A stretch of 64,000 nt of DNA from Peribolospora baueri. Lineage: Eukaryota. The position numbers and the translations under genes are program-made. The stretch lies in NCBI GenBank assembly GCA_029717555.1, contig JAMDHS010000021.1, positions 62,001 through 126,000 on the forward strand, in the 5' to 3' direction. Shown here one piece after another: positions 1-64,000 of the stretch. The stretch's first letter is position 1, and each line of letters starts with the position of its first letter. The notes beneath the pieces are model-generated. The model saw nothing but the letters and a program-made list of their open reading frames with translations. It was not told where the DNA came from and made no database searches.

Positions 1-2281
1 GCCGGAGCGTGTCCATTCTCGCCCCCTTCGGAGGGTGCCGATGTTGAATCGCCCGCCACCGGTGGTGGCGCCCGAGATTCTTTCCTCCTCCGCTCCCCCT
101 CCAACTCATCGATCCATTCGTCGATGCCCAAAGACTTTCTCCAATTCTTCCTCAGCCCGCTGCCCTTTTTACCACGTGCGATGCCGTTAACGACATCATT
201 CACCAGTTCCCTCGCTCGGAAGACCTTCGCGATGTTGCCAGCCACGCGGACGCGAACGGCTTCGCCGGGCTTGGTGGATGAGTAGATCCAACCGCCGCGA
301 GTGATGGAGGAGCGAGCCAGCTGGAGCAGCTCCGTCGGTAAGGGGCCGCCTGGGGCGTGCTGGTACACATCTGCAGAGTCAGGGAAGAGTCCCTCGTATG
401 GCGACTGTGCTCCGTCTGTGTTGTCGGCTTGCGCCTTCGTTGAAGAAGGTGCCTCCTCCGTCGTCGTATCAGTAGATAGCCTTGCCTTTTTCGACGGGCG
501 ATCTTCGCCAGACGCGGGATCCTCGTCGAGTTTGTCGAAATCGGGATGTCCGACGTACGTCAATCGAACGTCTTGCTCCTCGGGCTCATACACGCCCGCG
601 AGCTCGAAGGCCAGCAAGTCGCGCTTGCGAGAGGGGCGGACGGATCCCTTGAAAGCGAGATAGCCCTGATGCCACCAGGTCTTGCATCCCGGCCGAGGGC
701 AGTAAACCATGCGGTCTTGCAGAGGGTCGTAGAAGCCTGTGGGGTGAGGCGGTTGATTGCGCTGTGTCGAGAAAGGGCTTAAGTCAGGCTCGCTTCACGA
801 AAGCGACATCGACCGCCGTGGATGGATCGCTCACGTCGTATCTCCTGCCGACGGCGTTGTACGTGTAGCGCCACCAGTAGCTCGGATTAGGCTCTTCGGC
901 GTCTTCCGACATTTCGTCGAATTGTACCACATCGGCGACCCCTGTCGTGCGACCGGGTCAGCGAAAAACGAGTGGACGAAGGGAATCGGATGTGAGCGGC
1001 CCGAGGGAGGACGACGAACGCGGCGACTTGCGACACATCAACCTCACCGTCAAAGGTGCGAACGTCGACAATCTGCTCATGGTTCGAATATGCGACCTCC
1101 TTCGCCTCCCGACAGACGCGCACGGCGCTGTCCGAAGCAAACGAACGGCCAGGGTCAGCGAATCCACCTGCCCGGGGAGCACCTTGCGGGTCGAAGAGTT
1201 GTGCAACGACGCTCACTTCTGACCAGACATATCGTCATACTTGTAGTAATACGCAACCTTAAGCCAGCTAGACAATTGAAAAAACGTCGGATGTGCGCTG
1301 AATCCGATTTTCCTCCACCGACGTGCGAAGGGTGGATGCCACGGTCTACTCACACGTAGTCTGACCCTTTGGCGCGGATCTCCCTGACCTTGGCAAGGTA
1401 CAAATCATCTTCGGGGATCTTCACATCTACATCGACGTCCTCGCTGTCCCCTTCTGCGGGCCGGAGAAAAATGTCCTCTCCCACTGTGGACACGTGGCAA
1501 AAGTCAGCGGAGTCGGGTGTTCAAACGAGCGCGTCAGAGGCACCAGCGCTCCGCCGTTTCTCGTCCGGAACGTGGCGCACCCGTGGCCGTGCTCTTCCCG
1601 CAAGTCGACGCGGGTTAGGGGCAAGCGCCGTGGCCGCCGTACGCTGCAGTCGAGGCGCCTTCGGGAAACGCGAGCGGAGTGAAGACTCACGGTGGACCTT
1701 AATGTTGTTATCGGGGACTGTCAAACGCGTGGTCGCCAAGCCATGCATGCGCCGCAAAGTCGTCAGATGGCGATTCATCCGGCTGCGCCAAGGACAGAGA
1801 AAGAGCTAAAGGCGAGCTCGGGCTCACGCATAAAGCTCTTGAATTTGGTCAGTTTCGCAAATTCTTCGGGCGACGGCTTTGGCCGTTCGTCTATTCCTTT
1901 TTCGTCCGCTTGTTCAGCCACCTCGTCGGTGCTCTGGGGGTCCGGATGGCCATTAGTAGAGGCGTGTGGGGCGTTTCCGAGATCCTCGGGGGCGACCATT
2001 CCGGTGGCGATATGCTTCGGGCCTTCTTCTTCTTCTTCGTCTGCGTCATTGTCTTCTTCTTCTTCTTCTTCTTCTTCTTCTTCGTCGTCGTCTTCTTCTT
2101 GTCCTCCTCCTTCTCCTTCTTCTCCGTCTTGTCCATCATCCCGGCGCGTCCGTGAGGACATCTCGTCACGGACGCTGCTCTCGCTGCTCTGAGGCGTGTC
2201 TTCGCTGAGCGCCACAGCCTGGTTGAGGGGAGGGCCTCGGTTGCGCCGTTTGTGCATTAGGGCGCCTATGAAGAAGGACAT
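1..2281 (-). CDS. BAH-domain chromatin protein with degenerate PHD-like finger; multi-exon, 3' end runs off the window
   Basis: Manually spliced exons (GT-AG introns) read acidic N-terminus, FAKLTKFKSFML-PDNNIKVHL-GEDIFLRP...DDLYLAKVREIRAKGSDYV-WLKVAYYY...KEVAYSNHEQIVDVRTFDG-VADVVQFDE...YWWRYTYN (BAH signature), then YDPLQDRMVYCPRPGCKTWWH and LARSSITRGG...VAGNIAKVFRARELV. The frame is open to base 1. Confidence 0.75.
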
Positions 2282-3765
2282 GTCCGACGGCGGGTGGTGT
2301 GCGTGGATGAAGCGGGAGCGACGGGCGTAGCAGGAGCAGAAGAGCAGGGAGGGAAGGAGGAGGAAGGGGAAGCAAGCCGGGTCGGTCGGTGTGCCGAGGG
2401 CGGGTCGGGGTCGAGGTAAGGCGGAAGGAGCTTCGCGACGACGACGCCGGAGTGACGACGAGTTCAGTCACGTCGCGCGGATTTCATTAAGAAGCGTTTG
2501 TGCGAACAAGGTGGGCAAGTAAGTACATACGTATACCTACTATACATCCGTACCATACATACATGCATACACACATTGCATAGAGTATGTACTACGTGCT
2601 CGTCCATCCCCCGCTCCGCCCGTGGCTGCGTGCAACGCCCTACGTAGCCGCGCAGGGCCGTATGCAGGCGGGGGTGGCGACGTACCTGGACGCAGGCAGC
2701 GCGCATGGACGACGAAGGGATAAAGTTTTTTTTCCGAGTCACTCTTCCACGCCCCGAGCCGCCCTTGGACGATGAGGGGGCCATGAGAGCTCCCCGTTCG
2801 CCACACCGGAAGGGGCGAAGAGGACAGGACAGGACAGAGGACGGCCGACGACGACAGCGGCGCGCCTCGTTTCACCTTCTCGCGCCTGTCTCATATCCTC
2901 ACAACCGTAATCTCCTATGGCTGGCCTTTGGGCGGACGTGCTCAACGAGATATAGTATTCGAGTCATAGGGGTTGGCCTGAGAGAGACGTGCCCTTTTTT
3001 TGACTCACAACTACCACCTCTTTCCTCCCCCTTTTCTCGTTTGGGACGCTCGTCGCCGTCCTCGTTGGACAGACGACACTGGAGGACAGGGCGTACAGGA
3101 GACAGCGAGCGAGCTGACAGAACGAACGAGTCCTCGCTGCTCTTCTTCCAACCTCTCCTTTAGCTGCACGCTACATCCGGTTCGACGAAGGCGACCGCGA
3201 GCGCGACATCAGCGGACGGACCGGATTGAGATCCCCCATCTCCTCCGTCCTCTTTTATTAAATTCTGCGACTCAGGCCGGACGTAGTCGAGGTGGAGGGA
3301 GAGCGGGCCGCCATGGCCATGGCCAGGGCCAGGGCCAGGGACGGGGACGGGCTGGCCGGTTTGTCTCGTCCCTCGAGAGGAATTCGAGGTCCACCGGCAG
3401 TCCTTGGATCACGATCGCCTGTGGGAGCCGCGTCTTCAACAGAACACGCCCCAGCGTCAAGGCCAACGCAGCCCCAGCAAAGGGTTTTACGCTCAGTCAG
3501 ATGCTGGTCAATGCCCTCCTCCTCCCCCAACCTGCACGGCTCTTCCACAGAGCCTCTCCGCCGCCCTTCGCTCCCTCTCTTTCTCTTCGTGTCTCCAAGT
3601 CACTTCGACCCGCTCCTTGTAGTCTTTTAATCCATTTAAAGCGTTTCATTCCATTATGCCGACCAGGTCTATTATTAAAGTTTAGAGGATTACGTTTGAG
3701 GAGGAGGAAGGGCTTGTCCGTCCTCGCGCCGGCCTAGGAATGACGTATAAACAAGAAAACGGCGC

Positions 3766-5257
3766 TTAGGGGAAGTCGACGGGGTTAGGAAGCGTGGCGG
3801 GCTTGTCCATCGGCTTCTCCTGGAAGAGGTGCTCGAAGGTGGCGGCGTACGCGGTTCGGGGGGTCAGGTTCTCCCAGCCCCAGAGGTTTCGGAGGAAGGC
3901 GGGGATGGAGGAGTGGGAGTACTCGTTGCGCGACGGCTTGCTCTCAATCACTTCGTTCTTGACGTAGGGGCTCATGAGGATGGTGGGGACGCGGACGCCG
4001 AGACGCTTGAAGTCAAAGGTGTACGGCTTGCCGTCGGGGGCGACGGAGGTGTAGGTCTTGTCGTCGCCGGCAGGGACGCCAACGGGGGTGGCGACGTGGT
4101 CACCGAAGCCGCCGTGCTCATCGAAGGAGAGGATGAAGAGGGTCTGCTCCCACTGCGGCGAGCCGCGGATGGCCTCGTAGATCTTCTTGACAAAGGCCTC
4201 GCCGGTGGTGATGGGGCTGGGCGGGTGGAACGAGTCGTAGCTGCAGCACTCAGGGTTGATGTACGTGAGCTGGGGAAGCTTGCCGGCCTTGGCGTCGGAG
4301 AAGAACTGAGCGATGGGAAGGACGTGGTCCTTGGTTTGGTTGTTGGTGATGGTCCACTCGTAGAACATGGAGTCGGGGGAGAAGGAGGAGTTGTAGTAGT
4401 TGATCCAGGTCACATTGTGCTCCGAGGCCTGCTGGAAGATGCTCTTCTGGGGCATGGCGCCGTCGGCGTTGTTGTTCTCGCCGTAGCCGTGCGAGGTACC
4501 GCTGGTGATGTAAGCGCGGTTGGGGTTGGTGGGGCCGGGCACGTCGGCGAACCACCTGTCGAAGAGGACACCGGAGCGGGCCATGGCCTCCAGCACGGGG
4601 ATGTTCTCCTGCTTGTAGTAGTTGATGGACTCTGCGGCGCGGCTGACGTTGCTGGTCTGGTACGTCGTGGCCTGCTCCGTCACGAAGCCATTCATGACGG
4701 GCTTCACCTTGCCAGCGTCGACGGTGGCCTCGTCGGGGTGGTAGGTGTCGAAGATCGAGTAAGAGACGCCGGAAACGCCGTGATTCCTGAGAGAAGGAAG
4801 GAGAGGGATGTGAGAGATGTGGTGAGAGTCTAAAAAAAGCTCCAGATTTGGACTTGTTCACTCACGGGTCGTCGGGGGCAACGTTGCGAGCAATGTCGGC
4901 CGAGCACACCTGCTGCGAGTTGGACTGCGAGGCGTTGACGGGGTTGCAGTACGGCTGCTTGAGCTGCGCCAAGCCGTCCATCTCGGCGTACCTGTGGCAG
5001 TTCCGAAGGGGACTTTAGTGCCCTGAAGGCCAGGCCGCGCCAGCGACAAGTGGACGAGTAGAAATCCCCGGCGGGGGGGAGGGGCAAGCTCACGTCATAC
5101 CGCCGAACAAGGTGTCGAAGCTGCGATTCTCCTGGATCAGGATCACAACGTTCTTGATCTTGTCCGAGAGGCGGTTGTCCCGCTGGGGAGCCGCGTGGAC
5201 GGCGGTGCCAGCGAGGGCGAGAGAAACAACAGCGGCGGCGCCAGTGGTGAACTTCAT
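3766..5257 (-). CDS. Secreted phosphoesterase / non-specific phospholipase C (phosphoesterase family), 3 exons
   Basis: Signal peptide MKFTTGAAAVVSLALAGTAVHA; motifs IKNVVILIQENRSFD, FDRWFADVPGPTNPNR, SFHPP, FDEHGGFGDHV, RLGVRVPTILMSP. Exons approx 5257-5101, 4991-4866, 4787-3766. Confidence 0.9.
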
Positions 5258-5330
5258 GGCGAGGAGGTGGGACAGGTGGGGTGTCTGTCTGTACGAGAGG
5301 ACGACTCGATTGGCCCGACGCCCTGCTTGT

Positions 5331-5337
5331 TTTTATA
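5331..5337 (-). promoter_or_regulatory. TATA box of phosphoesterase gene
   Basis: TATAAAA on the minus strand about 75 nt upstream of the ATG at 5257. Confidence 0.45.
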
Positions 5338-8300
5338 GCAAAGACATGGACGGCGAAATGAGGGCACGGAGGAGCCGACGAAAGAGCATGGCTTTGTTTC
5401 TGAGGTGGAGGGCGGAAGGATCGGACGAAGCAGAATAGCGACCGCGTTCCTGCAGTGAAGCTATGGGAAAAGATGAGCGCCGTTCCTGCTTGGCGAGACT
5501 GCACTGGGCCCGGCCGCTTGACCATGAGACGTAGACCGGAGCGGCGGACGAAACGGCGGCTGTCGGGTGACGCTTAGACGGGAATCGCCGCCGTTTCTGA
5601 AAATCACGCCCACTTCACCGCCAACCCCGACCGGACGTCCGCCGGACGTACGACGGCGGCGGCGACAACGACGGCGAGCAGTCGTCAGTCAGTGCGGCCG
5701 AGGTGGAAGCGATGCGGGGCGAGTTTCGAAGAACGGCATGTGTGTGGATCTGGGGTCTCACCTGACTGCGGCCGACGTCTGGCGGCGCTTGGCGCGAATA
5801 AACGTTCGTAAATGACAGAACGTTCTGAACGTGATGAGTGAAGCGCCGGGGAACGTGCGCGGCTCATGTCGTCCTACACGGTCGAGACCGAAGCTGGCAA
5901 GCTCGACGGACGCTCTCTCTCCTCGGCCCCGTCAGATCGCCAAACGGACGTCCGTTAGTCGCAGTTGGACGGGGTTTGCTGATCAACCGGAGAACGTCCA
6001 TGGTAATATCCGCCCGGCCCCCGGCCCGACGCCAGACGCCGCACGGACCACCCCTGTTTGCAACAAACAACCCGGCCTTACCGACGCCCGACCCAGCCCG
6101 AACAAAACGCCGTTGACCATTTACATCTCGTCGCCACCACCTCCGTTCCGGGCACCGCCGCCGAGCCTCGAGCGGATCGCCTTGTTGATGCTGGCGATGA
6201 AGGCCGCTCGTCCGGAATGGGCAGCTCCAGCGAACCGTGCCATCGAGTCACCGGAGGAAATAGCCCAGACGCTCCAGAAGCCAGCCAGTCGCTCCTGACG
6301 AAGGCACGCCCCTCCCACGCCCACGCCGCTACCACTGCCGCCAACGCAAGGGGTCATGGACAATCGGAGACGTCGTGAAAAAGGGCGGCCAATCCACCCG
6401 TTGGTGGCCCGAGAACCTAAGCCAAAGCGGCGACCATCAACGAAGAAAGAAAGGGAGCAGACGACAGGCCTCGAGGACGCTTCCCTCGAACGACCCCGGT
6501 ACACTCGGTCTCATACGCCTTTACCGAATCGACATCACCTGGACGGCCGTATGCGAAGGAGGGGAAAGAAATCTGGTGAATCGCAGTTCTTTTTTTTTCC
6601 TTCACAAAGCAAGGTCGATGGAGAGCGTTCAGCGAGCCGACGGGCCCGTAGTTGCCCGGCCGACCTCGGTCTTTGGCTATGTAAAGGAAGCAGATGCGAG
6701 CCTCTTTTCGGAAGGGAAAAGACGATGGAGCGGACGGGCGTGGCACAGCTGTGGTGTTAACGAGCGGAGGAGGCGGTCAGCGCACTTGCTGCGACGGTGG
6801 CTCGTCGGCGACGATAAAACAGGAGCTATGAACGTTGATGCGCGCAAAGCGAAAGGGAGGACGGACGAGCTCGACGGTGAGCCTGCGCCTGAGCAAGCAC
6901 CGTCCTTTCTCCACCAGGTCCAAGAGGAGGCTGGCAGGTGGCGCCGTTGTTGGTACGAGGGAAATCATCGATGCGCAGGCCGAGCACCGTGCCGAAAGGA
7001 GCGACCGAACGTTTGTCGGATCGTCTCTTCGCTGCCCAGACCGGCGTCGACATTGGACGAACGGGTTTGCTGACAGCCGAGACGTCCTCCATGCCCATGG
7101 AAAGAGCTCATGAAAACGGAGGGTACGCTCACTCAGACGGGATCCGGGCGGAGGGTGGCTGGAAGAGCGTAACGTCGTGGGTGAGCGAATGGGCGACGAG
7201 GTGACTGACCTGGAGCATGTCGTGGATCGCCGGTGGTTCGGTTCGCTCTTTGCCGACGAATGGCATGGGAGGCTTCACAGTTTGGTGAGAAGAGAGTGTC
7301 TCAGAGGCGCGTACGGGCCTCGTTAAGCCGATATGCTTTCACCGACGACCTCTGACGCACCATCCCTCCTCCCTGCCGATGTTATCGCTCGGCATTCAGG
7401 TGGGCCTCGACGCGACATAGACAGAATCATTCGTTCCTCGTGGCCAGAGACCCCGACCGTTCCGCGTCGACTCCTCGACTCCTTCACCCCCCTCCCCACC
7501 CTGCTCCGATTTGTAAGTGACCATCGGGATGCACGTCTCCTCTGTGCGCCAGCGCCGCCTAGCGTTCTTGACGATCATCGTCTCTTAGAAGAAAAAGGCT
7601 CGGCTCGATGTATGCAGTCTCAAAGGCGGGCGGGGGCAATGGACGGGATGGGACGATAAGAGACTCAGACGTGCGTCAGCTGAAAGAGCTTCTCTCGAGG
7701 ACGGTCATCGCGCCTTTACGAAGCGGATACGAGAGCGGCTGGAGTATTGGACGAAGGACGGGTTTGCGTGGACGCTTTCCGTCCGGCCAGGAGAAATTCC
7801 GACCGACGACGTCTCAGCGCGGACCCCGTCGCCGACCAGTAGGATCCACATCCACTCCCTCCCATCCCACGAGCTCGCGTGGGCAGGGAAGTAACCAGCG
7901 AAGAAGCGCCCGGGTGCCCGCGCGGACATGTCTGCCCATCGACGGCCGCGCCCCGATCCGGCTGACGGCTAGGCCATCCCCAGCGCGCGGCCAAACCGAT
8001 GCGAGTCGTAGATCGTCGCTTTCTCGGCAGAGTGTGAGGAGGATTGGGCTCGGTCAGAAAGTCGTGACGACTCGCACGGTCGGTCGCTCTCGTCCGGGCG
8101 CCCAGTCGCGTGCACTTCGGTCTCGAGCGAGCACGGCCGTCCGGGACGGGATGGGGACGTCGGTCGGGCGGGGGTGGTCGTCGTCTTCGAGATGGCGCCC
8201 GTCCGTCCGCGGAGGTGGTCGCAGTCGTTTCCACCGCCCTGTCCTTCCCACCCAGCGCCGACGAAGACGTTCGCCCATCAGGCTGGGGGGGTGGGGGTCC

Positions 8301-10265
8301 GAAGGAGGACAGCCGCTGTCGAGGTGGCCGGGTCTGCTTCGTTATGCTCAGTTCTACTCAGTTCTGCTATGTTCCACTCCTCCAGAGGCTACTCTGCTCC
8401 CCTCTTCACAGCTCACGTCCGCCCTGTGATCCAGAGCGACATTGTGATAGCGTCACCATCATCGTCATCATCATCACCAACATCAACGTCGCCTCGCTCG
8501 CTCGCACTGACGCCGGCGGCCGACCGACAGACGCTGACTGGGGCTCGCCCCGTCCAGCCGTTTGACTCCGTCAAGACCTCCTCTTCGGCGTCTACGTCCT
8601 GCGCGTAAGGGCCGCCCACCCACCTACCCACTCACCGACATTTTCGCCGCCCCTGGCAAGCACAAACTCAGCAGCAGCAGCAGCGCACTTGGGCGGCCAA
8701 CCCAAGAGGCGATGTCACATGAGACGCGGCGGTACGCGCAGAGACCGAGTGCGGAGCACCAGACGGGACGAGACAAGATGGGACGGACGAGCGACCGGAG
8801 TTTTCCTTCGCCCTAATTCCTTCCTTCCATCCAAGACATCGACCGGCCCATGGCTGGCGCCAGAGGGAGGCCGGGTGGGGCAGAGACAACGGCCACGGCA
8901 CGAACTGCCCTACTCGAAATTGTGGGACGGGAAGAAGCGATTCGCGTGAGAGAGTTTCGGGTCGAGTGAAGAGAGAGCAGGAGGAGGTCGATTGTTAACT
9001 CGGCCGATGGCGCAGAGCCCACAGCGAGCCATGGAAAAGACCGCAAGATTTTAATTTCCCGTGCATGTTTGACGTCTCTCGCCCCGTCCGTCTCTCGCCT
9101 GGACCATCCACTCTCGAACGGGACATTCGGCGGCGCGGGTAAAAGGGGGCCGGTGTCGAGCTCACACCAGTTTCAGCTCTCTTCACTTCGCAACGGGTCC
9201 TGCCACTTCCGTCATCCTCCGTGACGTCCGCCGCGGCCCCCTAAAAACGTCGTTCTCGGTCCCCACCCCAGGTTTCGTGACCGGCGCGGACACGGGGCTC
9301 CGTGCGACGGGACGCTGAGGAAGAGAAAGGCACACTTCGTTCGAGTCGAGGTCCGTGTGGTAGACGCACCCCCGCAGTGCCGCAAAGGACTTCGGAGCTG
9401 TGGCGCGAGAAGGGGCGCGGACCGAGTCGAGCCATGCGGCGAGAATAAGGCCCATGCGGGGCCCACTGGAGCGTACACGACGTGGGCTACCGCCGGACAA
9501 ACAAAACGACGCGGAGCCGCGAACGCGACCAGTCGTCGAGCCCGGAGGAGACGTCTCAGCCGGCTGCTGCTCTGAGCGGACGGTCGGGCGGAGATGGGCA
9601 GATAGATGGGCCAGTCCCACTCTCTCGGCGCTGCCACTCGTCTTCAACGACGACAGTAGGTGCCTCGGCCAGGGTGGTCGTTCCTCGGTTCAGCAGACTC
9701 CAGAGCGTGGAGAACACCAGAAAGAGCAGCGCCAGACCAAGAGCAACAGTAGCACCGGCAGCACCAGCAGCCCCAGCAACACCACCACCAAAGAACGACA
9801 TGAGGCCCACCACGCCTCGTCGACCTTGGCCTCTCGCTGCCCAGACCAGAAAGACTTCGCTCAAAAGGGCAGCTTTCAAGACCTGCGCCAGGTCAGTTTC
9901 CGACCGGCCGCCCCGCCTCGTCCTATCTTTCTTCGCCGCCGGGCGACTTTCGCTCGCCTTTCGTCTGGCGTCCCCCTATAGAGTCGCCTGCGTTTAAAAA
10001 TCTTGTCCCGCCCAGCGCGGACATGGGTCGGTTAGACTTGGTTCGCGGTGGGGTGCGGTAAGGATATGCAGATACGCTATGCCTTCGCAGGCCCTTCGCG
10101 CCAAGTAGGGTTGTCGCCGCAGCACTATACGCGCGCCCTCCGCCAGCTGACCGGCTCTACCACAAATCTTCGGATTCGACGTCGACCACTGGAAGAGCTC
10201 AGCTCCACACCGCTCCTGCCCCCCTTTCAACGTCGGCCAGCTCGTCCGAAACCATCTTGCCCGAC

Positions 10266-13200
10266 ATGGCAGCACCGGGACAGACACCCGTGTTCGTCAT
10301 GAGTGAGTGTCGTTCGGCGTCCACCACACATCCAGCCGTCCGTGCATCATGGCATCCCAGCTCTCGTCCAGGCACCCACGACTGTAGCAGAGCCATGGCT
10401 CTTGACCTCGGCCGAGGTAGCACGCTCTCTCCAAGGCTCACGGCGGCTGACCCCTCTTCTTCCCCTTCCTATCATAGACACCGGCCCAGAGCGCACCTCC
10501 GGCCGCAAGGCTCAGGTCTCCAACATCACCGCCGCCAAGGTGAGCCAGCCGCTCCGAGCCAAGCGAGCTAGCGAGCGACTCAGACGTCTACTTCGTCCGA
10601 TACCGGCCCTGTTGCACGCCCCTAATGCTTCCTTTGTCGCCTGTCATATTGCTCGCTTCAGACCGTTGCAGATGTCATTCGCACCTGTCTCGGCCCAAAA
10701 GCTATGCTCAAGATGATCTTGGACCCCATGGGCGGTATCCTGTGAGCCCCCCGACGCATACCTTCCGCCCTCGGTCTGCGCCAATGCCTGAAAATAAATG
10801 AACTGATAGGTGATTTACCTTTGACTCCCCATAAGTCTTACGAATGACGGCAACGCCATTCTCCGTGAGATCGAGGTCGCCCACCCCGCCGCCAAGAGCA
10901 TGATTGAGCTCGCCCGGACCCAGGACGAGGAGGTGGGTGATGGCACGACGAGCGTCATCATCTTGGGTGAGTGCGATCCACGCCTTCTCCCCGCTTGTCC
11001 CGATCACATTCCGCCTTCAACGTCTCGTATCGTCATGGCCGCATCGGATCCCAAGTCGCTCACTCTCTCTCCTTCCCATCGTCCACCCATTCTCCTTGCC
11101 CACGCACCGACCAGCTGGAGAGATCATGGCGCAGTCGCTTCCCCAGCTCGAGCGCGGCATCCACCCGGTGATCATCATTCGCGCCTTCACCAAAGCGCTG
11201 CAAGAGGCTCTCTCCATCATCGACCGTATCTCCGTTCCCGTAAACGTGGATGACGAACAGGAGATGCTCGCTCTCGTCAAGACCTCCATCGGGACCAAAT
11301 TCGTCAGCCGCTGGAGCGACCTCATGTGCAGGCTCGCCCTCAAAGCCGTTCGCACCGTCGCCACCATTGACGAGACTGCCTCTTCCGCCCCTGCTTCTGC
11401 CGTCGCCGCCGTCGCTTCTTCGTCGGCCAATTCGACGCTGACGAGCGGTGCTGGTGCGGGAGCAGGAACGACGGCTAGTAGTCATAACTTGTTGAGCGCG
11501 GGGTCGGAAGGGACCCGAACGGTGGACATCAAGCGGTACGCGAGAGTGGAGAAGGTCCCCGGTGGAGAGATTGAGGACAGCAGGGTGTTGGACGGCGTCA
11601 TGCTCAACAAGGACGTCACGCATCCCAAGATGAGGAGGAGGATCGAGAACCCGAGGATCGTGTTGCTTGTGAGTTTGCGGCCAGTGATCTCGTCTGTCGC
11701 ATCTTGTCACGTCGTGTTGCCTCTCCTTGTCATGGCACCGGGACCCGTTTTCTGATCCTATCTCGCCACGTCTCGCCGCCTCGTCGTCTCAACCTTTCAT
11801 CGTCTCAAGGACTGCCCGCTGGAGTACAAGAAGGGCGAGAGCCAGACGAACATCGAGATCACCAAGGAGGAGGACTGGAACAAGATCCTGCAGGTGAGCG
11901 TCGCTTCGCTTTGCAAGTGTTTGCTCTTTTTCAACCGTCCCTTGGCGCGGCCGGCTGATTCGTTGTTCGGACCGAATATACCGCATAGATCGAGGAGAAT
12001 CAGATCAAGGCCATGTGCGATCGGTTGCTCGAGTTCAAGCCCGACCTCGTCTTCACCGAAAAGGGTGTCAGCGGTGCGTTCGTTGGCGCGGCCACGATCC
12101 GACTATCGGTCATCATCGACGTCTCACCGCCTTTGCCCTTGTCTCTTTCCTTCCCCTCGTTTCGTACCGTACCGCTCTGCAGACCTCGCGCAGCACTACC
12201 TGCTCAAGGCGAACGTGACGGCCATCCGCCGCGTGCGCAAGTCGGACAACAACCGCATCGCCCGCGCCGTCGGTGCCACGATCGTGAACCGGGTCGAGGA
12301 CCTTCGCGAATCCGACGTCGGCACCGGGTGTGGGCTGTTCCACGTCGAGAAGTTGGGCGACGAGTTGAGTGACCGCCGGCTCGGTTTTCCCGTCTTCCGG
12401 GCCATGGACGGACGTCGGTCGGGCAAAGGCATCTCGGCTGACCGTTTGATGGACTCGCACGTTCTCTCGCTCCCTTTCTCTCTCGTCTCTATCGCATCGC
12501 CTCTTCCTCCCGTGCATAGGTACTTCACCTTCCTCGAAAAGTGCCGTAACCCCAAGGCGTGCACCATCCTCCTCCGTGGTCCATCGAAGGATATCCTGAA
12601 TGAGATCGACCGCAACCTCGCGGACGCCATGTCTGTCGCTCGCAACGTCGTCTTCAACCCCAAGTTGGCGCCAGGAGGCGGCGCGACGGAGATGGCGGTC
12701 GCCGTCGGCTTGAGCGAAAAGGCGCGCAGCATCGAGGGCATCGAGGGGTGGCCGTTCAGGGCCGTCGCGGACGCCATGGAGGTCATCCCGCGCACGCTCA
12801 TCCAAAACTGCGGCGGGAACGCCATCAAGGTGCTCACACAGCTCAGGGTGAGTTGTCACGTGTCGTTTGGTGGCTGGAAGAGAGAGAGACGGATTGGGGG
12901 GGGGGAGCGGTCTCGCTTTCGATTCCACGACCGAGCCAGACTGACTCGATTCGCGCTCCTTGATACGATCGTCGCGTGTCCGCCATGATGCCGCAAAGGC
13001 CAAGCATGCCCAGAAAGAAAATTCGTATGGCGTCGACGGAGAGACGGGTAAGGTGGTGGACATGAAGGAGTACGGCCTGTACGAGAGCGCGAGCGTAAAG
13101 ATCCAGACGATCAAGACGGCCATTGAGGTGCGTCGTCTTCCTTCACTTCGTTCGCTTCGGACGGCTCTGCAGATAGATGGGCTGACCGACGGTCCGACGA

Positions 13201-13403
13201 TTGGCTTCTTCTGTTTTTCCTTTCCACCGACCCTTCCTCCACTTCTTTTCGTTCCTTTTTTTCAGTCCGCTTCTCTCCTTCTCCGAGTAGACGACGTCGT
13301 CTCCGCCCGCCGTGCCCGCGGCGATGGCGGCGGAGGCGGTGGGCCTCAGGTGCAGAACATGGCTGCGGCGGGCATGGAGGAGGGAGCGCCCGAGATGCCC
13401 TAA
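10266..13403 (+). CDS. CCT3: T-complex protein 1 subunit gamma (CCT/TRiC chaperonin), multi-exon
   Basis: [159 protein letters not shown]. Confidence 0.97.
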
Positions 13404-14535
13404 GTGCGCGGTGAAGGTCCAGCCGGGCCGGTTTCGGTCGGTGGCGTCGGTCGTGGTGTGGAGCCGGCGGACCTGTCGGCGGGCCAGTGGTTCCACGTAG
13501 ACACAATCAATACAGCACGTGGGTGATACGTGGCGATGGCGAGTCAGTTTTCCATCGCGTCCGTTCGTGCTCCTCCTCGTCGTGTCGCGCGTGCCTCGCC
13601 GGCCCACTCCCTCTTCCTCCGCGCTCGAGCACTCGCAGCGAGAGCTCGCGACTTGTACCCCACAATTGAATACTCCATCTAATCCACCATCGAAACGACC
13701 GACCTCACCTGTGCGCCGTCTCGTCCACCGAGACGAGACGAATCGGCGGCTCTAGAGCGGAGCGGCGACGGGAGTGACGCTCAGTCATGTTGGAGAGAGC
13801 GCGGTGGACGTGCCGGGAGCGGTTTTTTCTTTCTCAGACCAAGCTCTGTATGTAGCATGGAGGTACGGTTTGGGACGTGTGTCACGTGATGAAGGGCGCC
13901 TAGCTTTGACCGGGCGTTATGGGCGGATCGTCGGCCGGCGACGGTTTTTCCCGTCGCTCCCTCCGCCACTTAGCCGGCTGTACGGCATGTAGAGCGCTCG
14001 CTCAGCCCTCGCTTGCCGCCCCACCCGACGAGCTCATCCGCCCCCTGCCCGCTTCCTCGTCAGCGCTTGTGAGCTCGCGTCCGACGGAGCCGCCGGCATC
14101 GCGTCCTGGCTGTGGAGAGAGAGAAGAGGTCGCTGTCCATTTGTGTCCTGTGCTCTGCCGTGTTGATCATAATCAAATAGCTGGCCATATCGAGTCGTCT
14201 GCGATGGGCACCGCCCTGGTCGCTCTTCGTGCCGGTCCTTCGTTCCTCCTCCGCGCCTCTCTGCCTTAGTGGCGCATAGGACCACATACCGTACCTCGTT
14301 CCTGCGATCGTTTGCTCGCCGTCGCTCGCTCGCTCGATCCCATCGCTCTCCTTCCTATAACACCACTCGACCTCCTTCTTACAACGGCGTTCGCCCCCAT
14401 GCTTTATTTCTAACTCGCCCTTCTTTTAGTTCCCCTAATACCTTCTCTCCACCCACCATCACAGTTTATCTCTGTTTTCTCGCTTACGCTCTTTTATGCG
14501 CCTCGCTCCTTTTCGAACACGGGTCCTCACACAGC

Positions 14536-16342
14536 ATGCGCTCCTCTCTCTCCGCCGCGTTGACCGCTGGCGCCGTCCTCGCCGCCGTTGCCGGCTCGCC
14601 CGCTGAGGCGAAGAGCGGCAGCGGCACGGTCGGCCTCCAGAAGCGCTATGAACGCATGATCACATTCGGCGCCAGGTGAGCGTGAGCCGGCCACCTACAA
14701 CTCGTCGCGTTCTCTTCTCTTCTCATCTCATCTCCTTTCTTTCTCCTTTATCTGCTCGACTTGTTCTGTAGCTACGTGGACGATGCCCACTCGGCTCCGG
14801 TCAGTCTCATGGCGGCATGTGACACGATAAAGAATATTGTTCCCAAGGTGGCCCGCTGACCCCAGAGATCTTGTGTTGGAACGTTAGATCGAATTCGACT
14901 ATCGTTTCGCAAAGACGCCCTACTATCAAGGTCGCTTCAGCAACGGGCCCGTGATCTCTGAGTACCTCGCTCATCTCCTTTCGCCCGCCCTGACCGTCAA
15001 CCTGACCAACGCGGGCGAGGACGACGGGAACTCTACGTTCCACTACATCAACCGCGCCTACGCCGGCGCGGTCACGTCCAACAACGTGACCAACGCCGAG
15101 GTCCCCGACGTCGGCCAGCAGATCGCCAACTTTGAGCTCGGCATCCGCAACGCCAACTTCCCCACCACCGTCTCGCCGTTGACTTCCAAGAAGCGCGCAC
15201 ATGGCGTCAGCTACCACGAAAGGAAGAGGAGGAGCCACGGCCACAAGCGCAAGAGGCGCTCTTCGTGTCCCAATCAGTCCGCCCCTCCCACGTCGTCCCA
15301 GGGCCAGTCCGCCGGCGGTTTGAACGACAACCCCGCCCCCATCTCGAGCTCGGGCTCCGGCGAGCCCGCGTCGCTCATTCTCATCGAGATTGGGCTCAAC
15401 TCGCTCAAGTACATCTTTGCGGACCCTTTGGACGTGAAATCCACTTCGTCCATGGCCGAGCGCGACGCCAACATCACCGCCTCGACCAAGGCGCTGAGTT
15501 CGGCGTTGTGGAACCTTACTTACTCGGACGAATTCCGCCGCTTTTCGAGCTCCAAGAGCTACGACGTGATGGTCTTCGACATGTTCCCCCTCGATCTCAT
15601 CCCCAACTGGTCCGAAAACCCAGGCAACATGACCGAGCTCCGGCGCGAGATCGACATGTGGAACGGCCAGGTGCAAGCCATGCTAGGCTCCCTCCAGGCC
15701 AACGCCGAGCAGCGCAGTACGGGAGATCGGTTCTTCACCTGGGTAAGTGAACGTCGATGAGTTTTGCGCTCTTGGGTCAGGCCGGTAAGGTAAGGACGGA
15801 GAGATGGCCGGACTGACTTGCGGTCGAGCTCTGCCCGTCGCCTTGACCTCCGGTTTACCCCAGGACTCCCAAGCGTTCTGGAATGCGACGATGACGAACC
15901 CCTCTCAGTCTGGCCTCAACCTCACCCACGTCAAGGTTGGCTGTGTGACACAAGAGAAGAATGGGACCAACGTGGTGTGCAACGACCCTCAGAACTACTT
16001 TTATTGGTGCGTCGGCGAGCCTTTTGTCGTCGTTCTCTTCCTTGCTTTTGTCCTTCCCTCCACGTCGACTTGGACGCTCATCTTCCCTCTCTTGCGACCC
16101 TTCATTGTGACACTCGCCCACAGGGACTCGGTCCACCCGACGACGACGATCCACAAGGCCATAGCTGCGTCGGTGCTTAAAGACGCCTACCAGGGTGAGC
16201 CTGTCGTTCTCTCTCCTCATTCGTCCCCCTTTCCGATAGCCTCTTTCCGACGGCTTTTTTTCTTCCCAACGCGCTCACCCTCACCCATCGCTTCTCTCTC
16301 TCACACACACACACACACCCACACACAAACCCAATAGTTTAA
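14536..16342 (+). CDS. Secreted SGNH/GDSL-like hydrolase (CE16-like acetylesterase/lipase), multi-exon
   Basis: Signal peptide MRSSLSAALTAGAVLAAVAGSPAEA; block I FGASYVD (split by an intron), GRFSNGPVISEYL, block II NRAYAGA, block III IEIGLN, block V YFYW-DSVHPTTTIHKAIA. The last exon and stop are inferred. Confidence 0.8.
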
Positions 16343-16970
16343 CCCCGTCCGCCGGTCCGAACCATCTTTACTTTACCCCTTACTCTCGTCACGTCTTCCG
16401 AGGACTTTCGGAAGCCGCTCATCGCCTTCGCTCCACTGCACAACCACCGCGCCGTCTTGGGCCCCTCCGCCTCGAAGCACGCGCAGCCGTTCGGAGCTTT
16501 GGTTTGTATTTTACCCGTTCTACGTATTTTTTATTTTTATTTTTAAATGTTCCGGTCGGTGTGCGCGTCGTCCAAGCATGGCGCTCAAAGTTGAAGTTGC
16601 CGCGAAGAGGCCCCCTCCTCTCATTACTAACCCAGACAGAAGCGGCGGCAGCGATGGACAGACAGATGGTGAACCTCAGAAGAGAGATCAGATCGTTTAA
16701 AATGAACAGCACAAACAGAAATACAGACGGGCCGACAAACATACCAATCGGTAGACGTGTCGGAAATGGAGTAGAGGAAAACCGGCAAATGGGTAAAACG
16801 AGGGTGAGGATCGAAAAGGTGGGCGAATCTGAAGAGATGGATGGATGGCTGAGAGATGGAGACGAGGAAGCGCGGCTACGGCAGATGGGAAGACGTGTTG
16901 GACTGAGGGGCTCCGTTCGGATCAAGCGAGGGGGCTTGCGCAGAGGATATAACATGTATTACCGGTCCTT

Positions 16971-18800
16971 CTAGGCTACATCTTTACTGATCTCGGCCGA
17001 CCGCTCTTTCTTCGTCGCGACCGTGCCATCATCGACTTCCGTGTGACTGGGTATCTTACCGTTCGTGCCTGCCTTTGTACGACCGAGATGACATCGTTCG
17101 ACGCTCTCGTCCCATTTCACGTCCCACCTCAGCCTCCTGCCGACGAACAGTGAAACCCAAGTCAGAATGAGAAGGACGGGTACCTCAACTAACGGGCCGA
17201 TGGTCGCGGCAAGGGCTTGATCTGATTGGGGCCCGTAGACGGCGATGCAGACGGCAATAGCGAGCTCGAAATTGTTGGAGCCGGCAGTGAAAGACTGAAC
17301 GACGGCCATCTGGTAGCCCCAAGTTTCCTTCCCTCTTTTAACGCTGAGGTACCAGATGAGCACAAATGTACTCGTCCACATGATGACGAAGTAGATGATT
17401 AGGGGCACAAAAGTCCGGAAAACCGGGCCGAGGTTGTGAAGAATGTGTCGCGCTTGCTCTGCGAAGATGATGATAATGGTGTAGAGGAGGCCGATGAGGG
17501 AGAGCGGACTGAAGAAGGGCAGAAACTTCTTCTCAAAAACATGGCGACCGAACGTCCAAATGACGGCGAAACGAGTTGTGATGCCGGCAGCCAGAGGAAT
17601 ACCGAGATACTGGCGATGTACCAAACAAGAACAAGAAAAAATGAGATTCAGCTTGACGTCAAAGGTACAGATCGAGCAGCCTATAATACCAGAAGTAAAC
17701 GAGTGAAGAACGGAAGAACTTACGATAGCCACGGCGATAGCAGTGTCAGAATAGTTGAGACCGAATTCTTTCGAACCGGAGATTACGTTGACGAACCATA
17801 CGCTATAAGGGGCGTAGAGGAGGATTTGCAGCAGCGAGTTGATGATGACGATGATGGCGCAAATATTGATATCGCCGCGGGCGATCTGGTTCCAGATCAT
17901 GACCATGGCGATGCACCTAGCCAGGCCTACCATGATGATTCCGATCCGATAGCCCTCGAGGTCGGGCAACGTCGCCCAGGCTAGAGCGAGCATGACGAAC
18001 GGGCCGACAATCCAATTAAGGAAGAGAGAGACGGCAATTTGAGCCCAGAGCCGGCGCGTTCGAGAGAATTCTGGTAGGCGTTCATATTGAACCTTGGTGA
18101 GGATCGGCCACATCATGACGATGAGCCCGACTACGAGGGGGCCCGACACGCCTTTCAACCCGCCTCTGTTAAGGTTACGATCCACGTTGACGGCGAATTC
18201 ACCAATGATGACCCCGAGGATCATGGCGAGAATGATAAAAATGGACTAATACCATGGGAACATCAGTGTCATCCTATCCGATGCTGCGCAAACAAGGAGA
18301 CCATGCTCACCAGCAAACGGTCCAACCAGCCGAGTCCGATGAGCACATCTGGATAGCAAGCGGCGATGGTACGATGACACGACAAAAGCTGGTTCAGTAC
18401 GTGGCGACACTGCACACTGGTTAAAGACGGAGGAAGGACAACAGTGTCAAAGAAAGGGCAACTCACTTTTCGCAGTCGAGGATGCCACTTGCGCGTCATC
18501 GGCCGCCGACCTTGCCTCGGGCACTCCCCCTGCCACAGAAAGGAGAAGAGAGAAAGGAGGATGACCGTCGAGAGCCGTGACGAAAGAAGAAGGGGGGCCG
18601 CAGGAGCGAGACAGACAAAGTCAACTTTGGACGTCAGTGGGCGATGGAGGGACTGTGGTGCGAAAGCGCCCCATCTCACCGTCGTACGTCTCGCTGCCGG
18701 GGATGTTGCGCCGGTCGCGCGTGGACAGAGAAGCACTGACGCCAGCCGGTGGTTGTTTCATGTCGCTACCGGACGGACGTTCGGTGGCGCACTTAGACAT
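16971..18800 (-). CDS. ACR3: Arsenite efflux transporter (ACR3 family), multi-exon
   Basis: GLGWLDRLL; GLIVMMWPILTKVQYE; LFLNWIVGPFVMLALAW; GLARCIAMVMIWN; SNNFELAIAV; AATIGPLVEVPVLL. The 5' exons (ATG at 18800) are inferred from phase-consistent GT-AG introns. Confidence 0.93.
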
Positions 18801-19875
18801 GAGAAAAGGGAGGAAGTAAGTGGACCGTGCGTCGCCACAAGGGTGTCTTCCGCCCGGGCAGCATACTTATACCGAAGGACAAGAAACGCTGCGGCGGACG
18901 AAGCGCGTTTTGAATTTGCAAGTCGAAATGAAAGGAAAGATGGAAAGCGGGCGTCTCTTTCCGAGTCGTAAGAGCCATACGCGCTTCGAGAGAGGATAAT
19001 CAGGTACGCGAGGCGGACTATCGCTCGTGAAGAAGAGGACGAGCAAGGCGAGCAAATCTCAACGCGTGACGGTAGAGTTGAATTTCAAATTCGATCGAAG
19101 AACGCCCTTTCTCCGTCCTATGTTATCACAGTGTGCGCGAAGACGTTCCGAACGTCCTCCAAACGTCCACCTTGGCCGGTCGCCATCCAGGTAATCTGGG
19201 GGAGGGGACTGTGGATGAGAGATTAGAGGTGGAGACGCTCCCCTAATAGACGTCACCATTGATGTTACCGCGCTCGCATCCTCATAGTGGCCTGAAAAGC
19301 TGGCCGCTTTGATGTATCCCTTCTCCCGGCGACGGGGTTCGGCACGTGACTGATGGAGTATGTGAGCGAAGCACACACACCCCTCCTACTTCCATCGCTC
19401 CTCTCGGGCTCGGCCTGGCTGGCTGGCTGGCGCGACATCGGCTCCCAACACCCACGCTGGCTGAGTCCGCCCGCCCGACGTTGGGGCGAAGGGCTGGTTC
19501 GCGGAGACGATGAAGACGGCGCAGGGGTTTAAGGAGGCGTTGGGGAGACTGGAAAGGGGATTCGACGAGACGGGAGACGGGAGACGGGAGGCCACATGGA
19601 ACGGCCAAGTCAATGAGGATCGTCCGGCCTTCATGCACGGCGTGGCGTCGTTTTTTTCCCTTAAATTAAACGCTTTCCGTCAGGCCAAGTCCTATCAACT
19701 CGTGAATACAATGCGCAAAGGTAAGGTGATCGGATCGAGGGTATCAACGGAATCTCGCCTTCCGAGCGCGAGCTACGTAGAACCGAGGCTGAAAAGGGAA
19801 GAACGAAAGAGGAAGCGAACGAATACGAGGGACGAAAAATAAGAGAGAGAAGTGGGACGGCCGCCGGTCGTCTCC

Positions 19876-21257
19876 CTATTTCTCCCTCTTGGGGAGGCAG
19901 TACATCGCGACGGACTGGACGGAAAAGATGACGGCAGAGGCGAGGAGTGTACCTCCGGTGAACCAGGCCGCGGAATCGAAGAGGTGTCCGCTTAGGAAGG
20001 TGTGGGCCGAGTTGGAGGAGAGGTTGATGAGGTGGCCCGTGATGGGCTCTCCGGCCAAGCAACCGAAGGCGGACCAGGTGTACACGATGCCGAGGTAGAG
20101 GGGCGCGAGGTTAAAGCGTGGGGCGAGCTTGATGATGGCCGGCGTGGCGGAGCCGATAGTGACGCCCGACATCAAACCGTAAAGGAGGGTCCAGACGATG
20201 ATGGCTGCGGTGGACTTTGCCTGGGTCCAGACGAATGCGAGGATGGCGGAAGAGAGAATGGCGATCGCTAAGACGACCAACGGTGGGCAGAAGACGGAGA
20301 AGACGCCGGCCGCGGCACGACCGGGGAATGCGCCGGCGTTCAAAATGGAAAGCATGTAAAAAGAGAGACTAGGGTCGACGCCCCGGTAGTGAGAGTATTG
20401 GGGGATGAAGAAGAAGGGAGTGTAGAGGCCCAGGAAACCGACCAAGGCAGGACGCTTGGGTCGGTAAAAGCTACCTTGGATTTCTGGTCGCTCGGAGGAG
20501 CGGCCGCCACCAGTGTGGGAGGGACGCGCGATCGGCCTAGGGCGATGCCGACGGCTAGGACGACGAGTTGCACGAAGCCGATGGTCCGAACGGTCCAGCC
20601 AAAGCTCAGGCCGTCGTGGTTGAGCATCCGGTCGATCATGATCGGCCAGATGATGCCGCCACAGGCCGAGCCGCTGATAGCCACGCTCAGTGCCACATTG
20701 CGCTGGACGCCCTCGGCAAACCATTGGGAAGGAAGGGCGGTGCCGGGGGTGAACAATAGTCCGAATCCGATGGCGGAGAGAACGCCCTGGGCGAGGAAAA
20801 ACTGGTAATACTGCTTGCAGGCCGATGTGAACATGATGCTCAAGAACACGGCGATCGCGCCCATCGGGGTGGGCACCTGGGTGGAGTGGGGGCAGACGAT
20901 GGGGTAAGCCAAAGGCGTTTCGTGCCTACTACGTCCGTTGCGCTCCCTCCCTTCGACCAGGCGACCGCGTGCCCACCCTGGCGTTGTACCTTTTCATGAG
21001 CGCGCCTGCGGGAATCCCCAAGAAGAAGGTACCGAACAGCTGCACCGATCCGATCCAAGCAATGGGACTGACTCTGGTCGGCGAGCTGATTGGCCTTGTA
21101 GTACGTCTGGTAGGTTCCAAAGGCGTTCATGTCCAAAGGAGCAGAATACGAGCATGAAGGCTCCCAAGGTGACCAGCCAAGGTTCGGAGCCGCTGGGATA
21201 AGCGGGCGCGTCGGCGCGGACGAGTCCGTCCTCAAGGGGTGTGTCCGAGTGTGGCAT
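19876..21257 (-). pseudogene. MFS monocarboxylate-porter-like (MCH-type) transporter, frameshifted
   Basis: PWLVTLGAFMLVFCSFG / MNAFGTYQTYY / IAWIGSVQLF...CKQYYQFFLAQGVL...SQWF...GSACGGIIWPIM...FGWTVRTIGF / GFLGLYTPFFFI...LSILNAGAFPGR. Three frame changes (near 21133, 21065, 20448) have no intron-sized spacer or splice signals. Confidence 0.75.
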
Positions 21258-22401
21258 AGATGGAGGAGGGAGAGAGGACTGAGATGGGGATCGGGAGACG
21301 GGATGGAAGGCGGACAAGGTGGGAAGACGGAGGAAGGGACGAGGTGAAGGGGAGGCGGAGGAGGGTGACCGGGAGAGGAGGAGGGGATCGAGAAAAGTGG
21401 AACGGGGATCAGAAGACGGGACGAGAGGATGAGAAGGGAAGATAGCGAATCGTTGACAGACGCTAACAGGAGGATAGATAGAGTGGGGAAGGAGGAGGAC
21501 GGGCTGGAGGTCGATCTGTAGGGGTTAGGGAGGCGATGGGAGAAGTGGAAAAAGGGGGGGGCGGCTAATGGAAGTAAGGATGGCTCGGGAAGGATTGCTG
21601 GAACGTACGGGCGTGTCCACGATGGGAGAGCCATTGTCGGCCCAGGAGACTGGCTCTGTGCCCTTGCCCTCGGCTTCGATCATCCTTCCTTCTGACGACA
21701 TGGCGTGCCTGCTTAGTCGACAGGTCCGGTCCTTGCCTTTGACTCGTCGCCGGCACAAAGGGTGTCGGCGGGCGATGCTCGGTAGGTGCGAGTCTCGCAG
21801 TGGGCGAAGCGGTACACAGAAGGGGTGGAAGGCAGAAAAGGAGGGGAGAGGATGAGCGATGGTCCGAGCTGTCGCTCCTCACCGACGATTCATGCACCAT
21901 GCACCTCTCAAAGGGAAGAAGAGAGAGGGAGGAGGGAGGGGCGCATCGATGGACTGTTCTTATCGCCTCCAGCATTGGGCGGGGAAACGTAGCGGGAGAA
22001 AGGGGGGCCGAAAAGCGCTGCGCTTGCGAGTGATGCGAGAAATGTTCAACCGAGCGGCGGTCCGAGTTGGGGGTTAGGGGGAGGGCGACGTCTAGGAGCC
22101 GCGAAGCCGAACGCTAACGTCTCGACACGGAAGTGTGTGAATGAGCTCGTGACTGCCGCTTGCACCTTCTGTCCTCTCCGCCCAGTGTCCACCTGATCGT
22201 TACCTGCACCTGTGCGGTAGCACTCCTTCATCTATATCTTGTCGACTTGCATCCGAAGGCACCGTCGGATGATTCCTATTCCCCATGACGTACGCATGCG
22301 TCGACATCCGACGTCTTCCTTCGCCATGCCATGGCCTTCCCCACGGCCGCCGGTCATCCTTTCATCGCTCAAGATGCGTAATCGTAGGACATACGAGATA
22401 T

Positions 22402-22520
22402 TCCGGCCCCGCCGTGGCAGCGTCGATCCCCCGGGAAGGCAGAAAGCAAGAACTGGAAGAGACAAGACACCGACCCTCCGGCCCCGCCGTGTAGAAGCGT
22501 CGATCCCCCGGGAAGGCAGA
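22402..22520 (+). repeat. Imperfect direct repeat (~42 bp, two copies) in the transposon remnant
   Basis: CCGGCCCCGCCGTG...AGCGTCGATCCCCCGGGAAGGCAGA occurs at about 22402-22443 and 22477-22520. Confidence 0.85.
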
Positions 22521-22833
22521 GACAAAGGCGACCTAAACAGGCAGCAAGAAAAGAGGTCTGCTCCCCAGCATGGAAGACCTTCGCGATACCGGAAGCGCGC
22601 AACAGCAGCAACGCCCAATAGATGAAGGCCATATACCGACTGGACGGTAGCAAGAGCAATTCCAGCGCGATCAGCCAACGTCGCACGCACGCGATCTCCT
22701 CCTCGACATTGTCAGAGACTATGGGAAGCCAGCCGAGCTACTCACCGACAATGGGCCTGAATTTGTGGGACACGACTTCGAGACACTCCTCCGCCGGCTT
22801 GATATTCGCCACCTCCGAACGGCACCCTACCAC

Positions 22834-23443
22834 TCACTTTCTCCTGGCCCCATTTCCAGCCATCGGGCACCTTAAGCCCAGAAAGCTTTTCAGCCTCGTC
22901 CTTGCCCTTCTTCGGTCGGCGCGCACATCCTCCTGCCCTGCTTCTCGTCGTTTATCGCCCCAGCCGAGCACTTTTTCAAATCGCTCCCCATTCTCCTTGC
23001 CACCCTTCTGAGACACCCTCTTCCTCGCAGCCTCCATCCACCCGCACCATTCGATGACCTTCTCGTCGTGGTTACCTCGCACGCCCTTGGCGCCCACTTC
23101 TTGCGCGAGACAACGTCTTCAAAGACGGCCCAACGCCACCTTCAGCCACGAGGTCACCCGCGAGGAGGAGCGTATCGTGCTGAGAGTCGAACACAATGTG
23201 CGAGAGAATTCCTTCACGCTCCTATGCAAATCCCCAACAACGATCAATCGTCTCGCACGCGGACCTTTACCCTCACCTTCAAGCCCGAGATCCTCCTCCT
23301 TGATCTGCCGTAGTGAATGTAGTGAACGTAGTCGTGATCCTTCGCCTTGGACTGTTTGCTCTGCATGAACGCCTCGTCGGAAGAGATGACGGCAAAGTTG
23401 GACGAAGTGAGATCGACGTTGAGCTGGCCGACCGAGCCGTCCT
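22834..23443 (-). pseudogene. Captured fragment of a calcineurin-like metallophosphoesterase (Ppn2/YNL217W-like)
   Basis: Across frameshifts: RARRLIVVGDLH(R), FDSQHDTLLLAGDLVAEG, GAKGVRGNHDEKVIEW, matching the GDxHG / GDLV / GNHD metallophosphoesterase motifs. Confidence 0.8.
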
Positions 23444-24428
23444 CCTTAGACGAATGGGTGCCTGGAGAAATTAACGGTATCCTGGTCGACATGCTTTCAA
23501 AGCGGGGACCAGCGTCAGTGGGACGACTTTCTGTACGATGCCCTGCTCGCGCATCGTGTCCAAGTCGTACGGAACGCACGGCTACTCACCATTCTACCTG
23601 GTATACGGACGCTACCCACGCCTCCCTCAAGAGCCAGTGTTCCCTCTCGCAACTGCACCGCAAACTTATGACGAGCGCATCGCTATCGCCGAGGTTCCGC
23701 TCAGCGGTATGTGCACGATCTGGAAGCCCATAGGAAAGGTGCAAATGAACGAGCACTCCGGCCGCATGTAAGAAGAGGCACGACGACGGTACAATACTTA
23801 CGTCGAAAAAGGCCTCAACATCGGCGACTGGGTTCTGCGGTTAAGGAAGACAAGACGACACAAGTTAGAACCTCGGTGGGACGGCCCCGTTCATCATACG
23901 GTCGACAAGCAGTGCGGGTGCTCACCAGTTAGGGGCACCAAGCCGTCATATCTTGCGACTCCTCGTCAATGCAGACCGATTGAAGCTCGCAAGTGGACAT
24001 GGTCCTCACTCTGCAGAATGGTAATGGGCCCGACGCCGCGACCAAGCGAGGCAACGATATGCGACGGTAGAGGCAAGATGATCGCGGACGATCAACTCAA
24101 ACGAAGGGATGATGTTTCGTGTGTTGCAGTCACCGCCTACCTCCGACGGCTCCCGCCTCCCAAGTCACCCCCGCGATATATGCGCCGTGGCTCTCGTTTA
24201 CTCTGTTCAGTTACTTCGTTTCGAAATGCCTCTCCTAGCATCCTTTTGCTCTCGCTCTCAAGCCACACTTCATACGGGGTTTGGATGGGGGGAAGGGTGT
24301 TGGTTATAAAAAAATGTCCCGAGTTGTAACCCAAATGAACGGGCCCACCGTACTACTAACTACAATCGCCTAAGATAAGGGGCGCAAGGGGACGCTCCAG
24401 CGGTGCGAAAGGATCGGGGAGAAGGGAC

Positions 24429-25043
24429 TTAGATCTCGAAGCCGAGATCGCGAGCGTGCTCGAGGATGAGCTGCTCAGTCGCGTCGATGGAGCGCTTGCG
24501 GGAGGATCCGGTGAGGTAACGCCTTGAGACGACGGCGACGTCGCGAGCCGCGATCTCGCGGCTACGACGGCATTTGACGCCGTTGTTGGAGTTGTTGGCG
24601 TTGCCTCCGATGTTGAAGTCACGGCGGCAGTGGAAGTTAGGGCCATTAATGACACCGGAGTTGGCCTGGGAGTTGTCGTGCGTGTTGGTGTTCGTCTCGG
24701 TGTTGGTGTTCGTGCTGTCGAGGAAACGCCTGAGGATAGCCTCGCCCTGCTCGATCTCGCGACGCTCCATCTCCTCCTCGAGCCACTCCTCGCGCCTGCA
24801 TTTGACGCCGTTGTTGGAGTTGTTGGCGTTACCGCCGATGTTGAAGTCACGGCCGAAGTGGCGGCAGTGCAAGTTGGGGCCATTAATTTGACCTGAGTTG
24901 GCCTGGGACTTGTCAACGGTGTTGGTGGTCGTCTCGGTGTGCGTGTTGGTCGTGTCGGCGAAGCGGGGCTCGAGAAAGCGGGGCTCGAGAGCGACCGCGG
25001 CGGTGGCGGCGACGGCGAAGACGGCGAGGGTGGTGAACTGCAT
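24429..25043 (-). CDS. Secreted Kex2-processed repeat protein A (204 aa, intronless; two Thr/Asn-rich plus DFNIGGNANNSNNGVKC modules)
   Basis: Signal peptide MQFTTLAVFAVAATAAVA; many RR/KR sites; tandem duplicated module separated by acidic spacers; codon usage looks strongly coding. Confidence 0.9.
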   Translation of the reverse strand: MQFTTLAVFAVAATAAVALEPRFLEPRFADTTNTHTETTTNTVDKSQANSGQINGPNLHCRHFGRDFNIGGNANNSNNGVKCRREEWLEEEMERREIEQGEAILRRFLDSTNTNTETNTNTHDNSQANSGVINGPNFHCRRDFNIGGNANNSNNGVKCRRSREIAARDVAVVSRRYLTGSSRKRSIDATEQLILEHARDLGFEI

Positions 25044-26430
25044 CTTGATTGATTGTATTAGGAGGGTGGTAGATCAACTACGAGGGACGTTTGTGAAAGA
25101 GGGAAGAACCTGCTTCGAAAGAAGATGAAGAGCGTGGCGTGGGGCGTTGGGGCGAAGACCGGCTTCGAGTTGGTTGGATGTAGAGAGTGTTGGAGAGGTG
25201 AGGGGAGGACCAGCAGGGGGGTTGGCCAGGCCCTTTTATGTGTTCGCAGACGTGGGCGTCGCACTCGTGTGTCTCGCCCACGAGCCTAAGCGTGTGCGAG
25301 GTCGCTGGACGAGCGAGGGCGCCCTAGTGTGGTACGGAGCAGATCGTCGGACGGAACGACCGGCTTCCGACGGCCTTGAGCGCCCTGCCTTGAGCCTAGC
25401 GCCGGCCGCCTTTGGACTAGTTCCCTGCGGGCGGTCTCCCGCAGCCATCGGATCGGTATCGCGAGTCGGGCGAAGAAAAGCGTCCTGGCAGGCCGACAGG
25501 ATGTCACGTTCGCTCAGCCGGACGATGGCGATGGCGAGGGCGTTGGACGGCTAATGTGCGAGACACATGCGGTGAAGTACGAGGCATGATCCGCCACAAG
25601 GAAGCATGCATGCAAGCGAGTTGAATATGCAACGCCACGTTGACCGGCCTGACGAGGACGCCACCGAGCATCGCCTCGGCGCCATAGGCGCTCTGAATCC
25701 GCGTCTTGTCCCTCCGCCATTCCGCGGGCCGGCGGCCGCAGCAGGATCAGACTTGCATGGGACGGATATCGGGTGAGTGGAAAACCGACGCGACGCTCAC
25801 GTCTATCCTCACACGCCCCCAAGCTCATCGCGTACCGACACCGCCCCGCAACGCCCCGCGATGCCCCGAGCGGGCGAGGCGGTGAGACACCTGGCCTGGG
25901 TCGTCCGTCGTCGAGCGAGGGACCGCAGGAAGCCCAGGACGGACGGAGGAGGACGCATGGTCGGTGTAAACTGCTCGCCGCCGACACCAGCCCCCCCTCC
26001 GTCGCTTGTGGCTCTCTCTGTCGCCATCTGTCATGTGGGCGTCGTCCGCACCGCCCTCTCCGCCAGCCAAGCACCGGCATCAACCGGGAGGAAGTTTCGT
26101 CCCATCCTCTCCACGTCCTTCGCCGTGTCGGTGCGGCAATGAGGACATACTCGTGGCGTCCGGCCGGTGGCCACCAACGCCGCCCGCGTCTGGCCTCCAA
26201 GCCCGTGACCCGCATTCCTACTACTTAAGCAGCTCATCCCCCTCGCGCTCCCTTCTTTTCCCCTCCATCCCGGAGATCCCCTTTGTTTCTTACCCCTAAC
26301 CTCTTTGCCTTCGCCTTCTTTTTGCACGGTAGCCGGTCTGCTGTAGCCCCCTTTGCCCAAACATTCCTTCAGATCTTTCAACTTCACGTTCTACCCTCAG
26401 CCTTATCTTCTTCTCCCCTCCCCCGTCACA

Positions 26431-27360
26431 ATGGTCACCTCTTCGCTCCTCAAGATCGCCCTCGTCGCCTTCGCGGCTCACGCCATGGCCACTCCCCTCG
26501 CTGAGCGGGACTACACCCGCCGTACCGACATCACTGGCCAGTGCAACTACCAGAACGACGGCTCGACGGTCAAGTGCGTCAACGCTCCCTTGATCGGCGG
26601 CTCGGCAGGCAACACGGTCATCAACGGCCCCAAGCCCGGGCCGGCGATCTACGAGCGGGAAATTGTCTACAACATGAGGGACATTGACGAGGCGGCCGTG
26701 TTCATGCGCCGCGCCGACGCGGAGGAGTTTTTGATCCGCGACAACTTGGCGGTCCGCGACACGACCATCACCGGTAATGCCAACGGCGCGAACAACGGTA
26801 ACAGCTGCAGCTTGACCCTTCGCCGCCGCGGCAACCCCAACTACACGTGCAACAACGACCCGAAGGTGGGCTCGATCGGTGGCAACACGGTGATCAACGG
26901 CCGCCGTGACGCCAACAACGGGAACAACGCCAACAAGTGCTCCATCCACGTCCGCGACGGTCACGGTACGACGTTCATTTGCGACAACGAGCCGACTGTC
27001 GGTGCGATCGGCGGCAACACGGTCGAGAACGGTCCCAACCCTGGACCGGTGACGATCGGTAAGCGCCTCAACCTCGAGGGCTCTCACACGGCGTACAACA
27101 TGGCTTCCGTTCGTGACGTTGTTGCGTACCACGACCGACGAGCTCTTCTCGAGGGCACTGAGCCGCTGTACCGCCGCGAGGACCTCTGCCCCGGCGTCCC
27201 TGTGGGCCCGAGCGGCGGCCACACGACGCTGAATGGCCCGGTGGGCCAGTCCGTTTACTACAAGAACGCGAAGCGGTGCTCGAACCAGCCGGTGCCTCCC
27301 ACCGCTCCCACCGTCACCATGAACCCTCCCGTAGCCGGCCAGGTCTACTACGGCCACTGA
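26431..27360 (+). CDS. Secreted Kex2-processed Asn/Gly/Cys repeat protein B (309 aa, intronless)
   Basis: Signal peptide MVTSSLLKIALVAFAAHAMA; repeats of C-x-N-x-P-x-(I/V)G-xx-GNTV(I/E)NG; several RR/KR sites. Confidence 0.9.
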   Translation: MVTSSLLKIALVAFAAHAMATPLAERDYTRRTDITGQCNYQNDGSTVKCVNAPLIGGSAGNTVINGPKPGPAIYEREIVYNMRDIDEAAVFMRRADAEEFLIRDNLAVRDTTITGNANGANNGNSCSLTLRRRGNPNYTCNNDPKVGSIGGNTVINGRRDANNGNNANKCSIHVRDGHGTTFICDNEPTVGAIGGNTVENGPNPGPVTIGKRLNLEGSHTAYNMASVRDVVAYHDRRALLEGTEPLYRREDLCPGVPVGPSGGHTTLNGPVGQSVYYKNAKRCSNQPVPPTAPTVTMNPPVAGQVYYGH

Positions 27361-27743
27361 ACGCGGACGTACGGATGGATGTGTGACTTCGTTGGGAACT
27401 GTTCCCGGGGAAAAAAGCCTGTACTCTAATTTAGTTAAAACCTCGTGCTGTCGGGGTGGGCTTTTTTTTCCGCTACCTCCGGCGACGGCTAATGGAAGAC
27501 GAGGTTTTTGAACGTGAATTTCTTTTGTGCACGTTTGCCAAACAAACATGAACCTGGGGAAGACGGGACGGGCGGGCAGGGCAGGTCTCCGAGAGAGAGA
27601 GAGCGTAGTGTAGTGTCGTGCCTCGCTCGCGGTTGGGATGGATTGCGTCTGACGAGACGGGAATGACGGAGATGGTGCGGGGCGGCGAGGAGGAAAAGGA
27701 AGGACGTGTTCCAGTACAGTAAATAGTACGTTCCCGGCCCGGC

Positions 27744-27812
27744 CCAAGCCAAGCCAAGCCAAGCCACCCGGTGGCCGGCTGCGAGGGTCGCCAACAGTAT
27801 CCATTCGCCGAC

Positions 27813-27848
<36 letters not shown>
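27744..27848. repeat. Microsatellites (CCAAG)n and (GTCT)n
   Basis: Tandem CCAAG at about 27744-27765 and GTCT at about 27813-27848. Confidence 0.95.
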
Positions 27849-27852
<4 letters not shown>

Positions 27853-28676
27853 TTCTTTCTTTCTTTCCTTCTGTATGTGTGTGTGAGAAGACCAGGTAGA
27901 AGAGAAAGAACGTGCTTGCTGAACGACGAGGACGGGCGTATCTATCCGAAGGTTGCTCTCCGCGCGCATGCGGGATGCGATGCGAGGAGTGCATACATAC
28001 ATGCGTTCGTTCACACGACGTGCGTTCGGTCGTTGGCGTGAGCGTATTCGGAAGCGGATGGAGCGCCCGCCTTGTGCGAGTGTCGGTTGTGTCGCCGGGT
28101 CGCCGCTCGGAGACGGACACGGAGGCAGCTAACGGCGAACCCGCGCGGACGCCTCTGTCACTACTACCACTGCCTTCTCCTCGCTAGCGATATTGGCGCA
28201 GCCCTTCCATTCATTGGCTGGCACCGACCGTCCCTCCGCCCACTCGAGGCTCCGGCTCCGCTTGGGCAGCCGCCGATGGCGCCGATGGCGCCGCCCGTCG
28301 ACGGTGGTGGTCTGACCTGACTCCGCCTTTTGCCTTTTGTCCTTCGGGCCCATCTAACAGACAGAGACACAGAGGACAATGCGCGACGACATGCGGTCCG
28401 TGCGGTGCTCATCCGGATCATTTGACAGGGCCCGTGTGACTGACTGATGACAGACTGACGCCATGCATTCTGCCCGACCGAGGCCGTTCGTGAGCGGACA
28501 CAGAAAGAGAGGGAGCGGACAACGCATAAAAGTCAACAACGGTCCGCCGACGGTTCGTCCAAAACGCACACGTTCGCAATCCATCACTTTCTTGCCTTTT
28601 TTCCTTTTTTTTCCTCCCTTCGACACATACACACACACACCGTTGCCGTTGCCCTTTCCCCAATACCATCTTGAAG

Positions 28677-29313
28677 ATGAAGTTTGCTTTCCCCGTCGTT
28701 CTCGCCCTCTCCGCCGTCGCCGGTTGCGTGGCTGCCGACGCGGCCGCTACGCCTGTGAGTGCCTGGCTTGGCTTTGCTGCATAAGGTATGGATGGATGGA
28801 TGGACGGGTAGACTGACCGAATCCACGTCGCTTCTCTTCCACGCCTCGCTCCCAGGTCGCCGTCGCTGCCCGCCAAGCGACGTTCTCGTGCGGCAGCAAA
28901 CGAGATTTCACCGTCGGAGGCACGTGAGTGGGGGTCGTAAGAAGGAGAAGAGGCGAAGAAGGTGGGAGCGAAGGCATCTGACGAACAAGTCTCTCCCTCT
29001 CTCTCATCTCGTTTCTAGCACCACCGGCAGCAACAACAACATAACGTGCCCGGACAGCGGGTCTGGCTCCGGCACGTCCGTCCACTCGGTGTCCAGCTCG
29101 GACGGCACGACGACCATCGTATCCGTCTCGAGCTCTGGGCCGTCCGGCACGACCGTCAGCGTCAGCGGCGGTTCGAGCACTAGCACCATCATCCCTTCCC
29201 AGGCTTCGAGCGGCAGCAGCAGCGGTAAGAACGATGCACCGATGACGGCGCAGGCGCCCATTGTCGCTATCTCCCTCGCCATGCTCGCTGGCGCTGGTGC
29301 GGTGTTGCTGTGA
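28677..29313 (+). CDS. Predicted GPI-anchored Ser/Thr-rich surface protein C (146 aa, 3 exons) carrying one copy of the protein-A motif
   Basis: Exons 28677-28754, 28856-28923, 29019-29313 (GTGAGT donors, CAG/TAG acceptors, phases consistent) give MKFAFPVVLALSAVAGCVAADAAATPVAVAARQATFSCGSKRDFTVGGTTTGSNNNITCPDSGSGSG...SSGKNDAPMTAQAPIVAISLAMLAGAGAVLL. Confidence 0.88.
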
Positions 29314-30688
29314 AGGAAGGAGGAGCGATACGGACGGTTGGGGAGGCGTCAAGTAGTCACCTAATTAACCTTCGAAGCGCTACCTACCGCTCGTGATGAA
29401 TTGTAACGAACGACATTGTATCGACATCGTCATCATCGTCGTTGTCGTCATCATCACGCACAGAAGACAGAGAAACCCGGGGAGAGGCTGGGTCGTCGAG
29501 AAGGAGTCAAACAGCCGGCATTCGTCTGTCGTCTTCCTTTCGTTTTTCTTATTTCCCCCGTTTTTCCGTTTTCCGTTCTGACCGGACGAGCGGTCAAAGG
29601 CCGTGTCCGTATTCGGTCTCGAAGAGAGGGAAATGTGCAGATGGGCCGGGAGGGCAAGGATGGGCGGATGTATGGTATGGCCTGGGCGAGCGCTTTCCCG
29701 CACCCATCCATTCATTCATCTATTTATCCAGCCATCCGTTCATCCTTCCATCCGTCCATCCATCCATCCGCCCAGCCGCGTTCCTCCGGCGGGGCTCGCG
29801 AGACGGGCGAGACGGGCGAGTTAGGATGGATGGATGGCTTGGGCTTGGGCTTGGGGCTTGGCGCGGAGGCGTACGCAGTGGACACGGTTAGCTTACGCCT
29901 ATAATGCAGTCGGTCAGTCGGTCGGCTACATACATGCGTCCGCCCGCGGCGTCCATTAGCAAAGATGAAGTGCAGCGGGCGCTCGCTCGGACGGACATGG
30001 GCAACGAGGAGGGGAGGGGGAGCGCGCCGCTGGCTGGCGTCCCTCCCTCGGCGGCCTGCTTACGACGCCTCGGCGTCGCCTTGCCTCGCCTTTCCCTGGG
30101 TGGAGGGCGACGACGGGAGCGAGTGAGAGAAAGAAAGTGGCGCACGGTGACATGGAGGCGGCGTATGGGTCTGCGTCGCGGTCGACGGGGGGAAGGAGGC
30201 AAGGGAGGACGTCGACGGCGGCGGTGGGACGGGACGACGGCCGTCGTCGGTTGTTCATTTGATATCGTGGCGGTGGCGCTGGTGTTGGCGGCGGCGGTGT
30301 TAGTGGTCGTCGGCTTTTGGGCGTCGTCTCGTGGTCATCTCGTGGTCAGGTCGGTGGCCCGCGGTCCAACCCATATCCATAATCATATTCATATCTTTCC
30401 TTCTTCGGCCCATCGCCGCCGCTTCCGGCCACCCCGCACAGACAGACTGAGACAAAAGACAAACGGACGACGTCGTCGTCGATCACCGTCGATCGATCGC
30501 CGCCGCATACAGTCGCGGTCAGTGACGGTCACGGTCAGTCGTCGTCATCTTCGTCGTCAGTCAGTCAGAGCGCATTCATCCATCCATCCATCCTCGTCGC
30601 CGCTCCTCACCATTCTCCTCACCATCATCACCTCCTCCCCATTCTCATCCTCCTCCTCCCCATCCTCCATCCCCCCTCCACCCACCTC

Positions 30689-32366
30689 ATGATCGCCTCC
30701 ATGTCCCTCTCCGCCCCCTCGACCAGCCGCCTCCAGCCACCCAGCCCCGCCCTCTCTCTTAATAGCCCCGGAGGAGGCATTCTCCTCAACCGCCATCGAC
30801 CACCCTGCCTCGCCGCCGCCCAAGACCAGCAGCCGCCGCCCATCCACTCCTCCGCCCCGCCCGCCTCGGACGCTGCTGAGCCCCACGCCCACGCGCCCAC
30901 TTTCACCACCACCTCCTTCCTCCCTTCCACCTCTGCCGTCCCCTTCGGCACCCCGCCCAGAAGACACGCGGAAATAGCGAACGAAGACGGCGACGGCGCC
31001 ACCGTCGACGCTGCCGACCAAGGTGAGCAAGCGAGCCAGCGAGCCAGCGGACATGGGCACAACTTCTTCAACAACTCCGAGCTCACATCCCCGGTCCTCT
31101 TTCTCTTCCTTCCCCTTCTTCTGCTTTTCTCGCCATATATTCCTGCTTCCCCCTTCACGGCCATCGGCTTAGATCCATTGACCGCGCCGACGATGACGCG
31201 GCCGACGTCGATCATGATGACAACGACCACGATAGGCGTCGCCAAGACCGATCCCCAACCAGCTCCTCCGCCTTCCGACGTCGACGCCGACCTGTCCCGC
31301 GGCCGCACGGATGCCGGCGACCGAGCGACCGCCAGTGGGTCTGTCCCCACCTCGCGCTCCGCCTCCCAGACCGTCAAGATCCGCTTCGCGCCCTTGCCCG
31401 ACCCTTCGCGCTACGACGATGACTCCTCCTCCTTCGACGACAGTGAAATCTCGGACGAGTACGACATCGTGCACATCAACGACACCAACGCCCCTTCATC
31501 CGGCGCCCTCCTCTCTGCTTCTGCGCCCAACGACGCCGCCGGCCGCGCCTGGGCCGAGGGGCAGGAGATCGTCTTGGCCGACGCCGAGGGCAAGACGCTA
31601 CGGGGTACCCTCGGCGGCATGGTCAAAAGGCCTGCCAGGTCGCGCAAAGAGGCTGGCGCCGCGGGCGCGCGAATCGGGGATGAAATCGAGGAGCGCATCG
31701 TCCAGCTCGATGGCTCGCCGTGGGCGGCGGCCGTCGCGCCAGCGGGAGAAGACGGTGGCGTCCGTCATCCCGCCGCCAAGGATCGCCCCGGCGGGGGCCA
31801 ATCCTCTGCCTCTGTGGCAACCAAGTCGGCCGGATGGGGCAAGAGGCTCCTCCGACCGCTGAGGATCGTCGGCAGCAGCGGCGGCGGCGCCTTCTCCTCC
31901 GACGCCCTCTCTCTCTCCCGCTCTCACTCTCGCGACGAAGGCAACGGTGCTGGCGCTACCGCCGACCGACGCGACGCGTCTGCACCGACGACCACCCTTG
32001 TCAGAGGACAGCTGGCGCGCCGGAGCAGCACGGGCCAGCTGATGGGCGAGAACCCGCACCGATCGCAGGCGGAGAAGGAAAGGATGAAGAGCATGCACGG
32101 TCGCAAGATCTCTCTCTTTGGCGGCGTTGGCGGCGGTGGTGGTGGTGGCGGCTCGGAGAGTCATTTCCCCCGCATAGACTCGTTGCCGGAGAAGAGCAGC
32201 AGCCGCCGGAGGTCGTCGTGCGATAAGGACAAGGACAAGGACGGCGGGAGGGGACGGAGGCTGTTCGGTTTCGGCAGCGGCTCCGTCACCTCGGTCACCC
32301 CGGATAACGACCTCTCCCTCTCGCGTACTCGCTCCGGCGGCACATCTGGCTCGACGTCGACCGTCT

Positions 32367-32398
<32 letters not shown>

Positions 32399-33250
32399 GG
32401 CGGTGAGCGAAGGAGGAAGAGATCCCGCTCCCGCGAAGGCCAGACGCCGCGAGAACGGGTGCCACTTGGTTCGGTGGGTTCTCGAAACCGCCAACTGCGC
32501 GAGCTCCGGCCGGGCGGAGCGGCAGGCGCGCCTCCGCCGTCATTCCGACCCTGGTCGTCCTCCTCCCTCCTCTCTTCCAACCCCAGCGTCGCCGGTCCCG
32601 GTCCCGCCGGCGCGCTCAATAAGCCCACCACCGTCGTGGACGAGCCCAAGTTTGATGAGTGGGGCCCACTCGCCTCGCCATCGTCCCGTCCGATCAACCT
32701 CACCGCCACGCCAGCCGTGGGGTCGTCCTCCGCCGACAAAACCGCAGTCACCGCCAAGGCGGGTTCATCAGGCGAAGGAGGCGACGCGGAGGACGACGAG
32801 GACGACGGGAGCGGGATGGCATGGGTACGACGAAGGCGAAAGCAGAGGGAGGAGAAGGAGAGGAGGGAGAAGGAGGCCAAGGAGGCCGCAGCTGCCGCGG
32901 CCGCTGCGATGAAGGGCGGCGCATCCGCCGACGACGCCGATGACAATTCAACCAAGCCGACTCCCGCTCGGGCGGCGGGCGACGGGATGGGCAACTCGGA
33001 TGAGCAGGTCATTGCCAGCTTTTCATCTTCGTCTTCCTCCACGCCATCCTCGTCTTCTTCGTCCCGGACTTCTTGCGATGAAGAAGGTCGACGGGATGAT
33101 GGGCTGGCTGTCCGTAGCGATGAGGAGGAGGACGAGGACGAGGAGGAAGAGGAAGAGGTGCTGCAGAAGGAGGAAGAAGAGGCGGAGAAGGCTCGACGAA
33201 CGACAAAGGCCGCCGGCGCCGAGGTCGTCCACGTTCACAAGCGCGAGTGA
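30689..33250 (+). CDS. Hypothetical low-complexity/disordered protein (probable intron near 31023-31171)
   Basis: Long open frame with islands KIRFAPLPDP, DDGSGMAWVRRRRKQREE and RRTTKAAGAE between Ser/Gly/Glu runs. No recognisable domain. Confidence 0.7.
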
Positions 33251-34015
33251 TGGGAGCGTTGGCCTTGGGGGTGGTGGTATGGAGGGGGGGCGGGGGCGAA
33301 TCTCACCACTGAGCCTTCTTATGGTCGTTATACCGTCTTGGCCCCGGTTCTGCCAAGCGTAGCAGGGGACGGACGAAGGGGGTGGTGTGGGGTTGATGTC
33401 TTCCAGCCTCACGGTACGACGTGCGTACAATTCGCACTCGCACATACCGACCGTGCCTGCCAAGGTGCGATCATATCTGCGTTGGGAAGCCTTGGCAAGC
33501 GGACCGCCAAGAACCTGAGGTGGTCGGTCGAACAACAAGCCTTCCCTTGCATGCTCCGATCGCGTCGCGCCACGGGCCCGCTTGTCGCCGTCCATCTCCT
33601 CCACCACCATCGTTCTCCGTCCTCCTCCTCCTCCTCCTCACCCACAACTACGACCACGGAAAACTGTTGTACAAAAATATTTGGCTACATAGCTACTTAC
33701 AGCACGAGCACGCACGCAGCTGGGCGCCATTCCTCCACTCTTTCTTTTCCTCTAATCTCCCTTTTCGTTGCCTCCATCCGTCCGTTCCGTCTGTCCGTGA
33801 CCCGACCCCCGCATCCCCAACATGGCTCCCGTCTTCTTCACCACTCCTTTTTTTGTTTTCTCCATCGTCTCTCCTTCTCCTTAGCCTGGAAATGTCAACT
33901 ACGTGCGCCGAGATCTTTCTAGTCCAGCCTTTACTGCTTGTCTCTGGTCGCACGAGCGCTTCTTCTTTCCTTCTTTGTGTCGCTATCGCCCCCGTCCTAC
34001 CCTTTGTTTTTTTTT

Positions 34016-34026
34016 GTTTTGTTTTG

Positions 34027-34057
<31 letters not shown>

Positions 34058-34060
34058 TTT
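34016..34060. repeat. Microsatellite (GTTTT)n
   Basis: Tandem GTTTT units in the intergenic/3' UTR region. Confidence 0.95.
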
Positions 34061-34869
34061 CCCTTTCCTTCCGTCCCTTTGCCGCCCGCCGGGTGCTGGC
34101 GGCGTTCTTCTCTTCAGTCTGTCTCTACACGCCACGCCGCGCCGCACCGGCCTTGTTGTACTTGTACCATACATACGTCTTTAATCCTATCCGACACGTG
34201 GCCTCGGACGCGGACAGGCGCAGGCGTGAGAAGGAAGGAAGGGACGTTGGGCGGTTGACGCTGATGCCGACGCGGGAGATGAAAATGATTGGGGCCAACG
34301 GCGTGTCTCTCTCTCTCTCTCTCGGCCCCGTGCACTGTCATCCGCTTCACAGACGCTCCTGCTGGACGGCACGTCGTCCGAACCAGCGGACGACGCCGGA
34401 CGAGCGAGCGCCCGAGCCGAGCCGACCGGAGGGAGAAAAAGAAGTCGAACGGAGTAGTGACGACACGACACGACGCCTCGCTTGCTTGGCTGGGACACGG
34501 GCGGGGGCACGGACCGCATTGCATTCTGACTGACTGACTGACTGACCGACAGGATAGGGCAAAGAATGATTATTAGAGCTAGGCCGTCGATATCGTACAC
34601 CGCTTCTCCATCATCCCGTACTCGTACATGGGCCAGGGCGCTCGGAGCAATGTGCAACCATATGAAACGATGCAAGATTACGGACGGCCGGCATCTGCCC
34701 CTCCTCCTCCTCCTCTTGCTCCCCTTGCTCCCCTTTCTTCTTCTTCCTCTTCCCCCCGGGCAGAAGGTTGATTAAAAAATGCGGTACGAGAGATGCGACG
34801 TCAGACGACGGCGGGCCAAACTAGGGATAGTCGGATGAACACGGCATGTATGTGGACAAGGCCTTTAAA

Positions 34870-37800
34870 CTACGTGGCCGACGGCGCCTCGAACCATTCG
34901 TCGTCCGGCCGTCTTGGGGGGGGACATCGTCTCAGCTCGATGAGACTGTCAGGTCCGCCGTACGCCATGATCATCTGATGAGGATGGAAGGCCAGGGCGG
35001 ACACGGATGGAGAGAAGGCTGTCGACGGTCGGTAGGTGGCCGGCGTGGGCGCATTGGGAGCACCCGGAAGTCCTGCAGACGTCGTTGGCGGGAAGGCCCT
35101 CACGATGGGAGCGCCTATCAATGAAGGCCCGCCTGAGACGTTGAAGAGGCCGATGTTCTGAGGTAGCAGACCTGCTCGAGAGACGCGCGGGACAGAGGCA
35201 CTAGAAGCGTGGAGACCGAAATGCGAAATTCACGGCGATCAGTACAAACACACTCTCACCATCCACTCCTCGTCCCTGCCAAAAGGACAGCTCACACAGC
35301 AAATACGGGAGCCTGCTCGTGGACGGCCATGGCGGACAGATTGCCACCGAGAATTTGGGAAGTGCGGTAATGAGACAGAGACATATCTGATCGGATGTCC
35401 CATATTCGCACATCGCCATCCACGCTGTCAGGGAAGAAGACAAAAAAAAAGATGAAGCCTACTCCGGTTATCTTCCCGACAGATGAAGCCGAGCATGCTC
35501 GCTCACCTAGCGGACACTAGCTCCCTGTTTCCCCTCCTCTGAAGGTGAACCGACTGGAGCCAGCTCTGGTGCTCTTCCCACAGGCGCACCAAGGCCTCCC
35601 CCGGTCGCAGCCGACGGTCGTAGACGCCGATACCGCCGTCTCCGAAGCCGGCCACAAAGACATGCCCGAGTTCGACCTCGGATGTGATCGAGGTGACGCA
35701 GCTCCCAGCGCGCGTGGGAATGTCCTGTAGGGAAGAAAAGGAAGCGACGCAGGTTGAGCACAAAGCCGGCGGCTACAGCTGCAGCGGACGCACTCACGCT
35801 GACGCAAAGCTCTCTATGAGCATCCCACACTCGTATCACCTTGCTGTCGCCGCCGACGAGCAAGTGTCCGCGAACCTGCTGCCAATTTGCGATCAGACCG
35901 CTCGGATGCTTGCTCTTGACGAGATCAGGCAACGCGCGGAAGCTCGTGGCGAGCTCGAGCGAATCGGCCTGCTCGTAATTTCGGTAGATCCGAACGTCGC
36001 CCTCCGCAGAGCCGACGAGCAACATGCCCTCCACGTCTTCGTTCACGAACAAGGCCGTGGTGATAGCCGTGTTTGGCGGGTTGCCGTTCTTAAAGCGGTT
36101 CGTACACGTCTTTGTTTCCCAGTCCCATACGCTGAAGGGGAGACGGTATCGCAAATCAATCAAGAGACCAAAGCCACGCCTTCTTCCCCGACAGTCTCCC
36201 ACACGTACCTGATCGTATCCGACTCGGTAATCGAAACGAGATGAGGTTCGAACTGATGGAACAACAGCTTCGATGGTTGCGCGCTTAGATGTAGCGTGCC
36301 CATGTGTTGATTCCAGCGTCGCTTGCCTGGGCACGCGGTCCGCCGAAAGGGGAGGGAAGGTGAGCAAACGAACACACGTACATGAGTCGTCGCACCGATA
36401 GCTTGTCAGCCCTCGTGACAAAGACGCTCACCGGCTCCCTCGGCCATTGCCGAAGCCTCCAAAACCATCTTTTCGTTCCTCTGCCTCTTCCAGCTCTGCG
36501 CGTTATACCTCAAACTGCCCGGCTCTTCCGCCTCTGCGCTCCTCATCTGCGGCTCAGTGTAATACTCGCTGCTCCACTCAAACAGCCGGCTCTGTAGAGG
36601 CAAGACTTCCCTGACGATGGTATCTTGCGACGCCCTCCCGGCACCGGCCGGAGCCGGAGTCTGCGTTTGTGCACGCATGCGAAAACGGGTAGTATCCGAC
36701 TGCAACAGGATCAGCAGGACGTCGGCGACTCGCGGGCTGTCCGCTGCCTGGGACTGCTGCTTCGATGAGGTACCACCCTTCCTTCGGTAGTCACCGGCAC
36801 CTTCGGCGCGCGCGCGGATATGTTGGAGGCTCTCGGCAGACAAGGATCGAGAGGGAGCGGAGTTCGCGGGAGTGACCGGCAGCGACAACGAGGGTTGTGA
36901 GTAAGGGCTCTGATACTGGGCCGGACTCGTCGGTACCGCCGGCGTCGAGGTACGATTGGACGGGCCATGCGTCAGGCCGTCCGCGCCATGGCCGGATCCG
37001 TCGGAAAATCCTGTCGGCGAAGGCGGTCGCGAGTATCCGAGCGTGGCGATCGACTTTACCGTCGCCGCAAAACTGGAAGAACGTTTAGGGTTGAGTTGGC
37101 GAGCGTTCGAGTGGGCGCCGTTCTCGATCGGCGCGCCGTCCGACCGGGGCGTCGAGGGGCGGAGCTGCTGAACCTGCTGGCCAAAGTATTCATGGCCGCC
37201 AAAGTGGAAAGCGGGCGTCGCAGGCCGACCCTTGACGACTGCTTCCAAGCTTGGCAAGCTCGCATCCGCCGCTCGAGTCAGATCGCTCTCCATCATCAGC
37301 GCGTTGATGAAATCGAGCGTCGTACTAGCCAGACTCGCCACCTCTCCGTGGCTGTCGACAGAGAGGTCAAGCAGGGCATCGTACATGACTTGCACGGCGG
37401 TGAAGTCTGCGAAATCCACGCCATCGCAGCCGGTGGCGGTCGCCAGCTGCAGCAGGAGCTCGGCCGCGCGTCTCTCGCCGGCGGCTTCCGACTCGACCAC
37501 ATGGTATAGGTAGGCGGCCACCACGAAAGCACCCCTGTACTCGTAGACAAGTGCGGACAGAGCGATGACAAACTCCTTGCGCACCAGTGGACTCGAATCG
37601 CTCTTCGTCGTCAATGCGGCCAGACCGATTCCAATCTCCATCTTCCTCTGCGCCCCTTCTGAAAGGTTGGTGGCGATGCCCGTTCCTCGCTCTCTTTTCC
37701 GCGGCGTCGCTCCCTCCGAGTCCGCCTCCGACTGAGAGCCGGAGGCGCCAAGTAGCGTGCCAAGGGCGTACAGGGCCGCTGCCCGCACTTCTGGAGAGAC

Positions 37801-40071
37801 GTCACTGAGCATGGCGCACACCTTGACGTGGGCATCAATGCGAATCGCGCGGCCTTTGGCTTGGTCGTAGTCGTTCCAAAGTTCGGCGATACAGAGGCAA
37901 CTCCACTGGCGGAGGAGGTAGTCCTCGTCGGAGAGGTGCTCGAGACAAGCTTCTAACGCGTCCGTCTCGAAGCAAAGCGCCTGTCCCCGGGAGAAGCCTT
38001 TGCAGAAAACGGCGACGATGAAAGCGCACATGGCGCGGTGCTCGCTGACGTTTGGGATGAGCAACTCGCCGCTGTTCCGGAACGGACTGAGAACATTGGT
38101 GAAGTAGGAGTAACCGGATTCGCGGATGAGGTCGTTCTGGCACGACCGATCCACCGCCAAGATCCGCGCCCAGACGTAGATCAACACGGGCTTAAGGTCA
38201 GCTGCGGGAGATTGAAGCAGTCGCAAGACGTAAGGGAAGATGCCTATGCTGAGCGCAAGGTTCACCGCCCACGGCCCGAGGTCGAGGAACTGGGATAGGA
38301 GGATCAACGCCCGGAGTCGGTGCATCTGGCTCAGGAGCACTTGGAGCACGGTGGGCAGCTGCTCTGGAGGATCCCGGTGACGTCGGCCCGGTTCCCTGCC
38401 CTGGGCGTCCGCGGCAACGGTTACCCCGGTGGGGACTTTGCCGGGGATGGCCCCGCGGGCGAGCCATACCTCGAATGCCTTGAGCTGATCCGAGAAGAAG
38501 GTGCTGTATTTGTAGTCGAATTGTGGGACGGAGGCCGGTGGGATCGTCGGCGTTTGGCCCGGCACAACGGCCACTTGCGAAGCGGCAGCAGCCGCTGCTG
38601 CTTCTGACGCTTTTTCGCGCGCCAGCAGCGTCGGCAGCTGAGCGAGACACTGGTCAACAATGAGGTCCCACGTGTCCCAGAGAGGGTGCTCATGCGTCGG
38701 TGGGAGCGCAGGATGACTCATAGGGTGACAATGGTAAAACCGCATGATGCGTTCGGCGAGGAGGAAATTTCTGCACAACGCGGCGACCATGAGGTCGTCG
38801 CGGTAGAGCCGACGGAAGATCTCACGGGGAAAGACGGTCCAGGCAATCGTGTCGGTGATGGCGGTGAAGATCCAGTTAAGCTCTCCTAACGGTGTTCGTC
38901 GGTCTGAAAGCCGTCCCGGGATCTTCATCACGTCATCCATCTTGATTGTCTGCGGGAGCGGATTGCGAATGACGAACCAACGAAGGGAGATCTCGATGGG
39001 CGACGTAAGGCAGGAAGTAAAAAGGTCGGCTGGAAGATCAGGGTTCATCGGCAGCGTCTCATCAGGGCCGCAGGCCGCGAGATGGATGGACTCGCGGGCG
39101 GGAAAGGAGGTTGGTAGGGGGGCGGGGGATCCTGTCGGTGCGCGTGGGGCCTGCTTCGAGTCGCTTGCGCCGGTCTTACTTTCTTCCTCTCTTCGTCTCT
39201 CGGAGAAGAGTCGAAAGTTGACGATAACGTTACCAGCAGCACTGGCGTCCCAGATAAAAATGCACGGAGAGCCGAGCCAGAGCTGTAGGTCATAGAGGGT
39301 AATGGGGATATACTGCGAGTATCCCTTGTTGAATACCCAGATCTCGCCGCCGGGAGTGGGCTTCGGAACGCCAAAGCCACTGTAGTAGAAGAGCACGCGG
39401 TCGTCCTTTGCTGTACGGCGGAGGTTGGTGCAAAATCGCTTGGTCTCCTCGACGATGGGATCGAGGTACTGCTTGTACCGCATCTTCGAGCTGAGGGTCT
39501 CGAACTGGGCTTGCAAGTTCTTCCCGATCGCCGGAAGCGCCTTGGACGGTTCGAGGACGGTGGGGTCCATCCAGCAGAGCAGCTTGGAGCATGGTTTCGT
39601 CTTGCACACGTCCGGCGGGTCGATCCCGAGGTTGAGGCACATGACCAGCGCACCGGTGACGGTCTTTACTCGTTCCCGAATCCTCCAGTTGGGCTTGTCG
39701 CGCGGGTCCATGGGCTTGGGGTTTCCGGATGAAAGGTGACGTTTGTGGCACCAGTGGGGCATATAGGGTGTCTTCAAATGAGAGCGACGCACGTGAGCGC
39801 GCGAACGGGACGGAACAGATGTTAACGATAGCACCGCACGCACCTCGAGCAGTATCGCGTATTCGTCCATGTCAGGTTGGAGTAAGAGGCCGTGCCTGGG
39901 ACCGCGTGTCAAGTCGTCATCCCCATTGTCGTCCGCGTCCGTCGTCGTCTCCGCCTCTGCCTCATCAAAAGATCCGGAGCCTGGACGCGGGGGGAAGGGA
40001 AGATGATCAGGAGTTGTGAGGCGACCGTTGGTGCGAGGAACGAGGGCGCTTGCTGCAGGCAGAACGGACAT
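34870..40071 (-). CDS. KOG1: TORC1 subunit Raptor (Kog1/Mip1): RNC domain, HEAT repeats, WD40; multi-exon
   Basis: WRIRERVKTVTGALVMCLNLGIDPPD; GVPKPTPGGEIWVFNKGYSQYIP; LPMNPDLPADLFTSCLTSPIE; PPEQLPTVLQVLLSQMHRLRALILL; WD40 segments IRVWDAHRE and ALAFHPH. Confidence 0.97.
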
Positions 40072-40628
40072 GGCGTGCACCGACGAGCGTCGTTCAGCGT
40101 AAAGACGAAGGCGCCGCCGACGCTGTAGCGATGCAGCGAGAAGGGGGGGATGGGCGACGGGGACAAGGGGTTGATGAGATGTGTAAAATGCTGATCGCGT
40201 GTAGGTCGAGTAAAGCGGCTCAACTGTCAAGCGCGGGGAACGGCGGTGGAGGAGCCACGGCCGCGGCGATAGGCGGAGATGGCAGCATGCGGCCTTTGTG
40301 CGATGCGGATGATCAAGGAACGACAAACATTGAGGCAGCTTGCACGTGACAAGCCCAAGTACGTACATGTCCTTCACGCAGCGTAGCGATTCAGATCGCT
40401 GCTCGACTCAAGAGCGCGTTGCAGGTCGCAAGACAGATCTCGCTGCTGTAGCACGAGCGCGAGCGAATTGACGACTGCTCTGACCAAGGCCAGAGTCGCG
40501 CCGTCGGTGCGCGCCACGTGGCCTCGCGTGGCTCTGGACGCGGCATCCGACCGGCCGCAGTATTTCGTCGGTCACTTCAGTTCGTCTCCCGCCCGCCTTG
40601 CCTCTTCTTACTCGCCCAACAGTCCGCC

Positions 40629-40690
40629 ATGCCCAAACGATCAGCCGTTCCTGCGGCTACGGCGCCCTCCGCAAAACCCAAAAAGCCCAA

Positions 40691-40721
<31 letters not shown>

Positions 40722-42069
40722 GCAGCCACAGAGCCAACGACAGCGGCGGACAAAAAGAAGAAGAAGGCGGACGGCGGAGCGTCCGCGCCAACTCGTTCGC
40801 GCGGCGCCCGCTCGGAGCGGAAGCCGTCCATGAGGGCGCAAAAGAAGTCTGTGGAGACGAGTGACGACAAGGAGGAGGAAGAGGCGGGGGCGACACAAGA
40901 AATCGAAGAGGCTCAGGCCGATGCAGAGGAAGCGAAGGCTGGAACGCTCAATGCGGAGTCCGATGCTTCGGCTGAGGAGGCGTCGGAGGACGACGACGAA
41001 GAGTCGTTGCTACAGGGACTCGACTCGGACCTGGAAGGCGAGGACGAGGAAGACAGCTCGGACGATGACGACATTTCCATCGCTAAGGACAAGGCATCCG
41101 TCATGGCGGACAAGCTGCCGACGATAGCGAAGGATGATAAGGCCGTTAAAGAGAAGTTGGACAAGGCCAAGAAGAAGCAGGTGAGCCGCCGAGCACGTCA
41201 AGTTGCCGCTAAGTTTTCATGTCTTCTATGTACAAGCATCTGCGCCCCTCATTTACATTTTCATCTCACGCCCGTTCACAGGGACAACCTCCAGGCGTCT
41301 TGTACATCGGGCGCATCCCGCACGGCTTCTACGAGAAGGAGATGCGGTCGTACTTTGAGCAGTTTGGGAACGTCACTCGATTGCGGTTGAGTAGGAATAA
41401 GAAGGTGAGAGACCTCGTATTTGCACCATCCGCCGCGGCCATCCTTCCCAGTTTCTTCCGCTGACATCCTGCTCACCGTCTCACTGCCACGAACCGCTTG
41501 CAATGCATCCCGCTCCCAGACCGGTCGATCAAAGCACTACGCTTTCATCGAGTTTTCCTCAGCTGCGGTGGCAGAGATTGTACAGGAGACGATGGACAAC
41601 TACCTTCTTATCGGTCACATCCTCCGCGTCAAGGTCGTCCCTCCCGAAAAGGTCCACCCTTCGCTTTGGATCGGCGCCAACCGACGGTACCGCGCCGTCC
41701 CTCATGATCTTCGCGTTCGCAAGATGCATAATGCAGTGAGCTTTTCTTCTTGTATCCTGAGCAAGGATTGTGCTGCTTTCGAGGATGTCGTCATGCCCTG
41801 CGCGAGACCAGAGGCGCTGACCCACACATCCTTCTGGCCCATCCGTCCCTTCTGTAGCCAAAAACGCCGGCTCAGGTGGAGCGCGTGGAGAAAAAGCTCG
41901 TCGATCGGCAGGAGAAAAAACGTCAGGAGTTAGCCAAGCTTGGCATAGATTACAAGTTCGAGGGTTACGTGAGTCTGTCCGCGTGCTTCTTTCGTTCGAC
42001 CCATATGTCCAGGTCGTTCCTGACAAGTCGGCCAATTTTGATGGTCCGTCGCCGTCGCAGACTGCGTGA
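40629..42069 (+). CDS. NOP15: RRM ribosome biogenesis protein Nop15/NIFK
   Basis: [49 protein letters not shown]...[28 protein letters not shown]. Confidence 0.93.
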
Positions 42070-42685
42070 TTGCGGCGTACCCTCCTTTCCCGTACCGCCA
42101 GCCCTCCTATTTTTGTCCCTCCATTCACCGACGTCATGTGCTCAACTTTGGGTTGCAATTTAGGATGTTTTTTTTCTCGGTCGCACTTGGCCCAGTGCAA
42201 AAGCTTTCTACGACAAACTTAACGAGGCGTTGAAACCCTTATTACACCTCTTGGGCCCATCCATCATTGCCGGATTGCGCGTCTCTTTCCCCTTTGGTGA
42301 TCACATTTCTCAAGGGCCTCAAGGTCCTTCGAACAGAATCTAACCTCGCTCTTCGCTTCATCGATAGGAGCATCTGTGGGGGAGGACATGCCTCGACATA
42401 GCGGATTGACCCCGCTATTGGCTGACTAAGTAGATCACGTGCAACTCCACTGCTGTACAGGATCATGGACTTGTAACCCTAACTGTTGAACGGCTGATCA
42501 TACTGAGGGCTCGAACGAGTGGGCGACTTCCGGATTGAAACCACCAACAGCTCTCCTCTGCTCACTCTGGTGAGTCGCCTCGTCCCCAGCGTACAAGTTC
42601 CGACGTGAGCCGTCGGCGTGACGTCGGCGAGTGGCGGCGACTGATCGTTCCCGCCCTCCTCGCCGCATTCCCCTGTAGACACAAG

Positions 42686-42909
42686 ATGAGAGACAAGTGG
42701 AGAAAGAAGCGCATGCGCCGTCTCAGGAGGAAGCGCAGAAAGATGCGCGCGCGCTCGAGTGAGTTCGTTTTTTGTCGATAGCCCCTTCGAAGTTATTTGC
42801 ACGTTTGGCACGTCCGAGGGCTGCTTCGTGCCGCGCCTCTGATGGCTTGTTAACCACCTGTGTTCTTGCCGCACCGCGCTGTCGTCTTATTTGTTTCGCC
42901 ACAGAGTAA
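42686..42909 (+). CDS. RPL41: Ribosomal protein L41 (eL41/eS32), 25 aa, 2 coding exons
   Basis: MRDKWRKKRMRRLRRKRRKMRARS-K*: exon 42686-42758, GTGAGT...CAG intron, exon 42905-42909. Confidence 0.97.
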
Positions 42910-43307
42910 TCGAGCCACACCTCCAGGCTTTGTCATCCTCTCCACCTAACCCACTTAAAAGACATGCCAACCCTCCCCACTTCACCTCGGATATGGAGGC
43001 GCACGGCGTGTTGATGGAGGATTTGGGAGCAGGACTCGGGTGCTTGGTCGCTCGACTCGGGAAGGATTTGGGCTCGATCATAGGCGGTCTTTCTAGCCTG
43101 TCTGCGTTCTTGCCTTTTCCCACCCTTGGATATATCTCTGCGTTTTCCAGCCTCCGCGATCGTCGCTCGTCCTCGGGTGTCCGTTGCATGCCGCAATCCA
43201 AAATTATGCCCTCACCCTCTATACTATCTGGCTTTCGGAAAGCCGATGTGGTGTGCGTCTGAAATGTCCGTACGACAGAACGGGTGATACGGATGACACG
43301 ATCACGC

Positions 43308-44556
43308 TCATACCTCGTCCTCCGCCGGCCTCCGTTCTTTCGGAGGGACTGTCTTGATCTTACGAGCTGGGTTACCCTGCCGTGGCACAACAGTCGTCCG
43401 TCAGAGAGTTGGGATGGGTGACGAGGCAGCGTGGAAGAGCTGACACTCACCACCATTACCGAGAATGGCTCGACATCTTTTGTGACAACGCTGCCTGGAT
43501 GATCGAAAGACCGATTTCGGGTCAGCAAACTACGTCTCAAAAGCGCTGCGCGGGACTGCTCACCGGCTCCGATAGTGCTGCCTTCGCCGATGGTTACGCC
43601 AGCAAGGATGGTCACTGCAAGCCATGGAGAGAGAAAATCGAGGGACGTCGCGTTGAGAGACTGGGTCTTGGCTAAAGATCGCCACTTCTCCATGAACCGC
43701 TCGCTCACCGTTCCCGCCACACCAGACGTCACGGCCGATCTTGACCGGCAGCGCACGCTCTGCACCCGTGCACCGCTCTCTCAACGAAGTCGAGTGGGTA
43801 CCACCGTAAATCTGGTGTGACGCGGAAAAAAAAAACTCAGTGAGCGAGGGCGTCGAACGAACGCAATGAGATGCTTCCTGCTTGCTGTTGCCAGTCTCAC
43901 GCTGACGCTAGGCCCGAAGAACACGTTGGTGCCGATGGTGACGCCGGCGCAGTCCAGAATGGTACAGTAGGCGTTAGCATAGAAGGTGCCTTCAAGGTGG
44001 ATGTTCGTGCCCTTGTAGGACGGGGCGTTGGAAAGCAGGACGAACAAAGACTTAGCGGGCAGAGAAGGAGAGAGAAGGAGCACGATGGGGGCGGCGGACG
44101 TACATAGTCACAGAAGAAGGGCGGTTCGACCTCGACGCCCCTCATCTTCTCCCACCCATCTCCCCGCCTTCCTCCCTCTTGCTCGCTCATGTCCAACCCC
44201 AGCACCTGGCCAAACAGCCTCCTCCTCTCCTTCCCCATCACGTCCCCCGTCAGCCCGGCGTCGGGATCGTTGGCGGCGTCGAAGAACCCTACACCCTGGG
44301 CCCTCTCACCCTCGCGCAGGTCCTCCGGATCCGGGCCGGGGTCCGACTGGTTGAAGAGCTTGAGGAGTCTGCGCACTCGCACGCGCGCTCGGACCATGAA
44401 GGGCGAGTTGGCCAAGTACGGGAGGCCCATGGCTGCCTTTTCTTCCTCGGTGAGCGTCGAGACGTCCACCCCCGCAGGGGTGGTGGGCAAGTCGGATGAC
44501 CAGGAGTTGGGATCCTGGTGCGAAGTGGCCGGTGCGATAGGCTCAGAGTCGGGCAT
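43308..44556 (-). CDS. Maltose/galactoside O-acetyltransferase (hexapeptide LbH family), multi-exon
   Basis: VEPPFFCDY-GTNIHL...FYANAYCTILDCAGVTIGTNVFFGPSV; ERALPVKIGRDVWCGGN; ILAGVTIGEGSTIGAG-SVVTKDV; GNPARKIK. Confidence 0.92.
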
Positions 44557-45637
44557 CGCACCAGAGTAGATCTATCTAGAACGAAGCAAGCCTCGATGAA
44601 TATGACGCGTTTGGAAGGTGTTTGGAAGGGGAACAAGTCGTCGTTGGTGGTTGGTGGGGAAGAGGGCGCCACTCTGTCGGACGTGATTACGGACTCGCTA
44701 TTTCGACTTGCCAAGAGGAGCCGCTCTAGTACGCCCACGCTTCTGCCACTTTTTGCTTTTCCCACCGTTTTCCACTTGCATCGCCTTGCTCTGTGTCTCT
44801 CCATGCGCTCTCTCTTCGTCAGGAGGCTCCTTACGATACATGGACGAAAGGGCTTGAACGAGCGCCTTTGCATCATTCGTCATGTGCAGACTATTCTACG
44901 AGAGGAAAAGTTGTGCCCGAACCTAATCCCTCACACGGTCCCATGTACCCTCCAGGCGTCCGTCGACCGCTTTCATACACCTTGGAATTTCCGAAACGCC
45001 TAGCGGAAGCCGTTCAGGATGTGGGCGGGCGACCGAACCGACCTTCAAGCCTTGTACACTTTCAAGCGTGCGTCTCCCGTGACCCGTCGGTCAACGTCAG
45101 GCTTCCCAAAGAGCACCACTCCTACTTCCGATGCAACTTTGACCTGTGGGGCACAGCTTGCAGGGAACAAGGATCAGGACCCTCTCGCTACCTTTGCCCA
45201 GACGACAGGCTCTATCATACTCTGCCCCGCACAGAGACGAAGCGTAGCGACGATCGACAGTATTTGCAGCAGCAACGACTGCGGCCGGCTGGTGGTTAAC
45301 GTCTTGCTGCGGCCAAAATTTTGGATGTGAGTCGAGGGGCGGCATTCTTTGCTCGAGCTGGAAGGAAAGGCGTGAAGACGTTGAGCCACACCTCGACTTT
45401 GACACCACCAGCGTCTTACTCGAGTCCCCCAGAGACCATCGCACCAAGGTGGCGCTTCGAGCTCTTTTTCCATACATTGCCGTCTCCTGCCGCGCCGCGT
45501 CCCTGCCTTCGAGCTTCCGCGCACAGCGAGCAGCAGCGAGCTTCATCCTCCCCCAATACGCACCTTCCCGCCGCCGCCGACCTTTCTCCACCAACCCCAT
45601 AGCCCTTGCTCTTGCTCCCTCAGCGTCTCCTACCAGC

Positions 45638-48041
45638 ATGTCTTCGTTGCCCACCCTTCCTCCCGTACCAGGCGCAGAGCCTGATCGCGTGGCGCTCGAC
45701 GGCTTTCGCATCGACATCGCCGACAAGGTGGCCAAGATTGTCGGTTTGGACATCGACAAGGTCTACGAGGGCGTTCAATTCGGTCAGAAGGGTGCCGATT
45801 TCACTCTCCCCATCCCTAGGCTTCGACTGAAGGAGAAGGCACAAGAGACAGCTGAGAGGATTGCCAAGGACGTGAGTATCTGTCTGTGAAACAGGCCGTC
45901 GTCGGGCGCCCATTAGCTGACACACCTCTCCCACTCTCTTTCACTCTCGCCTTCCCACCATGCAGTTCCAGACCGATGCCTACATTTCCGCTGTCACCGC
46001 GAGCGGAGTTTTTGTGCACTTTAACGTCAACCATTCCACTCTCGCCCGTTTGACCCTCCACCAGATTCGCAACCTCACCCACAACTCCCCCTCTGGCAAG
46101 CCCGAGTACGGCTCCAACACGACTGGAAAGGGCAAGAAGATCGTCGTCGAGTTCTCTAGCCCCAACATTGCTAAGCCGTTCCACGCTGGCCACCTTAGGA
46201 GTACGATCATCGGGGCGTACATCAGCAACTTGTACGAGGCCAACGGCTGGTCTGTGCATCGGTTGAACTACCTTGGCGATTGGGGCAAGCAATTCGGTGA
46301 GCGATCTTGCGCCGCTGATATTGCTTTCGATCCAAAGAATAATCCGGATTCATTGCTCACTAGAGTCATCGCTTGGCGTACGAAATTGACTTTGTCTCCC
46401 GCAGGCTTGCTCGCCGTCGGATGGGAGCGCTACGGTGACGAGGCCGCGCTCAAAGAGGACGCCATTAAACATCTCTACGACGTCTATGTCAAGGTCAACA
46501 GGGACGGAGAAGACAAGGAGGAAGGAGAGGCGATTCACGACAAGGCTCGCGCATATTTCAAAGATATGGAGGAAGGTGGGTTCCGCAGCTTGTTGATCCT
46601 TCTTTGTCTTACGGACCCTTCGGTCGTTGCCACCTATCTTCTGGTCAACTCATCGCTTCTTTGGCTTTGTGCGATAGGCAAGGAGGACGCCCTGGCGCTG
46701 TGGCGCAAGTTCCGAGATCTGTCGATCGAAAAATACAAGCAAACGTACGCGCGCCTGAATATCCACTTCGACGAGTACTCTGGCGAGTCGCAAGTCTCGA
46801 AGGAAGGCATGGACGCTGCGATGGAACGGCTCCAAACGACGGGCGTCCTGGTGGAGGACAAGGGCGCGTTGTTGGTCGACCTGACCAAGTTCAAGTTGGA
46901 CAAGGCCGTCGTGCGCAAGCGGGACGGCACCAACCTGTACATCACCCGCGACATCGGAGGGGCGGTGCAGAGGTGGGAGCGACACAAGTTCGACAAGATG
47001 ATTTACGTCGTCGCCAGTCAGCAGGACTTGCACCTCGCCCAGTTCTTTAAGGTGCTCGAGCTCATGGGCTACGAGTGGGCCAATCGGCTTCAGCACGTTA
47101 ACTTTGGCATGGTGCAGGGAATGAGCACTCGGAAAGGTGCGTCGGTGGAGGAGTTAACTGATATTCCCTTGCTCCGATATTTGACCGCTGGAATCTGTGC
47201 TCTTCCATTGGCTTCTCTCTTCGTGTGGCTTACATCCTTCCAGGCACGGCCGTCTTCCTTGAGCACAGTGAGTCGAATTCAGAGAGATTGCGGGCGTGAC
47301 CGCGCGTAAGCGTTCGTTTTGGAATCAATCCATCTCATTTTCCCTTTCCGTCCACAGTCCTGGAGGAGGCAAAAGACAACATGCACGAGGTGATGAAGAA
47401 GAATGAGGTCAAGTACAGTGCCGTCGAGAACCCTGAGGCGACTGCGGACGTCGTGGGCATGTCCGCCGTCAAGATCCAGGATATGTCTGGCAAGCGGTAC
47501 GTCCTCCGTCTTCACCCTTCGGCAGGTTCGAGCCCGGCTCGAGAGCGCTGGCCCGATGAGTGCGCCGGCTGATTGCGATCCTTTACGATTGGACAGCATC
47601 AACAACTACACCTTCGATTGGTCGCGCATGCTTTCCTTCGAGGGCGACACGGGTCCATACCTCCAGTACACCCACGCTCGTCTCGCCTCTGTGGAGCGCA
47701 AGAACGCCTCGGTGCAGATGCCTTCAGACCCCACCAAGCCGAAGGAGGAGGGCGGAATCGACACGGACCTTCTCAGCGAGCCCAAGGCCAAGGAAGTCAT
47801 CTTCCTCCTCGCCTCGTACCCGGACGTCGTGCGCACGGCCACAAAGGACCTCCAACCGTCGACGGTGGTAACGTGGTGCATGAAGTGCGCCCATGCGGTC
47901 TCTTCCGCTTGGGAGCAGCTCATCGTCAAGGGGAGCGAGGAGGAGACGGCCAAGGCGAGGCTCTATCTGTATGTCTGCGCGCGCGACGTGCTCGGCTCGG
48001 CGATGCGCCTTCTGTCGTTGACACCGTTGGAGCGCATGTAG
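45638..48041 (+). CDS. Arginyl-tRNA synthetase, multi-exon (possible upstream non-AUG extension from 45449)
   Basis: VVEFSSPNIAKPFHAGHLRSTIIG (HIGH motif), LNYLGDWGKQFG, DGTNLYITRD, FGMVQGMSTRKG (KMSK-like), SFEGDTGPYLQYTHARL, C-terminal PLERM. Confidence 0.97.
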
Positions 48042-48280
48042 AGCCTGTGTCTTCCTACTCCCTTTTTTTTGCCGTTTCATGTACCCGTCGTCTGGATGCG
48101 GGGGATGTCTAATGCAAGTACTTTGGAGAAGCCGAATGGTACGGTGGGTTTATGGTCGGCACCCGCGCTTCCCACTTCTCTCCACGCAAGGACTCGGGAT
48201 GGACGCTCTTGTTACATTACGGCAGAGACAGACGGACGGGGAATGATCTACAATCCGAGTGCTCGGACGAGGATGCCTTA

Positions 48281-48773
48281 TTACTGCTTGTCCTTGATAC
48301 TGCATCGCGGAAACGAGGCGGAAAGGAAAGGGGGTGGGGTACGAGGGCATGGGATCGGTGAGCTCGGCGTCCACGACAAAGTCAAACACCCGCCCACTCG
48401 TCGTCTTGGCGCCTCGATCCTCGATCCTCGATCTTAACGTTGTCTGCCCCCTTCCGCTTTCTCCATGGCGTTGACCACTGGGACACGGGCACTCACGGAA
48501 TGTCCTTGCCCGTCGCCTTGTGGAAAACGGAGCGGATGCCGTCCGAGATCTTCTCTGTCGTGCTCGCGTCCGTCGCGTGGCCGGCCTTGTTTGCGCCCCA
48601 CTGCACGGCCTTATCGAGCATGTCCTGCGGGGGGGCACCGCCCGGGGCGCCGCCGGCGGGGGGCGCGTTGCTATTGGGCTGGGACTGTCTTGGCGGCGAA
48701 GGGAGGTATGAGCGCACGTTCATGTGACGAGGACCGTCGCGAGCGGGAAGGATACGAAACTCACATCGGCCAT
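48281..48773 (-). CDS. Small hydrophilic fungal protein (stress-protein-like), 3 exons
   Basis: MAD-SQPNSNAPPAGGAPGGAPPQDMLDKAVQWGANKAGHATDASTTEKISDGIRSVFHKATGKDIP-IKDKQ* with phase-consistent GT-AG introns. The DxLDK...EKISD..R..F.K.TGKD.P pattern recalls small fungal proteins. Confidence 0.75.
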
Positions 48774-49334
48774 GGCGAGGTAGTTAGAGTAAATATACGG
48801 CGGGTGCAGGGGGTAGGAGACGAGAGCGGTGTGTGTACAGTTGGCGGTGAGCCGTCGTGGGATGGACGTTGACCTTCTATTTATGCGGTCGCCGTTCGCC
48901 TCGATGGGTTCTCCGTTCATCGTCCATCTCGCGTTCGTTCAACAACCTCCGTCCATCTGTTTCGGCACGCACGCGCGTCTTATAGCACCGTCATACAGTC
49001 GTCGTCGCTTGTCTCACTCGCTCGCGGTCGCCGTCCGTCTCGTCCTACTTGCGGACACGGCGCGGCTTGCTCTTCTCCCTCCTTCCTGCCCCATCCGTCG
49101 TCCGACATTCACCGGCAGTATACGCGGGGGTTTTTGAGACATTCATCGTCGACGTCCATCACTTTCAAACCCGTTCTTCTTCTACGACCGCACGCGCATT
49201 TCCTCCTTCTTCCATACCCGCCTTCAGGCGCGGGTTTGCCGCCTTCGTTGGCTCGTCGAGGTAATGCAATGAACCGGGTTATATAAAGGTCGGGACCGAC
49301 AACATTAATTCCAATCGAGTTTGCACCACCACTC

Positions 49335-52248
49335 TCACCCAAACGGCCGCTGGTTCCCCGCCTTCTCAGCGTCCTCGAACGAAGGGAAGATGGTACGCCC
49401 GTTGATCATGGACGTTGTGGCGACGAGGAAGCGCCTCCCTTTCGTCTGTGTGCTCATGAACCGCAGGGCGGCCACCTCGGTGTAGGTGCATCCGCCCAGG
49501 AAGAAAATGAGCGTCGTCGTCGTTCGCTCTTGCGGCATGCCTGCCGGACGACAGACGACAAAGAATGAGTGTGGCTCTTCCATGCCTGTCTTACCGCAAA
49601 CAATTTGACCATACTCACGTTTGGAGTTGGCCACCTCCACCTTCTGAACCTCATCAAATGTCGCGCCGGGCAAGCCGCGAACCACGTCCTCAAAGCCCCT
49701 CCAACCGACGATAGGATGCGCCATCGGTCGCCCATCTCCTCTCGCCTTAGGTCCCTCCTCTCCCGCCGACCCGCTGCCCACTAACGCCTCTTTCTGAGCG
49801 ACAGCTTGCACGAGCCTGATGCTCAGGGGCGCGTAGCCGGAATAGACATATGCGATGTCCGTAGGTTCTCGCTCATCCACCTCGTCGTTGATCAGACGCA
49901 GGGGACGTCGCACGGAAGAGAAGGGGGACCGAGTCAGCGTGGTCGGCGTGAGGAGGTTGAGACGTGACAGCGCGAGAAGAAGGGGGATGTGTCCATAACC
50001 GTATGTCTGCACGATACCAAGCGTAGAGAAGAGCAAGTCAGCCAATGGTCACGAGGCTTTCCGTCGAAGCTTACGACATGCCAACACGCGCCTGAAGTAG
50101 CTCCCGTTTCATGAAGTCGAGGTCCTTCGGTTTCAAGCCGCCGTTCACGACGCTGTAGAGGCACAGCAACCTGAGCACGACATTGAGCGGGGCCTCCTGG
50201 GTCACCAACTCTTCGATCGTTGTCAGTTGCTTTGAGACATCCACACCGGCCACCAGATCTGTGCATCATACCGGGGGGGGGGGGGGACCCGATGTCAACG
50301 CTCGTTGAAAGTCAGACGAACATGTAGCAAGCCGCCCGAGTTGCTCACTTTGCTGTATCTCGAGCGCCTTGTTGAATTCGTCGGTATTCGTCAAGGCCAT
50401 GATCTGCTCGGTCAAATTCGTGTCTGCTCGGACGAGGAGATTCGAATTATAGCTCAATCTCCATACGATATATCGACGGGCCAATGGCGCCTCTCACTCA
50501 CGCAAACGAAGGCCCTGGTGTTCGCCTTGCAAAACGCCTAACCGACCTACGAATTCTCTGATCTGCTGCACTGTCTGCGCTTGATGCCGTCCCTCATAGT
50601 CTTGGTTGATTCGCACGGCCACCTTGTGCAGTCGCTCACCCACGACCGCAAAGTTTCGGTCGCGAATGTCGCTGAGCACCGTATCAGTTCGTGCGTCGAG
50701 GCGGTGCTTTTTCTTCTTGGGCCCGGATGAGGAGCTGGTGGCGGAGGAGGAACGCTGCGGGGAGGACAGGAGGGCGGAATCGACCTCGAGGTGGGCTGGG
50801 AGGCAGAGACGGACGTAAGAAGATTTGCGACAGGAGGTGACGAGGTGCAACCAAGGGCTCACAATTTCGAATCCCCATGACTTCATCCAGTAAACCCTGA
50901 TACGTCAACTGCGTACACAGAGGAGTGACCAAATCAACGCTTCGGTCAATGATTATGCAGCTGTCGATGGTCGTCGAATGGGCCGTTAACGCCGGGTTTG
51001 ACGGATCCGAAACCAAAGCTTGCTTTCTTTGTCGTAGGAGCAGATCACATAGACGTTTGGCAAGATCCCCTTTTCCAACGATGCGTGGGAAGAGGCCGTA
51101 CGCCTGTTGTACCGTCATTAGGGCTTGGGCCGCATAGAAGACGGGGGTATGGTCACCATCCTGAAAAATGGCAAAGAAACGCGGAAGAAGATGTTCAGAT
51201 TGGACGCCCTGAGCATTCCACAAGCAGTCGAGCTCGTCACAAGCGGCGAGCGGCTCACCAAAAAGCACTCTCTCCAAGCGTCCTCCCTTTCCAGACTGAG
51301 AAGATCATCCTCGAGAGGAATAAACTCGAGCCCGTAGCTTCCAAGTGTGACGTTGCCCAGCACGCCCTCTTCCTCGAGAATACGCGTGCAGAGGGTCGTC
51401 ACTCGAGGAACGAGGAACAGATTGTATGCGTAGGTGGAGCCGGAAGCTCGATGAGACTTGATCTGCTCTGTCAAGACATAAGCATCCTTATAATCAGCGC
51501 ACTGGATGCATCTCTCAACGGGGCCCCAATAACAAGGCTACAGCCAGCGTCGCCCGAGCAAGGATCCTTTCGTCCCACGGAAAAAAAGGGCAGAAGAAAA
51601 ACCAAAAATAAAAGGAAAAGACAAGTAACGAGAGGAAAGAAAATGACACAAGAAGAACAAGCTTGACAGTCCGCCCGCTCACTCACCGGCCACGACCTTC
51701 ATCCATCGGATCTCGGGACGACAAAGGTAGACGACACTCCGAGTGGGCGAGGACATGGGACCTGTCTCCAGCCAGAACATCTTCTCCACGCCATGGTGCT
51801 GCGCGTTCGTTCAATCAAATGTTCCAAAATGTAAGTAAGGGCAGGCCGGAATTAGAATAAAGAATACATGGCGAGCGCCGAACCACGAGTTTGGATCGAC
51901 TTGGAAGCCGCCCGGCCCAGCATCGTTCGGAAGACGGGTACGTATGCTTACGTACCTTGAGCAGCGAGACATCGGTAATTAGACCCAGCGGACCAGCGAG
52001 CGAGGGATCGAGGACGAGCGTCTTGGCCTCCGGCACCTACACGAAGACGTCGCGAAAGGAAGGAAGACCCACGAGGTCAGGCGCGAAGCTCGCTTCGACA
52101 TTTGCCGTCTCTTCTCGTTCCGAACGTCCGCCTCCATTCCCCGGTGGGGAGGAGCCGCGCGAGTGATCCAAAGACGTACCGAGTCCAAGGCGTCCAAAAG
52201 CCCTTGCTTCGCAATTTCCTTCAGCAAGCCCGTGTCGATCTCAGGCAT
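49335..52248 (-). CDS. VPS33: Sec1/Munc18-family vacuolar sorting protein Vps33, multi-exon
   Basis: KTLVLDPSLAGPLGL; FIPLEDDLLSLE; IIIDRSVDLVTPLCTQLTYQGLLDE; IRDRNFAVVG; DIAYVYSGYAPLSIRLVQ; FFLGGCTYTEVAALRF. Confidence 0.96.
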
Positions 52249-52541
52249 GGCGGGTAGATGATGGTAACCGTCATGAGGCGACCAGAGTGCAGGCACATAC
52301 ATACATTCACGCCGAGGCCACTAACGTCACGTGACACAATAGCCCGCGAGTTGAAGTATTATAACTGTTCTCTCAGCCGATCGCCGCTCGTCGTTTCCGC
52401 AGTTCACGATCATGATTGCTGGAAAGGATGAACTAGTCTACAAAGACGGAATCACGTCGGTGTGGGGCATCTCCGCGTTTGCATGACAATATCTGCCCAC
52501 GATGCAACGCAGAGACGAGGCGTAACCAAAAGGGAGAGACA

Positions 52542-55500
52542 TCACTTTTTCTTCTTATTACTACGGCCGCCAGTCGACCCTGGCGTCGATGCGCGCGAAG
52601 TGCCCGTACTCTCCTTGACCTCGTCGATGGGGCGTTTCTGCCGAAGTCGATCATCGAGCGAACCGGGAGATGAGCGAGCGTCTAGTGGGTTATAACTCAA
52701 CTTCGCCCCTTGCCAGCTCACCTTTTGCGTCTTCTTAATCGGCGCGGCTGCGCTGCCGCCCTTCTTCTTGGTGTCCACGTCCTCTTCCTCATCGTCGCCG
52801 CCACCTTCAGCTTCCTTGGTGACGAGTAAGACGAGGGTGTGACATCTCCGGGCGATCTCCTGAGGCGTCCGGCTCTTGATGAACCAGTCGAACCGAAAGG
52901 CGGGCCACTCGAGCACACTCTTCTTGATCGTCTCATAGACGTCGTCGGCTCCCAGGCCGTACTTGGACAGCTGGACGATCAGGAACCGGTCCTCCTCCTC
53001 CGTGTAGCTCTTGCCCTTGGCCTGATTGTATTGGATCTTCATCTGCTGCAGAGGGTACTTGTAGGATGCCACCTTTGCCCGCAAAAGTTGTTCCGCGTGC
53101 CTTTGCTTCTTCAGCTTGGCTTCGCCTTCATCTATCCGAGTCAGAATCCTCTCGTGATCTAGAGACGTAGAACGCGGTTCGGGTTCCGTCAGATTGTGCA
53201 CCTAGACCGCTTTGCGACCTGGGCAGGAAAAACCTCACCGGCAATCTCCAGATAGCGATCCCAGAAAACGGAAGCATATCGTTTGACGTCGGCCACCGTC
53301 TTGCCGTCAATCTCAGCAGCAATGCCTTCGAAGTTTTTCCTGTGATTTTCAACCAACGCGAGCCAAGAGGTGTGAACGGGAGCACCGTCCACCACCAAGA
53401 CATGATGATCGCCGCATGCTCACCTGCCATACTTCTCGCAGCCCTTGACAAACTGTTGAAACTCTCGCTTGGACCAATCACCAAAGCCCTCCTGTTCGAG
53501 TTCCTCCTTCTCCGCTTGCTCTTCCTCCGTCAGCGGCTCCGCATTGTCAATGATGGCCTGTTCCCGCACACGCTCCTCTTCCACTTGCTCTTCCGTCTCG
53601 TCCTCCTTCGGTGCTCGCAAAGGCACCTGGAAGGCCTGGGCGCGTCGGAAGGCGGCCGTTTCCCGCTCCTGCAGCTCAATAAGCCGACGAGGATAAAACT
53701 GGAAGTCTTGCCTGATGATCGGATCGTCCAAGCAAAGCAAGTAAAACTGACGTCAGCAGCAGACAGGTGGCTGACCACATGTGAAGGGGAGCGCGCTCAC
53801 GTGTTAATCTGCTTCGGAGGGCGCGGAGCTTTCGGAACTGCCGGCTTGCTCGGCCCGCCCTTCATCGCCTCACGGTAGTAGCTGTCGACAGAGTAGTTCT
53901 GCTTGCGCTCTCGCTTTGCGAGTTCGATCCATGGCATACCGCCGATCATCCTCTTCTGCCCTCCGCCATACTGCACTCCTTCCCACTCGCCAATCGTCTC
54001 CGACTTGAAGTTGTTCAGATCGTCCAGGTTCAGGCCCTCATACTTCTCCTTGAGTTGAGCGGTGCGTTCCTCTCCGCGCCGGATGATGTCTTCGATGTCC
54101 AAGTTCATCGTGACGCTGAGGTCGGAAGCCAAAGGGATACGGACACGGACGTTAGACTGGACTTTCGTCTAGCCTCGAACACAGCGACGACTCACTCGTC
54201 GATCTTGTTGTTGATAATTTTCTCCGCACCGTGCTGGATCATGTCGACAAGCTCATCCTTGGACGCGCCTTTCAAAGGATGAGAAATGTATCGTGAACAT
54301 CCGAACAAACGCGACCGTACCATACATCCACAACCCCTTACCTTTCTGCGCCTGCTGTTGCGCTCGACCTTGCTGGATGACGAGTTGATCGAGTCGCAGC
54401 TTCTGCGCAGCGCGGTCCAGAATGCGCTCCTCCACGGCGTTCTCGGTGACGAAGCGGAAGACGTACACCTGCTTCTTTTGACCGATGCGATGCGCCCGGT
54501 CCATGGCCTGAAGGTCCGCTTGCGGGTTCCAATCCGAGTCGAACAGGACAACGATGTCTGCCGTCGTCAGGTTAATACCCAGACCGCCGGCGCGAGTGGT
54601 CAAAAGAAAGATAAACTTGTCACTGTCGGGCGCATTGTAATCGTCGATCGAGGCGATTCGGTCTTCGTGGGCCGTGCTTCCGTCTATCCTGTTATACCCT
54701 GTCGAACGAGCGCAGGACAAACAGGAGGGAGAGAAGTGCATGCGACATGGTAAGCCGAAAACCAAACTAACGGCCACTTTGACGGCTTTGCAAGACACAG
54801 CCGTCCTAATTACTCACTGTACCCTCGGAACATGCAATAGTCTTCCAGGATGTCCAGTACGCGGCTCATCTGCGAAAAGATGAGGACCCTCGAGCCCTTC
54901 TCCTTCATATTCTTGAGAAGTTTGTCGAGGATGACCATCTTGCCAGAGTTGTTGATCAGGTGTACGTCAGTCGTGTACGGAGGACCAGGCTCGGCGCCGT
55001 CGAACAGGTAGGGGTGGTTGCAGCATTTTCGCAGTTGCATGACGATGTTGAGAAGTCGGGTCTTGCCCTCTTTCTTGCCACCGGCTCCGTTGACGGCGTC
55101 GATGTCCTTTTCGATGATCATCCTAAAGTCACCGAGGCGCAAATTAGTGGCGGTGGGCGATGGACCGACAAGGGGACTGAGAAATCGACTCACCTGTACC
55201 ATTTCTTCTGCATCTCCGTCAAACCGACGAAAACGTTGATTTCTTTTTCTGAAAACGGTACAAGCGGTTAAGGCGTCAGCTCCAGGTGGAGGCGATCCAC
55301 TACTCGTCACGATCCGACTTTGAGAAAACCGCAAGAAGACCCACTCGGCAACAGGCTCTTCTCTACGTCCGCTTTGACACGACGGAGTAAGAACGGCCTC
55401 AGGACCTTGTGCAGTTGCTTGACAACCATGTCCTGGTCCTCGTTGCCGTGCTTTTGGAACCAGCTGTCAAAGTCTTCCGAGCTCGAAAAGACATCAGGCT

Positions 55501-57592
55501 GGTTCAAAGTCAAAGAAAGGAGCGAATGTAGAGAACACAGATAGATATGCGCGCGTGAGTTCCGGTGAAATTCCAAAGAAAAAAAGGGCATAAACGGCCG
55601 GAATTCGCGTTCTCCCACAGACGAAGACGCACCAGCAAAAAGTTAAGCAAGCTCCACAACTCGGTCAAATTGTTCTGCAGCGGAGTGCCGGTGATGAGGA
55701 GCCGGGCGCGCGAGTTGAAGACGCGCACGATCTGGGAGAGCATCGAGTCGACGTTCTTGATGCGGTGCGCCTCGTCGATAATAATGTACTCCCAGCTGAA
55801 CTTTTTCAGGTGCGACTTTTCGCGGAGACACATCTCGTAGGACGTGACCAAAACTTCAAACTGGTGGGAGAGGACCGACTGTTGAATGATGTGAGCCTAA
55901 ATTATCAGACGGTCGTTGTCGGATGACCCAGGAGGAGAAAAAATAGTTAGCGTGCAAAATCGACGAGCGCCGATCCCCGATCCCTCAAGATGACTAACTC
56001 TCTCTTCCTTGGTGCCCTGCAAGACGACCACACTGAAACTGGGCACCCATTTATGGAACTCGCGGTACCAATTGTCCAACGTGGACTTGGGGACAACCAC
56101 GAGATGAGGACCGTAGATGTCGCGATGGTGCTTCAGATAGCCTAGGAAAGAGATCGTCTGCAAGGTCTTACCAAGACCCTGCGGTTCGACGACGACGACA
56201 ATGGGGTGGTCGGCTTCAGCGATACGGCGGAAGGCTGACGAGCGCATCTTCGAAGCTCACCATCTCGTCGGCGAGGATGCCATTGATACCGTTATGATGC
56301 AGTGATACCATCCAGTTCAGACCCTGGACCTGATAGTCGCGCATCTGACCGCCCTTGACGTCTACATGAGGAGCAACATCGAGTTAGGCCGGATCGACTG
56401 ACAACTGAGAAGCATGGCGGAAAAGCTGGACTTACATCCCGGTGATTCGGTGAACACATGAGGCTCGTCTTCCTCTTCTTCTTCCTTGAGTAGCTCTTCA
56501 TCTTCCTCCTTTTCGCTCTTTCGACGCCTGTTGCCTTCGTCCCTGTGGTCACACCACCGCCAAAAAAATCCCGAATGTTAGGAAACGGCAAGAAAAAGCG
56601 GAGGCAAATTTCATCTCAAAGATCAAGATTGGAATTTCGTCAACACACCCGCCGGCCCTCTTTTTTCCCTTCTTGGCCTTCTGCTTCTCCTCCGATTCTG
56701 CAAGCAGCCTTGCGAATTCAGGGTCTCGGTTCTTCTTAATGTCCACGAAATGCTGGAAGAGCTCTGTTTGGCCAAGGAGGTACGAGAAGCGCTTCATGGA
56801 GTCCGCGAGCTACATGGGGAAAGCCGAGATGGGACGAAAAAGTCAGAAACAAGTTGCAAGGGCGAGGGAGCTTGCTGCGCAAAGGTCGGTCAGCAGGAAG
56901 AAGGAGCGAGATGCCCACCTTGGCTTTATCCATCTCCTTCCGCTTCGTCTCGAAGCCCTTCTTCTGCTCCGCCTGTTGAGCGGCGCGAATGGACCTCTTG
57001 GATGGAGACTGAGACGACGAGGTGTTGAAGGAGTGACGAAAGTCAGCCTCGTGGAACGCGAGATAGTGGCAAGTTTTCGTCTGGCCCTTCCTCAGAACCG
57101 TCCAAGACGGGCCTTTCCACGCTCGTCTCCTCCTTTCCAACCCGTCGCCATCGTCGTCAACGCGACTAGGGGAACTCACCTCATGCGCGTCGTCCATCTC
57201 ACCGTCCTCCCCGTGCCCTTCATCCTCGCTCTCCTCCCTGCCACTACCTACCGGGCTGCCGCCCTGGGGCGTCGGCGCGGCGCTAGTCCCCGCGGCAGAC
57301 ACGGACACGCTCACTGCGCGGGAAATGTCGTTGCTGTCCGGGACGTAATCGGAGAGTTTGTCGACGTCCATCGCGCTTCCATTCGCGTTGGCGTTGGCGG
57401 AGGAGGGTTTGGAAGCTGAGAGGAGGGCGGAGACGGGGCCTGAAGGCGCCGGAGGATCTGTGGGTGACTGTTTGTTACGGACGGAGGGGAGACGTGGGCA
57501 AGCGCGATGTGGCGGCGGAAAGGAGGTGCGTGAGCGTGAGGGAGAAGCGAGATGGCCTGAGCGGCGATCGACGATAGGCAACTCACCACCAT
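52542..57592 (-). CDS. ISW2: ISWI-family SNF2 chromatin remodeling ATPase (Isw1/Isw2), multi-exon
   Basis: [122 protein letters not shown]-terminus [11 protein letters not shown]. The 5' micro-exon (MV) is inferred; ISW1 vs ISW2 is not resolved. Confidence 0.95.
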
Positions 57593-58339
57593 GCCGGCGG
57601 TCGTCCGAGGGCGGATGGCGAAGTGGAGTTTGAGAGTCAAGGACGAGGTCGAGGCCGACGTTGGCGGCGCCCGAGGACGGATGCGAGATGGCGAACGCGG
57701 GCCAAGTCGAGTCCGGACGAGTTGGTCGATCTCGCCTCGTCTTCTCTTTCTGTAAGGCCTCCTGTCTGTCTGTCTGTTGTCTGTTCACGCGTCGAGCGTT
57801 CTTCGCGCCGCGGAAATGGACGGGTCAAAGCGGGCGAAGGGCGAGGGAGGGGGATGACGGCGGCAGCGGTGCGAGGCCGAGGCGGGTTGGATGTGGTAGT
57901 GAGAGGGAAGAGGAGGGAAGAAGCGGGTGGCGAGACTATTGGCGTGGTGGGATGGAGGTGAGCGTCGAGGACGATGGATGCAAGCAGGAAAACCCAAACA
58001 CGATCCCGCCCGGCCCAGCCAGCGCGCGTCGAGCCCACTCCCTCCGCCAACGTCGTCGCCTTGGCCCGGGCAGCGGCAGCGAACGGAGGTCAGACGGACG
58101 GACGGATCGGCGAGCGTGGTCAAGGCGTGCGAATTTTTTCCAGCCTCGGTCCATCATGCCACCTATCTATGTACATCATCGACGACCTCGCAGCTGCTCT
58201 CAAACATACACTTCCAAAGTATCTTTCGCCCAGACTCGAATCTACCGTCCGCCGCCGAGCGACGCCGGAGAAAAAAAGGCATATTGCTTGGCGTCACGTC
58301 TCTAGCAAGCAGTGTGTGCCCCTCTCTCTTCGCCGTGTC

Positions 58340-60576
58340 TCATCGCTTCTCTTGCCACTTCGGCGGCACTCGGTGTCGAGCCTGACCATCCCCTCCCGCG
58401 CCCAATCCAGCGCTCTGCGGACCGAGGCCGAGCGTGCCGGACGGGCCGGCAGAGTCCTCGATGCCCTCGGCCGCCGAATTGTACGGCGGAGGCGGGCCTT
58501 GACGTCCGCTGTTCGAGACGCTCGGTGACACACCCGCAGAAATGGACGCTCCTGTCGGTGCCGACGATGAAGGCATCATACCGCCCGGGATGGCGAAGCC
58601 TGGCTCCGGTTGCTCCGCGAATGGCAGCTTGCCAGCTTGTGATGAGGTCGGAGACGAGGGTCGGAACGGGTTCGAGTAGCTGTAAGGCATCCGAGAGGAA
58701 TGAGAATTGAAATCGACAGACTCAGCAGACCGTGGACGGAAGCCGGGCCCGACGGAGAAGGGGCAAAGTGGTGGCCGACGTACCTATAAGTCTCGGAAGG
58801 GGGGAGCGGCTTGACCTGACCCGCTCGGAATCGAGCCTGACGCTTCTCCAAGTCTATGGATCGCCAACAAACAAGGAGTGCATTTCATGATAAGCGAGAT
58901 GAACCAAACAAGCTAAACGCAAATAGCTCGACCGTCTCCACTCGAGTTCTCACCGTGAGCCCACATCGCCGCTCCAATGCGGTTGGAGATGGAGAACACA
59001 ATGCCAACGATGGGAATGTGTTCCAGAAGAGCTGCCACGAATCCGAAGGCTGTTCCAAAGTACGTTCGTTTCAGTCAGCACTTCCGACTTCCTGGGGCCA
59101 TTCCCTACCCTCGTTTCCAGCTCACCTCGGTAGGGCCATTGCCGCTCGGTGATGAACAGCTCGACCTGCTGCGGGCTACAAAGGGCAGCCAGTGATAGCG
59201 ATCAGCACCCTTGGTCGCATCCGACTTTGGTAAGCACACCGGCACTCACGTCATGCCTTTGGCGGCGAAGTACTGGCAAAACGTGGGCGCAAAGGTCAAT
59301 GAAATGAGCCGTCTACGCAGGGTTGACTCTGGCACTATGTCTCATACTCACAGGCTGATGGAGCACCCTGGCCATCGTCAGGGACCGCAGGGCGGCAGAG
59401 ACGGTGAGACCGAGGAAAGGGACAAAATCCAACGGCAGGAGAAGGACTGATGGCAGGCAGTAAGCGGGGAAAGGACGAGAGCAGGTGAATGAGCATGGCT
59501 CTCGTCCATCACGTCTAGTTGTGGTGCAAGCAAAGAAGCTGTGGCTCTCGTCTGTCGCGAGGAAACGCGCTCACCTTTAAGCAGGAAAATCCGAACGAGA
59601 GGATTGGCGAGTTTGAGATAAAAGTTTGCCTTTTCGGAGTTCTTGATCGCTTTTGCTGTCGGTGGCTGCGCCCATTCCTCTTTAGAAGGACAGAATAAAC
59701 ATCAGAGACAGACAGGCGAAGAGAGAGCCTATCCGATGAAGATGACTGACCGGCGTATGGGCCCCAGAACTCCCTCTCTTTGCCCCTGCTCTTCACAGTC
59801 TCTTCATAAGCCTTCTTCCTGGCCGCTCTGAGCGCCTTGTTCATCCAAAGCTCGATGATAGTAGAGCATTGTCCTAGGATAAAGATGAACGCGGCGAGCG
59901 TGGTGAGAGAGGGCAACGGCAGGCGGATGGACGTGGCGGACTGCAGGCTGGCGGCTTCGTTCGTCAGCTTGCCATATAAGCCGGCGAAGCCTGTCACCGA
60001 GGCGGCTGGAGCACGTTGGGACGACGGAGTTGGGCGAAGAGAACAAGAGAGAGAGTATGGGTCAAACGCTCGGTCGGTGATGTGGTCCAGCCGGATGGCG
60101 ACGAGGCGAAGAGAGAAAGGTCAGGCCCCGCACCCCCTTTCATGAAGTAGCGCACGAAGCGCTTCTGGATCGGCCAGGTGATCAGGCCCTGCAAGTGGGA
60201 CAAACGGAAAGAAACGGCTTTATCATTTGTTTTTGACTTGGCAGGAGACGCTGGCCAACACCCACCCAAGCAGCAGCAACAACGGCGCTCTTCTGGGCCG
60301 CTCTTCTGCAGTTTTCCCTGTCGAAACCGCACGGCGTCGCATGAGCCGCGCGTGCCCACCAGTTAAGCCGTCCCAATCCCACGGAAACCGTGGAAAAGAT
60401 GTGGGACGCACCAGAGCGGCTGCCACAGCTTCTTGTCGCTCAACAGCCTGTAGGCGCCCACTAGTTCATTCGGCCAGAGAGTAAGCGTCGTCCGCGGCGC
60501 TCATCCGTCCACGTCGCTGCGCTCGTTGCTCACCAACGCAGTAAGACGTGGGGAAGTGGAGCAGCTCTTGAGGCAT
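58340..60576 (-). CDS. EI24/Rrt8/Lds-like multi-pass membrane protein, multi-exon
   Basis: MPQELLHFPTSYCV-VGAYRLLSDKKLWQPLW; ARKKAYEETVKSRGKEREFWGPY-EEW; YFAAKGMT; FGFVAALLEHIPIVGIVFSISNRIGAAMWAH-DLEKRQ. Family assigned by recall of the motif pattern. Confidence 0.7.
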
Positions 60577-60808
60577 CTCGGAGATCTCTCAATTGACGGT
60601 GTTGGTGGGAGAGCGAGAGCCAGTTGTCCGGCCAGGCGGGCCATGTCGAGCTCGCCCTCTCGCCGGCCATGTTTGAAGTCGCCTCCGCTTCTGGGCAGGC
60701 ACGCGCGATCGGGCAGCTGCGGCGATGGGTCAGACGTGAGACCCGGCTACTCAGCTCACCGGCACGTCATCCTTCTCTTCCTCGCGGACAAGACACATCC
60801 AGACGGCA

Positions 60809-63131
60809 ATGGCAGCAGCGGCAGGAGTAGCGGCCAACGGCTCGGCGCCGCACCTAGACGGCAACGGCGACGCCAACATGAGTGCGCCAGCGGGCTCGAG
60901 TGCGAGTGCGCGGGGCTGGAAGGGGAGGTGGAGGCACGTCGATACCGTGCTCGAGCGGCCAGGTCGTGAGTTGTAGCTTGTTCTGCGTCCCAAGCGTGGC
61001 CGTCTTTCGCGGTCGAGTCGGAGAGGCAAGGATCGAAAAACGACATCCCTGCCTCCTTCTTGCTTGCTACCAAGGAGTGGCGTAGTAGCAGCAGCAGACT
61101 CATTCGCCTTGGCCTTGCATGCGCGTTGCCCATCATGGACCAGCTTACACCGACGAGTCGTTCTCCCCCGGAGACCGTGTAAGCACTTCATTCCTTTGGT
61201 CCGCCAACCCTGCGACTCTCCTTTCTGGGCCCGTCTCTGACCTTTCGCCGCTGTCATCCCTTTGCTGGCAGACAAAGTCCTTCCTCCGCAACGACACTCG
61301 CGTGCTCGTCATTGGTGCTGGGGGTCTAGGCTGCGAGATCCTCGCAAACCTCGCTTTGAGCGGGTTTCGGAACATTGACGTCATTGACATGGACACCATC
61401 GATGTCAGCAACCTCAACCGACAATTCCTGTTCAGGTGAGCCTGATTCCGTGCTATCGTGCGAATAAGTCATCGCGGACGGGAGGAGGGCTATGGTTGAC
61501 GGAGAAAAAGACAGCAAAGGGCAAGGATTTCTTCTCCGGATTGTATCGCTGCTCTCATGGAAGGGATCGGCGTTCGTGTCGATCTATTGGCTGTTACGGT
61601 ACGAAAAATGGGCGCGACTTCTTTGTCCCTCTGATCACCCTCAGGCCTAAAGACGTAGGACGACCAAAAGCCATTGTCGCGGCCGAGTTCATCCAGAAAC
61701 GAGTGAAAGGCACCAATGTGACCCCGTACGTTTGTTCCGCTCTGGTTCGATATTTGAACGAACGCACAGATGGCCTGATCCGCTCCGTCGTGCTCGGTGC
61801 CTCTACGATTTCAAGTCACCACTGTAGGATACAGGACAAAGACGACTACTTCTATCTTCAATTTCATATCATCATCTGCGGTCTTGATAGTGTCGAAGCT
61901 CGTCGTTGGATCAACGCCACCCTTGTCAACCTCGTAGAACCAGGGGATCCGGAGACTATCAAGCCTCTGATTGACGGCGGCACGGAAGGTGAGTCTTGTC
62001 TTATCGAGCGTGGGATGGCGTCGCGGACCTTGGCTCCCGTCCTGGCAACCGTGGCTTATCACAGCGTTTCGATACACCACCAGGCTTCAAAGGTCAAGCC
62101 CGCGTCATCCTCCCTACCGTGAACTCTTGTTATGAGTGCTCTCTCGACATGCTCAACAAGCCGACTACCTACCCGATCTGTACTATCGCCAACACTCCTC
62201 GACTGCCAGAGCACTGCATCGAGTGGGCGAGCGTGCTCGAGTGGCCAAGAGTTTTCAAGGGTGGGTGGACACATACGCGGTCTTTCTGTTAGAATCCCCG
62301 CCATGTTCCCCGTCTCATCGCTATCTTTGAACGGTGCGCTTTCGCTTTCTCCTGGTCGACCGACAGATAAGAAGATGGACACGGACGACCCGGACGACAT
62401 CCAGTGGATTTACGACACTGCCCTCGCCCGGGCGAAGGAGTTCAATATCTCCGGCGTCACCTGGCCGCTCACACAGGGAGTGGTTAAGAACATCATCCCT
62501 GCCATAGCTAGCACGAACGCCATCATCGCTGGTTAGTATCGTTTCCGCATGCCGTCTCTCCAGGTACAATTTGACTGACGGGAACGTTGGATCCATTTGT
62601 TGTCCGCCGATTGCAGCCGCGTGCACGAACGAAGCCTTTAAACTAGCAACCAGTTCGGGGCCTTACGTGGACAATTACATGATGTACATCGGCAACGAAG
62701 GGGTCTACACCTATACCTTCCATCACGAGAAGCGGCCTGACTGTCCAGTCTGCGGCGGAGAGTGCATTGACGTGGAGGTGGGGAAGGAGTGGACGCTGGA
62801 GAGGCTCATGGAGTGGTTGTTGGAGAGGCCGGATTTGTGAGTGGCCTCGCATCACATCACGCCGCGCTCGCCTATACTAGAGTAGATCGTCGTTAACGCC
62901 TTCTCTTCTCCCTCATTTGCTTCGTCCCAAAGCCAAATCAAACGACCCTCCCTCTCCAACGGCGCCAAGCCACTCTACCTCCAGGCGCCACCGCAGCTCG
63001 AAAAGGCAACGCGGTCGAACCTGGAAAAGCCCCTCTCGGAGCTGGCAGAGGAGGGAGACGAGATCTCCGTCACCGACGCCAACCTTCCGTTCACCCTCAG
63101 CCTGCGCATCAAATTTGGGGGAGAGGCGTGA
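60809..63131 (+). CDS. UBA3: NEDD8-activating enzyme E1 catalytic subunit, multi-exon
   Basis: [60 protein letters not shown]; catalytic [39 protein letters not shown]. Confidence 0.97.
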
Positions 63132-63660
63132 GGGCGGGCCGGGTTGGACTGGGACTGGCCTCGAGGGATGTACGATAGCGGAAGTCAGAAAGCGCACGCT
63201 ATGGGCTGCGCACGCTATGGGCCTGTAGAACTTCCCCGCTCGGAGTTGCCTCTGTGTGAAGAGAGGGAAAGCCGAGGATACGTTGTACAATGCGACCTCT
63301 GTGGGCACCCTACAGTCCGGTGTGAAGGACGCGGCCGTTGTTAAGGAGGGCAACTGATCAGCGATGTGGCGCGCTCTTACCCGTCTGATTCATTCCCCTC
63401 CCGTAGATGTCTGGTTTTCTAGTCTCTTGTTGGCTCCTGGGCTGCTGCACGACCATTCCGTGGACAGACGGCGGAATGCCTTAGAGAACGTCCCAAATGT
63501 GGTAGGGCAATTTGCCCCCTCAGACGAGTCAGCTCATTTGTTTGGTGACGGGCGTATTCCTAAGCGGTGTGCGATCGGTCTGCTGATCTGACCGTTTATA
63601 TACGTTTATTTGGGCGGATTCTTTGCATAAAGTCCGGCCGTTCTGGTCGAAAAGCAACCT

Positions 63661-63732
63661 GTGGTCATCGATTAGTGGTGAGATCGTTTCGTTGTGGCCG
63701 AAGAGACCTGGGTTCGATTCCCAGTGACCACA
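63661..63732 (+). tRNA. tRNA-His (anticodon GTG), intronless
   Basis: Acceptor stem GTGGTCA/TGACCAC; D-loop AGTGG; anticodon arm TTTCG-TTGTGGC-CGAAG; T-arm CTGGG-TTCGATT-CCCAG; followed by a T6 Pol III terminator. Confidence 0.95.
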
Positions 63733-63733
63733 C

Positions 63734-63739
63734 TTTTTT
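63734..63739 (+). terminator. RNA Pol III oligo-T terminator
   Basis: TTTTTT immediately 3' of the tRNA-His gene. Confidence 0.8.
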
Positions 63740-63857
63740 GTTTTGCATGGCGCGTGTTTCGCCGTGCCCATGCTTATGACGGGACGGGACTTGCATCCGG
63801 AACGGTCGATCACCATACGTTGTCATTCTTGCGTGGATGGAACACGCTTACACGACC

Positions 63858-64000
63858 ATGCCTCCGCGTACAATGTCCTCCCAAGACCGGATCAAGGTCC
63901 TCACCCTCAACTGCTGGTAAGCTCCTGCCCATTTCTCCGCCCATCTCCTGTTCCTTCCACTGCGCGTCTTTCTCTTCGTCTACTCGCGCGAACTCTGCCG
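63858..64000 (+). CDS. ISC1: 5' end of inositol phosphosphingolipid phospholipase C / neutral sphingomyelinase (Isc1/Css1-like), partial
   Basis: Exon 1 (63858-63916) reads MPPRTMSSQDRIKVLTLNCW followed by a GTAAG donor. LTLNCWG is the typical N-terminal motif of this family. Confidence 0.7.

What the first reader, a model, noticed from the sequence alone, without database searches (positions are those of the whole stretch)
24429..29313. Three-gene cluster sharing a 17-aa post-cleavage peptide motif: two secreted Kex2 repeat precursors plus a GPI-anchored carrier (candidate surface-polymer system)
Seen in sequence: three adjacent secreted-protein genes each contain a gap-free 17-residue motif right after a basic residue. 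A: (GR/RR)-DFNIGGNANNSNNGVKC, two copies. B: R-DTTITGNANGANNGNSC, 10/17 identical to A. C: KR-DFTVGGTTTGSNNNITC, 8/17 identical to A. A and B also share INGP and GGN submotifs. A and B are divergent and soluble; C ends in a Ser/Thr stalk and a GPI-type hydrophobic tail. Established knowledge: Kex2-processed repeat proteins yield surface peptides in basidiomycetes (Ustilago Rep1 repellents form amyloid-like fibrils), and some bacterial functional amyloids pair free subunits with surface-associated homologues (short and long chaplins; CsgA/CsgB). Inference: A/B peptides polymerise as Asn/Gly-rich beta-sheet fibrils or a coat that C nucleates or tethers. I do not recognise this motif from any described family.
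Basis: partly seen in the sequence, partly recalled or inferred. Interest (0 to 1): 0.88.

Follow-up and report, generated by a model that had tools for sequence, protein, structure and literature searches.

The report
Disulfide-stapled secreted repeat family, anchored member
Three neighbouring genes of a smut-related fungus, plus a fourth elsewhere in the genome, encode an uncharacterised family of secreted, protease-cut, cysteine-paired proteins, one of them probably anchored to the cell surface; they may build a surface coat, but nothing yet shows that they are expressed together or bind each other.

Summary
The three genes and the shared motif are real: A-B and A-C similarity exceed shuffles (0-2 of 2000). 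But the unit is not a 17-aa post-cleavage peptide. Only 1 of 6 copies would be freed as a 17-mer under KR/RR rules, and a fourth paralogue (D, another contig) carries the motif without a preceding basic residue. The conserved unit is a two-cysteine module. B has colinear relatives in Ceraceosorus and two unnamed records with all 8 cysteines invariant; A and GPI-type C carry the module's halves in permuted order (layout chosen after the fact). Cysteine pairs mostly bracket the basic sites, so processing probably yields disulfide-linked chains. New here: the 5' leaders of A, B and D each hold two Smaug/Vts1-type CNGG hairpins (1 of 84 control leaders); C has none. Peptides are hydrophilic, unlike repellents or chaplins. 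Expression, synteny, polymerisation and C's tethering role are untested. No Pfam, PDB or literature match; the scan had not noted this family before. Verdict: new variant of Kex2-processed secreted repeat proteins; structural surface role plausible (0.45), chaplin-like nucleation by C about 0.2.

The parts
24429..25043 (-). Gene A, 204 aa, intronless secreted precursor; two 52-55 aa repeats separated by acidic Arg-Arg-delimited spacers
   Evidence: GC3 0.85
24798..24962 (-). A repeat 1 (residues 28-82): six alternating Thr, Cys60...Cys82; 17-mer at 24798-24848 after Gly-Arg
24570..24725 (-). A repeat 2 (residues 107-158): six alternating Thr, Cys139-Arg-Arg...Cys158; 17-mer at 24570-24620, the only copy with dibasic sites on both sides
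25153..25167 (-). A leader hairpin 1: 5-bp stem, CCGGU pentaloop (Smaug/Vts1-type)
25103..25116 (-). A leader hairpin 2: 4-bp stem, CAGGUU loop
26267..26277 (+). B leader hairpin 1: 3-bp stem, CCGGA loop; conserved in paralogue D; weak
26326..26344 (+). B leader hairpin 2: 7-bp stem (2 G-U), CCGGU pentaloop; conserved in D with CUGGU loop
26431..27360 (+). Gene B, 309 aa, intronless secreted precursor, 8 Cys, colinear with Ceraceosorus CBOM_06553 and IE81DRAFT_243444
26668..26721 (+). Conserved acidic pro-segment of B (residues 80-97) ending in Arg-Arg-Ala-Asp-Ala, the best conserved stretch across species
26758..27048 (+). B core (residues 110-206): 17-mer at 26758-26808, then two Cys-pair repeats (126/140, 170/184)
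28677..28754 (+). Gene C exon 1 (signal peptide)
28856..28923 (+). Gene C exon 2: Cys38, Lys-Arg site, first part of the motif (from 28904)
29019..29313 (+). Gene C exon 3: end of motif with Cys59 (29047-29049), Ser/Thr stalk (29053-29226), GPI-type signal (candidate omega Asn120, 29230-29310)

Best explanation
A, B, C and an unlinked paralogue D are members of one uncharacterised family of secreted proteins of Exobasidiomycete-type fungi, built from an Asn/Gly-rich two-cysteine module. Shown: homology of B and D to relatives in other species; presence of the module's two halves, in swapped order, in A and C. Inferred: after signal-peptide removal and disulfide formation, Kex2 removes the acidic spacers and nicks the loops between paired cysteines, so that the products are disulfide-stapled two- or multi-chain units rather than free 17-mers; C gives one such unit on a glycosylated Ser/Thr stalk with a GPI anchor. 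Inferred, weakest step: the hydrophilic, turn-rich beta-strand units act as structural material at the cell surface or in the extracellular matrix (adhesion, cohesion or wall coating), produced in a particular developmental state, with translation or decay of the soluble members' mRNAs controlled by Vts1 through leader hairpins. Whether C binds A or B products is open.
For: Motif above chance. B relatives P0001, P0003-P0005 colinear, all 8 Cys and several Arg sites invariant in 5 of 5 sequences. HMM from other-species repeats only recognises B and D (0 of 1000 shuffles each); the same halves in permuted order recognise A (1 of 5000), C (4 of 5000), B (0 of 5000). With cysteines paired consecutively, a dibasic site lies inside 6 of 9 pairs in A-D and a single Arg in 2 more. 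B and D share leader DNA and signal-peptide sequence. Two CNGG hairpins per leader in A, B, D versus 0 of 33 and 1 of 84 composition-matched leader-like windows; Vts1 orthologue present (E 7e-18). Precedent in the same subphylum: Rep1 peptides form surface fibrils (PMC3133707; PMC4617103).
Against: No expression evidence for any of the genes. A and C have no detectable full-length relative elsewhere and are missed by the colinear HMM (89 and 121 of 1000 shuffles); the permuted test was laid out after seeing A and C. Disulfide pairing is assumed from sequence order. The C. bombacis relative is absent from that species' FPKM>=1 list (tag mapping unverified, list covers 20.73% of genes). C lacks the leader hairpins (0 CNGG in 145 nt). 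The 13-nt hairpin pattern is not rare genome-wide (26 hits, 50 for the reversed control), and closing-pair probabilities in whole-leader folds are only 0-0.42. Clusters of related secreted genes arise in smuts by local duplication without implying a complex.
Confidence: 0.45

Rival explanations
1. One reading: a chaplin-like system in which soluble A/B/D units polymerise into cross-beta fibrils that the GPI-anchored unit of C nucleates or tethers, possibly through disulfide exchange.
For: Free and anchored carriers of one module sit side by side; the Arg-Asp-Phe-x-Ile/Val-Gly-Gly pattern occurs 3 times in the genome, all in A and C (pattern made from them); long and short chaplins work this way and have two conserved Cys (PMC3079736 passages).
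Against: Units are hydrophilic, the chaplin domain is hydrophobic; C lacks the leader elements of A, B, D; D lies on another contig with no motif-bearing anchored neighbour in about 10 kb on each side; no synteny data.
Confidence: 0.2
2. The genes are a local cluster of diverged paralogues with separate jobs: Cys-stabilised peptides acting outside the cell as effectors, antimicrobials or ligands, with C an ordinary GPI wall protein that kept one ancestral module.
For: Relatives occur in a plant pathogen genus; Kex2 processing and Cys pairs are typical of apoplastic effectors (PMC8528282 passages; PMC3133707); a Gypsy-type integrase remnant lies next to A; other unrelated Kex2-type precursors occur in this genome.
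Against: Low-complexity Asn/Gly/Thr/His-rich repeats and large variation in repeat context (A versus D) suit a material better than a target-specific ligand (inference); B's architecture is conserved over a long distance (about 32-36% identity).
Confidence: 0.27
3. Gene A's strictly alternating Thr strands form a flat ordered face that binds ice or another crystalline or polysaccharide surface, as in Thr-x-Thr antifreeze or nucleator proteins (recalled, not from a call).
For: Six alternating Thr kept in both repeats while intervening residues vary.
Against: Only two such strands per precursor; pattern could come from 6-12-nt slippage; absent from B, C, D; no family match.
Confidence: 0.05
4. 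The shared motif is a compositional coincidence among Asn/Gly-rich secreted proteins.
For: A-C and B-C identity counts are not or barely significant; whole-protein BLASTP A-B only E 0.006.
Against: Scores beat local-composition shuffles, windows fall in register, D matches B at 13 of 17, and profiles from other species find the module.
Confidence: 0.03

Closest known systems
Kex2-processed repeat proteins (KEPs), Le Marquer et al. 2019 (PMC6339444)
   Same: Signal peptide, many KR/RR sites, repeated fragments, no catalytic domain (A, B, D).
   Different: A has two repeats, below the three required; Cys pairs bracket the sites; one member is GPI-type, which the KEP pipeline would discard; 'GPI' does not occur in that paper's main text.
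Ustilago maydis Rep1, Hum3, Rsp1 (PMC3133707, PMC4617103)
   Same: Same subphylum; Kex2-delimited repeats; Rep1 peptides form surface fibrils; Rsp1 repeats are hydrophilic like these.
   Different: Rep1 and Hum3 repeats are amphipathic and number 12-17; no Rep1-like protein was returned by searches with A or B; no anchored paralogue is described in the passages read.
Streptomyces chaplins (PMC3079736)
   Same: Free and wall-anchored carriers of one short domain with two Cys.
   Different: Bacterial, hydrophobic domain, sortase anchor, not protease-nicked; no chaplin Pfam match at E<=1. Analogy only.
Ceraceosorus hypothetical proteins CBOM_06553 and IE81DRAFT_243444
   Same: Colinear with B, invariant cysteines and pro-segment.
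   Different: Three Cys-pair repeats with longer spacers; unannotated; not named in the held literature.
Smaug recognition element bound by Smaug/Vts1 (PMC4053848 section 9)
   Same: CNGGN loops on short stems; G before the loop in 4 of 6 and pentaloop in 5 of 6, the preferred forms.
   Different: Here paired in predicted 5' leaders of secreted-protein mRNAs; binding not shown; loops CCGG/CAGG are the less preferred second-base variants.

Membership tests
KEP (Le Marquer 2019) | Signal peptide and no membrane segment | tested here: inconclusive
   Hydropathy only, SignalP/TMHMM not available: fits A and B; C has a hydrophobic tail
KEP (Le Marquer 2019) | At least four fragments after KR/RR cleavage | tested here: met
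   A 8 and B 9 fragments; not met by C (2 fragments) (definition)
KEP (Le Marquer 2019) | At least three similar fragments covering 15% of the protein | tested here: inconclusive
   Not met by A (two repeats); B has three fragments sharing the Gly-Asn-Thr-Val module but the FIMO pipeline was not run
Rep1-type repellent | Amphipathic peptides of 35-53 aa | tested here: not met
   Cys-bearing fragments of A and B are 19-66 aa, GRAVY -0.3 to -1.3; Rep1 features; Rep1 itself was not scored alongside
Rep1-type repellent | Sequence homology to Rep1 | tested here: not met
   No such hit (indirect: no direct pairwise comparison)
Rep1-type repellent | Surface-active amyloid-like fibrils | not testable with these tools
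   Needs ThT, EM, wall extraction
Hydrophobin | Eight-Cys pattern with two Cys-Cys doublets (recalled) and Pfam match | tested here: not met
   B has 8 Cys, none adjacent; no Pfam match
Chaplin | Hydrophobic 40-aa chaplin domain | tested here: not met
   No Pfam match at E<=1; hydrophilic
Chaplin-like system (works like) | Anchored and free carriers co-expressed and co-assembling | not testable with these tools
   Architecture present; no RNA or binding data
GPI-anchored protein (gene C) | Signal peptide, Ser/Thr stalk, small omega residues, polar spacer, hydrophobic C-terminus | tested here: met
   Manual check: stalk 41% Ser, omega candidate Asn120 26 residues from the end, hydrophobic tail; NetGPI not run
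Smaug recognition element | CNGGN(0-4) loop closing a stem | tested here: met
   6 hairpins in A, B, D leaders; 4 of 6 fold with the loop free in local MFE at or near the drawn stem, A2 and D1 fold otherwise
Smaug recognition element | Lies in the transcript and is bound by Vts1 | not testable with these tools
   Downstream of TATA-like boxes; Vts1 gene present; start sites and binding unknown

The most novel reading that the evidence does not exclude
A fungal counterpart of the long/short chaplin principle: Kex2-nicked, disulfide-stapled Asn/Gly beta-units from soluble precursors A, B and D assemble into a hydrophilic surface polymer on a GPI-anchored, circularly permuted copy of the same module (C), with the soluble subunits' mRNAs held under Vts1 control by paired 5' leader hairpins.
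Probability: 0.15. Interest if true: 0.8.

Novelty: new variant of a known kind. Interest (0 to 1): 0.5.

Why it matters
Smut-related fungi coat their surfaces with Kex2-derived peptides, but beyond Rep1 almost none of these precursors has a known role, and no anchored nucleator was found in the papers read. This locus offers a defined, testable set: a cross-species family with invariant cysteines, a natural permutation of the repeat, an anchored member, and candidate Vts1 sites that would name cell-surface targets for a conserved RNA-binding protein. If only the family and its processing hold, it is a modest addition to a known class.

Tried and rejected
No relatives: protein database with A and B alone (near lengths only), ESM Atlas (13, 14), JGI metagenomes (22, 24), PDB sequences, Pfam, Rfam (114, one chance match). 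P0002 is an unrelated cysteine-poor bacterial-type repeat protein and was dropped; genome hits L002, L005, L006, L013, L044, L049, L052, L053 were weak; L013 and L049 were read and are unrelated, the others were not followed. Spliced C could not be submitted to the large searches; only exon 3 was searched, in the own genome. No RNA holder was listed, which is no evidence on expression. AlphaFold2 gave mean pLDDT 35 (B core) and 34 (B with 5 sequences); both drew hairpins between consecutive cysteines but are not evidence, and no fold search was run. The cluster look-up for P0001-P0003 could not be made, so P0001 has no name and no synteny could be read. Shared 10-11-mers between the A/B and C promoters are within what GC-rich DNA gives by chance (C and D share as many) and were rejected. 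Gene E's leader and the 3' regions of A, C, D have no CNGG hairpin. One search used mis-registered columns on two sequences and is uninformative. KEP tables of PMC7329392 list Ceraceosorus accessions that could not be mapped to the locus tags, so prior listing of B's relatives as KEPs is not excluded; supplementary file 1 of PMC4607519 was not searchable.
Full report
Gene models. The window is contig C132:62001-126000 of a 22.7 Mb, 668-contig assembly. Gene A (24429-25043, minus, 204 aa) and gene B (26431-27360, plus, 309 aa) are single open frames, divergent from a 1.4 kb intergenic region. Gene C (28677-29313, plus) gives 146 aa after removal of two GT-AG introns of 101 and 95 nt with branch-like sequences and pyrimidine tracts. 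All three start with a hydrophobic segment; third-position GC is 0.83-0.85. C has a Ser/Thr stalk (residues 61-118, 41% Ser, 14% Thr) and a GPI-type end with a candidate omega site 26 residues from the terminus. These are manual predictions; no RNA run was listed, so splicing and expression are unverified.

The motif is real. Scores were reached by 0-2 of 2000 shuffles for A-B, 0 of 2000 for A-C and 13-28 of 2000 for B-C under four shuffle schemes that keep global or local composition; identity counts alone are weaker (A-C 63-122 of 2000; B-C 841-1124 of 2000). A DNA pattern made from the A/C start of the motif matches 3 places in the genome, all in A and C, control 0.

It is not a post-cleavage 17-mer. 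Under strict KR/RR cutting only A's second copy is released as such; A's first copy follows Gly-Arg, B's follows one Arg in an LxxR context (an expanded Kex2 motif according to passages of PMC8528282) and is not followed by a site for seven residues, and C's stays on the anchored chain. A looser pattern gave 24 genome matches (control 20), of which 6 were in A, B and a new gene D at the end of contig C219; a tighter one gave 6 matches, 5 of them in A, B and D. D is a secreted Gly/His-rich protein with 120-aa repeats, two introns, and a copy of the motif 13/17 identical to B's that follows a Gly run and precedes a poly-Arg loop and a second Cys. Its 3' end is at the start of contig C69, so the repeat number is unresolved. 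B and D also share leader DNA and signal-peptide sequence.

The conserved unit is a two-cysteine module. A full HMMER scan with B found 3 proteins at E<=0.001; two (P0001, P0003; 36% identity) are colinear with B and one is unrelated. A profile search returned 3 proteins among 7999 candidates scored: Ceraceosorus bombacis CBOM_06553, C. guamensis IE81DRAFT_243444 and an unnamed assembly product; Ceraceosorus is in Exobasidiomycetes, which suggests, without proving it, a similar placement for this genome. In the five-sequence alignment all 8 cysteines of B, an acidic pro-segment ending Arg-Arg-Ala-Asp-Ala and several Arg sites are invariant; three of the five are close congeners, so there are about three independent lineages. 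The 17-mer itself is only weakly recognisable in them. An HMM built from 12 repeats of the other species scores B and D above all 1000 shuffles but not A (89 of 1000) or C (121 of 1000). When the same profile is cut into its halves and read in swapped order (hydrophobic-x-Cys, 5-8 residues, hydrophobic-Gly-Gly, then Asn-x-Gly-Asn-x-Cys), A is matched by 1, C by 4 and B by 0 of 5000 shuffles. Pairing cysteines consecutively, 6 of 9 pairs in A-D enclose a dibasic site, 2 a single Arg and 1 none; the relatives are similar. If that pairing is right (inference), Kex2 nicks loops that stay closed by disulfides. Structure prediction did not help (pLDDT 35 and 34).

The stretches between a TATA-like box and the start codon of A, B and D each hold two hairpins with a CNGG loop, the Smaug/Vts1 recognition element as defined in section 9 of PMC4053848; 5 of 6 are pentaloops and 4 of 6 have G before the loop, the preferred forms. 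Dinucleotide shuffles reach two hairpins in 31 (A), 5 (B) and 30 (D) of 5000 cases at stem >=3, and in 2 of 5000 for A at stem >=4. In 248 kb of other DNA from this genome, 0 of 33 (G<=15%) and 1 of 84 (G<=18%) leader-like windows have two, and 9 of 125 CNGG words lie in stems against 6 of 10 in these leaders. The genome has a Vts1 orthologue (E 7e-18 to the solved Vts1 SAM domain); in Cryptococcus Vts1 moves to P-bodies under heat (PMC5017699 passages). Against: the test is post hoc, B and D are not independent, whole-leader folds give closing-pair probabilities of 0-0.42, the 13-nt pattern occurs 26 times genome-wide against 50 for its control, and C's leader has no CNGG at all.

How it probably works. 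Shown: one family, four genes here, secreted architecture, conserved cysteines and basic sites, one GPI-type member. Inferred from established Kex2 biology: removal of acidic spacers and nicking of loops. Inferred: a structural role at the surface or in the matrix, because the units are low-complexity, turn-rich and repeated, and because Rep1 in the same subphylum does this (PMC3133707 introduction and discussion; PMC4617103 passages). The fragments are hydrophilic (GRAVY -0.3 to -1.3), so a water-repellent coat is unlikely; an adhesive or cohesive polymer, or an Rsp1-like unknown role, fits better. That C tethers or seeds the soluble units, as long chaplins do (PMC3079736 passages), rests only on adjacency and the shared module. 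Synteny could not be read; D has no motif-bearing anchored neighbour within about 10 kb on either side, though another Gly/Asn-rich KR-delimited gene and a GH5 gene lie next to it. The C. bombacis relative is missing from that paper's FPKM>=1 list while its neighbour is present (PMC4607519 passages and one supplement; tag mapping assumed), which would fit stage-specific expression but proves nothing. Effector-like separate functions remain a serious rival.

Novelty. No Pfam, PDB-sequence or Atlas match. Ten literature searches found the KEP class and Rep1/Hum3/Rsp1 but no paper naming these relatives or a GPI-anchored partner of a Kex2 repeat precursor; subscription journals are largely absent from the library, and KEP supplement accessions could not be mapped. 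A fails the three-repeat rule of the KEP definition and C fails it altogether (PMC6339444 section 24); the set works like KEPs without being a textbook member. Earlier scan notes show other Kex2-type precursors in this genome but not this family. Verdict: observation largely right, unit misdefined, mechanism plausible but untested; new variant of a known kind, interest 0.5.

Noticed in passing
L023 937-1992 (G000:C219 end) and L047 1-193 (C69 start): Gene D, unlinked paralogue of B with Gly/His-rich 120-aa repeats; contig break inside the repeat with a 127-nt overlap.
   Followed up: yes
L084 about 2436-3891 (-): Another secreted KR-delimited precursor 5 kb from D: three Gly/Asn-rich repeats of about 110 aa, each with a Cys-x4-Cys motif; its N-terminus shares Phe-Leu-Glu-Pro-Arg with gene A; two near-identical introns.
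   Followed up: partly
L084 4996-7509 (+): GH5-family gene with signal peptide and a probable GPI-type tail between genes E and D.
   Followed up: no
window 22650-23900: Degenerate Gypsy-type retrotransposon integrase remnant (rve, E 1e-9) directly downstream of gene A, with stops and frameshifts; a 44-nt direct repeat at 22402/22477.
   Followed up: partly
window 24909-24962 and 24672-24725 (-): Six strictly alternating Thr residues at the start of both A repeats.
   Followed up: partly
L054 1501-1683 (-) (G000:C186): Vts1/Smaug orthologue SAM domain.
   Followed up: yes
window 26296-28128 (-): 610-codon stop-free frame antisense to gene B, most likely a shadow of GC-rich codon usage and microsatellites.
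   Followed up: no
window 30689-33250 (+): 853-aa low-complexity ORF downstream of C with no Pfam match.
   Followed up: no
L085 about 7203 (+): Signal-peptide-bearing gene 7 kb downstream of D's 3' end, no Pfam match in the frame tested.
   Followed up: no

What the first reader, a model, noticed from the sequence alone, without database searches (positions are those of the whole stretch)
28677..29313. Spliced GPI-type protein whose predicted mature N-terminus is the protein-A peptide
The gene is not assembled in the ORF track because two introns split it, and the shared motif spans the exon 2/3 junction (DFTVGGT|TTGSNNNITC). Cleavage at SKR would expose DFTVGG... at the N-terminus, as RR cleavage exposes DFNIGG... 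in A. The upstream Cys context is also kept (TFSC-GSKR vs NFHC-RR). A Ser/Thr/Gly stalk and an NDA + hydrophobic tail fit a GPI anchor. Inference: a surface-displayed nucleator, receptor or anchor for the soluble peptides.
Basis: partly seen in the sequence, partly recalled or inferred. Interest (0 to 1): 0.75.

Follow-up and report, generated by a model that had tools for sequence, protein, structure and literature searches.

The report
Surface-anchored copy of a secreted peptide
A fungus keeps, next to two genes that release small peptides, a third gene that seems to pin a similar peptide to its cell surface, possibly as the foothold on which the free peptides build a coat.

Summary
The gene model holds. 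Three exons (28677-28754, 28856-28923, 29019-29313) give a 146-aa protein (C): signal peptide, KR site, 17-residue Cys-ended motif, Ser/Thr/Val stalk and a GPI-type tail.

The motif is a relative of the protein-A peptide, not the peptide itself (8 of 17 identical). It is also in neighbour B (7 of 17). The link is hard to put down to chance: the R-D-F-x-[IV]-G-G word occurs three times in the 22.7-Mb genome (A twice, C once), and the exon-3 half matches A exactly in register. Composition-adjusted BLASTP, however, does not call it significant.

Two Cys flank the KR site, so C is probably a disulfide-linked two-chain protein. B has distant relatives in Ceraceosorus that keep a Cys...dibasic...Cys module. 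A has none found; C's protein was not searched in public databases.

Best reading (about 0.4): a repellent-like surface coat in which C is the wall- or membrane-bound anchor or seed, as long chaplins are for short ones. Expression, GPI addition, cleavage and binding are all unshown. New variant of a known kind.

The parts
28525..28532 (+). TATA-like box CATAAAAG, about 145 nt upstream of C's ATG; the same 8-mer lies about 190 nt upstream of A
   Evidence: 3 matches in the window vs 0.6 expected; pattern chosen after the fact
28677..28754 (+). Gene C exon 1: signal peptide (about residues 1-20, judged by hydropathy) and start of an Ala-rich pro-piece
28755..28855 (+). Intron 1, 101 nt, phase 0, GTGAGT...CTGAC...CAG
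28856..28923 (+). Gene C exon 2: rest of pro-piece, single Arg 32, F-x-C (Cys38, 28889-28891), KR site (28898-28903), first half of the shared motif
28924..29018 (+). Intron 2, 95 nt, phase 2, GTGAGT...CTGAC...TAG, inside the shared motif
29019..29049 (+). Exon 3 start: second half of the motif, ending at Cys59; N-glycosylation sequon at Asn56
29050..29229 (+). Ser/Thr/Gly stalk (71% S+T+G over residues 61-119) with an Ile/Val/Thr-rich stretch at residues 77-86
29230..29313 (+). GPI-type signal: omega candidate Asn120 (N-D-A), spacer, 17-residue hydrophobic tail running to the stop
24429..25043 (-). Gene A, single ORF, 204 aa: secreted precursor with two repeats, each a 33-aa Thr/Asn chain ending in Cys plus the 17-aa peptide ending in Cys, and acidic spacers between RR sites
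25233..25240 (-). TATA-like box upstream of A
26431..27360 (+). Gene B, single ORF, 309 aa, divergent from A: secreted precursor with repeated Cys-pair modules and dibasic sites; one copy of the 17-aa motif at residues 110-126; relatives in Ceraceosorus

Best explanation
C is the cell-bound member of a three-gene family cluster (A, B, C). Inferred steps: C enters the secretory pathway, receives a GPI anchor near Asn120 and heavy O-mannosylation on the stalk, forms a Cys38-Cys59 bond, and is cut by Kex2 at KR (perhaps also after Arg32). This displays one copy of the A-type peptide, with the same new Asp-Phe N-terminus as the free peptides, at the tip of a stalk. A and B are cut into Asn/Gly/Thr-rich, Cys-ended chains that self-associate as beta-strands. 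C is built into these assemblies and holds or seeds them at the cell surface, giving an adhesive or water-repellent coat like Ustilago repellents, with the long/short division of labour seen in chaplins. Shown: the gene structure, the motif kinship, the clustering and the signals in the sequence. Inferred: expression, GPI addition, cleavage, disulfides, self-assembly and binding.
For: Motif kinship and register across the intron. A, B and C lie within 4.9 kb, and each gave only itself as a significant match in the genome. The same TATA-like 8-mer lies upstream of A and C. C keeps the processing context (F-x-C, basic site, Asp), not only the core. A Kex2-type P domain is in the genome. In B's four distant relatives, Cys pairs 10-21 residues apart with a dibasic site between them recur: 3 such pairs in each of the four. 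Precedents, read as passages: Rep1 is Kex2-cut into peptides that form amyloid-like fibrils in the hyphal wall (PMC3133707; PMC4617103). Long chaplins carry the same domain as short ones plus a wall anchor, and both kinds are needed for robust aerial hyphae (PMC3079736). Ile/Val/Thr-rich cores form amyloid in GPI adhesins (PMC3981074).
Against: No binding, fold or expression data. Composition-adjusted BLASTP does not find C-A significant (E 0.3), nor B-A by the comparison tool (E 0.97). The 17-mer differs at 9 of 17 positions, which is a lot for in-register co-assembly. A and C carry N-glycosylation sequons inside the motif at different positions, which could hinder stacking. The distant B relatives do not keep the 17-mer (best scores 14-24 against C's motif, at background level), and no conserved A-B-C cluster could be checked. 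The genome already has class I hydrophobins (7 matches on 5 stretches of 4 contigs), so it does not obviously need a repellent coat. The A peptides are hydrophilic, unlike the amphipathic Rep1 repeats.
Confidence: 0.4

Rival explanations
1. C arose from the same ancestral module as A but works alone, as a small GPI surface protein or adhesin whose tip and stalk bind other C molecules or a substrate. The neighbourhood reflects local duplication, not partnership.
For: Only 8 of 17 identity to A. The stalk has its own Ile/Val/Thr-rich core, like Als/Flo adhesins. Tandem duplication alone explains the clustering.
Against: C keeps the cleavage site and both Cys in the same arrangement as A and shares a promoter 8-mer with A. 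A lone adhesin would have little need to keep these.
Confidence: 0.25
2. C is a covalent tether in the Aga1p/Aga2p manner: its Cys residues bond to the Cys-ended chains of A or B and display them one-to-one, without fibrils.
For: Each predicted A chain ends in Cys. The F-x-C and N-N-x3-C cysteines recur in all three genes, so pairing between molecules is possible. In a-agglutinin a GPI subunit holds a small secreted subunit through two disulfides (PMC7782832 passages).
Against: C has just two mature Cys, which can satisfy each other. Aga1p is far larger, and nothing read suggests it repeats its partner's sequence.
Confidence: 0.13
3. A and B yield two-chain signalling or antagonistic peptides (pheromone-like, or like yeast killer toxins), and C is a surface decoy, self-marker or immunity partner.
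For: Cys pairs flanking a dibasic site give disulfide-linked two-chain products. Many KEP peptides are signals or toxins (PMC9769878 passages). K1 toxin is a heterodimer with the membrane receptor Kre1p (abstract start of PMC5705960 in a listing).
Against: The peptides are nearly uncharged and Asn/Gly/Thr-rich, unlike pore formers. No Pfam or PDB likeness for A or B. A mimic of a ligand is a poor receptor for it, and C has no cytoplasmic part.
Confidence: 0.12
4. C is an ordinary small Ser/Thr-rich GPI protein, and the likeness to A is a chance product of Asn/Gly/Thr composition.
For: BLASTP E 0.3 with composition adjustment and no hit with SEG. The motif patterns were chosen after seeing the sequences.
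Against: The genome-wide rarity of the 7-codon word (3 matches, all in this cluster; control 1), composition-keeping shuffles, and the exact register of both halves across the intron.
Confidence: 0.08

Closest known systems
Kex2-processed repeat proteins (KEPs), especially Ustilago maydis Rep1 repellents, Hum3 and Rsp1
   Same: A and B have a signal peptide and repeats separated by dibasic sites; A's long chains (33 aa) are about the size of repellent peptides (34-53 aa). B's named relatives are in Ceraceosorus, an early-diverging smut.
   Different: A and B chains are Cys-ended and hydrophilic. No GPI-anchored paralogue of Rep1 appears in the passages read. C has one copy, so it is not a KEP. 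Sequence likeness to Rep1 was not tested.
Streptomyces chaplins (long ChpA-C, short ChpD-H)
   Same: The same small two-Cys module exists free and fused to a wall anchor.
   Different: Bacterial, sortase-anchored, not cut from a polyprotein; no chaplin Pfam match for A, B or B's relatives at E up to 10. This is an analogy, not homology.
Yeast a-agglutinin Aga1p/Aga2p
   Same: A GPI-anchored subunit holds a small secreted partner by disulfides.
   Different: C is 146 aa against 725 for Aga1p, and it carries a copy of the partner's own motif.
Small GPI adhesins with amyloid cores (Als, Flo, Eap1)
   Same: Signal peptide, Ser/Thr stalk, GPI tail and an Ile/Val/Thr-rich segment.
   Different: No folded binding domain. 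The head is a 17-residue peptide behind a Kex2 site.
CBOM_06553 (Ceraceosorus bombacis) and IE81DRAFT_243444 (C. guamensis), hypothetical proteins
   Same: Homologues of B (BLASTP pairwise E 4e-10 for the first), with conserved Cys and dibasic sites.
   Different: Uncharacterised. They lack the 17-mer shared by A, B and C, and have no GPI-like tail by eye. CEH16621 is not in the KEP table of PMC7329392.

Membership tests
Fungal GPI-anchored protein (gene C) | N-terminal signal peptide | tested here: met
   Hydropathy about 2 over residues 1-20 after Met-Lys; no SignalP was available.
Fungal GPI-anchored protein (gene C) | C-terminal omega-site consensus and hydrophobic tail, no internal transmembrane segment | tested here: met
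   Consensus from PMC5555451 matches at 115, 116 and 120; A and B negative; internal hydropathy at most 0.6 over residues 31-120. The pattern is permissive.
Fungal GPI-anchored protein (gene C) | Lipid or wall attachment through the omega residue | not testable with these tools
   Needs PI-PLC or HF-pyridine release.
KEP (definition of PMC7329392) | ER signal peptide plus repeated sequences separated by Kex2 sites, in gene C | tested here: not met
   One motif copy and one KR site; definition read.
KEP (definition of PMC7329392) | The same, in genes A and B | tested here: met
   A: two repeats, 81-91% identical in DNA, and 7 dibasic cuts; B: three repeats and 9 dibasic cuts.
KEP (definition of PMC7329392) | Actual Kex2 cleavage | not testable with these tools
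   A P-domain protease gene is present; cleavage needs peptidomics.
Rep1-type repellents | Sequence homology to Rep1 repeats | not tested
   No Rep1 sequence was retrieved, and none came up in searches with A or B.
Rep1-type repellents | [quoted passage not shown] | not testable with these tools
   Composition leans hydrophilic; folds uninformative.
Chaplins | Chaplin domain | tested here: not met
   No such Pfam match for A, B or four B relatives at E up to 10. C itself was not scanned.
Chaplins | Same module present free and on a wall-anchored carrier (works-like test) | tested here: met
   against the description.
Hydrophobins | Eight-Cys pattern (recalled) or Pfam Hydrophobin match | tested here: not met
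   C has 2 mature Cys and A has 4. The genome's PF01185 matches lie on other contigs.
Dikaritin RiPP precursors | DUF3328/UstYa gene nearby | tested here: inconclusive
   No PF11807 match in the genome, but the control genomes gave none either.
Pir wall proteins | Repeat Q[IV]xDGQ[IVP]Q | tested here: not met
   Pattern; read by eye against the translations. A has only a loose look-alike lacking the Asp and the last Gln.

The most novel reading that the evidence does not exclude
A eukaryotic counterpart of the long/short chaplin or curli subunit/nucleator design: one fungal gene cluster encodes Kex2-released, disulfide-paired fibril peptides together with a GPI-anchored paralogue that is activated by the same cut and seeds the fibrils on the cell. 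A bolder rider (about 0.05): A's long chains each carry six Thr at alternate positions, so stacked fibrils would present a flat Thr array like those of ice-binding proteins (that likeness is recalled, not tested).
Probability: 0.3. Interest if true: 0.75.

Novelty: new variant of a known kind. Interest (0 to 1): 0.52.

Why it matters
Thousands of fungal KEPs are catalogued, and the functions of most are unknown (PMC7329392, PMC9769878). The repellent passages read here do not say what holds the fibrils on the wall. A dedicated anchored copy of the peptide would offer a simple answer. It would also give a search rule: look beside KEP genes for spliced GPI genes with one copy of the repeat, which repeat-based KEP surveys cannot see. 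If C works alone, the case is a modest example of a peptide module moved onto a GPI stalk.

Tried and rejected
Expression: no RNA holder was listed for 24200-29600; no evidence either way.

Relatives: none for A by word search (755 candidates), in metagenome contigs or in the Atlas. None for B by word search or in metagenome contigs. A, B and the Raptor ORF are not in the collection as exact sequences. A profile of B plus A found 2 proteins; a profile of B and those two found 2 more. All are B-like; A vs P0002 is not significant. C's spliced protein was not searched against any family or homologue database, so it cannot be called an orphan. Its DNA matches only itself in the genome.

Structure: AlphaFold2 models of B (3 sequences, pLDDT 35.7) and A (single, 39.1) are unusable, so no fold search was run. 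No PDB sequence match for the repeat profile. No complex prediction was sent: the peptide is under 30 residues and the hypothesis is a filament.

Other: a second genome pattern gave 6 matches, 2 in A. Loci of the other 4 held no match to the motif. No DUF3494 ice-binding or UstYa match, both without a positive control. DNA identity of 33-35 of 51 between the motifs was not counted, as it follows largely from the amino-acid identity. DNA likeness of the signal peptides is weak evidence in GC-rich Ala/Val/Leu codons. The bacterial promoter scan does not apply. Motif searches in KEP supplements found nothing, but the tables seen list accessions, not sequences.

Not in print as far as searched: (GPI-anchored, Kex2, nucleat, functional amyloid, secreted peptides, fung; at least 5 of 6) gave 0 papers. 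Searches listed none on an anchored paralogue of a KEP peptide. Most subscription papers are outside this library.

Full report
Setting. The window comes from an intron-rich fungal genome of 22.7 Mb in 668 contigs, with GC 58-59%. Flanking genes are housekeeping: MFS, SBF, CCT, Raptor and arginyl-tRNA synthetase. The genome has class I hydrophobins and a Kex2-type P domain. The species was not determined. The only named relatives of a cluster gene are from Ceraceosorus, which suggests a basidiomycete. Size and GC do not fit the five Tilletia species described in PMC7184893 (24-29.9 Mb, 54.8-56.7%; passages).

The gene model. Both introns begin GTGAGT, measure 101 and 95 nt, and have a CTGAC branch site 39 and 37 nt from the acceptor. 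Three of 11 regex-found introns in conserved window genes, chosen by eye at frame breaks, look the same. The main rival uses a GTGCGG donor at 28888 and would remove Cys38, KR and half the motif. A TATA-like box lies about 145 nt upstream, and the same 8-mer precedes A. There is no transcript evidence.

The motif. The pattern Arg, D-x-x-[IV]-x-G-x5-N-N-x3-C occurs in A twice, B once and C once. C matches A at 8 of 17 and B at 7 of 17. Four tests favour real kinship: composition-keeping shuffles (1 and 0 of 5000); rank 1-2 of 133,651 positions; three genome-wide matches of the exon-2 word, all in this cluster, against one for the reversed control; and the best exon-3 match to A's second half starting at the first codon after the acceptor, out of 293 windows. 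The last result also supports the splice site independently. Against: composition-adjusted BLASTP gives E 0.3, SEG removes the hit, and the patterns were chosen after the fact. I put kinship at about 0.9.

Anatomy of C. Signal peptide (about 1-20); an Ala-rich pro-piece of five X-Ala/X-Pro dipeptides ending in a single Arg32 (possibly chance in an Ala-rich stretch); a short chain with F-x-C (Cys38); KR; the motif ending at Cys59; a stalk of 71% Ser/Thr/Gly with an Ile/Val/Thr-rich stretch; and a GPI consensus with Asn120 as one of three omega candidates. With only two mature Cys, one on each side of KR, the likeliest product is a two-chain, disulfide-linked, anchored protein (inference). Cuts at single Arg residues and N-terminal pyroglutamate are reported for basidiomycete KEPs (PMC9769878 passages), which makes a Gln33 start plausible.

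The neighbours. A has two repeats, each a 33-aa Thr/Asn chain ending F/L-x-C and a 17-aa peptide ending in Cys, about 3.5 and 1.7 kDa. B has repeated Cys pairs and dibasic sites. Four distant B relatives were found, two named from Ceraceosorus and two unnamed. They keep Cys pairs 10-21 residues apart around a dibasic site, but not the 17-mer. In B and its relatives the order is N-rich strand-Cys, dibasic, x-Cys. In A and C it is F-x-Cys, basic site, N-rich strand-Cys, so C is built on A's frame. The A-B likeness is itself borderline once composition is corrected (E 0.006 to 0.97). A, B and C each gave only themselves as a significant match in the genome. No relative of A was found, and C's protein was not searched.

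How it most likely works. The simplest use for one anchored copy of a peptide that neighbouring genes release in free form, with the same cut and the same cysteines, is to be built into an assembly of those peptides and hold it on the cell. Rep1 shows that Kex2-released peptides can form a wall-surface amyloid coat (PMC3133707, PMC4617103; passages). Chaplins show the free-plus-anchored design (PMC3079736; passages). I give this 0.4. Rivals: a stand-alone adhesin (0.25), a one-to-one disulfide tether like Aga1p/Aga2p (0.13; PMC7782832 passages), a decoy or immunity partner for signal or toxin peptides (0.12; K1 papers seen as a listing only), and chance (0.08). Points against the coat model are the 9 differences in 17, glycosylation sequons inside the motif, hydrophilic composition, resident hydrophobins, and no structural support.

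Comparison and novelty. A and B meet the KEP definition (PMC7329392; passages, supplements). C does not; it is a GPI-type protein by sequence. None is a chaplin, hydrophobin or Pir protein by the tests run. The system works, at best guess, like repellents with a chaplin-style anchor. Searches listed no paper on a GPI-anchored paralogue of a KEP peptide, in a library that lacks most subscription papers. Supplements of PMC6339444 and PMC7329392 showed accession tables, so unseen sequence files could bear on this. The verdict is a new variant of a known kind: real anatomy, unproven function, interest about 0.5.

Noticed in passing
window 24429-25043 (-), protein A residues 32-42 and 111-121: Each long chain of A has six Thr at alternate positions (61 and 3 of 100,000 composition shuffles do this). 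This suggests a flat Thr-faced beta-strand, reminiscent (recalled) of ice-binding T-x-T ladders, though the Thr could be O-mannosylated.
   Followed up: partly
window 23772-24326 (+) and upstream to about 22600: A weak integrase C-terminal match (PF18697, E 0.002, below cut-off) among short broken ORFs just downstream of A; probably a decayed LTR-retrotransposon relic bordering the cluster.
   Followed up: partly
window 24429-27360 against 28677-29313: A and B are single uninterrupted ORFs in an intron-rich genome, while C has two introns, one inside the shared motif. Whether the intron was gained in C or lost in A and B is unresolved.
   Followed up: no
window 30689-33250 (+): An 853-aa low-complexity ORF with no Pfam match lies downstream of C; not examined.
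   Followed up: no
G000 contigs C208, C329, C472, C646 (L005-L011): Class I hydrophobin matches, 7 in all; the one in L005 sits in a 339-aa open frame and may be a longer fusion.
   Followed up: no
P0001-P0004: An undescribed family of Cys-pair, dibasic-site precursors in Ceraceosorus and unnamed runs, related to B; CEH16621 is absent from the published KEP table.
   Followed up: partly
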